From NCBI GenBank assembly GCA_964470525.1, contig CAYYDE010000001.1:128447-192446 (forward strand): DNA of 64,000 nucleotides, written 5' to 3'. This DNA comes from an uncultured Candidatus Peribacteria bacterium (GTDB taxonomy: Bacteria > Patescibacteriota > Gracilibacteria > BD1-5 > UBA6164). Both the position numbers and the translations under genes were made by a program. Positions 1-64,000 of this stretch are shown one piece after another. A model generated the notes under the pieces. It ran no database searches. It saw nothing but the letters and a program-made list of their open reading frames with translations, and had not been told where the DNA came from. Each line of letters starts with the position of its first letter. Position 1 is the first letter of the stretch.

Positions 1-1
1 T

Positions 2-1066
2 CAAGAACTCAGAGAAAAAATTTTGAGTGAACTCAAACAAAATCAAGCAACAGATTCTCTTGTATCAAAGCCATATTATCAACAAGCAATTATTGTACTT
101 GCTGGAATAGTGATGAATTTTATTTTAGCAGCAGTGATTTTTTCATTTTTGTTTTTTATTTGAGTGAGTCCTGTTGGAATCAATAATAAAATTGAAACTT
201 CTCTTCCTCTCAAACTCATTCCAAACGAACAACAAGCAATAGAAAGATGAATTTTAACCAAAAATTGATGAATTATTTTATATCCTCTAGAATGAAGTAT
301 CGCTGAAAAGTCTGGTATAAAAAGTGGAGACATACTTCATAGTATCATCACATGTACACAAAATGTACAAAACTTTGTTGAATGTGAATGAAATGAACAA
401 CCTCAAGGATATGAAATTTCTTCTCCAGAAGATGCAATGAAAGTTATCAGTGAAAATGCAGGAAAAGAAGTTGCACTCTATATCAATCAAATATTTCTTG
501 ATGAAGAAACAACAAATCCATCCGGAGGACAATATATAAAAGTACATATTTCAGATGAAGGAAAAATTTGATCATATCTTGCTGAAAATATTTCTGTGAA
601 TAGAGATTTTAAATATAAATATGGATTTTTTGGAAGTATAAAGGCTGGAGTACAAGAAACGTATGGACAAATTTTCCTAACTTTTCAAGGAATTAAAATG
701 CTGTGACAAAAAATCTTTGCACCAGAAACACCACAAGAGCGACAAGAAGCTATTGAACAAGTTGCTGGTCCAATTGGAATGGTAGATTTTATGACTCGTT
801 CTCTTGGAAATGGATTCATTTTTATCTTGATTCTCTGAGCAATTATTTCTGTAAATTTGTGAGTTTTTAACTTGCTTCCAATACCAGCACTCGACGGAGG
901 AAGATTTTTATTTATTGCAATAAACGGAACCATCAAAACATTATTTTGAAAAAAAGCTATTAACGAAAAACTGGAGTGAAGTATACATGTATTGTTTTTT
1001 CTTTTTTTAATTGCATTAAGTATCATTATAGCATATAATGATGTCACAAAAATTATAGACAGATAA
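2..1066 (+). CDS. rseP: RIP/site-2 zinc metalloprotease RseP (M50 family); N-terminus cut by window edge
   Basis: With UGA=Gly the frame starting at nt 2 is open to TAA 1064-1066. It contains a PDZ-like segment SGIKSGDILHSI and the RseP C-terminal motif GVFNLLPIPALDGGRFLF. The standard-code track shows only antisense junk here. Confidence 0.85.
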
Positions 1067-1089
1067 AATTTACTTTCTATCAAACATAT

Positions 1090-1692
1090 ATGAATGAAAA
1101 ACTCATTTCTCAAATAAAAAAATATGTTAATTCTCTTTTATGACCTTTAGAGAATCATTATTATCATCATTATGAACATGCTCTTGAAGTTATGAATCGT
1201 TCTCTTGAACTCTGACAAAAAGAAAATCTTCCAGATGAAGATTTAGAATTACTGGCAATTGCTGGATTATTTCATGATGTTGGTTTTATCATTCAATATG
1301 ATAATAATGAATATATTGGTGCAAAAATCGCTAAAAATTATCTCAAATGAGTTTTGTATCCAGAAGAAAAAATTCAAAAAGTAGAAGACCTCATTATTGC
1401 AACTATTTATACCAGACCTCCAAATAATTTAATGGAAAAAATTATTCGTGATGCTGATACTGATAATTTGGGAAGAGATGATTTTTTTGAAAAATGACAA
1501 CGACTCAAAAAAGAAATAGAAATTATGAAAAAAATAAAAATCCTTGATCCTGATTGGCACCATTATTCTCTGAATTTTTTACGTGAACATAATTTTCTCA
1601 CTCCTACTGAAATAGAAGAAAGACAAGAAAAAAAAGAAGAAAATATACGTATTCTTTCTCAAAAAATTCAATCTCAAAACACTTCTCAATAA
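1090..1692 (+). CDS. HD-domain phosphohydrolase
   Basis: ATG 1090 to TAA 1690-1692 (200 aa, code 25). HHYEHALEV...LAIAGLFHDVGF...IRDADTDNLG matches the H..HD..D signature. Confidence 0.75.
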
Positions 1693-1723
1693 ATAATATT
1701 TTTTAAGCTCCACAAGATTTTTT

Positions 1724-2890
<1,167 letters not shown>

Positions 2891-2920
2891 AAATCTCAAA
2901 TGAGATTTTTATTTTTTTAT
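2891..2920. terminator. Hairpin + T-run between convergent tgt and the membrane-protein gene
   Basis: aaatctc / gagattt stem with a 4-nt loop, followed by a T-rich run. Confidence 0.5.
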
Positions 2921-5900
2921 TTTAAACAATACCATCCATCCATGAGGAACATATTGAGTGAAAATACTTGAAAGTTCTTCTGATGATTCTGGATCATTCG
3001 TACTCAAATAGTTTTGAAGTCCTAAAAGATGAACATATTGATTTTGAGTAACTTTTTGATTTTGCATTAAATCTAAAATCGTATTATAACATCACATCAA
3101 TTTTTGATATCTATTCAATACTAAATTCCCATTATTATCATAACTTTCATAATTTACTCCTGCCATATTTAAATATGTTTGAAAATCTTCTGGAGTCTTT
3201 TGTGAAAATTGATATGTTTCTAATGCTGTTTGTAAACACAAACTATCTGTTGAAACCAATTCTATTTTTTCTGACGTAAACGTAGTTAATAAGGCTTCAT
3301 ATCTTTTGGTAAGAGCACGTCTTGGATCTTTATCAATAGTTGCGGCATTGAGATCAACTAAGAAATAATGTACTCAGAGTTTTTCCATTTTTTCAATACT
3401 AGCATCAATATTTGATGCATCATAAAAATATGTATCAAACTCAAAAATCAAACTATCTTCAAACATTCTTTTATAATTATCTGCAATGAAATATCTTAAA
3501 AATGTTCCAATTCTATAGATATGTGCAGTATTTTTATATGAATTTTTTGGATATAATACATTTTTATATAATTCTTTTCTGAGAATTTTTGCCTCATCAA
3601 TAATCGCATTTGTCTGAATATTCCCTACTTCATAAGGTGTTTGACTTAATTGAACAAATAATTGATGGAGTTCTGAAAGTGATGAAATAGAATTATTTTC
3701 TATAATTTGAATCAAAGTTGTATTATTACTTTTTTCAAGAATCTCATGAAATAAATCTGGTTGTTTTTCTGGAGCAATATTTAACTCTAACAACACATCA
3801 AAATATTTCATCTGAGCATCAAAAATCGATGAATATGTATCAGTTGTTCCAGCTTTAAAATTATAATATCATGCGGTTTTAAGATTGGTCATCCCATGAG
3901 GAAATGTTGATTGAAATGTGTAAGAAATCACTAAAAATATTACAACTCCTGTTCATAATGCTCAAAATATTTTTTGTTTTCATTCAGCTGTTTTTTCATA
4001 AAAAGTAATCCCATGAATTCACAAAGCAATAATAAGCAATAAACTATAATACATCGCTATTCCATACCATACAATTCCATATGCAGAAATACTCCATAAA
4101 AATATGTAAAAAACACTAAAAACAGCATTTATTTTAAATAATACAGAAAATTTTTCTCTATTTAATGCATATAAAAGATACAAAAACGGAAGCAAAAAAA
4201 ACAATACAAGTATGATATATCATCATGGCAATTCCATTTTTGAAAATATTTCTGTAACGTATCAAGGAAATCATAAAAGAAAATTTGGTAATCCATATCA
4301 AAACATTCTGAGAAAAATATCTATTTGTGCTGAAAAGAAAAATATCAAAGGAAACAAACTCATTACAAAAACTCATCCAGTTAATACTCTATACTTATAA
4401 CTCAAAAATAACAAAACAACTGGAATAAACGCTAAATACCAATAAGTAATATCTGTAAATTCTCATCTCTGGTTGGATTGCATCGTGAGATTATAAGGAA
4501 GTTTCATATAATTATTGATTCCTGTTTCATATCAAAAATATCTTCATAAATCTTCATTTGTTGTTGTTCCATCTTCTGTAATACGTGTATTTTGATGTTG
4601 TGTATCAAGATATTCTTTTTCTGCAGATGTTAAAATTTCTGAATAATCAGGAAGAGTTGAAACAGGTGATCCAGAAAGAAGAGCTGAAATACTGAAATTT
4701 TTTGATTCAGAAATATTTTTTATCACCCATGGACTTACTCAGATTCATGTTCAAAATAAAAATATTGAAACTAAAACACCAGTTTGTTGAAGAGATTTTA
4801 AAGAATATTTTTGCCAACTATATAGAAATAAAATTCATGAAAGCAATAATGTGGAAAAGAAAATACTATTTATAAGTCAAATATCATCTTTTGGAGCAAC
4901 GACATTCATCAACTCCCAGAGTCAAGCTTTTGTAAAAATACCAATATAGAGACTCACATATCACAAAAATCAAGCAACTCAAAGTTTTGCATAAAATAAA
5001 ACTCATAAAATCCCTGAAATCAATAAAAGTGATGTAAATTTTAGAGTAAATGCAAATCCAGCAAGGAGTCCTATCATTCAAATCAACAATATATATTTTT
5101 TTTGAGAAAATAGATCTTCAATCCCAATATGTTGATATTTTGAGAAATATTGCAAGAAAGAAGTTTTTGGAACATTTTCTACCATGATTTCTAAAGAAGC
5201 TCCCTGAGTATTTGTTTCTTGAATAATGTCTCACACTGATGTTTTATACACTTCCCTATATCATAAATATTTCAAAAATAAATACAATACCATATAAATA
5301 ACTATTCCAGATACAAAAAATAATCCTGGATCTATTTTCATATCTTTTGCTTGTTGAAAAATAATCATTGGCATACTCATAAACATCATTCCTGCTAAAA
5401 GTGGAATATGTAGAAGTGTCTGATTTTTTGATTTTAACAAATCAGTAAAAGAAAGTACAATCACTATTCCTGCTAAAATTCATCCTAAATTATTGAGAAA
5501 AAATGCTTGCGTTGGAGATTGAAACATATATCAAATTCCAGTAAACACTTGCCAAGCATACATTCCTCAAAGATTGAGTAATTCTCATGATTGAGCCATA
5601 AGCTGTGGAAAATTCATATACACTCATAAATCATCCCAACCAATTGGCATTGGACGAGTTGCATTGATGAGATTGATAGAAACCAAAAATGTAATTATAA
5701 TAAAGAAAAATTCAGCACTCAGCAAACGAGAATTGATGAATTCAAACCATCATTTCCCAGTTTGATGATTTGGGATTTCTATTTTGTAAGTTACAAAATT
5801 TATACATATTTCTTGAATTTGTTTCCCAGCAAAACTTCCAAAAATTCAAATCAAAAGAAACACCATCCAAAAATTATATAATCATACCATTCAAAAAAGT

Positions 5901-6364
5901 GTCAAACTCGTCACAAATACAAAAAATCCTATTCAAAGAGCACTCAAGAACTGAAAAATAGAAGTTTCTTCTTCCCATCATTTTATAAAAGATAAAATCT
6001 TTTTTCCAAGTCAAATACTTACAATCGTCAATACAAAGGGAAGAAATAAATATCCAACTATTTTAAAAAATAATGATTTTCATAATCCTGCTGAAAGATC
6101 ATTCAAAACAAAAAATAAAATACTTAACAGTAAAAGTTGCAATAAAAAAAATGCAAATAATATCAAAGGAGTAAATGTGATTTTTTCCTTATGAAAAATA
6201 CTTTGATATGTTTTGTAACACACATACAAAACTCACATCACTCAAATATATCCAACATACGACCCGTCAAAAGTTTCTCTATGAAATGAAAAACCATAAT
6301 AATAGGTCAACATTACCAATAATCCAAACATCAACAAATACAAAATTTTCAATAAGTATGCCAT
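2909..6364 (-). CDS. Very large polytopic membrane protein (1151 aa), family not recognised; possibly GT-C-like glycan transferase/polymerase
   Basis: Standard-code fragments 3374-3811, 4019-4204, 4544-4726, 5261-5464 and 6242-6445 are all in one frame and join through TGA. ATG 6364, TAA 2909-2911. The N-terminal part is a series of hydrophobic helices (MAYLLKILYLLMFGLLVML...) and the C-terminal part is soluble. The functional guess rests only on the neighbouring flippase/GT genes. Confidence 0.6.
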
Positions 6365-6491
6365 AATCCTATATTTAAAACATAAATTGTAGTTTATTGT
6401 ATGAGTTTTTTGTATTTGTAAAGAAAAAACGCTTGAAAAAATCACAAAAAAATCTATACTTCAATTAAATTTTACATTTTATAGAAAAGAA

Positions 6492-8015
6492 ATGATAGAT
6501 CAACATGATAGTTTGTGAGAAAAATTTTTAAGAAAATGATTTTGGTTATATTTATTTTCGTTTCTAGCAGCACCTCTCTGATACATAATAAAAATTATTA
6601 TTTCTTGAGATCTTCGTGTTGAAGAAATTTGAATTATTTATGGAGTGATGAGTTTAATGATACTTTTAAGCTCTTTTAATGATTTTTGAATGACTGAAAG
6701 TTTGAATAAATTCATCCCTGAATATGTAACTCACAAAAAATATGACAGAGTAAAAACCATTCTATCATACGCTTTTGCGGTACAAATGACAACTGGAATT
6801 TTGATATTTTTTATATTTTTTCTTGGAGCTGAGTTTTTATCACTCCATTATTTTAAGGATGCTGCAAGTTTAGAAGTCATACAAATTTTTGCTGTATTTT
6901 TCTTGTGAATCAACATATTTCAAATTATGAACACGCTTTTTCAAGCGACACAAGACACATTCAATCAAAAAATTACAGAATTTTTACGTATGTTTTTTGT
7001 AGTTATAGCAACTGTTATGATTTTTTTCCTTGATATGTGAAATATTATTCATTATAGTTTTGCGTGGATTGTAGGACTCTTTTTTGGTATTTGAATCAGT
7101 TTTGTTATTTTTTGGAAGAAATATTATCTTCCATATTTGAAAAATGTTGAGATTCTCTATGATAAAAAATTATTTTTGAGTATTTTAAAATACGCATTTC
7201 TTGTATTTCTTTGATCGCAAGTTACTGTAATTTTAAGTCAGATTGACATGCAAATGATCATTTATATGCTCGGAAATAGAGATGCTTGATTTTATACAAA
7301 CTATCTTTCAATTATAGGAATTCCTTTTATTCTGATAGGACCTATTTTTGGGATGATGTTCCCTATTTTTTCAGAAATGTATGCAAAAAAAGAATTCGAT
7401 AAAATCCAACTTGTTAAATCAATATTTTCAAAAACATTTTTATCTTTTTCTATAGTATTCTCCGTATTATTTTTTGTATTTTGACCACAAATTGCATTTA
7501 TTTTATTTGGAGAAAAATTTATTTTTTCAGGAGAAATTTTGCAATGGAGTATATTATTTTTGAGTTTTTTATTTATATTTCAAATAAATCTATGTATTTT
7601 TGCTGCAACGGGAAAAATCATCACTCGTTTTTATATCATGCTCTTTGGACTTGGGTTTAATATTCTCACAAATATTATTTTTATTTCTCTCTATTGAGTC
7701 GTATGAGCTGCTTTAGCAACAGGAATTGGTTGGTTGGTTCTCTGGGGAATTTCAGAATATTTTGTGAAAGAATACAATGGTTCTTATGATATTGTATATC
7801 TCTTAAAAAATAGTATTATTTTTGGAGGAATTTGAGCTCTATTATGGATGTTTGTGCTTCCAAGTTTTGCATGACTTTCAAGAGGAATAGCATTTTGGTA
7901 TTTTTGCGGAATTTCTTTGATGTATTTTCTGATATATGTTTTGATAAATAAAAAAGATTTTTTGTATTTTTGGAGTGAAGTGAGAAAGTTGAGGAATAAA
8001 AAAACAGTAAAATAA
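6492..8015 (+). CDS. Polysaccharide-biosynthesis flippase (Wzx/MOP superfamily)
   Basis: ATG 6492 to TAA 8013-8015 (507 aa). Multi-pass membrane protein with an N-terminus FLRKGFWLYLFSFLAAPLGYIIKIIIS typical of Wzx-like exporters. Fragment 6690-6908 is in the same frame. Confidence 0.75.
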
Positions 8016-8031
8016 ATTTTACTGTTTTTTT
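8001..8031. terminator. Bidirectional hairpin terminator (flippase / amidotransferase convergent pair)
   Basis: acagtaaaa / ttttactgt stem flanked by an A-run and a T-run. Confidence 0.65.
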
Positions 8032-8809
8032 ATTTTCAATTTTTATGAAGATTTTCTAAAAATAAAGTGACCAATTTTGAACTCGGATTTTGTGATTTCA
8101 TAGTAGATAACTCTTCTAAAACCTTTTCTACATGAATTCATGTAGAAGATAAGCTCTCTTTCATAAGTTTTGCAAGGAAACTACAAAACTCTGGAGTAAA
8201 TTCACTATGAAACTGACATCCCCAAGCATTTTCTCAAACTTTAATAATTTGATTTGGAGTATGTTCATTATATCATAAAACTTGTGCTTCTCCAGGATGA
8301 GAAACATATTGTTGATGTGACCATAAAGATTGAAATACTTCTCACATCTTTGAAAAAATTATATCTGCTTTCCCATGTGTATTTAGAAATACTGTTCCCT
8401 GTCATATCTTTCTTTGAGCAGCATATTCAACATTTCCTCAAAATGCTTTTGCTAAAATTTGATGACCAAAACAAAATCATAATACATGCTTCCCTTGCTC
8501 TATTTCTTTATGAATAAATTGTTGAAATTCCTTCATCCACAGTGTTTCTTGAGTAACCATACTTGGGGATCATCATAAAATGTACCCATCATATTTTCAT
8601 TTTTCTGGAAGTCACTCAATTACATTAATTACTTCAAATTTTGTATTTTCACGTAAATATTCTACTTCTATAGTTTGTCTCCAAATATCAATTTCATTTT
8701 TTAAAGCACTTTCTTCTTCTTGTGGAGTAAATATTCATTTTCCTATAGATTGTGCAAAAAGTCATGGTGAAACAGAAGATAATATTCATATTTTTGCTTT
8801 TGATGTCAT
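8030..8809 (-). CDS. Class I glutamine amidotransferase domain protein
   Basis: ATG 8809, TAA 8030-8032 (259 aa). Nucleophile elbow GFCFGHQILA and distal CQFHSEF (His/Glu) form the GATase1 triad. Confidence 0.8.
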
Positions 8810-8815
8810 TATCAC

Positions 8816-8844
8816 ATTATTATTATTATTATTATTATTATTAT
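8816..8844. repeat. Trinucleotide microsatellite (ATT)9 on + strand, equal to nine in-frame TAA codons on - strand
   Basis: Direct reading: attattattattattattattattattat. It fills the ATP-grasp / amidotransferase intergenic spacer. Confidence 0.95.
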
Positions 8845-10034
8845 GTAAATTCTAATATATTTATTTTTCCCCAAGATTCATAACCAGCACATCCAATAGG
8901 AAATTTTCAGCGTATATCACCAACTTGCATACATTCTTCTTTTAAAAATTGAGAAAGATTTCAAGGAGGTACATCTTGATTATAATATTTCCATTTTTTG
9001 TTAAAATCACCATACAGAAGCAAAGATGTTACACAAGGATATGTTGCAGCCGTAAAACGAGCATTTACCTCTGTTGCATAGATTTTATTATCTTTAGAAA
9101 GAATAAAATCTATTCATCAAAATCAAGTATATCATAATGTTACTATATATTCAAGTATTTTCTGAGCTTGTTGTAATAATTCATCTCAAATTTTCGTTCC
9201 TGTATATACACTTGGGAAAGTATTTCACATATATATTTTTCAATCCTGTAAAATTTGATCTGTAATACCAAATATAATTTGTGTTTTATTTTTCTCATCA
9301 ATAAAAAATTGTACACTTGGTGATGCAATAGTTTCAATATATTTTTCAATAATTAACTGTTTTTGTTGATACTGTGATACAATTTCATCTATAGAATTTT
9401 TATGGTTGTCCCAAAAACCATATCCAGAAACTCAAAATGGATCTTTAAACAAATATCTCTCTTTTTGAAAAAAATATTTTTGAATGACATCAAGATCATT
9501 TGTAAAACATCCATTTAAAGTAGGAAGATTGACTCATTGTAAATATTTTTTGAGAAGTAATTTATTATTTGCTTGTAGAAAAATATCTCTTGAAATATTT
9601 AAAGGAATATTTAAATTTTCACTTATTTTTTGCATATCATCATTTATGAAAAAAGGAAGTATTTTCTTCATTCACAAACTCTGTATTTTTGATAAAATAT
9701 TTTGATTATTTAATAATAAATAACCTAAAGTATTCTCCTTTTTATTTTGAATAGTAATCACTTGCACTCATTGAGCAAGTCAAAAAGTTTGATAATATTT
9801 TTGAATTTCCTGAAAAAAAGGAGTTGAAAATACAATAGATGTATCTTGTAATATTGGTAAAATTCTTTGATCATAACAACCAACAAACTCAATATGAGGG
9901 AGAACCTCAGGAATAATAGAAGCTCGTGTATCATTTATAATTAAAGTCTTCTTATCAAAAAGAAAATATAATCATTCCAAAAGCATTTTTTTACAAATAA
10001 TAGGGTCTGATTGAAATGTAATAGTTTTGTTCAT
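8841..10034 (-). CDS. ATP-grasp domain enzyme (carboxylate-amine ligase type)
   Basis: ATG 10034, TAA 8841-8843 (397 aa). The C-terminal core GYTGFGGIDFILSKDNKIYATEVNARFTAATYP matches ATP-grasp Mg-ATP binding residues. Confidence 0.8.
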
Positions 10035-10038
10035 AATC

Positions 10039-10794
10039 TTATTTTTTTATTATAATTGAAAATATTTTTTCCTCATTTGTTCAAAGGATATAAGGATCAT
10101 CTATTAAAGCTCATTCATCTCAAAAAGTTGGTTCAATACACAAAAAATCTTTTCAAGGTTCTGACCGAAGCCAAAGTTTTTTATAGTTTTCATCATAATC
10201 AAACTCTAAAATATTTTCTCACAAATGTGCAAGAAATGTTCAAGGATTTTTTGTGTAAATTGTTTCTCAAGCAGATTTTTTGTATTCTTCTATCATTTTT
10301 TCATTTTTCTGGAGAAAAAAATTATCTTTTTGAACATTTGGTATGAAAAAATATGGATGAAGTCACGGAGCTATTGGCATTTTTTCAGTTCCAGTATTTT
10401 GTATTTTAAGAGAAATTTTTACAGATTTTTGAATAATTTCAGCTGTAATTTTCAAAAGAAAATCATAAGGAAATAGTTTTTTTGTTTCTGGATTTGAAAG
10501 TAGAATCATTTCAATAAAATTTTCTCAGACTCTATATTGAAAAGGAAAATTACGAGCAAAACCGTGTTGTTTCAGAGAATATTTTGAATTTTCTAAAAGT
10601 GGTCATGCATTTGGAAACATAATAGGAATTCATCCTCGAACATTTTTTGAAAGATCATAAAAAGTTTCTTCATTCAAAAATAGTATGGGTGTTTTTCAAA
10701 AAAATATTTGTGTAATGAGTCATCATCTTTCTGGAGAAAATTCAAGAGTGATGTTGTTGTGAGTGAGGGAAAGTATTTGTGGGGGCATAAACAT
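10039..10794 (-). CDS. Aldose-1-epimerase / hexose-6-phosphate mutarotase family protein
   Basis: ATG 10794, TAA 10039-10041 (251 aa). Motifs GGIPIMFPNAG and QHGFARN are present. The stop lies 4 nt before the ATP-grasp start, consistent with an operon. Confidence 0.75.
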
Positions 10795-10910
10795 ATTTTC
10801 AATAAAGTATTTGGAAATATTATATGATTTTAGAGAAAATGTAAAATAAAGTTGAAAAAATGGGATTTTTTTGTATTCTCTAGGAAATATTTAGTTATCA
10901 ACTAAACACC

Positions 10911-11819
10911 ATGAAACAATTATTACATACTTTTTTTACTTTTTGTATCAAACCATTTTATTGAAGTGGAATTGGAAGACTTTTTCCATTTAATTATATT
11001 TATAAAATATGGATATATATTTGAGATTCTATTAACTTTTCTAACAGCAATACTAGTGTTATCAAAACAACGAAATACTGATTTCAAATGATTCTTGAAA
11101 AAGGTAAAACTATTGATGAAAGTATTATAAATTTATGAGTATGGGAGTCCCATATTAGTGAACTTATAAAAAAATCTCTCAAAGAGTGAGAAACTTTTTT
11201 AGATCTTGGTGCAAATATTGGTTATATGTCACTCTTAGCATCTATAATAGTTGGAGAAAATTGAAAAGTACTCTCTTTTGAACCTAGTAAAACAAATTTT
11301 CAAAAATTAAATCAAAATATCTCTCTCAATAAAATATTAAATATTACTCCTTATAATTATGGTGTTTGAAATAAAAATAGTATAGAAACTCTCTTTTATA
11401 AAACAAATAATCCTGGAGGTTCAAGCATAGTAAATGTAGGGCAAAATAAAAATACTATTCAAGAAGAAATTGAAATCATTAAACTTGATGATTTTATAAA
11501 AGATGAGCAAATTAATTTTATAAAAATGGATATTGAGTGATTTGAATATTTTGCTATAGAATGAATGCTATGAATTCTTAAAAATGACAAAGACATTAAA
11601 ATGATTTTTGAGTATAGCCCATATTATTATAAAGGTATTTATGGGAAAGATTATGAGAAAAAATCTATAGAATTATTAGACACTCTCATAGAAGTATGAT
11701 TTGAATTATATGAAATAAATTATAAATGAAATCTTGTTATTATAAATAATCACATTGGGTTTTTTCATAAAATAAACTGATCTTGAGCTGGACAAGTAGA
11801 CATATTTTGTAAAAAATAA
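10911..11819 (+). CDS. FkbM-family SAM-dependent methyltransferase
   Basis: ATG 10911, TAA 11817-11819 (302 aa). Motifs FLDLGANIGYMS, VLSFEPS and FIKMDIEGFE. Confidence 0.8.
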
Positions 11820-11822
11820 TCT

Positions 11823-12566
11823 TTATTTATTTTTTATTATATATGGTATAATAAGAGAAAAGAAGCTTATTTTAAATTTAAATGTATTATGTCTAAAAAA
11901 GAGAAATTCTAATATAGATATACATTGACTTATAATCACCTTAATTCCTTTTTGATCAGTAAGTCATCATGGTAAATATTCCGAAAAAGTACTATCAAAA
12001 TTATAAGCAGAAAAATTATTTTCTTCTCACAACTCTATGAAGAATAACCATTCTTGTCCCTGCTTAATGATTTTTGAAAATCTTATTTCTCATATGATAT
12101 CTTTTTTTATAAAATGAGTTGCATCTCATTTTATTTTTTTTCATATAAAATAATCATAAAAATAATTATACTCTTTATTATATTTTTGCACCTGTGTAAT
12201 TCATTTTTTATTTGAAATAAACCAATATATATTAGACTTTTTTTCTATAATTTCTTTTGCTTTTTGTAAACATTTTACATCAAAATAATCATCATCATCT
12301 AAAAAAACCACAAAATCAGTGTCATCTGAAAGAGTATTTAATCATACATTTCTAGAAAAATTCACTCCACTATTTTTATTATTTTTTATATATTTAATTC
12401 TAGAATCAGAAAAATCCTTTTTAATATTTTCAAATGTCATATTATCTGTCGAATCATCAATAATTATAAGTTCAAAATTCTGATATGTTTGATTCAAAAC
12501 AGAATTTATACATCTTTTCAATAGTTTATATCTATTATGTGTTGGTGTTATTATTCAAAATTTCAT
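11823..12566 (-). CDS. Glycosyltransferase family 2
   Basis: ATG 12566, TAA 11823-11825 (247 aa; checked codon by codon, no TAA/TAG). GIITPTHNRYKLLKRCINSVLNQTY..FELIIIDDSTD and a DDDD patch indicate a GT-A fold. Confidence 0.8.
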
Positions 12567-12745
12567 ATAAAAAATTATGTATCTAAGATTCATTTTACTT
12601 TTTTCTTGCTATAATATATTTCATATTTTTAAATACATTATATTCTAATAATTCTACATGTATAGAATTATATTTTTGAGCAATTGAGTTATGTATTTTT
12701 CTCATTTTATTGTATTTTATTATCTTTCATAATATTTTTTAAAAT

Positions 12746-13726
12746 CTAAAGTACTTTTTTTATTAAATCATACCATTGATGAACAATAGTATCTTTATCA
12801 AAATTTCTTATATTTTCAAATCATTTCATTAAATACTCTTTATAATAATCTTCATTATTTATCAATTTTTCTAATTTATCAATAAACTCTTTATTATCTT
12901 CAGAAATAAATTCATTATCATAGAGTCAATAATAGCTTTCATAATTATTTAATAAAATTGGTTTTCAAATTGATAATACTTCTAAAAGAATAATTCAAAA
13001 AGTTTCATAAAAAGTGGAATATAAAAAAATATCACATTTTTGTATCTCATTTTTTACTCAATTTTTGTCTAATTTTCAAATCCATTTAATATGTAAATTA
13101 CTACTTAATTGATTTAAATCAAAATCATCTTTCATTTTTTCATAATATTTTCAAAATCAAGCTATTCTATAATTTATTTTTTTTTGAGGATTAAATAATT
13201 TTAATTTTTCATACAAATCAAGAATTCCTCTTGCTTTATCATAAATATCAGCTCTAAAGATAGTTAATAAATTAATTTCTTCTTTATCTTTAATTGAATC
13301 AATTTTTTTATAATTTTTATTAAATCAAGAAAAATTGTATATAATTGCTTGAATAGGATGTTTAGATCAGACATATTGCTGTAAAAAAGATGATGGAAAT
13401 AAAAGTATATCTGAAAAAAATACATTATATGGATAAAACCAACATAATAAAGCTCAAATATTTTTAAATCATCTGTCATTTCTGTATAATCAATGTATTT
13501 CTAAAATATACTTAGACTTAAAAGGTTTCCAAAAAAAAGGGACAGATGAAATAATTACATCATATTTACTTTTTATAAAATGAAGTTTAATCCACTCCAT
13601 TGCTGATGAAACCAAAAAATATTCATATTCAGGATATTTTGCATTTAATAATTTTACTAGATCAGAATATAATGTTTTTGGTCATCATTCTCATACTGGA
13701 GATATAAATGCTATTTTCTTTTTCAT
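12746..13726 (-). CDS. Glycosyltransferase family 4 (GT-B)
   Basis: ATG 13726, TAG 12746-12748 (326 aa; N-terminal half (13259-13726) checked codon by codon). CDIFLYSTFYETFGIILLEVLSIGKPIL is the E-x7-E motif. Confidence 0.75.
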
Positions 13727-13727
13727 C

Positions 13728-14885
13728 CTACAAACTATTATACAGATTAAAATATTTTCCTACACTTTTGTTCCCATCAAACTTTTTTTTCACAGATTGA
13801 CTAGATTTTCAAGATAATTTTTTATAATTTAAAACAGCTTTTTCAATTCATTTTTCAATAGATTCAATATTTCATTTTTCCACAATAATTAAATCATCAA
13901 ATTGAGAAATTTCCTTTGTGCCTCATACATCACTTGCAACAACTACACATCAAGATAACAATCATTCTAAAACAGTAGTAGGAAGTCATTCTTGATAGCT
14001 TGGATTTACAAGTATATCACACCTTCATAAAAATTCCCTTACTTTTTCTCTCGAAAACATTCATAAAAATTGTATATTTTTATTTTTTCAAGCTAAAATC
14101 TCTAATCCCCTTTTCTCTTCTCAATCCCCAACAATTTCTAAAATAATATTTCAATATTTTTTTTCTAAATTTTGAAATGCTTCTATAAATAAATCCACTC
14201 ATTTTAATTTTACCAACCTTCAAACAAATCAAATTTTAATAATATTTCAATTATCAACTTTCTCTCAAGAAATAAAATCAATTCCATTATAAATAACATC
14301 TATTTCTTTTTTAATAAATTCTTTTAAAATAAAACTTTGCACTCATTGGCTTATTGCAACAATTTTATCTGCTTTCTTAAATATCCACTTTCCAATAATC
14401 CTATCATAAAAATATGCTATTTTACTCTTAAAATTACTTGATAATTTTACATAATCACTTCCATGCTCTATATGAACCCATTTTTGTTTTGTGATTTTTG
14501 AAAAAATACCTCACAAAAAACTTGAGAAAAAAAATCTCGTATGAGTCTGAATAATTCAACTTCTCAATTCAGGTAAAAATAAAATTTCCCAAAATATATT
14601 ATTCCAAATTTTTGGAACTGGAAAATTTGGAATAATATCAAAACTTGGCAATAAATAAACCTTATATCAATTCTTATAATATCAAATTATTTTTCCTCAA
14701 GTATTCTTTATCAGTAAATTTTCTTCAATTTGAGAAAGATCTTGGCCTACATCAAATATAACATTTATAACTTCTCAAAAATTATTTTTAACATAAAAAT
14801 ATGACAACTCTTCTGCAACCATTTCAAGTCATCATTTATGAGGTGGAAAATATGGTAAAAACTGAATAATATTTACTTTTTTCAT
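13728..14885 (-). CDS. Glycosyltransferase family 4 (GT-B)
   Basis: ATG 14885, TAG 13728-13730 (385 aa). FLPYFPPHKGGLE and CDILVNPSYQEGLPTTVLEGLLSGCVVVASDVGG are present. Confidence 0.85.
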
Positions 14886-15907
14886 CAAACATTCCTTACA
14901 AATCTAAAACTTCTCTCCAAACTCTCTTCCAAAGAAATTTGAGTTTTCCATCAAAATTCTCTATACGCTTTTTCAGGATTACAAAAGACTTTTGCAAGAT
15001 CTCCATCCCTACGAGGAAATATTTTATATAGAATCTCCTTTCAAACTACTTTTTGAGTAGCTTGAATCATTTCTAGAACAGACACTCATGTTCAAGTTCA
15101 TAAATTATAACTCTTAAAAAAACCTTTTTCTTGAGAAAAATTTCATTTTTCATACGCTCTCACATGTCCATCCACCAAATCACTCACATCGATATAATCT
15201 CTCACTCAAGTCCCATCTTTTGTTTCATAATCATCTCCAAACACTTTCACATATTCATATTCTCCTGTCACAACCCTCATAATATAAGGCAACAAATTAT
15301 TCGGAATTCAAACAGGATTTTCTCATAAATATCAAGAAATATGAGCTCAAATAGGATTAAAATATCTCAGATTTATCACCTGAAATCCAGAAAATTTTGA
15401 AAGATCTTTTAAAATATTTTCAAGTAAAAATTTGGTTGTTCCATATGGATTTGTTGTATTTCAAACTCTATTTATTTCCCTAATTCAAGACTTTTCCCCA
15501 TCTATAAAATCAGAATCATATACTGTTGCACTACTTGAAAAAATAATTTTCTTCACTCAAAATTCATTCATAATTTCAAAAAGTTTCAAACTTCAAACAA
15601 TATTATTATCAAAGTATTCAAAAGGTTTTTGAGTACTTTCTCATACTGCTTTAAGTCAAGCAAAATGAATCACACCATCAAAATTATATTTTGAAAAAAT
15701 TTCCTTTAAAAAATCCCTATCACGTAAATCTCACTCAAAAAAATCAGGAATATATCAAATTATTTTTTCTATTCCTTGAAGTACTCAAACAGAAGAATTT
15801 ACTAAATTATCAACAATAACTGTTTTATAACCTGCTTGTTCAAAAGCCACAACTGCGTGACTTCAAATATATCAAGTTCAACCTGTTATTAAAATTGTTT
15901 TTTTCAT
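14873..15907 (-). CDS. galE: UDP-glucose 4-epimerase
   Basis: ATG 15907, TAA 14873-14875 (344 aa). Rossmann ILITGGTGYIGSH, and catalytic SSSATVYD and YGTTK. The tail reads through two TGA codons and overlaps the next start. Confidence 0.92.
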
Positions 15908-15912
15908 AATAC

Positions 15913-16929
15913 TTATTTAAAAAATTTATTCCAAATCATAGTAAATGCTATAGAAAGTGCATTTGTAGAAGTTTGTCATTTTCCTTTTGAATACTCAGAA
16001 TATTCTATTGTAACAGGAACCTCTTTAAATTTCATATTATTATTTGAAATAATATCAATAATTTCAGAGGCATGTCACATTCCATCAATAGTGATTTTAA
16101 TAATATAAAGACTATTTTTTCTTAAAATTCTAAATCCATTATGAGTATCTGAAAGCTTAATATTACTAATAAAAAACGTAAACAAAATCCCTAATTTCAA
16201 AACAAGCTTTCTAGAAAATGAAATATTTTTTGCATCTCACTGAAAACGAGATCATAAATACACATCAATATCATCTTGAAAAGCTTCTTCAAACTTCATA
16301 ATATCTTCAAGTTTATGCTGTCCATCACTATCAAAAGTGATCACAAATTCAACATCACAAAATTTTCTAACATATTCAAATCAAGTTTCTAAGGCTGCTC
16401 ATTGTCCTCTATTTTTAAAATGTTCTAAATATATTATATCATTTCCAAATCTTATGAGTTCTTCAGCAGTATTATCTTGAGAACCATCATTGATCACTAT
16501 AATATTTTTATATTTTTCTAAAATTTGTTTAATATTTTTATAAATAACTTTTCATTCATTATAAGCTGGAATAATAAAAACATATTTTCCTTTTAATATT
16601 TTTTTTCATGAATGATACAGAGCTAACTCTCTCACCAATTTTGTAAAATCTGCTCTATTTTCTTCTATTTTATTAAGTAAAAGCAGAGAAAAATAAATCA
16701 AAAAAATGATTGCACAATAGACTAATAAATCAGCTCATCTTTGTAAACCAAACAATCGTCCAAGTGCATTAAGAATTTCTGGGAAAAAGGTAAAAACAAA
16801 CAACCCCATACCTATTGATAAAAACACAATAAAATGCAATGCATTGAATTTTTGTCTTTTTGCAATATCAAAAGAAATAAGAAAAATAATCAATCAAGAA
16901 ATAATGAAAAAAATCTCAAGGAGTGTCAT
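15913..16929 (-). CDS. Fusion of a DUF2304-like small membrane module with a GT2 (polyprenyl-phosphate glycosyltransferase-like) domain
   Basis: ATG 16929, TAA 15913-15915 (338 aa). The N-terminal ~100 aa are hydrophobic (LLEIFFIISGLIIFLISFDIAKRQKF...). They are followed by YVFIIPAYNEG, VINDGSQDNT and FDSDGQH. Confidence 0.8.
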
Positions 16930-16985
16930 GAAAAAAAGATAATTTTTAAACTAATTTTATTATACAAAATAGAACCATTTGTCAA

Positions 16986-17013
16986 AGAAAAAAATTAAGT
17001 CATTTTTTGACTT
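16986..17013 (-). terminator. Hairpin overlapping the recG stop, followed by a T-run on the - strand
   Basis: aagtca / tgactt stem, then aattttttt on the minus strand. Confidence 0.4.
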
Positions 17014-19007
17014 CAAAAAACAAATTCTTCAATATCTTCACGAATTTGTGAAACAAGTTCTAAATCTGTAATATCTGCAACTTTAAATTCAGGAACTCAA
17101 CTTTGTTTTACTCCATATACCTCCCCAGGTCATCTTAACTCCAAATCAATTTCTGAAAGTTCAAATCCATTATTTGTTTTTTCCATTGCTCTCAATCTCT
17201 CAGTTGCAGATCAAGAGGTGGGAAAAAGGTAACAATATGATTGATGTTTTCATCTTCAGACTCTCCCACGAAATTGATGAAGCTGTGAAAGTCAAAATCT
17301 TTCTGCTCACTCAATACACATAATCGTTGCATTTGGAATATTTACTCAAACTTCTACTACAGATGTACTTGAAAGTATCTGAATTTCATTTCGCGCAAAT
17401 TGTTGCATAATAGCATCTTTTTCACGAGCTTTCATTTTTCCATGAAGGAGTCAAACTTGAAATGGAGAAAAAATATCAACCAATGATTCATATGTTTGAA
17501 TTGCATTTGCAAGATCCATTTTTTCAGATTCTTCAACCAAAGGACTAATCCAAAAAACCTGTCTTCAAGATACTAATTGTGTTTGCACAAAAAGTTCAAC
17601 TTCTTGCCTTTGTTCAGGAGAATGAATAACTTTTGTATGAATTGATTTTCTCTCTTTTGGATATTCTGAAATAATAGAGAGATCCTGATCTCAATAGAGT
17701 GTTAAAGCTAAAGTTCTTGGAATCGGTGTTGCAGTCATATTCAGATTATGCGGAATATTTGCTCCAGACATATATTTTTCCAAGATTTCCCTTTGTTTTA
17801 CTCAAAATCTATGTTGTTCATCAATAATTACATACACAAGATTTTTAAAATGAACATCATCTTGTATCAAAGCATGAGTCCCTATTATTACATCAATATT
17901 TCCAGTTTTTAGTTTTTGTTTTATAGCTTCTTTATTTTTTGCTGTTGTACTTCATACAAGAAGTTCTGAACTCAACCCATAACGAAAAAACATATCAAAC
18001 AATCATTCAAAATGTTGGCGTGCCAAAATCTCTGTTGGAGCCATAATAGCGACTTGTCCAGAAATTGCATTTTTCTTCAATTCCAAGAGAGTATGAATCA
18101 CAGAAATCGCTGCTATAATAGTTTTTCCCGTCCCAACATCTCATTCTAAAAGTCGTTGCATAGAATGATTTTTTTCCATATCTTTGAGAATTTGGAAAAG
18201 TGATATTTTTTGACCATTGGTGAGTTCAAATGGGAGTGTTGTAAGTAACTCTTTCACGAATTCAGTATTTAATGGTATAGCAAAACTTTTTCCAGTAGAA
18301 TCATGAAATATTTGATGTTTTTTAGAAAGAGTTCCATAGTGAATTTGATATAATTCCTCATAAGCAAGTCTCTGTTTTGCTCCTTGTATTTCTGTATTTG
18401 TAAGAGGAAAGTGGATATATTGAAGAGCTTGTGACTTTGAAATAAAATGATATTTTTGAAGAATTTTTTCTGGCAGTGTTTCAGAAAAATACTGACAATA
18501 CGGTTGTAAAAATTTCATTTTTGAAGCAAACCAACTTCATGGAATATAGTTGATATCACTATAAACTGGAACTATTTCTCCTCATAATTTTGAGAGATCA
18601 GTTTCTACTTCAGGTGATACAAAAGAAAGTTTTCCATAATCATATTTCACTTTTCCTATTAAAATAAGCTTTTTCCCTACATATTTTTTTAATGTATCTC
18701 AAACAAATTTCCTATTAAACCAAACTGCTTCACTTAAAAATCCATTTTTATCTTCTATAACTGCTTTTGTAAGAATTTTTCCTCATGATGTTCTACTATT
18801 CTCTACTGAAACTAATTGTACCAAGAGAGTATTTTTTTCCTTAATATTCACATATGAAAATGTATCAAATACTTTTGTCCTATCTTCATAATCTTTTGGA
18901 TACAATCAAAGCATATCTCCAACTGTGAGAATTCAGGCTTTTTGCAATGATTTTATATATGTATCTGTTGTGTGTAAAAGATGTTTTGTAAGAGGCGTTT
19001 GAAGCAT
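16995..19007 (-). CDS. recG: ATP-dependent DNA helicase RecG
   Basis: ATG 19007, TAA 16995-16997 (670 aa). Motif I GDVGTGKT (first G is TGA), DEQHRFG and [12 protein letters not shown]. Fragment 18141-18518 is in the same frame. Confidence 0.92.
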
Positions 19008-19122
19008 ACAAAAAACTTAATAATATTGATATAATTATACACATTTTATCAATATATCAATTTTAAATTTGAATTTTTTTATAAAATCATACAATATTCT
19101 CAATATTTTTTATACATTTTAT

Positions 19123-19674
19123 ATGATATTTATTATTCCTACTGATACATGTTTTGGTATTTGATGTTCTATTGATGATATCAAAAGCTACCATAAAATT
19201 TATCAGATAAAAAAAAGAGAGCTTTCAAAACCTCTTGCAATTATGGTAAAAGATTTTGATTGGTTAGAGCAAAATACTATTCTTTCAGAAGAACAAATCC
19301 ATTTTTTACAATCATATCCAAGATGATTTACTATTCTCACCCAATCTCCTCGATTAAAAATGATTTTTGAACTGGAACAACCAGATTTTGAATACAAAAA
19401 TAAAGAATTCTATGAAAAATTTGCATTTCGAGTAGCACATAATGATTTCCAAAAAAAACTTATTGAAGACGTCTGACCTATTTTTCTTACAAGTGCAAAC
19501 TTTTCATGAGAAAAAGAAATTTATAATACCAAAGAAGCTCAAGAACAATTTAAATTTTTTTCAAAAGAAATTACCTATATTCCAGAAAATCACACTCTTA
19601 CCATTGAACCTCCTTCTGATATATTTGAATTTATTGAAGATTCATTAGAATTAAGATATATCAGGAAATCATAA
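19123..19674 (+). CDS. tsaC: L-threonylcarbamoyladenylate synthase (YrdC/Sua5 domain)
   Basis: ATG 19123, TAA 19672-19674 (183 aa). Motifs IIPTDTCFGIGC, KKRELSKPLAIMV and FLTSANFSG. Confidence 0.8.
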
Positions 19675-19703
19675 AAACAACTCTTTTTCAAGAGTTGTTT
19701 TTT
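19674..19703. terminator. Bidirectional hairpin terminator
   Basis: acaactctt / aagagttgt stem with loop tttc, and flanking A/T runs. Confidence 0.7.
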
Positions 19704-20910
19704 AATCTATTTTACGACTTACACGTACACTTTTTTTCAATTGATCTTTCGTAGAATCACTCACTTCATTCATATCTTGTAAAGTTTGTCTTGAACGAGT
19801 AATTAAACGATCAGCATCACGAAAAAGCTCCATCAAAAGATAAAAACTACTAATTCAAATAATCAACCCTGCAAATCCCATAAGATGTTCGGAAATAATC
19901 AATATTAAAAATGTCAAACTCACAGGAATTCTTACAAAAGAAGATACAATTTTTGGATTCAAATAATATGCTTCAACAGCATGTATAAAAGTAATAAGAA
20001 AAATAATTTCCACAACAATTGTCCATCATCCATATGTTGAAAATCCTATTACCAAAATTGGAAAACTTGAAATAAATGTTCCTAATACAGGAATAAATCC
20101 ACACAAAAATACAATAATAGCTAATGTGTAAATAAATGGGAATGAAGCTCAATGAATAGATCAAATAATCAACAATCCAAGTGTAGTCAATATAGCATTA
20201 GTGAGTGCTATCACACTTTGAGCCTTAAACACAAGACCAAAAGTTCTTGTAATTTTTTCAAAAATTATTTTGTATTCATCATAAAAAAAACGAAAATTTG
20301 AATTTTTAATTCCTGTAAGATATTCACTCAACTTATCTCTATCAACAATAAAAATATAACTTAATATCAAAGAAATAAGAATTTTTACAAACACTACTCC
20401 AGCAGTTTTTAATCTTTCAAAAACTTCTAAAATAAGGTCTAAATCTTGTTTTGTAATAATATCATTGATAGTTCCTCAAATCTGTGTATTCAAATTTCTA
20501 ATTTCTTCTAATTTACTTGTAATTAAAGCAATTTGATCAGAAAAAGCTGGAATATATTTCGCAAAATCTCTCAAGTCTTTCGTAATTTGAGGAATTAAAT
20601 CAATCATTGCATAAAAAAGAATTCCTATAAATGCAAGATATAAAAATACAATAATAATATTTAATCCAATCAGTTTTTTAAAAACTTCTTGAGATCTTTT
20701 GTTACGAATAACTTTTGGAATAAAATCATCTATTTTTTCCTTCAAAAAATTTCAAAATGTTAAAAACAAATATGAAAAAATAAATGTTAAGAAAAAAATA
20801 AATAAAAAATTATGAAATAAAAAAGCAAATACAATCAATCAAACATATGCAATCAATTTCTGCACAAATATTTTATTAAAAATAAGTTTGAGAAGTTTTT
20901 TAAAGTTCAT
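19702..20910 (-). CDS. AI-2E family (UPF0118/PerM-like) membrane transporter
   Basis: ATG 20910, TAA 19702-19704 (402 aa). Fragments 20476-20745 and 20161-20394 join through TGA. Multi-pass protein with GFIPVLGTFISSFP. Confidence 0.8.
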
Positions 20911-20975
20911 AAAAGAAAATTTTAGTAAAATAACAAGAATCACTATATTTATTTTTTAGAAAAAATAAATACTTT

Positions 20976-23084
20976 TTACCTTTTTTCCACAAAAGAAAAA
21001 TTCAGTCTCCTTCTCTCCATTTCAATAGTATCAATTTTTATCTCTATTTGTTCTCACACTTGAAGTGAAAATTTATTTTGAAATACCACTTTCAAATGAG
21101 CCTCATCAAAATTAAAACTTGAAAATTTTTGACCTTTCATCACATCTTCAAAACTCACAAATCCTTCTGCAGTATTCTCTAATTCTACAAAAAATCAAGC
21201 TGAAATCATTCCAGAAATTGTTCCATTAAATTGTTGTCCAATTTTATCTTGATAATACTTACAAATCATCAAGTCACGAATTGTATATTCAAGTTTTTCA
21301 GATTTTCTTTCTGTCTCTGAAGTATGTTTTGCTACTTTTGGTAAATGATAATCATAAAAATTTCTTTGTGCTGGAAGCATCTTATTATGAATTTGATCTT
21401 TAATAATTCTGTGAATTTGTAAATCTGGATAACGACGAATCGGAGAAGTAAAATGACTATAAAACTCAAGTCACAAACCAAAATGTCATTCATTTTTTTC
21501 ACTATAAATAGCTTTTTCCAAACTTCTTAAAATCAGTTTAGAAAGCAGTTTTTCTTTGGGAGAATTTTTTATTTCTTCAAGTACTTGAGAAATTACTTTT
21601 GGAGTGATTTTTTTATACGGCAAGACTATTCCAAAAATTGCAAGTGTTGAGCGAAGTTTTTCTATATCATCATCTGCTGGAGTTGGATGAATACGGTATA
21701 AAAATGGAAGTTTTGAAAATAATTCTCACACACTTTCATTTGCTAAAACCATACATTCTTCAATAATTTTCATAGAATTATATCTTTCATATTTCACTAT
21801 TTCAACAGGAAATCTTTTTTCATCCAAAATAATTTTTGTTTCAGGAAAATCAAAATCTAAAATTCAAGTTTTTTGTTTACGTTTTGATACAAGCTCTCTG
21901 AGTTCTTCAAGATCTTTCACAGCTGAAAAAAGTTCTGAAGAAATAATTCAATCAAACATTAATTCGTTTCAAATAGACTTTTTCCCATCAACTATTTCTT
22001 GTACTTCTTTATAAGTCAAGCGAGCATCTGAAATAATAACTGATTCATAAACTTTTTTCCCAATCACATTTCATTCACTATCTAGAAACATCTCACAACT
22101 CAAAGTAAGTTTTTTGGTATTTGGATTCAGACTACACAAATCATTGGAAAGTTTTTCTGGTAACATCGGAATAACTCTATCAACCAAATATGTTGAATTC
22201 CCTCTTTTGAGCGCTTCTTTATCAAGTTCACTTCACTCTTTTACATATTCTGCCACATCAGCAATTGAGACAATGAGACGATACAAAGCTTTTTCACAAT
22301 TTGGTGGAATATTTTTAGATTTTTTTGTAAGTTTTTCTATACTAATGGCATCATCTAAATCTTTTGCGTCTTCTCCATCAATCGTAAACGTCAAAGTTTG
22401 AGTCAAGTCAACCCTCTCCTTTGGTTCTTCAAAAGTAAGCTTTGAGGCTTCTTCCAATACTCAAAAAGGAAATTTGATGCGAGCTCATCCTTCAAGAGCT
22501 AAAGCCATAATATCCACTCATTGAGATGTTTCATCTCAGAGTATTTCAAAAATACTTCATTCAGGATTTTTTCATTCCCAACGAGTAATTTTTATAGCAA
22601 CTTTATCTCAATTTTTTACTTGATTTTTATATTTTCAAAGTTTTTTACTACTGATAAAAACATCTTTTTTAAAAGCTGGATTATCCAAGATTACAAAAGC
22701 AAAATCTTTCACAAATTCTATTTTTCCCACCAAAATTCTATCTGCTCTTTTTATGATATTAGTAACAACTGCTTCTTTTCTACGATTAAATACTTTCACA
22801 TATGCTTCTACTTCATCTCCATCAAGTGCTCCATTGAGATTTTTTGGATACACAAAATATCATTTTTCTTTTCATTCTACATCAATAAAACCAAAATCAT
22901 TTTGGCTTGATTGAGAATATTTTCAAACTATTTTTTCAAGATTTGAAATATCCTCTTCACTTTTTGAATAATTTTTAATTCTTGGATTTTTTGCTTTTGT
23001 AGAATTTTCAAATTTTCTTGGATGTTTAGAAAAATTTTTTCATCCTTTTTTTTCTCAAAAATGTGATGGTTTTCTTGTTTTCAA
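20976..23084 (-). CDS. rnr: Ribonuclease R
   Basis: Fragments 22635-22853, 22233-22457 and 21195-21380 share one frame. Cold-shock-like [13 protein letters not shown] core [19 protein letters not shown] and a C-terminal S1 domain are present. Stop is TAA 20976-20978. There is no in-frame ATG between stop TAG 23112-23114 and the cold-shock domain, so I propose TTG 23084 as the start. The start is uncertain. Confidence 0.82.
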
Positions 23085-23179
23085 AATATTCTTATTAGTG
23101 ATAATTTTTTTCTATTGTATGATTTTTTGAAGAAATAGCAATAAAAAACACAGTCTAAGACTGTGTTTTCAAAATCATC

Positions 23180-23266
23180 TGGTGCCTCGAGCGAGAATCG
23201 AACTCGCACTCCGATGAAGGAATGGGATTTTGAGTCCCACGTGTCTACCAATTCCACCATCGAGGC
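23180..23266 (-). tRNA. tRNA-Leu (anticodon CAA), class II, CCA encoded
   Basis: Minus strand GCCTCGATGGTGGAATTGGTAGACACGTGGGACTCAAAATCCCATTCCTTCATCGGAGTGCGAGTTCGATTCTCGCTCGAGGCACCA. It has a 7-bp acceptor stem, anticodon loop CTCAAAA, a long variable arm and a GTTCGATTC T-loop. Confidence 0.92.
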
Positions 23267-23288
23267 AAAACGCTTATTGATTATAAAG

Positions 23289-23323
23289 AAAAGTGAAAAA
23301 AATCAAATTTATTTTTCACTTTT
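23289..23323. terminator. Long A/T-flanked hairpin at the end of the small-protein operon
   Basis: aaaagtgaaaaa / tttttcactttt stem with an 11-nt loop. It overlaps the stop at 23309. Confidence 0.4.
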
Positions 23324-23869
23324 CTTTTCAGAATGTGTTATGAAAATATCTTGAATAAGGTATGTATTATCTTTTTTCAAAAATGAAATTTCTACATAAT
23401 ATCAAAGATATTCTTTTTCATCCTGAATCATTATTCAAAAACAATCCCCATAACGTTCATCAAGAAGAGATGAAAAATAATTTTTCAACATACTTCATAA
23501 ACTGAGTTTTCACTCCATATCTAATTGCATACGAAATTTCATCACCCCATATTTTTCAATATTTGGTTGAAATAATTGCACAATACTTTGTTGCATTGTA
23601 TAAAATTTATACATTTGTCTTTCTTTTTCTCAAGAAGAGAGATTTGAATATTTTTTTTCAATAACAGCTAATATTCCTCATTGACTTTGAATGAGAAAAT
23701 TTTCCATCTCAGACAACATATTTTCCTGAAAAGAAGTTCATGCTTGCACTGGAGATATTCAATTTCATAAAATAATAGCAATACTCAATCAACATGCTTG
23801 AAGTGTTTTTGCAATTTTATCTTTTCAAGTTGATATATGCATTTTTTCTGATGATGTTATTTTGTCCAT
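23309..23869 (-). CDS. Hypothetical protein (186 aa)
   Basis: ATG 23869, TAA 23309-23311, open only with UGA=Gly. MDKITSSEKMHISTGKDKIAK... No motif recognised. Confidence 0.5.
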
Positions 23870-23872
23870 ATA

Positions 23873-24151
23873 TTATAAATTATCAAACAAATTTTCTATT
23901 TCTTGTGAGAGATTTTTTTTCTCTGTAAGTTCATCAATATTTTTTTGTTTTTGTTTTACATATTGAAGCAGATTTTGAGAAGATTTTTGTTGTTTTTTGT
24001 CATATTCTAAAATCACTCTCATAAATGCATCTCTATTTTCATCCTTCATTCAAATGAGTTTTTGATAGATTTGTTGTTTTTGTATATCTGACATTTCAAA
24101 CCATTCAGACAATCTTTCAATTATAACAATAGATATTTCTGTTTTTTTCAT
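23873..24151 (-). CDS. Hypothetical small protein (92 aa), charged/coiled
   Basis: ATG 24151, TAA 23873-23875. MKKTEISIVIIERLSEWFEMSDIQKQQIYQKL... The stop lies 3 nt before the next start. Confidence 0.5.
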
Positions 24152-24156
24152 ATTCT

Positions 24157-24723
24157 TTAAATACTATTAAGTTTTTCTCTATACTGATGTATCGCATCTA
24201 CAGCATTTCAAACCAAAGTTGTCTTCTCTTTCACTGGAGTAAAAGCATCAACATTTTCTTCTGTTCTTGGAAGTGACCCATTTTGCAAAGCAACACGTAT
24301 TCCAGTTGCTTCTTTCAGTCATCAAATAAAGTTTTTTACATCCAATGTAGACTCTACATTTTGTAGAAATTCTAAAAGATTTGCATTTGACTCTTCTTGA
24401 AACTCAGAAATTTTTGTATGAAGATTTTGTTGTAAAACTTGTATTTCTCTATCAAAATCTTGCTCTGTAACTTTTTTTGCATCTTTGTAAGTTTCTGTTT
24501 TATCAATATCAGATCAAGCAATCAATATTTCTTTATCTACATTTCTTATAAATACATGCAATTTTTCCTCAATTTGATCTACAACAGCTCTTACTTCATT
24601 ATATACTTGAATACTGTTATTTCAATTTTGGAGTTGTGAAAACAATTTTTCTCTGTTGAGATATAATTCATCTTCTTGATTTGCTCTTTCATAAATAGAA
24701 AATGATTCATTTTGATGTCCCAT
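24157..24723 (-). CDS. Hypothetical coiled-coil protein (188 aa)
   Basis: ATG 24723, TAA 24157-24159. MGHQNESFSIYERANQEDELYLNREKLFSQLQNG... It is the first gene of a three-gene minus-strand operon. Confidence 0.55.
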
Positions 24724-24852
24724 ATATTTTTAAATTATATAATACATCTCTATTAAATCATACTTTTCAAAAAAAATCAAATTTCATATATTTTCTGTTT
24801 GATTTTTGATTTTTGTGTTTATAATATCCATAATATTTGCTAAAAAAATAAT

Positions 24853-26169
24853 ATGTACGTTTGTAACAGTTGTGGAAATGAAAGTATAAAATGGGCTGGT
24901 CAATGCAGTTTTTGTAAAGAATGGAATACTTTAACTGAATTTAAAGAGTCTAAAATAAAAAAATGAAGTATAAATGGAATAAAACAACCACTTTCTCAAC
25001 TTGGAGATACAACTGAATCACAAATCACAAAACATCCTACAACTTCTTGAGAACTCAATCAACTTTTATGATGATGAATTACTCAATGAAGTGTAATATT
25101 ATTATCATGAGAGCCTGGAATTGGAAAATCAACTCTTTCTTTGCAACTTGCAAACTGGTATAATGGAAATATTATTTATGTTTCATGAGAAGAAACCCAG
25201 CATCAAATTTCAGACAGAGCAAAAAGACTCCAAATTTGAGGAAAAAATATATCTCTTTTATCAGAATCAAATTTAGAAAATATTTTACAAACACTTTCTT
25301 GAGAAAATCCAGATCTTGTGATTTTAGATTCTATTTCTGTCATGAGTTCAGAAAATATCAATACTGGAGCAGGAAGTTTATCTCAAGTGAAAGAAATTGC
25401 TGAAAAAATAGTTCAATATGCCAAACAAAATAATGTTACTGTAATTATTATTGGACATATTACAAAAGACTGAAATCTTGCTGGACCAAAAACCCTTGAA
25501 CATTTGGTAGATACTGTATTATTCTTTGAAGGAGAAAGATATGAAGATATCAGACTTTTGCGCAGTTTAAAAAATAGATTTGGTTCGACATGAGAAATTG
25601 CGTTATTTAAAATGACCGAAACAGGATTACAAGATTTAAAAGATCCTTGACTTGAATTTATTTCTAAAGAAAACGATGATAAAACAATTGGATCATCACT
25701 CAGTATTACTATTGAATGAAATCGTCCTATTGTTGTAGAAATTGAAAGTCTTACCACCTATACAAAATTTGGATATCCAAAAAGAAGTGCAAGAGGAATT
25801 GCAACTCAAAAACTTGATCTCATTTTGGCTGTTTTATCAAAATATGGAAAAATAAGCCTTGAAAGTTATGATGTGTATGCAAATGTTGTAAGAGGAATAA
25901 AAGTAGCAGAACCTGGTATTGATTTGAGTATTTGAGCAAGTATCATTTCTTCAAAAATGAATAAAGCAATTCCAAGAAATACTATTTTTCTATGAGAAAT
26001 TTCGCTTACTTGAAGAATTAAAACATGTTTTCAAATAGAAAAACGTATCAAAGAAGCTATCAAACTTTGATTTAAAACACTCTATATTCCTGATATTGAT
26101 GTTCCAGAATCTCTTTGAGTTCTTTGTATAAAAATCAAAGATATTGGAGAGCTCGTGAATAAAATATAA
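24853..26169 (+). CDS. radA: DNA repair protein RadA/Sms
   Basis: ATG 24853, TAA 26167-26169 (438 aa). Zinc ribbon [18 protein letters not shown], Walker [13 protein letters not shown] (G at 25108-25110 is TGA), LKNRFGST and a Lon-like C-terminal domain. Confidence 0.93.
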
Positions 26170-26364
26170 ATTTTGAATTTGAGTAGAAAAATATCAAATA
26201 ATAAAGGATATATAAGAAATTTTGAATATATGTTGATGAAACTTCGTGCAACCGAAAAAATTTGGCATGAAAATCCAGGAAATCATAATCAATTTCATTT
26301 TTTCTTTTGATTACAGCAAAAAAAATCAATAGAAGTTTTTGTGAATAATTTAGAATTAATAATA

Positions 26365-26396
26365 TAAAAAATCGTACTTTTTAGTACGATTTTTTA
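26365..26396. terminator. Bidirectional hairpin terminator (radA / ugd)
   Basis: atcgtac / gtacgat stem flanked by an A-run and a T-run. Confidence 0.7.
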
Positions 26397-26398
26397 TA

Positions 26399-27718
26399 TT
26401 ATTTTCCAATTCATTCATAAATAAATCCCATTTCAAGTATTTCTTTTTTATTCCAAATATTTCTTCCATCAATTACAATTTTTTGTTTCAAAAGATTTGA
26501 GATTTTCTTAAAATTTGGCATACGAAACTCATCCCATTCAGTAAGTATCAAAAGCGCATTTGCATCTTTGAGAGCTTCATAATTATTTTCAGCAAAAATA
26601 ATTTTTTGATTTCCATTATATAATTTTTTGACGTGTTCAAGGGCAACAGGATCAAAGACATTTATTTTTTCTACTCCAAGAGTAAGAAGATTATCTATTA
26701 CTTCAAGACTTGGAGCTTCACGAATATCATCAGTTTTTGGTTTAAAAGAAAGTCCCCAAAGAGCTACACTTTTTCCCGTCAAATCAGGAAGATATTTTTG
26801 AAGCTTTTCAACTACTTTTGTTTTTTGTTTTTGATTTACATTTTGCGTTGCTTGAATAATTTGAAAATTATATTCATATTCTTTTCCTGTTTCAATAAGT
26901 GCTTGTACATCTTTTGGAAAACAAGATCATCCGTATCAAATTCCCGCATGAAGAAATCTTGGTCAAATTCTTTTATCCAGTCAAATTCAAGTACTAATAT
27001 CAGAAATATTTGCTCCCACGATTTCAGAAAAATTTGCAATTTCATTGATAAAACTAATTTTTGTTGCTAAAAATGCATTTGCTGCATATTTAATAATTTC
27101 ACTTGACTTAATATCAGTAAAAAATAATGGTGATTGTAAACGCACAAATGGTTTATACACTCGTTCCATCATTTCTTTTGCTCTTGGAGAAGAAACCCCA
27201 CAAACAATTCTGTCAGGAGTCATAAAATCTTTAATAGCAACTCATTCTTTTAAAAATTCAGGATTTGAAACAACATCAAATTCAATATTTTTTCATCTTT
27301 TTTGAAGCGTTTCTTGGATTAAATCAGAACACATTTCCCCTGTTCCAACAGGAACTGTTGATTTATTCACAAAAACTTTATATTCATCCATATATTCTCA
27401 AAATGTTTGAGCAACACTTTTTACAAAACGTAGATCTGCTTTATGATTTTCATCTGGAGGAGTTCCAACAGCACTAAAAATAATTTCTCAAAAAGAAACT
27501 CCAAAAACTTTATCAGTTGTAAATTGTAATCTTCCTTCTTTAAAATTTCTTTTTACAAGCTCCTCAAGTCCTGGTTCATAAATAGGAATCACTCATTGTT
27601 TGAGATTTTCAATTTTTTTGTCATCTACATCAACACATACAACTTCATGTCCTACTTCCGCTAAACAAGTTCCCGTTACAAGTCCCACATATCCTGTTCC
27701 AAACACTGTGATTTTCAT
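26399..27718 (-). CDS. ugd: UDP-glucose 6-dehydrogenase
   Basis: ATG 27718, TAA 26399-26401 (439 aa). [16 protein letters not shown] Rossmann and the catalytic-Cys context GGSCFPKD. Fragments 26411-26782 and 26987-27223 are in the same frame. Confidence 0.92.
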
Positions 27719-27850
27719 TGATTTATTTTAGAAAATATTACTGCTGTATTATACACAAAAACATCAAAATGCAAACTTTGTTTCATTTGATTTTTTTCAT
27801 TTTTTAGATACCATAAAGCAACTCAATCGTACCATATAAATATAAAAAAT

Positions 27851-29023
27851 ATGAAAGAAAAAATTATTGCTGGAAGTTTGGTGCTCTTTTCACTCTGAGC
27901 AGGAATTATTTGAAGTGCCATTTATATCAATATGCTTCATCCATGATTTCAAAACTTTTCTCTCAAAACAGAAAAAAAAGAAATTATTCGTGAAGAAAAA
28001 TTTACCACTATAACAGATTTAGAGAGTGAAATCACTCAACTGGTAAAAGAAGTTGGGCCAAGTGTAGTTAATATTATTATCAAAAAAGATTTAGCACTCT
28101 ATAGAAGAGATCCTTGGTGATTTTTTCAAGAACAAATTGGAAGTGTTGAAAGACAAGTAGGATGAGGAAGTTGATTTTTCGTTACAAAAGATGGAATCAT
28201 CATGACAAATAAACATGTTGTAGCAGATAGTGATGCAAATTATACTGTTATTACCAATGATGGAACAGAATACGAAGCAAAAGTAGTTGCTCTTGATCCT
28301 CTCACTGATCTTGCTATTATAAAAATAGAAAATACTGCTGGTGAAATATTTCAAACCATTGAAAGTATTACTGATGAAGACACCATACAAATTGGTCAAT
28401 TTGCTATTGCAATCTGAAATGCTCTGTGAGAATTTCAAAATTCAGTTGCTTTTTGAGTAATCAGTGGGAAAAATAGAGCCATTGAAGCGTGAGATGCCAA
28501 TAGTAGAACAGTTGAAAGACTTACATGACTTCTTCAAACAGATGCAGCTATCAATCCTTGAAACAGTGGATGACCACTTATCAACATTGATGGAAAACTT
28601 ATGTGAGTCAATACAGCTATTGCCTGAAATGGACAATGACTTGGTTTTTCTATTCCAATGAGCCAAAAAAGAATTACATATATTCTTGAATCTATTGAAA
28701 AATACTGAGAAATCAAAAGACCTTTTATCGGTATCAGTTATATTCCTATCAATCCATCTCTAGCACTTGAACTCTGACTTAGATCTGAATATGGTGCTTA
28801 TGTTCCAGAACAAGAATGAAGTATTCAACCATGAAGTTCTGCTCAAAGAGCTGGTATAGAACATGGAGATATTATTCTCTCTATTGATGGAAATAAAGTA
28901 GATCTGTGAAATCCTCTGCAAAGTCTCATACAAAATAAAATTCCTTGAGATACGATAGAAGTCAATATCATAAAAAAAGATGGAAGCCAAAAAAATATTT
29001 CTCTCACCCTTGGAGAAAACTAA
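27851..29023 (+). CDS. htrA: HtrA/DegP-family serine protease with PDZ domain, N-terminal membrane anchor
   Basis: ATG 27851, TAA 29021-29023 (390 aa). TNKHVV, DLAIIKI and GNSGGPL form the triad contexts. The PDZ segment is GIEHGDIILSIDG. Confidence 0.9.
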
Positions 29024-29050
29024 AAAAGACAACGAATGTTGTCTTTTTTG
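29024..29050 (+). terminator. Rho-independent terminator after htrA
   Basis: aagacaac / gttgtctt stem with loop gaat, then TTTT. Confidence 0.7.
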
Positions 29051-29180
29051 TTGTGAGCGTTCTTTTTTTATTATGGGAAATAATTTTGAAACTCAAGATA
29101 TTTCTTGTTTTTTCTCAAAATCTTTTGAGATTTTTTTAATTTTGCTTACAATTCATTCTATTATTCTTTTACTCTAATAT

Positions 29181-31008
29181 TATGTGTGGAATATTTGCTT
29201 ATTTATGAGAAAACAATGCTCAAAAATTTTTAATTGATGGACTGAAAAATCTTGAATATAGATGATATGATAGTGCTGGAATTTGTCTATTTGATAAAAA
29301 TGGACAAAAAATCACTCAAAAAGCTCTGTGAAAAGTATCAAATCTTGCTTGACAATTACATCAAGAAAATACAAATGAAGAATGATATCATGCTGGAATT
29401 GCTCATACTCGCTGGGCAACACACGGATGAGTAACTCTTGAAAATTGTCACCCACACAATTCTCAAAATAACAGATTTCATCTCGTACATAATGGAATTA
29501 TTGAAAATTATCTCCAACTGAAAAAAAATCTTATTGAACAATGATATTCTTTTTATTGAGATACTGATTCTGAAGTAGTTGCAAAACTTTTAGAAGAACA
29601 TTTTGAAAAAAATTTAGAAACAACTGTTAAAAAAATCATTCCCCTGCTCACATGAGCTTATGCTCTTGCAATTATGGATAGTCAAAATCCAAACGAAATT
29701 ATTGCCATAAAACTTGGAAGTCCTTTAGTCGTAGGGATAAAATGAAACTCATATTTTTTATCAAGTGATGCAAATGCTCTTGCAAATGTGACTGATCGTT
29801 ATATTCCAATTGATGACAAAGAAATGGTTATTTTAAGACCAGAATGATATACAATTCTTGCTTCATGACAAGAAATTCAAAAAGAAAGCATTGTTTCTCA
29901 AAAAAATAATATTGAAGAACAAATGTGAGATTTTGAACATTTTATGCTCAAAGAAATTTTTGAAATCCCTCATATCATTGAAAATGTTTTATGAGGAAGA
30001 ATCAATTTTGAAAAAAAAGAAATTAAAAGTAATTCTCTAGAAAATATTGATATTCACTCTATCAAAAAAATTGAAATTATTGCAAGTGGAACAAGTTTTA
30101 ATGCTGGTTTAACAGGTGCATATTTATTTGAAGAACTCTCAGATATTCCAACACAAGTACATATTAGTACCGAATTTAAATATAAAAAACAATTTATTGA
30201 TGATTCAACTCTCTATATTTTTATTTCTCAATCTGGGGAAACAGCCGATAGTTTAGAATGTCTCAAAATGGTAAAAAATAAGTGAGGAAAAACATTTTGA
30301 ATTGTAAATGTAGTTGGAAGTAGTATTGCAAGAATGTGTGACTATGGATTATACACTCATTCTGGTGTAGAAATTGGAGTTGCTGCAACAAAAAGTTTCA
30401 TTGGTCAGCTTCTCACAATTATTATTATTTCTCTCTATTTTTGACATAAAAAAGATCTTGATTACACAAAATACACTCATATTTTGTCAAACTTATCAAA
30501 TTTAAAAGATGATATTCAAGCAATATTATTGAAATCTCGTCAAATTGAAACCCTTGCAAAAAAATATTCTCAATATACAAATATGTTTTTCTTAGGAAGA
30601 AATCTTTTCTATCCAATCGCAATGGAATGAAGTTTAAAGTGTAAAGAAATTACGTATCATCATACAGAAAGTTATTCAGCGTGAGAACTCAAACACGGAC
30701 CACTGAGCTTAATTGATGAAAACTTTCCAACACTTCTTCTCAATCCTCAAAGTGATTTATATGAGAAAAATATTTCTACTCTGAAAGAAATTACCGCAAG
30801 AAACGGAAAAATTATATGAGTTATTTCAAGTAATGATCCTCATAAAGAATTATATAATGATACTATAGAAATTGGAAATACAAACGTATACAACTCTCTC
30901 TTTACATCAACTGTTGCACTTCAACTTTTTGCATACTATATGGCTCTCAATCTTGGGAGAGAAATAGACAAACCAAGAAATCTTGCAAAAAGTGTAACAG
31001 TAGAATAA
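29181..31008 (+). CDS. glmS: Glutamine--fructose-6-phosphate aminotransferase, interrupted by a 1-nt frameshift near 30868-30903
   Basis: MCGIFAY... was followed codon by codon from ATG 29181 in one frame to ...NVYNSLF (about 30902). The conserved C-terminus [37 protein letters not shown] (31006-31008) is in the next frame. The span is 1828 nt, which is 3n+1. Confidence 0.85.
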
Positions 31009-31040
31009 AAAAACGAAAGAAAATTTTCTTTCGTTTTTTT
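31009..31040. terminator. Bidirectional hairpin terminator (glmS / PAP2 gene)
   Basis: acgaaagaaa / tttctttcgt stem, then a T-run. Confidence 0.7.
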
Positions 31041-31452
31041 AAAATAAGTAAATCACAAATGCAGTAAAAATTCACAAAAGGCTTCCAGCAAATGCTTCAC
31101 TTGGTTTATGTCAAAGTTGTTCTTTAAACTTTTCTCCTACAAGCTTATTGATCGCTGTTGCATGAAGTCAAGCTTCATAACGGACATTGATAGCATCATA
31201 AATAATAATCACTGTAAACCCTAAACATACCGCAAATAAATCGTGTCATACTCATAACTTTAAACCAACTGCTGTTGTAAGAGAAGTAACAACTGCTGAA
31301 TGTACTGAAGGCATTCAACCACTTGATAAGGCACGTCTCATATTAAATGTTCCTATTTTGAGCTTTGATGAAAATCCTTTAATGATAACAGCAAGAATAA
31401 ATGCTATTGAAGGGATAAAAATCAAATTCTGATAGAAAAAATTATGTTCCAT
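31039..31452 (-). CDS. Divergent PAP2 family membrane protein (DUF212-like)
   Basis: ATG 31452, TAA 31039-31041 (137 aa). Carries the GGMPSVHSAVV motif. Confidence 0.8.
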
Positions 31453-31475
31453 ACAAAAAATTTATACGATAAATA

Positions 31476-31955
31476 CTAACGAATTTCCACAATTTTATAT
31501 TCAAATCCTCATGCTTGAGATTTTACTTTAATAGTTTCTCATTTCTTTTTTCCAATCAAAGCTTTTCCAATAAGAGATTCATTTGAAATTTTTGGTTCTG
31601 CTGCTAAAATATCAGCTTCTGTTGTCCCAACAATTTTATATGTTTGAGCCTCATCTTTTCCTACTTCAGTAATAACTACTACTGCTCAGATTTTTACTTT
31701 ATTCTCATCTTTATGAGATTCATCGATTAACTCAACATATTTTAATTGTTCCTCAAGATCCAAAATTCTTTTTTCTACTTGTGCTTGTTCACTTCTTGCA
31801 TCCTCATATTCAGAGTTTTCTGAAAGATCTCAGAAACTAATCGCTTCTTTTAATTTTTCAGCAATTTCAACTCTTTTCACGGTTTTTAGTTCTTCTAACT
31901 CATTTTGTAATTTTAAAAGTCACTCTTGAGTAAGATAAATTTTTTGTTCTGACAT
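31476..31955 (-). CDS. greA: Transcription elongation factor GreA
   Basis: ATG 31955, TAG 31476-31478 (159 aa). [17 protein letters not shown] and [17 protein letters not shown] are present. Confidence 0.92.
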
Positions 31956-31971
31956 AAAGATAATTTAAAAA

Positions 31972-32673
31972 TTAAAATGTTTCTAAAAATGGTTTTATTT
32001 CATTATAATAATTCTTTTGAATTTTCAAACCAAATACTTTTTTTTCAAATTCAATAACTAAGCGTACAAAATCATCAGGTGCATCAAGATTTATAAAAAA
32101 TGATCTCCTTCAAAAACTATTAGTCTGATTTAATGAAATAGGTAGATCATACGCTACAACATCAAAAAAATTATATAATTCTTCATACGAAGCCTCTACA
32201 AAAAAATATATTTCAAAACTTTGTGTTGCATATCTCAAATATGATCCAAAGAATTCGCTTGTAATTCAAAAAATTTGAAAGAAATCATCATATTCCTGAG
32301 GAGAAAATGAAAAGTTTTCAAATGATCCTAACACTTTTTGAATATATTGAGAATGCTCTGTATTTGTTGTTTGTTGTATTGGTGTAAGTTCATCTATTGT
32401 TTGTATATCATCACTTTGAGAGGTTCCTGAAAATTGTTGAGCTTTCAAAGACTGTATTTGCTGTTCTAAATCAAATATTTTTTGTTCATACTCTTGAATA
32501 TTACAAGTAAGAACATTATATTCATCATCAATATATGATGAAGGAATACGTTCAGTTCAAGAATATTTAATACTTTGAAACATAAAACGAACATTTGGTG
32601 AGATAAAATAAATTCATACCAAAAGACATATAAGCAAACAGAGAATTGCAATGAAATATACTGTTTTTTTCAT
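31972..32673 (-). CDS. Hypothetical membrane-anchored protein (233 aa)
   Basis: ATG 32673, TAA 31972-31974. N-terminal TM KTVYFIAILCLLICLLVGIYFI. Fragment 32266-32448 is in the same frame. Confidence 0.55.
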
Positions 32674-32679
32674 AAAAAA

Positions 32680-33213
32680 TTATTTTACTTTTATTTGAGA
32701 AAAATCCAACTCTAAAGGAGTATCTCTTCCCAATATATTTATATTCAATTTTACAAATCCTTTTTTATCATTTACTTCAGAAATAACTCATTCATTTCCT
32801 TCAAATGGTCATTTCATAACCATTGCAAAATCTCATACTTTGTATTTTGTTGTAAATGTTTCTGCATTTTTTTCCAACATTCCTTTCAATTGAGCAAGCT
32901 CTTCTCAAGAAACTGGAACTGGTACATTCCCAGCTCATAAAAATCCTGTTACATTTGGAGTGTTTCTCACAATATACCAACTTTCATTTGTTACTACCAT
33001 TTGAACAAGAATATATCATGGAAAAATATTTTTTTGTTTTTTCACTCTTTCTCATGAAGCTCTTACAGAAACAACGTCATGAGTTGGAACAAAAACATCT
33101 AAAATGTAATCTTCAAGTCAAAAACTTTCTCTTCTTTGAAAGAGAGAACTTCTTACATTTTCTTCTGTTCCAGAAATAACTTGAATTACATACCATTCTG
33201 ATTTTAATGCCAT
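32680..33213 (-). CDS. nusG: Transcription termination/antitermination factor NusG
   Basis: ATG 33213, TAA 32680-32682 (177 aa). NGN domain WYVIQVISGTEENV and KOW motif GDFAMVMKGPFEGNEGVISEV. Confidence 0.92.
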
Positions 33214-33226
33214 ATTTGCTTATTGA

Positions 33227-33424
33227 TTATCTATTTAAAAATTGTCCTGCTTGTTCTTTGAGAAAAAACAATATTTCTGTAAAAATACTATTAAAAATAG
33301 TTAAATACGCTCCAAACAAAATGAGTGTAACAAGAACAATGTAAAAATATTGAATGGTTTCCTTTTTCGTTGGCCAAACTACATGTCTTATTTCTCTTAT
33401 TGAGTCCTTAAAAAATTGCAACAT
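33227..33424 (-). CDS. secE: Preprotein translocase subunit SecE
   Basis: 65-aa ORF intact in both codes. IREIRHVVWPTKKETIQYFYIVLVTLILFGAYL is the SecE signature. It lies upstream of nusG as in most bacteria. Confidence 0.85.
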   Translation of the reverse strand: MLQFFKDSIREIRHVVWPTKKETIQYFYIVLVTLILFGAYLTIFNSIFTEILFFLKEQAGQFLNR

Positions 33425-33550
33425 AAAAAATTGTTAGGGGAATAAAAAAATGCTACCTTATCTATAAGTAACATTTGTCAAGATTATTATATAAAAAAGT
33501 TGAATTTAGTCAAAAAATAAATATAAATAAGGGGAATATTTTGTTACTTT

Positions 33551-34063
33551 ATGGATTTTATGGATTTTTTCGAGATTTTTTGAATCACAATTGTGATTAT
33601 AATTATTGTGTTTCTCTATTTTTTGTATATTTTTTGAAAAAAACTTGATACTTTAGAACAAAGTATTATCCATTCCTTTCAAAAAAGAACACATTTAATT
33701 CCATCTCTCTATGATATTTCAAAAGATTATATTTGAAAACATACAGAAGTTTTTGATGAAATATTACAACTCAGAAAACAAGAAATATATTGAGAAAATG
33801 ATTTTATAGAAGAAATTGTACTTCAATCAAAAATCCACCATGAACTCAACTTTATTTTTACTGTTGTCAATAAACATCCTCAAGTTCAGAAAAATGGAAA
33901 ATATCTTTTACTCAAAGATTTATTCATAGAAAATAGTGCTGAAATTTGAGAAAAAATGATTCTATATAAAAAAATGGTAGGAAAATATAACTTTTTCTTA
34001 CGCTTCAAAAATATTACAATAATTGGTATAGTACTCAATTTTAAAAGAAAAAAAGAAATATAA
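33551..34063 (+). CDS. LemA-family membrane protein
   Basis: ATG 33551, TAA 34061-34063 (170 aa). N-terminal TM, then SIIHSFQKRTHLIPSLYDISKDYIGKHTEVFDEILQLRKQE, which resembles the LemA core. Confidence 0.6.
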
Positions 34064-34090
34064 AAACTCGTTTCCAACGAGTTTTTATAT
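34062..34090. terminator. Bidirectional hairpin terminator
   Basis: aaaactcgtt / aacgagtttt stem with loop tcca. Confidence 0.7.
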
Positions 34091-34100
34091 TTCTTTTTAA

Positions 34101-35012
34101 TTATGCTCTTTTTCTTAAAAGTACAATTGCAAGTCCAAGTAAAAGTGCAAGAAGAATCATCATTACTTCTTTTGGTCCTGTTTGAGGAAGTTCTTCTGCT
34201 TCTGCAGCAACTACTTCAACTTCTACCTCACCAAGTATATCTCCTCATACTTCACTTCAAGTTGATACATCAGTAACTTCAACATCAGCTGCATTAAAAA
34301 TTTCAGTAAGAAGATCTGGTACAAAACTTGGAGCAACAAATGTTACCATACCATCAGCTCCACTTTGAATTGTATTTCCATTTACATCTGAAATAGAAAT
34401 TACTACAAGATCATATTCTTTCTCTGCTACTAAAGGTATTGCTAAATTCAAAACCACAGTATTATTATTCTCAACTCTTGATGATACAACAGCTACTTCT
34501 CCTGTTTTATCTTCTTTTTGAGCAAGAAAGAATTCTCTTACTGATGCTTCAGAATTTTCTACATCTCAACTAAATACTACTCTTACTTCTGATTCTGAAA
34601 TCACTTCTACTCTTTGAACTGAAAAACTTGAATTTGAAGAAACTGTTTCAGAAACGACAACAGAAAGTTCTTCAGAAATCGCTGCTTCATCAAAATTAGA
34701 ATCCATAGCAACAACTGCAATATATACAGTTTGTCCAGCTTGAAGACCAGAAATAGTTGCTTGTGTTTCTTCTACAAGATCAGATAATTCATTTTCATAC
34801 ATTCCATCTGCTGATGATTGTGAACCATACACTACAAGATATCCTGTTGATCATGGTATTTTATCCCAAGAAATAGTCACTGATTGAGCATCTTGTGATA
34901 CTACTTGTAAAGGGTTTGAAAAAGCAAATTCTGATGCTGAGACTGCATTATATGCAAATACTCCTACAAACATCACCAAAAATGCAAAGATTTTTTTTAT
35001 TGTATTATACAT
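34101..35012 (-). CDS. Secreted surface protein with fibronectin-III-like repeats and a C-terminal LPQTG-type sorting signal
   Basis: ATG 35012, TAA 34101-34103 (303 aa). Signal peptide MYNTIKKIFAFLVMFVGVFAYNAVSA, then a WDKIPGSTGYLVVYG FN3-like segment. The C-terminus is EELPQTGPKEVMMILLALLLGLAIVLLRKRA. Confidence 0.75.
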
Positions 35013-35124
35013 AAAGAAAAAACTTAATAAATAAAAATAAACTTGTAAATTCCAGTAATTATTTAAAATATTACCAAGTTACAGGTTATATATTAACTTT
35101 TTTTATTTTTTTACAAGTTTTTTT

Positions 35125-35679
35125 ATGAAAAAAAGTAAAAATGGTGTTACTCTGATAGAACTTTTAGTTGTCATAGCAATTATTGCAATACTTGTTATAG
35201 GAATGAGTAATATCAACTTCAATAGAGCCACTGATAAGGAATATCTCAATGCATTCAATAATCGCGTTTCTTCCATCATTGAAAAAAACAGAAACAATGC
35301 TTTGATTTGAAAATCTATGAGTTCTGCTTTGATAGTACCAGAAACATATTCTATACGCATCACTACAAGTGGAAGTGGAACTTTATGAGTTTCTTATATA
35401 TCTGAATGAAATGTTCATAACATAATGGAAGATACTCTGAGACTCAACCCATTTGAATCCATATCAAATTTAACATGTTTTCTTCCAAATAGTACAAATA
35501 CTGGAAGTTCTGCAAATGTTGATATTCTTATTGCAAAAAATACTCTTTCCCTTTCTGGATGTACCATATGAAGTTTTCCAAGCATATCATGAAGTATTTT
35601 AGAAATTGAAACATCATATAAAAATCTCTCAAAAAAAATTATTCTCAATACACTTACTGGAAAAATTGAAAAAAAATAA
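35125..35679 (+). CDS. Prepilin-type N-terminal cleavage/methylation domain protein (type IV pilin/pseudopilin)
   Basis: ATG 35125, TAA 35677-35679 (184 aa). MKKSKNG/VTLIELLVVIAIIAILVIG is the class III signal. Confidence 0.8.
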
Positions 35680-35680
35680 A

Positions 35681-37144
35681 TTATTTTTTTAAAATAGCAT
35701 AAAAAAGTCCTATAAGAAGTGTAGATAATAGAAATCCTCCTATCAAAAATTCTCATAAAATTGAAAGATTTAATATTTCTAATCAGAAAAATCAGAAAAA
35801 ATATATTCCAATTCACACCATTCCAATCAAGAATATTTTCTTCCAATCAAATACAAACCCTACTATTTTTCTAGAAAGTATCAAAAGTATAATAAAAAGT
35901 AAAAATTGTGTTGCAAGAGTCACATATCATGCTCCAACAAAACTATACAACGGAATAAATATAAAATTTCCTATGATATTTAACAACATAATCACAATAT
36001 TGACACGAAGTAATAAGGTGTCTTTTTTTGCTGCAATCAAAATATATTGATATAAACTTGATAAAAAATAAAACACTACCACTCCAAGAACAATTCAAAA
36101 TATATCTCCAGAAGCATATCATTCGGCATTACTGATATATTCAGAAGTAGCCAAAAGTAACAAAATATGATCTTGAAATATACTTCCCATCACAAAGAAA
36201 AATATTCCTCAAGCACCAAGAATTAAAAAACTTTTTTCTATCAATTTTTTTGCTGGTTCTTTGAGATCATCATGAAAATATTCACTCAAAAGAGGAAGTA
36301 AAGAATTCATATAAAATACTCATAAAACCATAATTACTTCTACTATTTTCATTGGAAGTGAATACATCGCAATAGAATAATTTGCAATTTGTGTTGGTTC
36401 TAATACAGAAAGTAAAATCACATCAACCTTAAAATATACCACACTCAAAAATAAAGCCATTCCATATGGTAAACTCTCAATTGCCATTTTTTTCATATAC
36501 TTCCAATCCCACAAAAACCCAACTTTTACAATCCTTGATGCATACCACCAATTCAATAAAAAATTTAATCCTGCTGCAAATGTTCCAGAAACCAAAATCC
36601 AAAGAAATGGTATTTCATACGAGACAATACTTATTGAAGGAAAAAGAAAAAATAACAAAAGAACTATAAAAAACACGTGAATCAGTCGAGTCAATACCGT
36701 TGAAATCATAGAAAATTCAATTTTCATGAATGCCTGCATCAAAGACATCACACTTGAATTTAACAAATTAAATACCGTAAAAATTCCAACAATTCCAATT
36801 CCCATCAGTGTTGCTGGAGTAGAATATCATGGTAATAAAAAAGCAACTCATAATGCCAAAATACAAACAAGAATTCATAAAATAAGTCTTAAACTCATTA
36901 CATTTCCTATAATAAATGCTGCTTTATGTTGATTTTTAGAAATTTCTCGAATCGTTAACGTATAGAGTCAAAGATCTGCTAAAAATGCAAAAATTCACAA
37001 ATAATTATAAATTTTATTATATTCTCAATACCATTCTGGAGGAAAGTATTTTGTTAAAGCTCCTATCATAAAAAGTGAAATCAGAGCTGTACATCATTTT
37101 CCAGCAATTTGTGAAAGAGTATTTGATGCTATTTTTTTGAACAA
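35681..37144 (-). CDS. Second Wzx/MOP-family polysaccharide flippase
   Basis: Fragment 36320-36805 plus flanks read through TGA. TAA 35681-35683. No ATG lies at the N-terminus, so I propose TTG 37144 right after an in-frame TAA: (M)FKKIASNTLSQIAGKG... 487 aa, multi-pass. Confidence 0.7.
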
Positions 37145-37245
37145 ATGTTATTATTATCAATTAAAATATATTGAATTTTCTTATATATCTATATAATAAA
37201 AAAAAATTAAAAAAGTAAAATGATTTTATCTTTATCACAAAAATT

Positions 37246-38700
37246 ATGAAAAAAATAATTATTCTTGTTTTGACTGCAACATGTGTTTTGAGTGGAATAT
37301 TTTTTTATAAAGCACAATATCAAAAAGATGATGATCTTGACTACACCCAACTTGGACTTGAACTTCATACTCTTGAAGATGATCAAACGCAAGAAAATTT
37401 CACTCCAGAAGATCATATAAATATGCTCAGAAATCGTTTTTCTCTCAGATGAATTATTATGAAATGAGATAATTATTTTGAAAATAATCAACTCATTTTA
37501 GCCCTCAATGAATATCTTAAAGCATATAGAGAAAATCCTCAAGATGATCAAATTATTACGAAAATTGCTGATGTATATTTTGAAACAAAAAATTTTAAAA
37601 AAGCTGAGGAATTTTATGCATTTATTCAAAGAAGAAATGAACTCCAAACAGAAAAACTCATTCTTTCTCTCTTCTATCAAATAAATTTTGAAGACTATGA
37701 AGAAATCAAAGAAAATGTGCAAAAAATTAAAAATCTTCGCCTTCCTGTTGAACAACAATTTTACTATATGAATAGTCTCAATTGTAGTGTAAATCTTCAT
37801 GAATGTAAAAAATATTTTCATAGTTTTTTTAATAAACATCCCAACATATCCTTTTGAAAACTCAATAATATCAAAGAAGCCTTTATAACTTTTGATAATT
37901 TTCAAACAGAACATTTATATTATAAGGATGCTTTGATGATTGGTGCGTTTTTTCGAGATAAAATGTATTCTCTGAGTAATCTTTTATGAACAAAAATTTT
38001 ACAAGAAAAATCAGATTATCAAGCTCTTCTTCTTATGACGGGAAAATGATATTACGAACTATGACAATTATCAAATGCTCAATCATCACTTCTGCAATAC
38101 TATCAACTTAATCCTCAAGATATAACGATTGCCTATCTTTTATGAAATATTTATTTTCGTCAAAGAGATTATACATCAAGTAATTTATATTATAATGTTG
38201 CTTTGAGAAATAATTTTGAACCAAAAATAGATCTTCAAAGAAAATTAATTTATAATTATTATCTTTTGGGAGATACTCGTTCTATGTTAAATATTTTTTC
38301 ATATCTTTTAGATGAACCAAATGCAAATATTGAAGATTTTTCTCTCTGAATTTACCATGCTATTTTAACAAAAAGAGTTTCAAATGCTTCTGTTTGGTCA
38401 AAAAGAGGAATTGAAAAATTTTCTGGACAAAATGGAACCGAAATCTTTTACTGATATCTTTGATGGATAGAAAGAGAAAGTGGAAATTTACAAAATGCAG
38501 AAAATTTTATAAAACAATGACTTGCTCTCAATCCAAGAAATCCTTTACTCACTCTCAATTATGGATATACAGAAAAAGCAAAAGGAAATTATCCTCTTGC
38601 TATTATATATTTTAAAAGAACCATTACATTCAATGGAGAATGAGAATTTTGAGAATTAGCCAATAAAGAAATTGCTTCATTAGAAAGTAAAATTCCATAA
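37246..38700 (+). CDS. Membrane-anchored tetratricopeptide (TPR) repeat protein
   Basis: ATG 37246, TAA 38698-38700 (484 aa). N-terminal TM, then repeated A..Y..AL..NP-type TPR units (LNEYLKAYRENPQD, AQSSLLQYYQLNPQD, GLALNPRNP). Confidence 0.75.
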
Positions 38701-38713
38701 AATTAAAAATTGT

Positions 38714-38747
38714 AAAGAGAAAAGAAATTGTCTTTTCTCTTTTTTTC
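38714..38747 (+). terminator. Rho-independent terminator after the TPR gene
   Basis: aaagagaaaaga / tcttttctcttt stem, then a T-run. Confidence 0.7.
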
Positions 38748-38784
38748 ATTATATAATAATATCTTAATATCTAAATAATAAAAT

Positions 38785-39351
38785 ATGTCTCTAAATACTC
38801 CTTCTTTTTGAGAACATGAAAAAATCAATTCTCGCGAAAACATCAATTCCCTTCTCCAAAAAAAAGAACAACAATTCATTCAAAAGTATAAAATTTCAAA
38901 AGAAAAATTAGATTCACTCATTATTTTTAGTACAAAAAATACTACTATAGAACTGAAAGAACAACTTTCTCTCCTTGTAAAAGCTGAGTCACTTGAAACA
39001 AATGATCTCATCACTATACACCAAAATTTTCAAGAAATTTTAAATATTAGAGAACAAGTACAAAATGAAATTGCTTCTCTCAACAAAGAGATTCTCAGAG
39101 AAACTATTGACCAAACTATTACAAAAGAAAATTCTCTGACATGAAAGTTTTTTTCTCCTACATTCTTAACACGTATCAACAATCCTGAAAATATTTTGGA
39201 TGAAATACAAGCTATTCTCTTTACAACATGAGAAAGTCTTGCATGGTGTGGAAAACTTACAAAAGACGTGATAGTCTGACTTATACAATCTCCATCTCAT
39301 ATTTTACAAATCATAAAATGAAAAGCAAAACACGATGGTGTAGAAATTTAA
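38785..39351 (+). CDS. Hypothetical protein (188 aa)
   Basis: ATG 38785, TAA 39349-39351, open with UGA=Gly. No motif recognised. Confidence 0.5.
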
Positions 39352-39380
39352 AAAAATCCTCTTGAAAGAGGATTTTTTTA
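39351..39380. terminator. Bidirectional hairpin terminator
   Basis: atcctct / agaggat stem with loop tgaa and A/T flanks. Confidence 0.7.
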
Positions 39381-41165
39381 TGAGTTTTGTAATAACTTGT
39401 ATAAAAGTACAATAAATTCTTCTCTATTGAGTGCTTGAGTTGGATAAAAATGATTCTCTTGTAATTCAATGAGATTATTATCAAGTGCATATGCAACATA
39501 TTTATATACCCAATCTGTTTGATTTATATCAGCAATTTCATAAATTGTTTCATAATTATCAAGATTGATTCATGAAAGGAGAAGAATTGTTTTTAATGCT
39601 TCTGCTTTTGTAATTTCACGAAATGGATAAAATTTACTATTTTCAGCAGAAAAGATTCAAAGTTCTAATCAAACATTTACATATGTATTTTCCCAAGATT
39701 GAGTTTGAATATCATCAAATTTTGACGATTGCCCTTCAATTGGCGTTTTATCAAATGAAAGAAACATGATTTTAAAAGCTTCTATACGAGTCAATTGATT
39801 ATACGGACGAAATGTAGAATCATGAAATCATTGAATAATATTTTTATCATGAAAATATTTTAATTGTGGTAAAAATTCATAATCTTCTGCAATATCATAA
39901 AATCAAGTTACAGGAAGTGGTTTTTCTATATCTCATATTTTATCTTCTGTATCCAAAACATCTGATTGGAGAGAATTTTCTCTATCCATTTGAGTGTTTT
40001 CTGGAAGAGTTAATTGCTGAATTGCAATACTATCAACCAAATTTAATTGACTTTCTGTTGTAAGTAAAAGGACTTCATTTCGAATAATTTGTTCTTGTAA
40101 AATCTCTGTTTGAGAAAGAGTTGTTTCTTCTGTTTCTGGTTCAGATACAATTTCTTCTTCCAAATCTATTATAGAAGATCATTGAGAATGTTCTTCTATA
40201 ATCGGTTCAACAGATTCTTCAACAAGCATATTACTTTCTATCAAATCCAAAAGATTATTCCCAAGAAATGTGACATCTGTTCATGGTTTTACTTGTGTAA
40301 TTGGATTTTGAGACATATAATTATGTACAAATCTCAAAGGATGAATAGTATGTAAAAGTGCTTCTTGTTTTCATAATCATGTCGTAACTCATCCAAAAAA
40401 ACTCACTCATGCTTCCCTCATTTGTGCTGAAGTGAATGGCCAAAATGGATGAAATGGAGCTGTTTCAACATCAATTTGAAAATGTAAATGAGGAGTTGTT
40501 GCTGTTCCGGTATCTCAAACATTTCCAATAACATCTCATTTTGCTACTTTTACTCATTCTGAAACTCAAATACTATCTAAGTGTGCATAGAGTACATAAA
40601 TATCTTTCTTCTCTCCGTTTTCAAGAGTTAAATTATTATGACGAACTAATATATATTTTCAAAATCCACTCGCCTGATTTCACACTCAAACAACAACACC
40701 ATTTGCAATATTTTTTACTGGAGTTCCACGAGGAGCAATAATATCTATTCCTGGATGACTTCCTGCATATTCTCTATAATCAAGTTCATAGGTTCATAAA
40801 TATGGAACTGTATAAATAATTCTTTGTGTTAATACTTGTTTGTATTCATCACTCATGGGAGAAAATTGTTCTGGATCTTTTATAAAAATATTTGGATCAT
40901 ATTTTGGAATTTTGATAAATTTTGTAATATCAATATCAACAAATTTTCATTTTCTTTCTTCATAACTTGTTAAAAATGGATCTGGTACAAACTCAATAGG
41001 ATATAGCGTTCCATCAAATGGATCTTGTTGAATATTTTGGTACTGTAAAACAGAACCATATAAAAATGATGATTGAATCGATAACAAATAAAAAAGTCCT
41101 AATAAAAAAGCTATTGAGAGAGAAGTAACATAATATTTTTCTCAAAAATTCCAAACTTGTGACAT
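39378..41165 (-). CDS. M23 (LytM-type) peptidoglycan endopeptidase with three C-terminal SLH domains
   Basis: ATG 41165, TAA 39378-39380 (595 aa). [16 protein letters not shown] and [13 protein letters not shown] are the M23 zinc motifs. The C-terminus has three FxDI..(W)...G(F)...F.P...(L/I)TR.E repeats typical of S-layer-homology domains. Confidence 0.85.
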
Positions 41166-41250
41166 AATTTTTGTTTTTATTTTGTAATATAACTAAGAAT
41201 ATCATATTTTTTATAAAAATACAAAAAAAGCATCATTTTTTGATACTTTT

Positions 41251-42123
41251 TTATTTTTTCTGTGTTATATCTTGTAAATATGAGAAAAATTCATCTTTCA
41301 CTTCATTATTTTTTAAAGCATAATGAACTGTTGCTTTCAAAAAACCTATTTTACTTCCAGTATCAAATCTTTCTCATTCTACTCTCAATCAATAAATATC
41401 TTTTTCTTGTCTCATAAGTTCAAATGCATCTGCTAATCGTAATTCCCCATCCTTTCAAACAGGGGCTTTTTCTAAATACTCAAAAATATCTCATGACAAA
41501 ACATATTTTCAAATTGCTGCATTACGAGATGGAGTTTGTGAAGGATCTGGTTTTTCAAGCATTTTTGAAACACTAAAACTCTTTCAAAAACTTTGTTTTT
41601 CCTCTAAAATACCATAATTTTTTACTGCATTTTCTTCAACTCACATCGTTGCAATCACACAACTTTGTTTTTCATCAAAAGTTTCTACAAGTTGTTGTGC
41701 AGCTGAAACAGGATTATCAATAATATCATCTCAAAATAATACCAAAAATGGTTCATCTCCTATTAAGTTTTTTGTTCTCAGTATAGCATCTCCATCTCAT
41801 TTTGGATATGGTTGTCTCACATACACAATATTTGCCATTTGATTCAGTCATTTTACGATTTTAAGATAATCAAATTTTCAAGATTTATCCAATCTTTCTT
41901 CAAGTTCTGGATTTGAATCAAAATGATCTTCAATTGCACGTTTACTTCTTCCTGTCACAATAATAATATCACTACATCCTGCACTAATTGCTTCTTCAAC
42001 CAAAATTTGCATTACTGGTTTATCTAAAATAGGAAACATTTCTTTAGGCAAAGCTTTCGTTGCTGGAAGAAATCTCGTCCCAAATCCAGCTGCTGGAATC
42101 ACACATTTTGTAATTTTTCTCAT
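41251..42123 (-). CDS. galU: UTP--glucose-1-phosphate uridylyltransferase
   Basis: ATG 42123, TAA 41251-41253 (290 aa). Carries [24 protein letters not shown]. Confidence 0.92.
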
Positions 42124-42182
42124 AAAAGTAAAAAAAAGTATAAACTTTCTTATTTATACCTTTTTTTTATTTTTTTTCAAAC

Positions 42183-43259
42183 TTAATTACAAACATATTC
42201 ATTTAAACGAAAAGGACACACAATATTTCTTCCTCATTTTTCAATTTTTTCACAAAATCTTCCTGTAATTTCTTCTCATCAAGCTGAAGTTTTTTGTGTA
42301 TGATATTGAAATGTTTCTATAATAAAATTTTCACTTTTATCATTTTTTAAATGATATTGATACTTCACACAATATTTTCATTCATCTACTTTTTTGAGTT
42401 CAATAATTTCATGTCAAGATGTCGTTTTTTCCCAAAAATTCGCAAATCCAGAAACACTTTTTGAAAATGCATTACATGATTTTTTTTGTAAAAGAGAACA
42501 ACTTTCATGATACAATCAAGCATTTCAGAGAGTAAAATATGCCTCTATCAAATCTGTATCATCAAGTTTTTGAGTAAAATCTGTTCTGGGATTTATAGAA
42601 GAAGAAATATTTCACATAAATTTCCCCCCTCATGCATCAATATAATTTTGTAAATGATTTTGAGAAATCATTGTCTCTTGTTGTTCTGGAGTTGGGTGTG
42701 TTTGAGCATCCAAAGATATATATTTTTCTTCCAACACTTGTATTTCCTGTTTTGGAAGAAATTCTTTTGGAACAAAAAATTGGTTTTCAGGAGTATCAAA
42801 AAAATGAAAAATCTTTGACACATACAATAGAGTCCCAAAAAATACTATCAAAATTCCCACTAAAAACATTACTTCTCCTGTAAAAAATTTATTCTTTTTG
42901 CTTCTGATATCTGTGACTTTTTGTGTCGCAATTTTTGAATTTAAATACAATTGCTCCAAATATTTTTTTAATTCTTGTACTTCTGACTTTCTCCCATCAC
43001 AAAATTTCAACAAAATATAACATCATCCTCGAGTGATGAGATAATCTCTTGAAGGTCTTCATCCTGTGGTCTTTTTTTCCTCTGGGAAAAAATTCTCATT
43101 CTTTTTTTCATCAGCCAACGAATCCATTGCTCTTTGAATTGCTCATTCAAATCTCTCCCATTTATTGTATCAAAAAGCTTTCATCATGATTCTTGCACGA
43201 AAAAGTTTTTCTCAGTGATTTTCTTCCAAAGCTGATTCAAAAATTGAAATAATATCCAT
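42183..43259 (-). CDS. DinD/BRO-N-like N-terminal domain fused to a TM segment and a Cys-rich C-terminal domain
   Basis: ATG 43259, TAA 42183-42185 (358 aa). The N-terminus LFRARIMMKAFGYNKWERFEGAIQRAMDS...GGRPSRDYLITRGGCYILLKFCDGRKSEV follows the DinD pattern (GY.kW.nF..I.rA ... RP..DY.L.R.ACY). A TM FLVGILIVFFGTLLYV follows, then a C-terminal domain with 7 Cys. Confidence 0.55.
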
Positions 43260-43260
43260 A

Positions 43261-43301
43261 TAAAAAAGGTTATAAATATTTCTCTATTTATAACCTTTTT
43301 A
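43261..43301. terminator. Hairpin terminator downstream of recJ
   Basis: aaggttataaata / tatttataacctt 13-bp stem with A/T flanks. Confidence 0.65.
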
Positions 43302-43317
43302 TCATTTTTTTCAAATT

Positions 43318-44961
43318 CTATGATATTGCAATATCTATTATTTTAGCTGTAATACTACTTTTTCCCATCCAAGTATTTTCACTTATATCAAAAACAATAT
43401 CAAAATTTTTATGTTTTTTGAGTTCTTCATAGTATTCGCCCCAGAAAAATCCAACTATTTTTATCCCATATTTATTTTTGAGAGTAATATGCTCTTTTGT
43501 ACTTCCCATCCACTCAATCGTATCAATTTCAAAATTATGAAACACAAAAGTTGGTTTTGGATTTCACATTCCAAATGGACGAAAATCAAGTGTTGTGCGA
43601 TATAATTGAAGTCAAAATTCTTCAAATGATATGACTTTATCAACCAAAATAGTCTTTTGAAATCATGAAAAATCTATTTGATTCAACTCTTGTGTGAGAA
43701 GTGTTTTAAAGTTTTCAAAATTTTCTTTTGCAATACTAAACCCAGCTGCTTGTTTATGTCAACCGAAATGAAGAAAATGACTTTTATATTTCTCTAAAAT
43801 TTCAATAATAGAAAAATATTCTGGACTTCTACAACTGGCAACGAGTTTTTCTCATTCATCTTTGAGAACAATCGATGGTTTATGAAATTGTTCTGTCAAT
43901 CTTCCTGCAACAATTCCAATAATTCAATGTTCAATTTTATCACTATCGTAAAAAATAATATTGTTTTTCCCATCTACTTTTTCCAAAGCATCTTGTGTAA
44001 AAAGTTTGGTAAGTTCTTTTCTTTTATTATTGATATCCTCAATTTCTTGTAAAATTTCATCTATTTTTTCCCCATTATTCAAGAGAAGATTTACAGCTTT
44101 ATATGGAGTATCAAGCCTTCATGCTGCATTGAGTCTTGGTCCAATTAAAAAACCAAACACATCAGCATCAAGATCTTCATGAATTTTTTCTTCAATCAAT
44201 TTACGAATCCCTATTGAACGACTCTTTTTGAGTTGTTTTAAACCTGATGTTACGATAATTCTATTTTCTCAAATCAAAGGCATACAATCTGCAACTGTTC
44301 CAATTGCTGCAATATCAATGCTTTCTTCTAAATATTTCTTATAATTTTCTTCATCAAAATATTCTCTTGCTAAAGCCATCATGAGCTTAAATGCTACTCA
44401 TGCTCCAGCGAGATGTTTAAATGGATATTCACAATCTTTTCTTTTTGGATTGATAATTGCAACAGCTTCTTCTGGAATAATTTCAGGAACTGCATGGTGA
44501 TCTGTCACAATTACATCAATTCACAAAGTTTTTGCGTGTTTTATAACATCAATATCACGAGTTCCACAATCAACAGTAATCACAAGACTTACTCCAATTT
44601 GAGCTAATTCATCCATAAAATATGATTTCATCCCATATCAATCATTGATACGGTGAGGCAAACGATAACTGATTTGCATCCCAATTTTTTTGAAAAAATG
44701 CATCAAAATAGACGTACTTGTCACCCCATCCACATCATAATCTCAAAAAATAATTACTCTTTCATTATTTTTATGAGCAATTTTTATGCGCTCAACGGCT
44801 TCTTTCATCCCAGAAAGTAAATACGGATCATGAAGATCTTGAAGTGTTTTTTGAAGATCATTTTCCTCAAATCTTTTACTGAGAATTTCTGTGATAGTTT
44901 GATATTGAGATTCTGTGTCGTATTGTATTTTATTTCCTCGTATACTGATTTTTTCTTGCAT
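43318..44961 (-). CDS. recJ: Single-stranded-DNA-specific exonuclease RecJ
   Basis: ATG 44961, TAG 43318-43320 (547 aa). DHH motifs IIFGDYDVDG, VITVDCG and IVTDHH, and DHHA1 motif FGGHKQAAG. Confidence 0.92.
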
Positions 44962-45044
44962 ATATTGGTCTAAAAAATTATTTTTCTGTTGAAATTCATT
45001 ATAAAAAAGAGAGAGATTTTTGCAAGAGGAAATATTTTTTGCTG

Positions 45045-45071
45045 TATTTATGGTTCGGGATGTAGGATTCG
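45045..45071. repeat. 27-nt exact direct repeat, identical to 45231-45257 (3' end of tRNA-Gln plus 6 nt of flank)
   Basis: tatttatggttcgggatgtaggattcg occurs twice, 186 nt apart. The flanking bases differ on both sides. Confidence 0.95.
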
Positions 45072-45177
45072 TCGCAAGTCGGACATCCGAAAGATAAACT
45101 ATTGAAATCTATTATTATTTTGCTCTTATTCATCGCAAAAAATAATGTTTTCAATGTTTCCTTTTCTCCTTTCGAAT
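45051..45177 (-). pseudogene. Degenerate tRNA-Gln-derived element (tRNA-like remnant)
   Basis: The minus strand keeps GGGATTCG (5' acceptor), TCGGA-tg-TCCGA (anticodon stem with the loop deleted) and GAATCCTACATCCCGAACCA (T-loop, 3' acceptor, CCA). It lacks a D-arm and the 5' T-stem and carries about 90 nt of AT-rich insert. Confidence 0.45.
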
Positions 45178-45236
45178 CCCTGAAGTTTTTTTATTATTTG
45201 AGATATCGTGATTTTAAAAATTTTTTTTTATATTTA

Positions 45237-45310
45237 TGGTTCGGGATGTAGGATTCGAACCTACGATATCGGATTCAGAGTCCGATGCCTTACCACTTGG
45301 CGAATCCCGA
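45237..45310 (-). tRNA. tRNA-Gln (anticodon CTG), CCA encoded
   Basis: Minus strand TCGGGATTCGCCAAGTGGTAAGGCATCGGACTCTGAATCCGATATCGTAGGTTCGAATCCTACATCCCGAACCA. It forms a full cloverleaf with anticodon loop CTCTGAA. Confidence 0.9.
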
Positions 45311-45395
45311 GAAAAATTTGATATTATTTTATAGAAAAATAAAAAAAAGTAAAAATCTTTATTGAAAATTTTAGAAAAGAGTGAATTTTAGAAAA

Positions 45396-45423
45396 AGAAA
45401 AAACCAGCTGAAGCTGGTTTTTA
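45396..45423. terminator. Hairpin terminator downstream of the 76-aa ORF
   Basis: aaccagc / gctggtt stem with loop tgaa and A/T flanks. Confidence 0.6.
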
Positions 45424-45432
45424 AACGTAGTA

Positions 45433-45663
45433 CTATTCCACCCATCCGATATCTTTGAGAATGAAATAATCACTTTCTCCAGTGTATTTCGGAAGATGTT
45501 CTCCAGAGGCTATATTTGACCAATTTTTTTTATCAGCCCACCGTCTGATTCCTGTTGCATTTTTATCATAATACAATTCTCTATCAAAAAAATGAAACTT
45601 TAGATGGGTTATATGTACCAAATCGTGCCATAACCTTTTCCCCTTTTTATCTAAAAAAATCAT
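45433..45663 (-). CDS. Hypothetical 76-aa protein, no UGA codons
   Basis: ORF intact in the standard code (track ORF MIFLDKKGKRLWHDLVHITHLKF...), ending in TAG and followed by a terminator. Trp is encoded by TGG. No family recognised. Confidence 0.4.
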   Translation of the reverse strand: MIFLDKKGKRLWHDLVHITHLKFHFFDRELYYDKNATGIRRWADKKNWSNIASGEHLPKYTGESDYFILKDIGWVE

Positions 45664-45708
45664 TGGCAGAGATATTATATCATACTTTTATAATTTTTAC
45701 AAAAAAAA

Positions 45709-45736
45709 TTGCTTTTTTATAAAAAATAGTTACTAT
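45709..45736 (+). promoter_or_regulatory. Putative sigma70-type promoter of tRNA-Leu(GAG)
   Basis: TTGCTT (45709-45714), 16-nt spacer, TACTAT (45731-45736). This is the same architecture as upstream of tRNA-Arg. Confidence 0.4.
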
Positions 45737-45769
45737 ACTGCCCGTACTTCCGATAAGTATGAATATTTT

Positions 45770-45853
45770 GCTCGGGTGGTGGAATGGTAGACACGTACGC
45801 TTGAGGTGCGTATGCCGAAAGGTGTGTGGGTTCAAGTCCCATCTCGAGCACCA
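45770..45853 (+). tRNA. tRNA-Leu (anticodon GAG), class II, CCA encoded
   Basis: GCTCGGGTGGTGGAATGGTAGACACGTACGCTTGAGGTGCGTATGCCGAAAGGTGTGTGGGTTCAAGTCCCATCTCGAGCACCA. Anticodon loop TTGAGGT with a long variable arm. Confidence 0.92.
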
Positions 45854-45864
45854 TTTGAAGATTT

Positions 45865-45900
45865 AAAAAACTCTTTTCAGATTTTGAAAAGAGTTTTTTT
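45865..45900 (+). terminator. Rho-independent terminator after tRNA-Leu(GAG)
   Basis: aactcttttc / gaaaagagtt stem, then TTTTTTT. Confidence 0.7.
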
Positions 45901-45936
45901 ATTGCAAAAAACACAAAGTTTCATATACTAAAAAAT

Positions 45937-46100
45937 GCTAAAATATTACATCTGAAAAATTACGTAAGTAGTTTAATTTAACGTTAGGAAAGGGTAACTT
46001 AGGTTACTCACCCTTTTTGTTGATGTTAAATTAAACAAAATGTAATGTTTTAGCGAACACAAGAGGACTTAAGTTACCCTTTTTTGTTTGCTAAAATTTT
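45937..46100 (+). ncRNA. Candidate structured RNA / attenuator-like leader built from nested inverted repeats
   Basis: Outer arms are 45937-45951 and 46040-54 (15 bp, one G-U). Inner arms are 45971-45982 and 46025-36 (12 bp). The apical hairpin is aaagggtaac..gttac..cccttt. The segment 45990-46003 can alternatively pair with 46068-46081, which is followed by a T-run. Confidence 0.35.
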
Positions 46101-46146
46101 GAGATATAATAATATTTTAGAGTATTTATATTTTAATTATTCGATT

Positions 46147-46488
46147 ATGAGAAATAAACAATTTACTTTATGAGTAATACTTTCATTAAGTCTAATTATA
46201 GTCTGGTTAATTTGAACAATAATAAATTTTACTTTGTTAATTTACGATGTAATTCCCGAATATAAAAGTCAAATCAATATAATATTTACTTTTTGTTATT
46301 TATTATCAATAGTTTTTTTAACTCCCTATGGAGTATATTTAATTATTAAAAGCAAAAAATCAAATTCTAAAGAAAATACTCAAGAAAGACTAGATGATAA
46401 TCAAAATAACAAAATTACTAATCTTGAAAATTTATTATGATATTGAAGAATCAATAAAAAATTTCATTGAAATTTTATGATAAAATAA
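46147..46488 (+). CDS. Hypothetical small membrane protein (113 aa)
   Basis: ATG 46147, TAA 46486-46488. Two hydrophobic segments (GVILSLSLIIVWLIGTIINFTLLIY, IIFTFCYLLSIVFLTPYGVYLII). Fragment 46234-46440 is in the same frame. Confidence 0.5.
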
Positions 46489-46749
46489 ATAAAAATCCCT
46501 CCATGCAAACAACCATCTTCACAGGCTCAATACTCAACTCTCCCTCAAACACCTACCTTATCTCCATTTGAGAAGATAGGGTTTTAAAATGAGCTGTAGC
46601 AAAATTGGTTTTAGAAACTTTTTTGACAAGAAATACGAGAAATCTAACTTCTTGCATTAAAAGAATATTTTGCTAAGCATCAAAATTCTTGTGTACAAAA
46701 AATATTTTTAGTCAATTATGACAGAAAAATATTTGTATAATTTTTATCA

Positions 46750-46783
46750 AAAAAAGTTCAAGAATAAATCTTGAACTTTTTTT
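46750..46783. terminator. Strong bidirectional hairpin terminator
   Basis: aaaagttcaag / cttgaactttt stem with loop aataaat and flanking A and T runs. Confidence 0.7.
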
Positions 46784-46785
46784 AT

Positions 46786-46962
46786 GTTCCCTTCTCCTTC
46801 AAGAGAGGGGTTAGGGGTGAGGTATTCACGTTTCTAAATCCCTCCCCCTTCGGGTACTCCCTTTTAAAAAAGGGAGATAATTTTTATGAATTATTTACAA
46901 TATATCTACCAAAACCTGTCCCCCTTTTTTTAAAAGGGGGTGGTCGAAGACCGGGGGATTTC
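46786..46962. ncRNA. Candidate structured ncRNA: G+C-rich multi-hairpin island between the hisS stop and the terminator
   Basis: Hairpins lie at 46789-46810, 46857-46876, 46920-46940 and 46942-46952. A closing helix pairs aaatccc (46836-42) with gggattt (46955-61). Runs of C5/G5 stand out in an otherwise AT-rich genome. No known RNA family motif was recognised. Confidence 0.35.
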
Positions 46963-46963
46963 T

Positions 46964-48280
46964 TTATCTCCCCAAATACTTCACTAACTCTTCAATTTTC
47001 ACATTTTCTTGTGTTCTCTCTGACATATTTTTTACGATTACTTCTCATTTTATTTCCTCATCTCATCCAGCAAAAATTGCAAATGAAATATTTTTACTTT
47101 CAGCATACGTAAACTGCTTTGGAAGTTTTTCATCATTAAAATACACATCCGTTTTATATCAAGATTTTCTTAAAATATTTGCAACTTTTTGCATATATTC
47201 CATATTGCTTCATGGAGCATTGAGTATAATTACTTCACTCAGTGGAAGAATTTTTTCAATATTTTCAGATTCGAGTAATGCCAAAAGCCTTGAGAGTCCG
47301 ATAGATCCACCAACTCACAAATAATTCACTGGTCAAGATTTTCCGTTATTTGCCAATTTTTTGATACTGTCAACGAGATTGTCATATCTTCCTCCACTAC
47401 ATACACTTCAAAAATCCATTTTTCCTTCAATAAATGTTTCAAAAACGGTTCCTGTGTAATAATCCAATCATCTCGTGATATATGGATCAAATGCAACATT
47501 TACTCCGTTATTTTTAAGAGAAAAATATACTTGCTTGATTTCTTGTACTCCTGGTCAAAAAAATGCATCATTTTCATCAAGATGTTCTAGAGAAGTTGAG
47601 AGAATATTTTTTATTTCTTGAGAATTATTTCAGGAAATTTCAATTAAGATTTCTTCAAATTTCTCTGCTGGAAGTTTATAATAATCATCAAGAAGTTTGA
47701 AAAATTTTAATGTTTTTTCATTATCAAATCCAAATTTTTCACAAATTCATGCAATAAATTTTTTATTATTCATATGAACTTTGGCTTTTTTTTCAAATCA
47801 TAAAAATGTAAAAATTTCTGCAATAGAAAAATAGAGTGCTGAGATAATTTCACTATCATATTCTAGTGGAACTTTTGGACCAATCACATCAATATCACAT
47901 TGAGTAAATTCTTTGAATCTTCCCTTTTGTTGTCTTTCTCCTCTCCAAACTTTTTGAATTTGATAGCGTTTAAATGGAAACTTTAACTCACTTTCTCTAT
48001 CAACCACATAACGTGCAAAAGGCACCGTTAAATCAAAATGGAGAGAAAAATTTTTTAAATCTTCTCATCCTTGTTTAAGTCCATAGAGTCAAAAAATTTG
48101 ATTTCCCACTTCATCTCATCATTTTGAAGTTAAAACGGAAGTCAATTCAACCGCTGGAGTTTCAATATTTGCAAATCCGTATATTTCATAATTTTTACGA
48201 ATAATTTCTTTCATTCTATTTTCAATAACTTGTTGCGTTGGAGAAAACTCTTGAAATCATCCTGGAAGTAATTTTGCCAT
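46964..48280 (-). CDS. hisS: Histidine--tRNA ligase
   Basis: ATG 48280, TAA 46964-46966 (438 aa). [32 protein letters not shown] is class II motif 2, and GGRYDNLV is motif 3. An anticodon-binding domain is present. Confidence 0.92.
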
Positions 48281-48353
48281 AATACATAATAATTAAGATA
48301 TTTTATTCATAATATAAAACTATCCTTTAAAATCAAGTATTTTTAAATATTTA

Positions 48354-48381
48354 TTGCTTTTTTTTATTTTTTTTATACAAT
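48354..48381 (+). promoter_or_regulatory. Putative sigma70-type promoter of tRNA-Arg
   Basis: TTGCTT (48354-48359), 16-nt spacer, TACAAT (48376-48381). It lies 18 nt before the tRNA 5' end. Confidence 0.4.
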
Positions 48382-48398
48382 GTGTGAGCAAAATTTTA

Positions 48399-48474
48399 GC
48401 ACTTATAGCTCAGTTGGAAGAGTACCAGGCCGCGGACCTGGGGGTCGTGGGTTCGAGCCCTGCTGAGTGCACCA
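48399..48474 (+). tRNA. tRNA-Arg-like, anticodon loop CCGCGGA (formal anticodon GCG, C at position 33), CCA encoded
   Basis: GCACTTATAGCTCAGTTGGAAGAGTACCAGGCCGCGGACCTGGGGGTCGTGGGTTCGAGCCCTGCTGAGTGCACCA. A canonical 76-nt cloverleaf whose body resembles bacterial tRNA-Arg(ACG). The anticodon stem CCAGG/CCTGG is perfect. Confidence 0.85.
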
Positions 48475-48489
48475 TTTTTGATAACAAGT

Positions 48490-48530
48490 AAAAGCACTGC
48501 CAAGATTATACTCTTGGTAGTGCTTTTTTG
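48490..48530 (+). terminator. Rho-independent terminator after tRNA-Arg
   Basis: agcactgccaaga / tcttggtagtgct 13-bp stem (one G-U), then TTTTT. Confidence 0.7.
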
Positions 48531-48540
48531 TGTCTTTTTC

Positions 48541-48569
48541 TTGCAATTTTTATGCATATATGATACACT
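48541..48569 (+). promoter_or_regulatory. Putative promoter of the kinase-like cassette
   Basis: TTGCAA (48541-48546), 17-nt spacer, TACACT (48564-48569). It lies about 30 nt before ATG 48599. Confidence 0.35.
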
Positions 48570-48598
48570 TTTGTTCAATACTTTTAAATTTTTTCACC

Positions 48599-50224
48599 AT
48601 GCCAGAAAGTTTTTAAAGATATAATGAATATATTGAAGAAATAGATGTAAAATGAGATGGAATTCCCGATTGATATAATGAAAATCTTATAAAAGACAAA
48701 GCAAGAGCATATGTAGAAAAAAACATCCAAGAATGAATCACACATGAAGCATATGAAATATTATTGCAAAACATAAAAACCCTCCTTGAAAGACAAGATG
48801 CAGAAAAAATAAATATAAGAGAAGTATTAGAACAACAAGTATGTAAAGAAACCAGAGAATCATTAAATAAAGAAGCACTGATTGTCGAAGCAAAAACAGT
48901 AGTATACGAAAAATGTTGAATAGAAGAAAAAGAGGAAAGAAATTCCAAACCAAAACAATTTCTGAAATGAATAGTAGATCTTCTCATCATAGACAATGAT
49001 GATTTAGCCATAGAAATCTATGAAACCAATGGAAAAGTTATCATAGAAGCACTGAAACAATTGATGAGTTGGGAATGAATAAAACAAATGGCAAAAGCGA
49101 TAGGAGAAAGTATTATGAACTTATTCACCTGAAATGCCTATGAAAAATGAAAAGCAGTTTGAGAATTAGGATTAGTGTGAACTGGAATCTGAGTAACAGC
49201 AGTTCTTTGAAAGAAAGCAATAAAAGTTTGAATGAAAGAAATAGCTAAACGTAGAAACAAGAAAGAACACAGTGTTTGAGATCCTGAGATGAAAGAAGTG
49301 ATTCTTGATACAAGAAGCAAGATTGATGAAATTATACCAAAACAAGAGCTGGATGTTGAAAAAATATTAGCAGAAAATCTTGCAAAATTGTGAGATATTG
49401 ATAGAATGAAAGCTGGAGCAAATCATAATGAAATAAGAACAATTATGGAAAAATGAAGTTGAAAAAAAGAAAGATTGTCAGGTTGATGAACATCTTTGTT
49501 AGATAAACCAGAATTTCGTTTTTTAAATAATCCTGAATATAAAGAATTATTGGACTTATATTGATGAAATATAGATATTGAAAAGTTGTTATGAGAGTGA
49601 CAAAATGCTATCATTTTACAACACCCTCACAAATGAAATAGAGTTTTGAAAATTGCTAAAGAATGAGCAAGAGATGATATCATTCAAGAATTTGATAACC
49701 ATCAAAAATTTTATGAAACATTGGAGCAATGAAGAATTGATTTTCCCTGACAATTAGGTGAGAATGTAAAAATTCCTGTTGTGAGAAAAGGAAATTGAAA
49801 GAATCCCATATATTTTGAAATGGAAAGAATCCATTGACAAAGTTTTAAGAGTTTATTTTACAGAGAAAAATACGCATCTCAATTAGAAAAAATATATTCT
49901 CAAGAAGAATTGAGAAAGATAAGCGATGCAAAATTAGAAAGAGTGGTTGAAGAGTTATGATGAGATATAATTCCAAGAATTATTGTGGCATGAGATGGAT
50001 GATTTTCTAAAGCATTATTCAATGAATCTCAAGCATTTATGTGGAACAAAATCAGAGATCCTCTCAAAAAACAAGAATATGAATTATGAAATACTTTAAG
50101 TTTTTTAGATTGGAAATGACTCAAACATACTGATATGCATAGTTGAAACTTTATGGTTTCAAGAGACTGAAAAACTACATACATAATAGATTTTTGAAAT
50201 ACAAATTTAGACCCTAATAAATAA
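48599..50224 (+). CDS. Two-part protein: charged/Gly-zipper N-terminal half plus C-terminal protein-kinase-fold domain. The ORF is open 48617-50224 and the only upstream ATG (48599) is separated from it by an in-frame TAA (48614-48616)
   Basis: Code-25 translation, checked codon by codon, is open for 535 codons. Kinase motifs are LLGEGQNAI, VLKIAK (49643-49660), HTDMHSGN (50126-50149) and IIDFG (DFG 50189-50197, with G as TGA). A hydrophobic GELGLVGTGIGVTAVLG lies near 49.16-49.21 kb. Confidence 0.6.
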
Positions 50225-50226
50225 AT

Positions 50227-50733
50227 ATGAGTAATAATATTTTAAATAGTCAAAATAGAAATTGCATTATCAACTGATTTACAACTATCAATGATATTTG
50301 AAATTTAAGTGAAACCTTTTTAAATGACATAGCAAGGTCTTTTCATTGAATTTGATATTATAAAGATATACTCACACAATGAATAATTTTTTGATGAAAA
50401 AACTTTTATAATTATTGAGATGATATTTTTATGTTTGAATATGCTTCTTTGGAACAGTTACAACACGACTCTGCAAATTGGAAAAAAAGATGTAAAAAGA
50501 AAAATTCTCTTACCTCTGAAACTATTGATGAAAAACAAATTTTAGAATCATCTTGATATTTTGAGTTCAATTGAAAGTTTTATTTATTATGATTATTATA
50601 TCAAGATATAAATGATGATGATAATGATGAAAGGAAGTGAGTTTATAAATGAGTCATTATAAATTCAGATACATATTTTAAAGTAGAAGATGAAGCAAAA
50701 AAAATTGCTTGAGAAATAGGAGATGTTTTATAA
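50227..50733 (+). CDS. Small partner protein (168 aa) of the kinase-like gene; candidate immunity/antitoxin
   Basis: ATG 50227 lies 2 nt after the upstream stop (50222-50224). TAA 50731-50733. MSNNILNSQNRNCIINGFTT..., with an acidic DINDDDNDE patch. No family recognised. Confidence 0.5.
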
Positions 50734-50809
50734 TTATGAAACAAAAAATGTAATTATTCAAAGATAAAACTACTATTGAGACAAAAAAATCAATGTCTTA
50801 TATTATAAT

Positions 50810-50842
50810 AAAAACCATTTTATAAAATGGTTTTTATTTTTT
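50810..50842. terminator. Bidirectional hairpin terminator closing the cassette
   Basis: aaaaaccattt / aaatggttttt stem with loop tata, then a T-run. It overlaps the stop of the convergent gene. Confidence 0.65.
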
Positions 50843-51391
50843 CCCCTTTTTTCTCCAAAATATTCCTATTCACAAAACACTCACAAATATTCCAATAACA
50901 AAAAAAAGAATATTTTTTGAACTTTTCTCGTTTTCTATTCTATTATCTACTCACTCATCATCATAAGAAATAATTTTATCTTGAAATGCATATAAATCTT
51001 CAGAAGCATTTTCAAAAATATTCGTTCGAGAACACAAAGAAACCCTTTGATTTTCTGGTTCTCAATATGTGTAAACAATGTATTTTGTCCCTATTTCAAA
51101 ATTATATCCACAAGACGCACTACTTGATTCTGTATGAATCGTCTGATATCTATTATATTCTCACTTTACCACATCTGAAACTTGAAATTTTACTTCTTTT
51201 TCACGCATATCAGAAAATAGTTTTCATTTTTTTTCATTCACTCATTGAACTGTTCCCATAAAAACTCCCGTTGCTTTTTCCAGTGAAATTTCTGGAGATT
51301 CTGGAGAAATACATGAACAAGCGAAAGTTTGCGCTCAAAACATACCAAAAGATAAAGAAACAAGCAAAGACTTTACTATAATTTTTTTCAT
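50834..51391 (-). CDS. Secreted TIMP/NTR-like (Cys-x-Cys N-terminus) protein with C-terminal TM anchor
   Basis: ATG 51391, TAA 50834-50836 (185 aa). A signal peptide, then ACSCISPESPE...VFMGTV...ASCGYNFEIGTKYIVY...SLCSRT, the pattern of bacterial TIMP-like proteins. The C-terminus is ILFFVIGIFVSVLGIGIFWRKKGKK. Confidence 0.55.
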
Positions 51392-51469
51392 TTTTTTTAT
51401 ACATTAAAAAATACATCTCTCTCAATAGAACTTTTTATAGAAAAAAACGTGACATTTCATAAATAACTT

Positions 51470-51946
51470 CTACTTTTCCCTTTTTGAAAATTCGCGTATT
51501 AAATCAATTCATCAAATTTTTTGTACTTTTTGTACATAATTATGAGGAAAATATTGTGATTCTATTCATGAAATGAAAAATACATTTTTCCCAGCAAATC
51601 CTGTAAGATGCAAATTTCAAGAAAAACTCAATCCAGTTGAAGTATTTTCAAACAGCATTCCTGTTGAGTTTTCATTTTCAAAATATATAATTGTTCCAGT
51701 AGATGAGTGAAGAGTAAATGAAGTATTTTGTGGAAATTCTGCTTGAAATGTTTCATTTTTTCCTAAAGTATGAGAAAAATTTTCTGAAAAAAGAAATTTT
51801 TCTTCAATTTGTCCCAAATCTCTTCACTCAATATCCTTTGTCACAGCTGATTGAATAGACATATTGATAGAAAAAAATGCACTCAATACAAAAAACATTA
51901 AAAACAAAGTCCAAATCAAAATAGATCATCTTTTATTTGTCTTCAT
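51470..51946 (-). CDS. Putative minor pilin / PilX-N-like pseudopilin
   Basis: ATG 51946, TAG 51470-51472 (158 aa; tail checked codon by codon). MKTNKRGSILIWTLFLMFFVLSAFF resembles GspK/PilX/ComGG-type N-termini. It is divergent from pilB. Confidence 0.5.
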
Positions 51947-52012
51947 ATATTTGCAATAAATAAAGAAATACGATATAATATTTGTAATATAGTTTGTTAA
52001 TTTTTCTCAAAA

Positions 52013-53311
52013 ATGCAAGAAAATAAATCAAATCAAGAAGATTTAAAAGAAAAAGTCCTTTCTCAAGAACAAAAAAAGACCTATAAATCCGAAAAATTTG
52101 CACAACTCGAGCAAATCGTAAAATCATATCTTGCCAAACAAGATACAGATAATACGCTCAAAAATATTACCCTTTGAGCCATGAAACTCTGAAGTTCAGA
52201 TATTCACTATGATAATTATGAACATTTTACTATTTTGCGTTTTAGAATTGATGGAATTTTAGTAGATATTTTTCAGCTTGAAAAAAAGGAATATAAACTC
52301 CTTTTAGAAAGAATTAAACATGCTGGAAATATGAAACTCAATATCACCAATATTCCTCAAGATGGAAAATACACTCTTGATATGGAAGATTCTAAAGTTG
52401 ATGTGAGAATTTCTTCTCTTCCAACTCCATATTGAGAAAATCTTGTGTGTAGAATTTTGGACTCAAAAAAAGCAATTATTGATTTTGAAGAACTTGGTTT
52501 TTTCTGGACTTCAAAAAGAATGCTCGAAAAAGCAATTACTAAAAAAAATGGAATGATTCTTGTAACTTGACCAACTGGTTCAGGGAAAACAACGACTCTT
52601 TACACCGTTCTTTCAAAACTCAATACCAGAGAAAAAAAAGTTATCACTCTTGAAGATCCTATCGAATATCAACTTCCATGAATTATTCAATCCGAAGTGA
52701 ATGAAAAAAATGGATATACGTATCAAATGTGACTCAAAGCACTTCTCAGACAAGATCCAGATATTATCATGCTTGGAGAGATCAGAGATGCTGATACGCT
52801 CAATATTGCTACACAAGCAAGTCTCACTGGGCATCTTGTACTTTCAACACTCCATACAAAAAGCGCTTCTGATACACTTGATCGTATTATAAACATGTGA
52901 CTCAAACCATATATTCTTGCATCAAGTCTTGATACGATTATTGCACAACGACTCGTGAGAAAAATTTGTCCTCATTGTAAACAAGAAGGAGAAAAAACCA
53001 TGGAAGAATCAAAACTCATTAAAGAAATGATGAAAGAAATTGGTATGAAATCGGTAAAAACTGAAAATATTAAACTTTATTCTTGACTTTGATGTGATCA
53101 TTGTAATAATAGTTGATACAAAGGAAGAATTGGAATTTATGAAATAATTTCATTAAATGAAACACTTCGTAATATGATTCGTGAATGATCAACCACACAA
53201 GAAATCATTGATGAAGCAAGAAATATGGATATGATCACCATGAAAGAAGACGGTATTTTAAAAGCCATGAAATGATACACTACCCTTCAAGAAGTGATCC
53301 GTGTTGTATAA
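52013..53311 (+). CDS. pilB: Type IV pilus assembly / type II secretion ATPase (PilB/GspE family)
   Basis: ATG 52013, TAA 53309-53311 (432 aa). Walker [12 protein letters not shown] (first G is TGA 52568-52570), Asp box, Walker [10 protein letters not shown], His box [12 protein letters not shown] and a tetracysteine CPHC...CDHC. Confidence 0.9.
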
Positions 53312-53321
53312 TAGAATAATT

Positions 53322-54182
53322 ATGAAAAAAATATTTTTATTGATTTTTGTTTGATATATATGCTGAAACATTTCGTATGTTTCAGCTGAAAACTGTGAAC
53401 AAAAATCACTTTTTGAAAAATGGGAATGTCAAGTCAATACTGTTTGTGAAACCTACAAGGTAAATACCGTTTCTTTTAATCCAGAAGCATATCAATCTGC
53501 TGAAATATACCAAGAAAGAGGATGATTGAATATACACACTTTTCTCATCAGTAATAGTCCTCTCAAACCTATTCAAAAAGCAGTTTGAGTGTACAAAGAT
53601 AATATGAATAATATCTATAATTGTGCAATGATTCAGACACAAATAAATACGCTCAATACGACAAAAGATAAACTTCTCAAATATGATTCATCTGGAGAAA
53701 TAAAAAGTAGAACTGAACCAAAAATTACACAACTTTTACAGAGACTCAATCTTCAATCACAACAATTCAAATGTACCAGTATTGATAAAAATATGATCAG
53801 AAAAGAAAATATTCTCAAAGAAGTAACCTATGAGACTTGTAAATATGATTTTTATCTTGAATATCTCAAAGAGCATTATAGTGATGTAAAAAATGTTTTA
53901 TGAATTGGTGATAATATAGATGAAAACAAACCTTTTCTCATTCCACAAGTTGTAGATACTCAAGCAAATATTCTCAATAATATTGAACAAGAAAGAATAC
54001 ATGCTTACAAGACTTTCCCTGTTTCATTTCAAGCCTACTGAGAATATGAAAATAATTTTATTCTTCATTTTCTATTAGAAATTATTCGTAATGATTTCAT
54101 CATTTTTCGAGAAAAACTCCATCAAGCGCTTACTCCAATGAATCAACTTGTCTATAAAATAAGTAATGTAATGAAAAAATAA
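53322..54182 (+). CDS. Hypothetical secreted Cys-containing protein (286 aa)
   Basis: ATG 53322, TAA 54180-54182. Signal peptide MKKIFLLIFVGYICGNISYVSA. Fragment 53589-53903 is in the same frame. It lies immediately downstream of pilB. Confidence 0.55.
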
Positions 54183-54210
54183 AAAAATCGAGAAAATCTC
54201 GATTTTTTTT
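54181..54210. terminator. Bidirectional hairpin terminator
   Basis: atcgaga / tctcgat stem with A/T flanks. Confidence 0.7.
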
Positions 54211-55357
54211 AATCTACATAAATATATCATCTAATTGCTGGATCACTTTTTGGTACTTTTCTTACCGTTACTTCATTAAGTTTACGATAATTCATATCTG
54301 ATACAATAATATGATCTGATTGAACATCAATAACGATACCAACGTGTCCATATACTGGATTATATCATCTTCATTGAAATACAACAATTGATCCTAATGT
54401 TGCATCTTTTCCTGTAGCAGTTCATTTTGCTTGAGCATTTCTTAACCATTGATTTGCATTTCCTCACCAATTTACATTTTTATATTGAGCAACATACCAA
54501 GTACAATTTCCCCAATAAAATGTCCATTGTGGTTGTCTTTTCACCAATTGATATACTCATTGAGTATTTACAAATTCTGATTGAGCTGCTGCTGCAAAAC
54601 TATATCAACCTTGAGTATTTGTATTTGAAGATGAAGCAGAAGCAGTTCTTGGAGAAGAAGTATTTGTTTGAGAAGTTGGTGTTTGTGCAACAACTTGTTT
54701 TGGAGGTTCTACTTTTTTCACAGCTCCTGGTATCATAATACTATCTCATTTTCTGAGAAGTGCTCCTCTGATTAAATTATTTTGTTCAAGGATTTCATCT
54801 TCTGGAACTCAGTATTTTCTTGCAATTCCTCAAAGTGTATCTCAAGAAACAATAGTATGTACGAGTCATGATACTGGTGGAACTTTAATTTTTTCTCCAG
54901 GTTTGAGCGTTTTATTACTTGCAAAATTATTTGCCCATAAAATAGTATTTACAGAAACTCCATATCTTGCGGCAATAGTAGAAAATGAATCTCCTGATTG
55001 CACTTCATATGTAATAATTTCATTATATCCTGTCATATCTCTTTTATTTTCTAAAAGCATATTCACAGATAAAAATGAGTCCTGAGAAATAAATACTTTT
55101 CTCCCAATACCATCCTCTCCTTCTAAATACGAATCAATAATTGTACTTTCATCAATATAATAATCATAATATGAATATTCATAAAAATACGATGAAAAAA
55201 GTGGATATACTGGAAATAAAAACACAACAAAAAATAGAACAATATGATAGTTAAATTTATGGTATAAAGATCTAAAAGGATGAATCTGTGAAATGTTATT
55301 TTTAATAACTCTTGAATGTCTTTCGATTCTCGCTTTTAAATTAACATTGGAGACCAT
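54209..55357 (-). CDS. Peptidoglycan hydrolase with two LysM domains and a C-terminal CHAP/NlpC-P60-like domain
   Basis: ATG 55357, TAA 54209-54211 (382 aa). YEVQSGDSFSTIAARYGVSVNTILWANN and HTIVSGDTLGGIARKYGV are LysM domains. GNCTWYVAQ...GHVGIV is the Cys/His catalytic pair. Confidence 0.85.
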
Positions 55358-55474
55358 GAAAATAGTTTAAAATATAAAGAGATTTTTCATAATTTTACAT
55401 AATATTCATTATTATTATGAAAAACCTTGGAATAAAAAAAGGCAGTATAATAATACCCCTCCTTTTTTTATTTA

Positions 55475-55786
55475 TTATGCAATATTAAGTACTTCAACTT
55501 TTGTAAGATGAGGTCTGAAACCAGTATTTCTTGCATATCTTTTTTTAGATTTCATTTTAAATACTCTTACTTTTTCTCATTTAAATTGATCTACTACTTT
55601 TAATTCAATTTTTGATCCAGCAACAGTTGGAGTTCCTACTTGAAGAGCATTCCCATCTTCATCAGAAACAAGAAGTGCTTCTACTGAAAAACTGTCATTA
55701 ATTTCTTTTGCTAATTTTTTTACATCAATTACATCACCTTTTCTTACAATAAATTGATTTCCTCCTAATTCTATAACTGCTAACAT
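55475..55786 (-). CDS. rplU: 50S ribosomal protein L21
   Basis: ATG 55786, TAA 55475-55477 (103 aa). MLAVIELGGNQFIVRKGDVIDV...FKMKSKKRYARNTGFRPHLTKVEV. Confidence 0.9.
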
Positions 55787-55889
55787 AACAATAATAATAT
55801 TAAAAAATTAAAAATTAAGTATTACTCATGTAAAACTTAAAAAATAAAAACCCAAATTTTTCTTATTTTTTAATTTTTATTCACGTCTT

Positions 55890-55916
55890 ATTATACTTAA
55901 TTCTTGTTGTTGTCAA
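55890..55916 (-). promoter_or_regulatory. Putative promoter of rplU
   Basis: The minus strand reads TTGACA (55916-55911), a 15-nt spacer, then TATAAT (55895-55890). Both hexamers are perfect but the spacer is short. Confidence 0.35.
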
Positions 55917-55957
55917 ATTTGTTTCTGTGATTTTACTCACTTTCATAATCTTAAAAA

Positions 55958-56033
55958 TGGCTGGGGTAGTAGGATTCGAACCTACGGAATGGCGGAGTCA
56001 AAGTCCGCTGCCTTACCACTTGGCTATACCCCA
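55958..56033 (-). tRNA. tRNA-Gln (anticodon TTG), CCA encoded
   Basis: Minus strand TGGGGTATAGCCAAGTGGTAAGGCAGCGGACTTTGACTCCGCCATTCCGTAGGTTCGAATCCTACTACCCCAGCCA. Its D and T arms are identical to those of tRNA-Gln(CTG). Confidence 0.92.
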
Positions 56034-56150
56034 ATAATTTGAAAGCTTCCATATTATATAGATAGTAAAAAAAAGTCAAAATCTTTTTTGATTTTTTTTA
56101 GAAAATTCGTATATTATCCGCGTCTTTATATTATATGGTAATTTTTTTAT

Positions 56151-56636
56151 ATGTTGTGAATCGTACAATTTTTACAAAAAAGACCAAGTGATAAAGCAAT
56201 TCGTTTGACAAGAATTGTTTTTGGTCTGATTTTAATCTCTTCTTTATATTATAATCTTATTTTTCTTTGAAAAAATGTAGATGTAACTTTTTTTGATTTT
56301 AGTTTCTTTGGATTTGTATTAACTCAAGGTTTTACACTTTGAGAAACTGGAGCTCTCATTTTTAAATATATTCTTGTATCGCTTGGGCTTATTCCTCTCA
56401 TCAAATGAGTGACTGATATATGTCTTATCAAACAAAAATATATCAGAATTTTTCAAATAATTTTTGCAATTGTATTATTTTATATTGCTGGAATTATTGA
56501 AGAAAGTCCAACTCTTGATATTGATGTGCTTATTTGATTGATGTGAATTCTTCCATTACTTGCTGGAATCACTGGAAAAGCAACTACAAAAAAATGTCTT
56601 AACTATTGAGAAAAAATCACAAAAATTAGAGTATAA
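56151..56636 (+). CDS. DUF2892/YgaP-like small membrane protein
   Basis: ATG 56151, TAA 56634-56636 (161 aa). The N-terminal SDKAIRLTRIVFGLILI pattern is followed by hydrophobic helices. Confidence 0.55.
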
Positions 56637-56664
56637 AAAAAGAACTTTTTCAAGTTCTTTTTTA
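56635..56664. terminator. Bidirectional hairpin terminator
   Basis: aaagaactt / aagttcttt stem with A/T flanks. Confidence 0.7.
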
Positions 56665-57744
56665 ATTGAGTCATTCTTTTACTAATTTTGGATTATTTGC
56701 ATATTTGAGTCATTCTTCTTCAGAAATATATCACATATTGATCAAATCAATAATATCTTTTTCTAATATTTGCATTCATTCCCTACTTCCCATTTGCATT
56801 ACTGAAGGAATTTGATGTAAATCATTTTCACGAATCAAATTTGAAATCGCAGGAGTACGAACCAAAATTTCTTTTACCATTTTTACTCCAGTTCCATCAC
56901 TTGCTTTTAGAAGTCTTTGCGAAAAAACTCATATCAACGAATCTGCAAGTTGAAGACGAATTTGATTTTGTTGTCATGATTCAAAACTATCAATTACACG
57001 AGAAATCGTTTGATATGCTGAACGAGTATGCAGTGTTGAAAATACTAAATGTCCTGTTTCAGCGAGTGTAAGAGCCATTTCAATTTCTTCTGTAGTTCTC
57101 ATTTCTCAAAATAATATTACCTGTGGATTTTGTCTCATTGCTCAAGCAAGTGCTGTTTTATAATCTGGAACATCTTTTCCAATTTCTTTCTGTTCAACAA
57201 TTGAATTTTTATGAGGATGAAGATATTCTACTGGATCTTCAATAGTAATAATATGTTTATTAGAATTTTCATTGATATGATGAATCATAGAAGCAAGTGT
57301 TGTTGATTTTCATGAACCTGTTGGACCAGTTACCAAAATCAATCATTGTCAAACTTTGGTAATTTCCTTATAAATAGGAGGAAGATTTAAATCATCAATA
57401 GAAGGAATTTTATTTCATAATAAACGAATCACAACCATATAATATCCCATTTGAAATGAAATATTCACCCTAAATCTACGTCCAGAAAAAGTAAATGCAA
57501 AGTCTAAATTTTTTTCAAGAAGTAATTTATTACGTTGAGATTCTGTCATAATTGATTCTGCAAAGCTCTGAGTTCCTTGCGCATCAAGAGATGGTACTCA
57601 CTCATTTATTTTTACAATATCCCCTCAAATTTTTATAGATGGGTATGTTCCAACGGTAATATACATATCACTTCCCTCATTATCAATCATCACTTGTAAT
57701 AATTGATCTCTTAAAATATATTGTTCTTGAATGCTTCATTTCAT
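56662..57744 (-). CDS. pilT: Type IV pilus retraction ATPase PilT
   Basis: ATG 57744, TAA 56662-56664 (360 aa). GSDMYITVG, Walker A VTGPTGSGKSTT, ITIEDPVEY, FGEMRT and ETGHLVFSTLHT are present. Confidence 0.92.
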
Positions 57745-57860
57745 ATTTTTGAAATGTAAAAATATAAATACTAAAATGTGGAAAAATTATACCATAATTT
57801 CTCATTTTTTGCAAAATTTTCACAAAAAATCTCACAATTTATTCTTGTGAGATTTTATTT

Positions 57861-58499
57861 TTACAATTTCTCCAAATTAAACACATCTACAACCTTTCCA
57901 TTTATCAACACATCATCGCTGTGAGAAAGTACGATTGGTTTATGATAAGAATCTTTTGATTTCGGTAAAAGATAGAGATTTTTTCATTCTTTTTTTGGTA
58001 CTTTTATAGTTGCTGCATTATCAACAATAAAAAGGAATGCATCTTTTGTATTGATATTTTTCTCTTTTTTAGAAATCAAAACATAACTTCCATTTTCTAC
58101 ATATTTTCCATTTACAACAAAATCATTCATAGATGTTCCTTCTACTTTCACAATAAAATATTCTGCAGAATTTCCAGAAATAATTGTTTTTGAAATAGGA
58201 AGTGATCCATAATCTTCTTGTTCCGCAATACTCAAAGGTTTTCAAGCATTTGCAACTCATAAAATAGGAATTAAAAGCATAGTTTGAAATCCAACTCCAT
58301 TTCCCAAACGAATACTTCTAAAACCAGAACTTCTTGTAATAAATCATTTTTTTTCTAAAGCTTCTAAATATTGAACGACTCATCTTTTTGATTTTTGTTC
58401 AGTTAAATTTTGTAATTCTTCAATCGTTGGAGATTTTCCATATCTTCCAATAAAATCAGTAATAATATCAAGAACTTTTTGTTGTTTATCTGTAAGCAT
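57861..58499 (-). CDS. lexA: LexA repressor (S24 peptidase)
   Basis: ATG 58499, TAA 57861-57863 (212 aa). wHTH LTDKQQKVLDIITDFIGRYGKSPTIEELQ...YLEALEKKGFI, cleavage site VANAG/KP, Ser in VEGTSM and Lys in ATIKV. Confidence 0.85.
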
Positions 58500-58680
58500 A
58501 GCATGTATAAATTATCCAAATAAAATAATCATATGCAAAAATTATTATATATTTTTTCCTTATAATGTCAAAAAATATATATATTTTGTTATATTTTTTA
58601 TATAATTTTAATATGTTTTTTCTTATCAGGATGAGAAAGAAAACACTTTATAAAATAAAGCTTTTTACTTGAAAATGAAA

Positions 58681-58712
58681 AAAATCTCAGAATAATTCTG
58701 AGATTTTTTATT
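58681..58712 (-). terminator. Terminator downstream of tRNA-Cys
   Basis: atctcagaa / ttctgagat stem with A/T flanks. Confidence 0.65.
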
Positions 58713-58717
58713 GTTTA

Positions 58718-58791
58718 TGGAGGTGCCTACCGGGTTCGAACCGGTGTGAAGGGTGTTGCAGACCCGTGTATAACCACTTTACTAAGGCACC
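58718..58791 (-). tRNA. tRNA-Cys (anticodon GCA), CCA encoded
   Basis: Minus strand GGTGCCTTAGTAAAGTGGTTATACACGGGTCTGCAACACCCTTCACACCGGTTCGAACCCGGTAGGCACCTCCA. Anticodon loop CTGCAAC, with U73 discriminator as in tRNA-Cys. Confidence 0.9.
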
Positions 58792-58859
58792 TAAAAATAT
58801 TTTATAGCTTGGTTATTATATAAAATATTTTTAAATATCAAACTTTTCTTGTGAAAACA

Positions 58860-59402
58860 TTATTTACAAGAAAAAGTTTTTGCAAATTCAATATATGGAT
58901 CCATATTTTTTGTATCTTGAGCAACAGCAATAGTTACCAAATGAGCTTGTGTTGATTTACATACTTTTCCAAATTGTACAAATTTTAGTGTAGGAGTTTG
59001 GAGATTGTATTTTGCTTCAAACACGTAAACAGTAGTACTATCTGTATCTGAAAAATCAATATTTTTACTATCAAGACGAACATATTCTAACGCTTCTCTC
59101 GAAGTTCCAACATTATTGAGAATTGAATAATCATTTGATGAAACAAGTTTTTGAGTATCTTGAGACAAGATCAAAATATTATTTAAAAATCAATATTTAA
59201 TATCACCTGAAGTTGCAGCAAAAGAAAGTTCTCAAGATTTTGGATTATATTCAGAAGTATTTTCAAGAACTACCCAATTTTCTGGAATAGAAATGCTATA
59301 CTGAGCTGTATCAACTTTTTGTAATCCTGCTGCTTTCTCTTCAGATCATCCACAAGAATATAAAAATAAACTTACCAAAAAAACAATACCTATACGTTTC
59401 AT
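58860..59402 (-). CDS. Putative lipoprotein (180 aa)
   Basis: ATG 59402, TAA 58860-58862. MKRIGIVFLVSLFLYSCGG is a lipobox-like signal. Fragment 58860-59174 is in the same frame. Confidence 0.6.
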
Positions 59403-59414
59403 AGTTACATATTA

Positions 59415-59753
59415 TTAGAAACTAAAACTTCCTTTTCCTACCAGAAAAGGTATATATAAAACCATTCACAACAACACTATTCCTCATAAAACAAGTTTTC
59501 TTTTCTTTTCATCAAGAGGAATATATTTTTCACAAAATAAAAAAATATACATTCCAAGCGATCACAAAAATGCTGCATACGAAATAGGAAGAAGTAAAAA
59601 TGCTATCTTCCCTCCAAACGCCATTCCTACAAACAAATAATTCAAAAAAAACAAAACACTCATTCAAATAAAAAATATTTGAGAACTCTCATATCTTTGT
59701 TGAGAAATCTGTGAGTTATTGCGTACATCTGAAATAATTTTTTTATAATCCAT
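59415..59753 (-). CDS. Small multi-TM membrane protein (112 aa)
   Basis: ATG 59753, TAA 59415-59417 (checked codon by codon). Hydrophobic segments FFIGMSVLFFLNYLFVGMAF and IAFLLLPISYAAFLGSLGMYIFLF. Confidence 0.55.
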
Positions 59754-59816
59754 ATTGATTTTTTTAAAATTATAGTATACTAGACAAAGAGTAATTACCA
59801 CATAATATAATTAAAA

Positions 59817-60104
59817 ATGTCTATAACACAAGAGCAAGTAAAAAATATTGCAAAAAAACTTGCAAAACTCAAATCAAAAAATGAGGAAAAACTCATGCAA
59901 AATATGAATTCTATCCTTAATTATATTGATTTACTTGAAGAAGTTGATACAACTGGTGTCATTCCAACTGTTTCTGTTATTCAAACGAATAATTCTCTCA
60001 GAAAAGATCTTCAATCACAAAAAATTTCACCAACACAACTTTTACATACTTCGAGACAAAAAATTATTGCAAACCAAATAGCTTTGTCTGATATTATGAA
60101 ATAA
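59817..60104 (+). CDS. gatC: Asp/Glu-tRNA(Asn/Gln) amidotransferase subunit C
   Basis: 95-aa ORF intact in both codes. ITQEQVKNIAKLAKL...ILNYIDLLEEVDTTGV matches the GatC pattern. Confidence 0.85.
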   Translation: MSITQEQVKNIAKKLAKLKSKNEEKLMQNMNSILNYIDLLEEVDTTGVIPTVSVIQTNNSLRKDLQSQKISPTQLLHTSRQKIIANQIALSDIMK

Positions 60105-60105
60105 T

Positions 60106-61158
60106 ATGCTTCAACAACTAAAAATAATTTGATTCAAATGAATTCAAAAAAAAGAAATTTTCTTTGAAAATGAAATCAATTGCATTATTTGAGAAAATGG
60201 AATTTGAAAAACCAATATTTTAGAAAGTATTGGGTTTTTGTTTTGAAGCAATCTTTTTCACCAAAATATTCAGGATTGCGTAAATACTCAAGAAAATATT
60301 TTTTTTATAGAATGAATATTTCGTTTTCAAAATATTACTCAAACTTTGAGTATCAGCTATGATAAAACGACAAAAAAGAAAAATATTCTCCTGAATGGAA
60401 AAAAAGCTACCAAACAACATATACGTCAACAAACTCCTGTAATCATTGCGTTTATGCCTCTTATGATGAATTTATTTTATTTATGACCAAAATATAGAAG
60501 AGATTTCTTGGATAATATGGTGCAAAAAAACTTTCCTGATTTTTTTGAAACACTCCAGCAATATGAAAAAATAGTAAAACATAGAAATAAAATTCTCAAA
60601 AATATTTCAGAACAACTTTCCAATCGTGATGAAATTACATTTTGGAATGAAGAACTCATAAAATATGCAAAAATTATTTATGAAAAAAGATTACATTGTA
60701 TCAACTTTATCAATGAATTTCTTCCAAAATATATTGAGATTTTTTCTATGAAAGTTCAAACTATTTCTTTGAAATATATTACAAAAACTCATCTTTGAAA
60801 TATAGAAAATTCCATGAGAACGTACTTAGAAAAAAATCTTGAACGTGATATTATTTTAGCAAAAACTCATATTTGACCTCATCTTGATGATTTTGATATT
60901 CTTTTAGATACTATCTGAATAGATACATATGCTTCTCGTTGAGAGACAAAAAGTATTATCATTGCACTCAAGCTCTTAGAACTCGATTATATAGAACATT
61001 TTTCTCAACAAGAAGCCATTTTCTTAATTGATGATTTAATGAGTGAATTAGATCAAAAACATAAAAACATTATTCTTCAATACCTCAAAGGTCATCAAGT
61101 TATTCTCACAAATATTCACGATATTCCTGATATACTTGGATTAAAAATATTTATTTAA
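60106..61158 (+). CDS. recF: DNA replication and repair protein RecF
   Basis: ATG 60106, TAA 61156-61158 (350 aa). Walker A GENGIGKTNILE, signature ASRGETKS and Walker B IFLIDDLMSELD. Confidence 0.9.
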
Positions 61159-61256
61159 TACTATAAAAAAATATTTTGTAAAGATAATTTTATTGTAAAT
61201 ATTTTAATTTCATGTTACAATAAAGCAGTACTTTTAAATGTATAATACAAATACCA

Positions 61257-62636
61257 ATGTTAAAAAATAAAATTCTTTCATTCATCGCAATCAACATCTG
61301 ACTTTGATTTGGTGTATTACATGCAAATATTGATAGTTTTGAAATCGATATTTCTCCAAAACAAGCAAAAGTTGGAGATGCTGTTGATCTAACAATAAAA
61401 GCACTTGATAGTAGCGGAAATGTGTTTAAAGAATATACTTGAGATATTCTTATATTCTCTGACTCTGATGTAAATGCTGAATTTCCATGAGTTCTTTCTG
61501 ATAATACTTACAAATTCAAAACCAGTGATCAAGGAACAGTAAAATTTGAAAATGCTGTACGATTTACAAAAAGTGGAAAACAATATATCAATGTATTTGA
61601 TGCAGTAATTGATGATGTGTTTGGAATTGGAGAAATAACTATCTGAACAACTGACGTAGCTCAAGCAGAAAATACAGAAATTACTATTGCAACACCAAGT
61701 AATGGAACAACTCTTTGAAGCTCAACAGTAAGACTCAGTGGAAAAACTCAAAGAAACCATGCTGTAAGTGTAAGCCTCAATCTTGATAAAACATTTGAAG
61801 CAATTAGTAATGCAGAATGAATGTTTGATGTAGAAATAACAGGACTTGAAGCTGGAGAAAATATTCTTATTGCAACAGTACTTGATGCTTCTGGAAAAGT
61901 AATTGGAACAAGTTCAGAAATAAAAGTAAATTTTGATGCAATGGTTCCTTCAATCCGTGCAATTAAAACAAATCCTGAAAATACCATTGAATCTGAAGCA
62001 GTTTTCACTATTGAAATAACTTCAAATCCATGACTCAGAACAGTACAAGTTATTCTTGATGATTTTGCACAAACTCTTCAAGAATGAGCAAGTGGAATTT
62101 ATACAGGACAACTCACTGCCCCAAAAACAGAATGAAATTATAAAATTGATGTAAAGCTTACAACTGAAATTGGAACAACAACGGAAATAAAAGCAGCCAA
62201 AGAAATACTTATTACACCAATAAGTCAAAATGCTGCAAATCCTGAAAATCCAGAACAATCTTGTGAAGATATAGCAAAAGATTTGGAAGTAAAAAATGCA
62301 AAAGTAACAAAAATGAAATCAAAATCAGTTATTACTTGGGATGCAACTCCAAAAGCTGGAAGTTATAATGTTTACAAAAAAAATAGAACTACTCAAGCTC
62401 TTGAACTTGTGGAAAATGTAAATCAACCAAGAATTGAAATCAATATAGTTGGTGATATAGTAGAATATGATGATTTTGTAATTAAAGCTGTTCTTGATGA
62501 TGGTCAATGTAATATAGAAAGTCCAAATAGTGCTGAAATGACAAAAGTTCAAACAGGACCAAAAGAAATGATTCTCCTTCTGATTGCTGTATGAATTGCT
62601 GCGTTCTTATTGAGAAGAAAAAATGTAAATGCATAA
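61257..62636 (+). CDS. Surface protein with Ig-like/FN3-like repeats and a C-terminal VQTGPKE + TM + basic-tail sorting signal
   Basis: ATG 61257, TAA 62634-62636 (459 aa). Signal peptide, beta-rich repeats, an FN3-like VITWDATPKAGSYNVYKK segment. The C-terminus is MTKVQTGPKEMILLLIAVGIAAFLLRRKNVNA. Confidence 0.75.
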
Positions 62637-62640
62637 AAAA

Positions 62641-62670
62641 TATAAAAAACTGCCTTCGGCAGTTTTTTAT
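62641..62670. terminator. Bidirectional terminator with UUCG loop
   Basis: aaaactgcc-ttcg-ggcagtttt. Confidence 0.75.
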
Positions 62671-63374
62671 ATTTTTCTTAACGATTCCCCTATAAATAAA
62701 CCTCAATTTTTTTTAATAATATCTAGAAATACTTGAGAGAGTTTCAAAGAAATAGGCTTTGATAATTCTTTCAAACGATTCAATGACATAATATATTTCA
62801 GTTCTCAAAGCTCATAAAATACTTCAACACGAAAATATGATGCATATTTTTTCACAGCTTTATTGAGTAAAGTCACATCTACTCATTCTTCCCTATCCAT
62901 CAAAGCAGCTTCAAATAAAGCAAGTTCTAATCATGCTATACGAAACAACACTCCATAAATCTCTGTTGAAATAGAGTGTTTCTTGAGACGAGCGAAAAGA
63001 TTTATTTTTTTCTGACTGAGTGTTGTTTGAGAAGTTTTAAAAATAATAGTATAATTTCCTATCATAACTTTTTTATTCACACTTCTATTGATAACTACTA
63101 TTTTCTCTGGGATTTCATAATTTTTCATATGAAATTCTAGAGATTTTTTTCATGCAATAAAATATTCACTTCCAACATTTTGAGTAATAAATTTTTTAAG
63201 AAAATGATAATAATATTTTTCCAATAAATCCAATTCATTGAGTTCTCTGTCTTCCACAAGAGGCACAATATACACTCCATTTCGAATGGCAATCAAATGT
63301 TTCTCACTTGTTAAACGATAAATAATTTTATTTACCTGAGTTTGATACTCAGATTTTTTTTCTGGATCTATCAT
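62667..63374 (-). CDS. AbiEi-like (type IV TA antitoxin family) wHTH protein, no adjacent AbiEii partner
   Basis: ATG 63374, TAA 62667-62669 (235 aa; tail checked codon by codon). NKIIYRLTSEKHLIAIRNGVYIV, then SEYFIAGKKSLEFH...PEKIVVIN, follows the AbiEi N-terminal pattern. Recognised by eye only. Confidence 0.45.
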
Positions 63375-63500
63375 TTCATATATTTCTTCTTTAAAAATAA
63401 CTTTTCATCATTTTTTTAACAGTTTACTTACAATTTTGTCAAAACTTAACATATCACTTTTTTCTCTTTAAATAGATAAAATCACTCTATAATATTTTTA

Positions 63501-63540
63501 TACTTTTTACTATAAAAATATATTACTTTTTACTATAAAA
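63501..63540. repeat. Two exact 17-nt direct repeats (tactttttactataaaa) with 23-nt period in the upstream region of the AbiEi-like gene
   Basis: Copies lie at 63501-63517 and 63524-63540. Confidence 0.9.
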
Positions 63541-63664
63541 TATAAATTATTTTATCCATTTTATTCAGAATTATTTATTTTGCAAATTTTTATTTCCTCT
63601 TCTAAAAGAGAAAAATCCCTTATGAAAAAATAGAAAAAGTTTTTAACATTTTAAAAAGTCAAAA

Positions 63665-63692
63665 TAAAAAACGCGTTTCACGCGTTTTTTAT
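63665..63692. terminator. Hairpin terminator after the glucosaminidase gene
   Basis: aacgcg / cgcgtt stem with loop tttca and A/T flanks. Confidence 0.6.
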
Positions 63693-64000
63693 TTTGACTC
63701 AGAAATTCTAAATTCATAATTATCAGGAATATATGTATCTTTTAATGCTGTCAAACAACGTACCATATTATTTTGCCAATTCAATGGTGAAGATGCATAA
63801 ATTGCTCATGTTTTATTTCCATAACGAGAAAGTTTACTCATTTGTTTATATTCTCATAAAAATCTATTATTTAATGTTCTTCACATCCAATATACTCATT
63901 GTCTTGCATTTTCAAAATCCCAAGTTGCTCACGAATCTGTATTTCCAATATTTCAGACATTATATGGAGTTTTTAAATTTCTTCCAAGACCTGTTTCAGA
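63689..64000 (-). CDS. Glucosaminidase (FlgJ/LytD-like) domain protein, C-terminal part; N-terminus beyond window
   Basis: Open with UGA=Gly from the window edge to TAA 63689-63691. SETGLGRNLKTPYNVGNIGNTDSGATWDFENARQGVYWMGRTLNNRFLG resembles the E-T-G..S....NN.FG glucosaminidase core. Confidence 0.55.

Follow-up and report, generated by a model that had tools for sequence, protein, structure and literature searches.

The two-gene cassette at positions 48,541 to 50,842 of the window, the window being the whole 64,000-nucleotide stretch of Candidatus Peribacteria DNA that was analysed, is probably one locus of a polymorphic toxin-immunity family, with gene 1 as the toxin gene and gene 2 as the immunity gene, a reading drawn from sequence comparison. 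Polymorphic toxin systems, such as CdiA-CT/CdiI, Rhs, LXG/T7SS and MafB, were defined by Zhang, de Souza, Anantharaman, Iyer and Aravind (2012; PMC3482391). Their defining features are also found here: a constant N-terminal region with unrelated C-termini, a downstream partner specific to the C-terminal type, orphan genes and remnants, and a demarcation motif. The architecture, the swapping of domains, the co-variation of the partner, the orphan partners and toxin remnants, the kinase fold with its catalytic residues and a nonsense codon early in gene 1 are all observed. For ultra-small Patescibacteria, Gracilibacteria included, the family offers a candidate weapon system for attack on hosts or competition with kin. 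A literature search returned no paper on polymorphic toxins of Gracilibacteria or on this kinase and immunity pair. The features of the locus are as follows.

48399 to 48474, forward strand: tRNA-Arg (anticodon GCG), the upstream neighbour (ARAGORN, Rfam)
48490 to 48527, forward strand: intrinsic terminator of the tRNA unit (terminator scan; 16 bp, dG -24.5 kcal/mol, z -6.9)
48541 to 48569, forward strand: cassette promoter, with -35 TTGCAA at 48541-48546, a 17-nt spacer and -10 TACACT at 48564-48569 (sequence reading)
48570 to 48598, forward strand: short 5'UTR that homologous loci conserve in part (upstream alignment by eye)
48599 to 50224, forward strand: gene 1, a putative toxin ORF in its ancestral extent, 541 codons with the interrupting stop counted (in tblastn, homologs align from 48599 onwards and across the stop)
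48599 to 49408, forward strand: constant N-terminal module, about 270 aa, predicted all-helical, with no signal peptide
48614 to 48616, forward strand: in-frame TAA at gene 1 codon 6 (sequence and alignment of homologs)
49154 to 49210, forward strand: Gly-rich hydrophobic helix AVGELGLVGTGIGVTAVLG, four of whose glycines are TGA codons
49409 to 49471, forward strand: junction motif KAGANHNEIRTIMEKGSGKKE, locally IMEKGSGKKE (alignment of homologs)
49496 to 50221, forward strand: C-terminal kinase-fold putative toxin domain (motifs, sub-threshold Pfam matches, AF2 and Foldseek of a homolog)
49586 to 49612, forward strand: G-loop (LLGEGQNAI), kinase landmark
49643 to 49660, forward strand: Lys of VLKIAK, kinase landmark
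49673 to 49693, forward strand: alphaC Glu in DDIIQEF, kinase landmark
50126 to 50149, forward strand: catalytic loop HTDMHSGN, kinase landmark
50183 to 50197, forward strand: IIDFG, kinase landmark
50227 to 50733, forward strand: gene 2, the 168-aa partner, intact, starting 2 nt past the gene 1 stop
50807 to 50842, forward strand: terminator hairpin and T run at the cassette end (hairpin 50807-50838, a perfect 16+16 nt palindrome, dG -12 kcal/mol, z -5.2)

Much of this layout had been proposed in a sequence-only reading of the same DNA and held up on analysis: the position directly after tRNA-Arg and its terminator hairpin, a promoter of the form TTGCAA-N17-TACACT, a strong terminator of the cassette's own, a purine-rich composition (63% for gene 1, the second highest among 53 ORFs), the four kinase motifs LLGEGQNAI, VLKIAK, HTDMHSGN and IIDFG, a glycine zipper in the N-terminal half, and a gene 2 of 168 aa that starts 2 nt after gene 1 and encodes an acidic DINDDDNDE patch (50605-50631). 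The 535 codons given there for gene 1 stood in part: the frame 48617-50224 is indeed open, whereas the gene itself is not intact, since it starts at ATG 48599 and meets TAA at codon 6.

The terminator of the tRNA unit shields the cassette from upstream transcription, and that of the cassette faces a convergent gene (50834-51391, reverse strand). With 8 of 12 positions matching the sigma-70 consensus, the promoter is for this reason missing from the promoter scan listing; its -10 is preceded by TATGA, in the manner of an extended -10, and the element TTGCAA-N17-TA(C/A)ACT with TATGATACACT is kept upstream of homologous genes at at least eight other loci, among them the N-module genes of L009, L011, L012, L014, L016, L018 and L019 and, in part, L008. 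RNA folding gives no significant structure in the 5'UTR (z -0.9), and an Rfam search of the window returned tRNAs only. Homologous cassettes likewise lie directly 3' of tRNA genes at L004, L019, L020 and L011. The idea that the cassette is an integrated island or the cargo of a prophage is unsupported, because a repeat search around it found no tRNA-derived direct repeat, no att-like repeat and no flanking integrase, and because searches of IMG/VR viral contigs and PHROGs yielded no relatives. The only secretion-related genes nearby are those of a type IV pilus/T2SS, with no dedicated secretion genes adjoining.

The genome uses genetic code 25, in which TGA encodes Gly: in the T2SSE ATPase, TGA encodes the leading Gly of the Walker A motif GPTGSGKT, and TAA and TAG terminate housekeeping genes. 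Code 4 (TGA=Trp) was dismissed because TGA occupies universally conserved glycines of the Walker A motif, the kinase G-loop and the DFG. Reassignment of this kind breaks standard gene calling and makes the Gracilibacteria lineage hard to annotate. In the public protein library, 135 of the 149 family members among the matches listed contain more than 3% Trp, and TGA has therefore been mistranslated as Trp in these entries. The family is almost entirely confined to code-25 Patescibacteria (Gracilibacteria/Ca. Altimarinota), within which its distribution is patchy and its genomic contexts varied. Loci and counts from the survey of genomes and metagenomes refer to the matches listed; most of the loci are from MAGs and short contigs, with L009, L010 and L024 being near-identical populations.

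The constant N-terminal module stands in front of several unrelated C-termini. It precedes the kinase domain in the window, P0002-4 and P0009, an ART-like domain in P0007, P0008 and P0010-12 (weak PDB match to Lmo0066, E 0.015), a Zeta_toxin domain (PF06414) in P0054, P0157 and L021, and an HD_5 domain in P0135, several Pfam assignments of these alternative C-termini resting on a heuristic that turns W back into G in mistranslated database proteins. N-module proteins with other tails number 34 among the matches listed and form 16 BLAST clusters, and the N-module of the window is 52-66% identical to those bearing other C-termini. Conversely, the kinase domain is found behind a different N-terminal region in P0006 and L005. 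A RelA/SpoT-like synthetase had been considered for the toxin tail of L020, a motif-based guess that Pfam left unconfirmed. Kinase, ART and Zeta effectors and HD/SpoT-like partners, the types seen in this family, are also known from intracellular toxin-antitoxin modules.

The identity of the downstream partner follows that of the toxin domain. Kinase-type proteins are paired with the gene 2 family and ART-like ones with a family of 231-293 aa, while at L020 and the Zeta-type locus L021 the downstream partners are HD_4 hydrolases. Partner identity correlates with kinase-domain identity (Spearman 0.58), as opposed to N-module identity (0.07). The tandem paralogous pairs L005a and L005b illustrate this, with N-modules 89% identical, kinases 32% and partners 21%, and so does the comparison of the window with L005a, in which the N-modules are unrelated while the kinases are 71% and the partners 65% identical. 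Every kinase-type member among the matches listed whose downstream DNA is readable has a partner, in keeping with the co-occurrence that was to be looked for.

Displacement of toxin and partner together can be seen at a syntenic site shared by L016, L023 and L024/L009, which have a 306-aa downstream gene in common. Here L016 carries kinase B with partner B, L023 a decayed toxin with partner C, and L024/L009 kinase C with partner C and a split, orphaned partner B. Kinase subtypes that occupy equivalent positions share only 30-45% identity and are exchanged together with their partners. Further remnants occur at L004, where the last ~35 aa of a kinase precede an intact partner beside four tRNAs, and at L018, where an orphan ART-type partner accompanies a kinase toxin and its own partner. 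The toxin/effector-immunity pair suggested by the sequence-only reading thus gained support, the partner co-varying with the kinase domain instead of the N-module; its comparison of the N-terminal half to a delivery module of polymorphic toxins fared equally well, this half being common to proteins with unrelated C-terminal toxin domains.

In these respects the family resembles known polymorphic toxin systems, sharing a constant N-region with an exchangeable C-terminal toxin, an immunity gene directly 3', orphan immunity genes and toxin stubs left after cassette displacement, and a repertoire that includes ART-like, Zeta and HD domains. It differs in that its N-module has no match among known trafficking domains (Pfam, PDB, PHROGs) and no link to a known secretion system, and in its confinement to Patescibacteria with TGA=Gly. 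The sole kinase-type entry in the 2012 catalogue is the lantibiotic-synthetase-type 'Tox-Peptide Kinase' of PVC-secreted Firmicutes toxins (PMC3482391). The ePK-like kinase toxin domain of the window and its immunity family are undescribed.

Some of the same observations could be accommodated by an intracellular toxin-antitoxin or abortive-infection (phage defence) module, in which the kinase would be self-directed, gene 2 would encode the antitoxin and the N-module would serve as a membrane anchor or sensor, a reading we consider unlikely. Pairings of kinase, ART, Zeta and SpoT-like hydrolase are known themes of toxin-antitoxin modules, Zeta_toxin domains and HD_4 partners occur at sibling loci, a secretion signal was not found in the gene 1 protein, and the cassette adjoins tRNA genes as do many mobile defence islands. 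However, there is neither an integrase nor a tRNA-derived direct repeat beside it, viral contigs and PHROGs contain no relatives, and the partner always lies 3' of the toxin. Weak, sub-threshold PADLOC matches to the kinase models STK_OB and PD-T4-6 also point towards defence, but they cover the catalytic loop only (35-40 residues, E 7e-4 to 9e-3). A constant N-module of ~290 aa with a demarcation motif, syntenic C-terminal displacement, orphan arrays and the tandem pairs of L005 are hallmarks of secreted polymorphic toxins and not of toxin-antitoxin modules. The defence module that the earlier reading had offered as an alternative received no specific support. The window pair does resemble HipA/HipB, Zeta/Epsilon and PezT in that a phosphotransferase would act as a growth-arresting toxin and a small cognate protein would neutralise it, and the Zeta_toxin domains on the same N-module at sibling loci provide a link to Zeta/Epsilon and PezT. 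In contrast to these systems, gene 1 has no HipA or Zeta signature, the partner is encoded downstream instead of upstream, and the large constant N-module and the swapping of cassettes are unlike the kinase toxins of toxin-antitoxin modules.

As a polymorphic toxin gene, gene 1 would follow a common plan, running from the conserved promoter and 5'UTR through the constant helical N-module of about 270-290 aa and the junction motif to an exchangeable C-terminal toxin domain. The N-module has no relative in Pfam, PHROGs or the PDB by sequence and profile searches, and no signal peptide, LXG, PAAR, Rhs, MuF or other described trafficking domain was found in gene 1 with Pfam and PHROGs. In the AF2 model of the homolog P0003 the module is helical, at low confidence. 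The helix AVGELGLVGTGIGVTAVLG is the sole hydrophobic segment of the gene 1 protein, its Kyte-Doolittle maximum of 1.53 being marginal for a transmembrane helix, and most homologs have a canonical GxxxGxxxG zipper at this position. Glycine zippers are known from membrane-active toxins and effector translocation segments such as TspA, TelE and VacA. The gene 1 protein is similar to these in having a short hydrophobic helix of GxxxGxxxG type within an otherwise soluble helical protein, and differs from them in that the zipper lies within the constant module and not in the variable toxin domain, which suggests a role in delivery rather than in toxic activity. The N-module would serve in export and/or membrane translocation.

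Downstream of the module, the junction follows the family motif ...AGFxxxE(I/R)RxL(L/M)EKGVCGK(E/D), present in 23 members, directly after which the unrelated toxin domains diverge; it is comparable to VENN in CdiA and PxxxxDPxGL in Rhs. Tentatively, and with little confidence, the N-module may be considered a delivery device specific to Patescibacteria, with which epibiotic or predatory Gracilibacteria might bring a varying set of effectors (kinase, ART-like, Zeta, HD and others) into the cells of hosts or rivals along a pathway that has no relation to the known T5-T7 ones; the kinase would then stand for a new class of toxins that act between bacteria by phosphorylation. The export route of this new constant module could reveal a secretion mechanism.

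The C-terminal domain of gene 1 has the protein-kinase fold and is an atypical, truncated enzyme whose catalytic set is complete; it shows no affiliation to a specific kinase family. Its catalytic K, E, D, N and D are all present and are invariant across the family alignments, and several glycines of the LLGEGQNAI, VLKIAK, HTDMHSGN and IIDFG set are encoded by TGA. As in the atypical and ePK-like kinases (APH PF01636, ABC1/UbiB PF03109, RIO, Bud32/PRPK, YrbL), it has a Gly-rich loop, a VAIK-type Lys, an alphaC Glu, an H-x-D-x-H-x-x-N loop and a DFG. Unlike them, it stops 9 aa past the DFG, with a similar ending in all homologs, and has an insertion of ~100 helical residues that separates the hinge from the catalytic loop. 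The activation segment and the post-DFG C-lobe helices (APE, alphaF-alphaI) that characterise a canonical eukaryote-like Ser/Thr kinase are absent.

Database searches agree with this description. The window protein itself scores under every curated threshold, falling below Pfam gathering for APH (22.4 < 23.2), ABC1 (18.6 < 22.9) and Pkinase (PF00069; 12.5 < 31.7), while the homologs P0003 and L005_453 pass the APH and ABC1 thresholds and P0003 that of Pkinase too. The gene 1 profile matched generic kinases only among PDB sequences, with E of about 0.004 or weaker. For both genes, no Pfam, NCBIfam, PADLOC or PHROGs family was found at threshold, in line with the earlier remark that neither protein belongs to a described family; the sub-threshold matches of gene 1 fell on the kinase catalytic loop, and gene 2 had none. 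The bilobal fold was tested on P0003 (L018), which is 38% identical to the window protein over the kinase domain: its AF2 model has a pLDDT of 80-90 over this domain, and Foldseek against PDB and BFVD gave a probability of 1.0 for RIO2, PRPK and many ePKs. The domain would poison a target cell by ATP-dependent phosphorylation of a protein or small molecule. A kinase-fold toxin with a dedicated immunity protein is rare and provides a handle for finding the phosphorylated target.

Gene 2 encodes an acidic product (pI 4.8) whose homologs always lie directly downstream of kinase-type toxin domains or remnants thereof, and this linkage suggests that it is the cognate immunity protein. It is translationally coupled to gene 1, and its product would bind this kinase subtype and keep it inactive in the producing cell and its kin. 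For the pair as a whole, we infer secretion, a target, toxicity and neutralisation from the family pattern. The gene 2 family profile matched nothing in the PDB or PHROGs. A structure model of the homolog P0014 is unreliable (pLDDT 47.6), and Foldseek with this low-confidence model returned nothing at E <= 0.001, the weak matches being nearly all kinases; comparing the gene 2 family with the kinase domains of the toxins by hhalign gave no significant match (probability 1.4%). As a weaker possibility, suggested by these model matches, the gene 2 protein may be a degenerate mimic of the kinase N-lobe.

In the window the toxin gene is interrupted. Homologs align from ATG 48599 (MPESF...) and all have TGA (Gly) at codon 6, so that the TAA found here corresponds to a single G-to-A transition; the identical TAA occurs in three other read-set (Logan) assemblies (L001-L003). 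Because of this nonsense change, full-length toxin is probably not produced in the window genome. The frame 48617-50224 remains open under code 25 for 535 codons, without an ATG before 49064, and the NCBI-style gene call (P0001) requires a TTG start 55 codons in. An internal start would give at best an N-terminally truncated product, probably non-exported. As the immunity gene stands intact beside a broken toxin gene, the locus would now act mainly as an immunity locus, and it provides a clear example of immunity kept while the toxin decays.

That the TAA is not inactivating, with re-initiation, a nearby non-ATG start or readthrough giving an active toxin that lacks a few N-terminal residues, is improbable. 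All 535 codons after it are open and every catalytic residue is preserved, its place just 5 codons past the ATG is a geometry favourable to re-initiation, and in two further lineages (L009/L010 and L016) in-frame stops are limited to the N-module with the kinase intact. Yet the next in-frame ATG comes only at 49064, a call of the P0001 type must use the TTG 55 codons in, and TAA is a normal stop codon of the window genome. Stops are moreover the expected first step of decay in an AT-rich gene rich in GAA, CAA and TGA, and that all four stops fall in the first half of the gene is unremarkable in statistical terms (about 0.06). The toxin copies at L004 and L023 are clearly dead. Of the 10 independent kinase-type loci among the matches listed, 5 have a broken toxin with an intact cognate partner beside it.

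That gene 1 encodes a kinase with a housekeeping or signalling role in the hisS region, and gene 2 its regulator or substrate, is very improbable and largely refuted: although another genome has a homolog, L008, beside hisS and genes of the type IV pilus, and one homolog is named 'phosphotransferase' by NCBI, gene 1 is broken at codon 6 and has decayed or been lost in four further lineages whose partner survives, the same N-module carries non-kinase domains, kinase subtypes of 30-45% identity swap with their partners at equivalent positions, and the family is patchy with differing contexts. A conserved syntenic kinase without gene 2 had been named beforehand as a finding that would count against a toxin-immunity pair; the hisS homolog at L008 proved to be a different kinase subtype with its own partner subtype.

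The cassette is read with genetic code 25, as is the whole window (AT-rich, GC about 28%), because TGA stands at conserved glycines and the housekeeping genes stop with TAA or TAG. These glycines include the first of the Walker A motif GPTGSGKT in a T2SSE ATPase, both kinase G-loop glycines and that of DFG. Under this code all sequence features listed in the sequence-only reading are present:

48399-48474: tRNA-Arg(GCG)
48490-48527: terminator of the tRNA-Arg (dG -24.5 kcal/mol, z -6.9)
48541-48569: promoter-like TTGCAA-N17-TACACT
48617-50224 (+): open frame of gene 1; LLGEGQNAI, VLKIAK, HTDMHSGN and IIDFG lie in its C-terminal part
49154-49210: Gly-rich stretch of gene 1, the sole hydrophobic segment in the protein (Kyte-Doolittle maximum 1.53)
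50227-50733 (+): gene 2 (168 aa, pI 4.8, DINDDDNDE), starting 2 nt past the gene 1 stop
50807-50842: perfect 16+16 nt hairpin with a T run (dG -12, z -5.2)

The promoter-like element matches the consensus at 8 of 12 positions and is missing from the promoter scan's list. While weak by consensus alone, it is credible because at least 8 loci share it, with some of the 5'UTR, ahead of genes encoding the N-module, the constant helical N-terminal region of the gene 1 family.

Taken together, the sequence comparisons make it likely that this is a polymorphic toxin-immunity system whose constant module, kinase-fold toxin clade and immunity family are all new. Gene 1 would be a candidate exported toxin acting on a target, with gene 2 its predicted binder and neutraliser. 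At the level of alignments and match coordinates from an exhaustive profile search, the N-module and the predicted kinase domain show as two independently distributed modules. The N-module (about 270–290 residues; 52–66% identity between the window and other members) sits before kinase, ART-like, Zeta_toxin and HD_5 domains and further tails without domain match. The ART-like tails carry YTD..Y..LN..RG, LRGD, FTSVS and NEG, with a weak PDB match to Listeria Lmo0066 (E 0.015), while the Zeta_toxin tails, also found in locus L021, are above threshold for PF06414. Non-kinase tails of 110 aa or longer are carried by 34 proteins, which fell into 16 BLAST clusters, mistranslated database proteins having received a heuristic W-to-G correction before clustering and Pfam scans. 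The tail at locus L020, by eye similar to a RelA/SpoT synthetase, had no Pfam match and this candidate was rejected. The kinase domain, in turn, is also found in proteins of far greater length and joined to an N-terminal region that is clearly different (P0006/L005 type). The junction motif ...AGFxxxE(I/R)RxL(L/M)EKGVCGK(E/D) is found in 23 members, which diverge straight after it; the window has it as KAGANHNEIRTIMEKGSGKKE (49409-49471). It resembles the demarcation motifs known from CdiA and Rhs toxins.

The Lys of VLKIAK, the alphaC Glu (DDIIQEF), the Asp and Asn of HTDMHSGN and the DFG Asp do not vary in either of two alignments of the family. The window protein falls just under Pfam thresholds (APH 22.4 vs 23.2); homologs exceed those for APH and ABC1, and P0003, the correctly translated kinase-type toxin of L018, that for Pkinase too. 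Evidence for the fold comes from P0003, whose kinase domain shares 38% identity with that of the window protein. In its AF2 model this domain has pLDDT 80–90, the N-module being helical at low confidence, and Foldseek matched the model to protein kinases, RIO2 and PRPK/Bud32 (probability 1.0, E about 1e-5), with no close family in PDB or BFVD. About 100 helical residues separate the hinge from the catalytic loop, and the domain stops 9 residues past DFG, hence without activation segment or post-DFG helices. The H-x-D-x-H-x-x-N loop is one we take to be of APH/RIO/Bud32 type, so the substrate could be protein or small molecule. In the 2012 polymorphic toxin catalogue the sole kinase toxin is a lantibiotic-synthetase-type peptide kinase (PMC3482391).

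A relative of gene 2 lies directly 3' in every kinase-type locus with downstream DNA to read, and partners differ with the kinase subtype. Those of subtype A (window, L015, L005a and the L004 remnant) are 58–77% identical to each other, subtype B (L008, L016, L018) has a 172-aa partner with 32–38% identity to gene 2, and the partners of subtype C (L009/L010/L024, L023) and L005b are still more divergent. Over 28 non-independent pairs, partner identity follows kinase-domain identity (Spearman 0.58, p about 0.001) and shows no correlation with N-module identity (Spearman 0.07). The two pairs of L005, L005a and L005b, share 89% in the N-module, 32% in the kinase and 21% in the partner, whereas the window and L005a have unrelated N-modules, with 71% in the kinase and 65% in the partner. 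Locus L005 (3002-7186) holds these pairs in tandem, with a common alternative N-terminal region and different kinase subtypes and partners, and is thus a small toxin arsenal at one locus. Non-kinase N-module proteins are followed by unrelated gene families: a 231–293-aa family after the ART-like type, a 125-aa protein at L019, and HD_4 (SpoT-type hydrolase) proteins at L020 and the Zeta-type L021 (toxin-HD_4 pairs at L020 3980-6759 and L021 3842-6370). Such HD_4 partners suggest that immunity is enzymatic there, directed against toxins that modify nucleotides. For the gene 2 family, a low-confidence model of the homolog P0014 gave weak Foldseek matches (E 0.02–0.16), nearly all to kinase/APH structures, and profile-profile comparison with the toxin kinase (hhalign) gave no significant match; that the immunity protein might mimic the kinase N-lobe is offered only as a hypothesis.

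Gene 1 had been read as a 535-codon open gene. The frame 48617-50224 is open, but the ancestral ORF (48599-50224, +) is broken by a TAA at codon 6. No ATG occurs in the open frame before 49064, and homologs, whose N-termini read MAEVFGNHNEYI... or MPEVFGNH..., align by tblastn from the ATG at 48599 through the in-frame TAA at 48614-48616. Every homologous locus compared has TGA (Gly) at that codon, and the TAA is therefore a single G-to-A nonsense change; three read sets, each assembled separately, have the identical sequence (100%), so that an assembly error in this record is excluded. Judged from these comparisons, the candidate toxin gene is recently knocked out in this genome, or at least N-terminally truncated. 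At L009/L010 (4722-6413; ELR*K*IGETRE) and L016 (3980-5704; LAI*IWQTNG), in-frame TAA/TAG stops lie in the N-module only, the kinase domain being open, and are probably decay.

Turnover is visible at further loci. In L004 a subtype-A kinase is reduced to its final ~35 residues (…LTDMHSGNFMLSRDGKTTYIIDFGNTNLNIKK), directly 5' of an intact gene 2 homolog, and the locus adjoins four tRNA genes. In L018 the order is kinase toxin, its partner, orphan ART-type partner. Three loci share a 306-aa downstream gene (81–93% identical) and so represent the same chromosomal site, with differing content:

L016: kinase B and partner B
L023: decayed toxin (N-module split, only 11 C-terminal kinase residues left) and partner C
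L024/L009: kinase C, partner C and a split orphan partner B

The toxin is broken beside an intact cognate partner in 5 of the 10 independent kinase-type loci listed (window; L009/L010, two stops; L016, one stop, LAI*IW; L023; L004). The toxin-immunity pairing proposed from sequence thus gains from swapped C-termini, type-specific partners, orphan partners and toxin remnants, all of which fit it. The main rival, an intracellular TA or defence module, is improbable: the constant module and its junction motif, the displaced cassettes and the arrays of orphan partners speak against it. Losing the toxin while keeping the immunity gene is what an antagonistic toxin-immunity system should show and a housekeeping kinase should not. 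A housekeeping role for gene 1 is essentially excluded.

Neither protein had been recognised as a described family, and indeed both stay below threshold with every Pfam, NCBIfam, PADLOC and PHROGs model; sequence searches of PDB gave no relatives for the N-module or the gene 2 family, and the literature searched has no description of such systems for Gracilibacteria, Absconditabacteria or Patescibacteria. Word-based searches yielded few relatives, in 12 protein clusters in the case of gene 1 and 11 in that of the gene 2 family, those named being all Candidatus Gracilibacteria or Ca. Altimarinota. The exhaustive search gave 359 representatives at E <= 0.001; among the best 149 of these, 135 exceed 3% Trp (medians 6.4% Trp, 1.6% Gly), an excess that marks TGA=Gly genes mistranslated as TGA=Trp. 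By this measure the family appears essentially confined to TGA-recoded lineages. Most of its database entries are TGA=Trp translations or have wrong start codons (P0001 starts at a TTG 55 codons in), which has hidden it from Pfam-type annotation.

The cassette lies among housekeeping genes (NTP transferase, RecJ, HisS), with a T2SSE ATPase and a LysM-CHAP hydrolase downstream; the subtype-B homolog in L008 likewise adjoins hisS and type IV pilus genes. Around the window cassette there is neither an integrase nor an att-like repeat, and no viral relative was found. Genes for tRNAs of differing identity lie directly, or within 2 kb, 5' of five family loci (window 48399-48474; L004 5250-5714; L019 1942-2017; L020 3314-3667; L011 2514-2864). 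Type IV pilus/T2SS genes (T2SSE ATPase, T2SSF, N_methyl pilin-like) occur on the downstream side, within 1–5 kb of the cassette, at three loci:

Window 50834-53311, where there is also a lipoprotein-like ORF (50834-51391) and a pilin-like ORF (51470-51946)
L008 4006-8375
L023 6027-7430

In pilus-rich Patescibacteria such proximity may arise by chance, or it may point to the export route. Between the NTP-transferase gene and recJ, a 358-aa ORF (42183-43259, -) has a weak Bro-N-like N-terminus (E 3.6e-4, sub-threshold), is hydrophobic over a stretch in its middle and is rich in Cys at the C-terminus.

The gene 1 coding strand is 63% purine, and TGA makes up 52 of the 63 glycine codons (83%) in 48617-50733 vs 50% in the other 51 ORFs (Fisher p 2e-7), a bias that could stem from origin, expression level or mutational bias. 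A few other low-GC window genes have a similar TGA share. One ORF block, 10039-14885 (GC 0.20–0.27), uses TGA for 66–94% of its Gly codons vs about 50% elsewhere, and has the look of accessory or horizontally acquired DNA.
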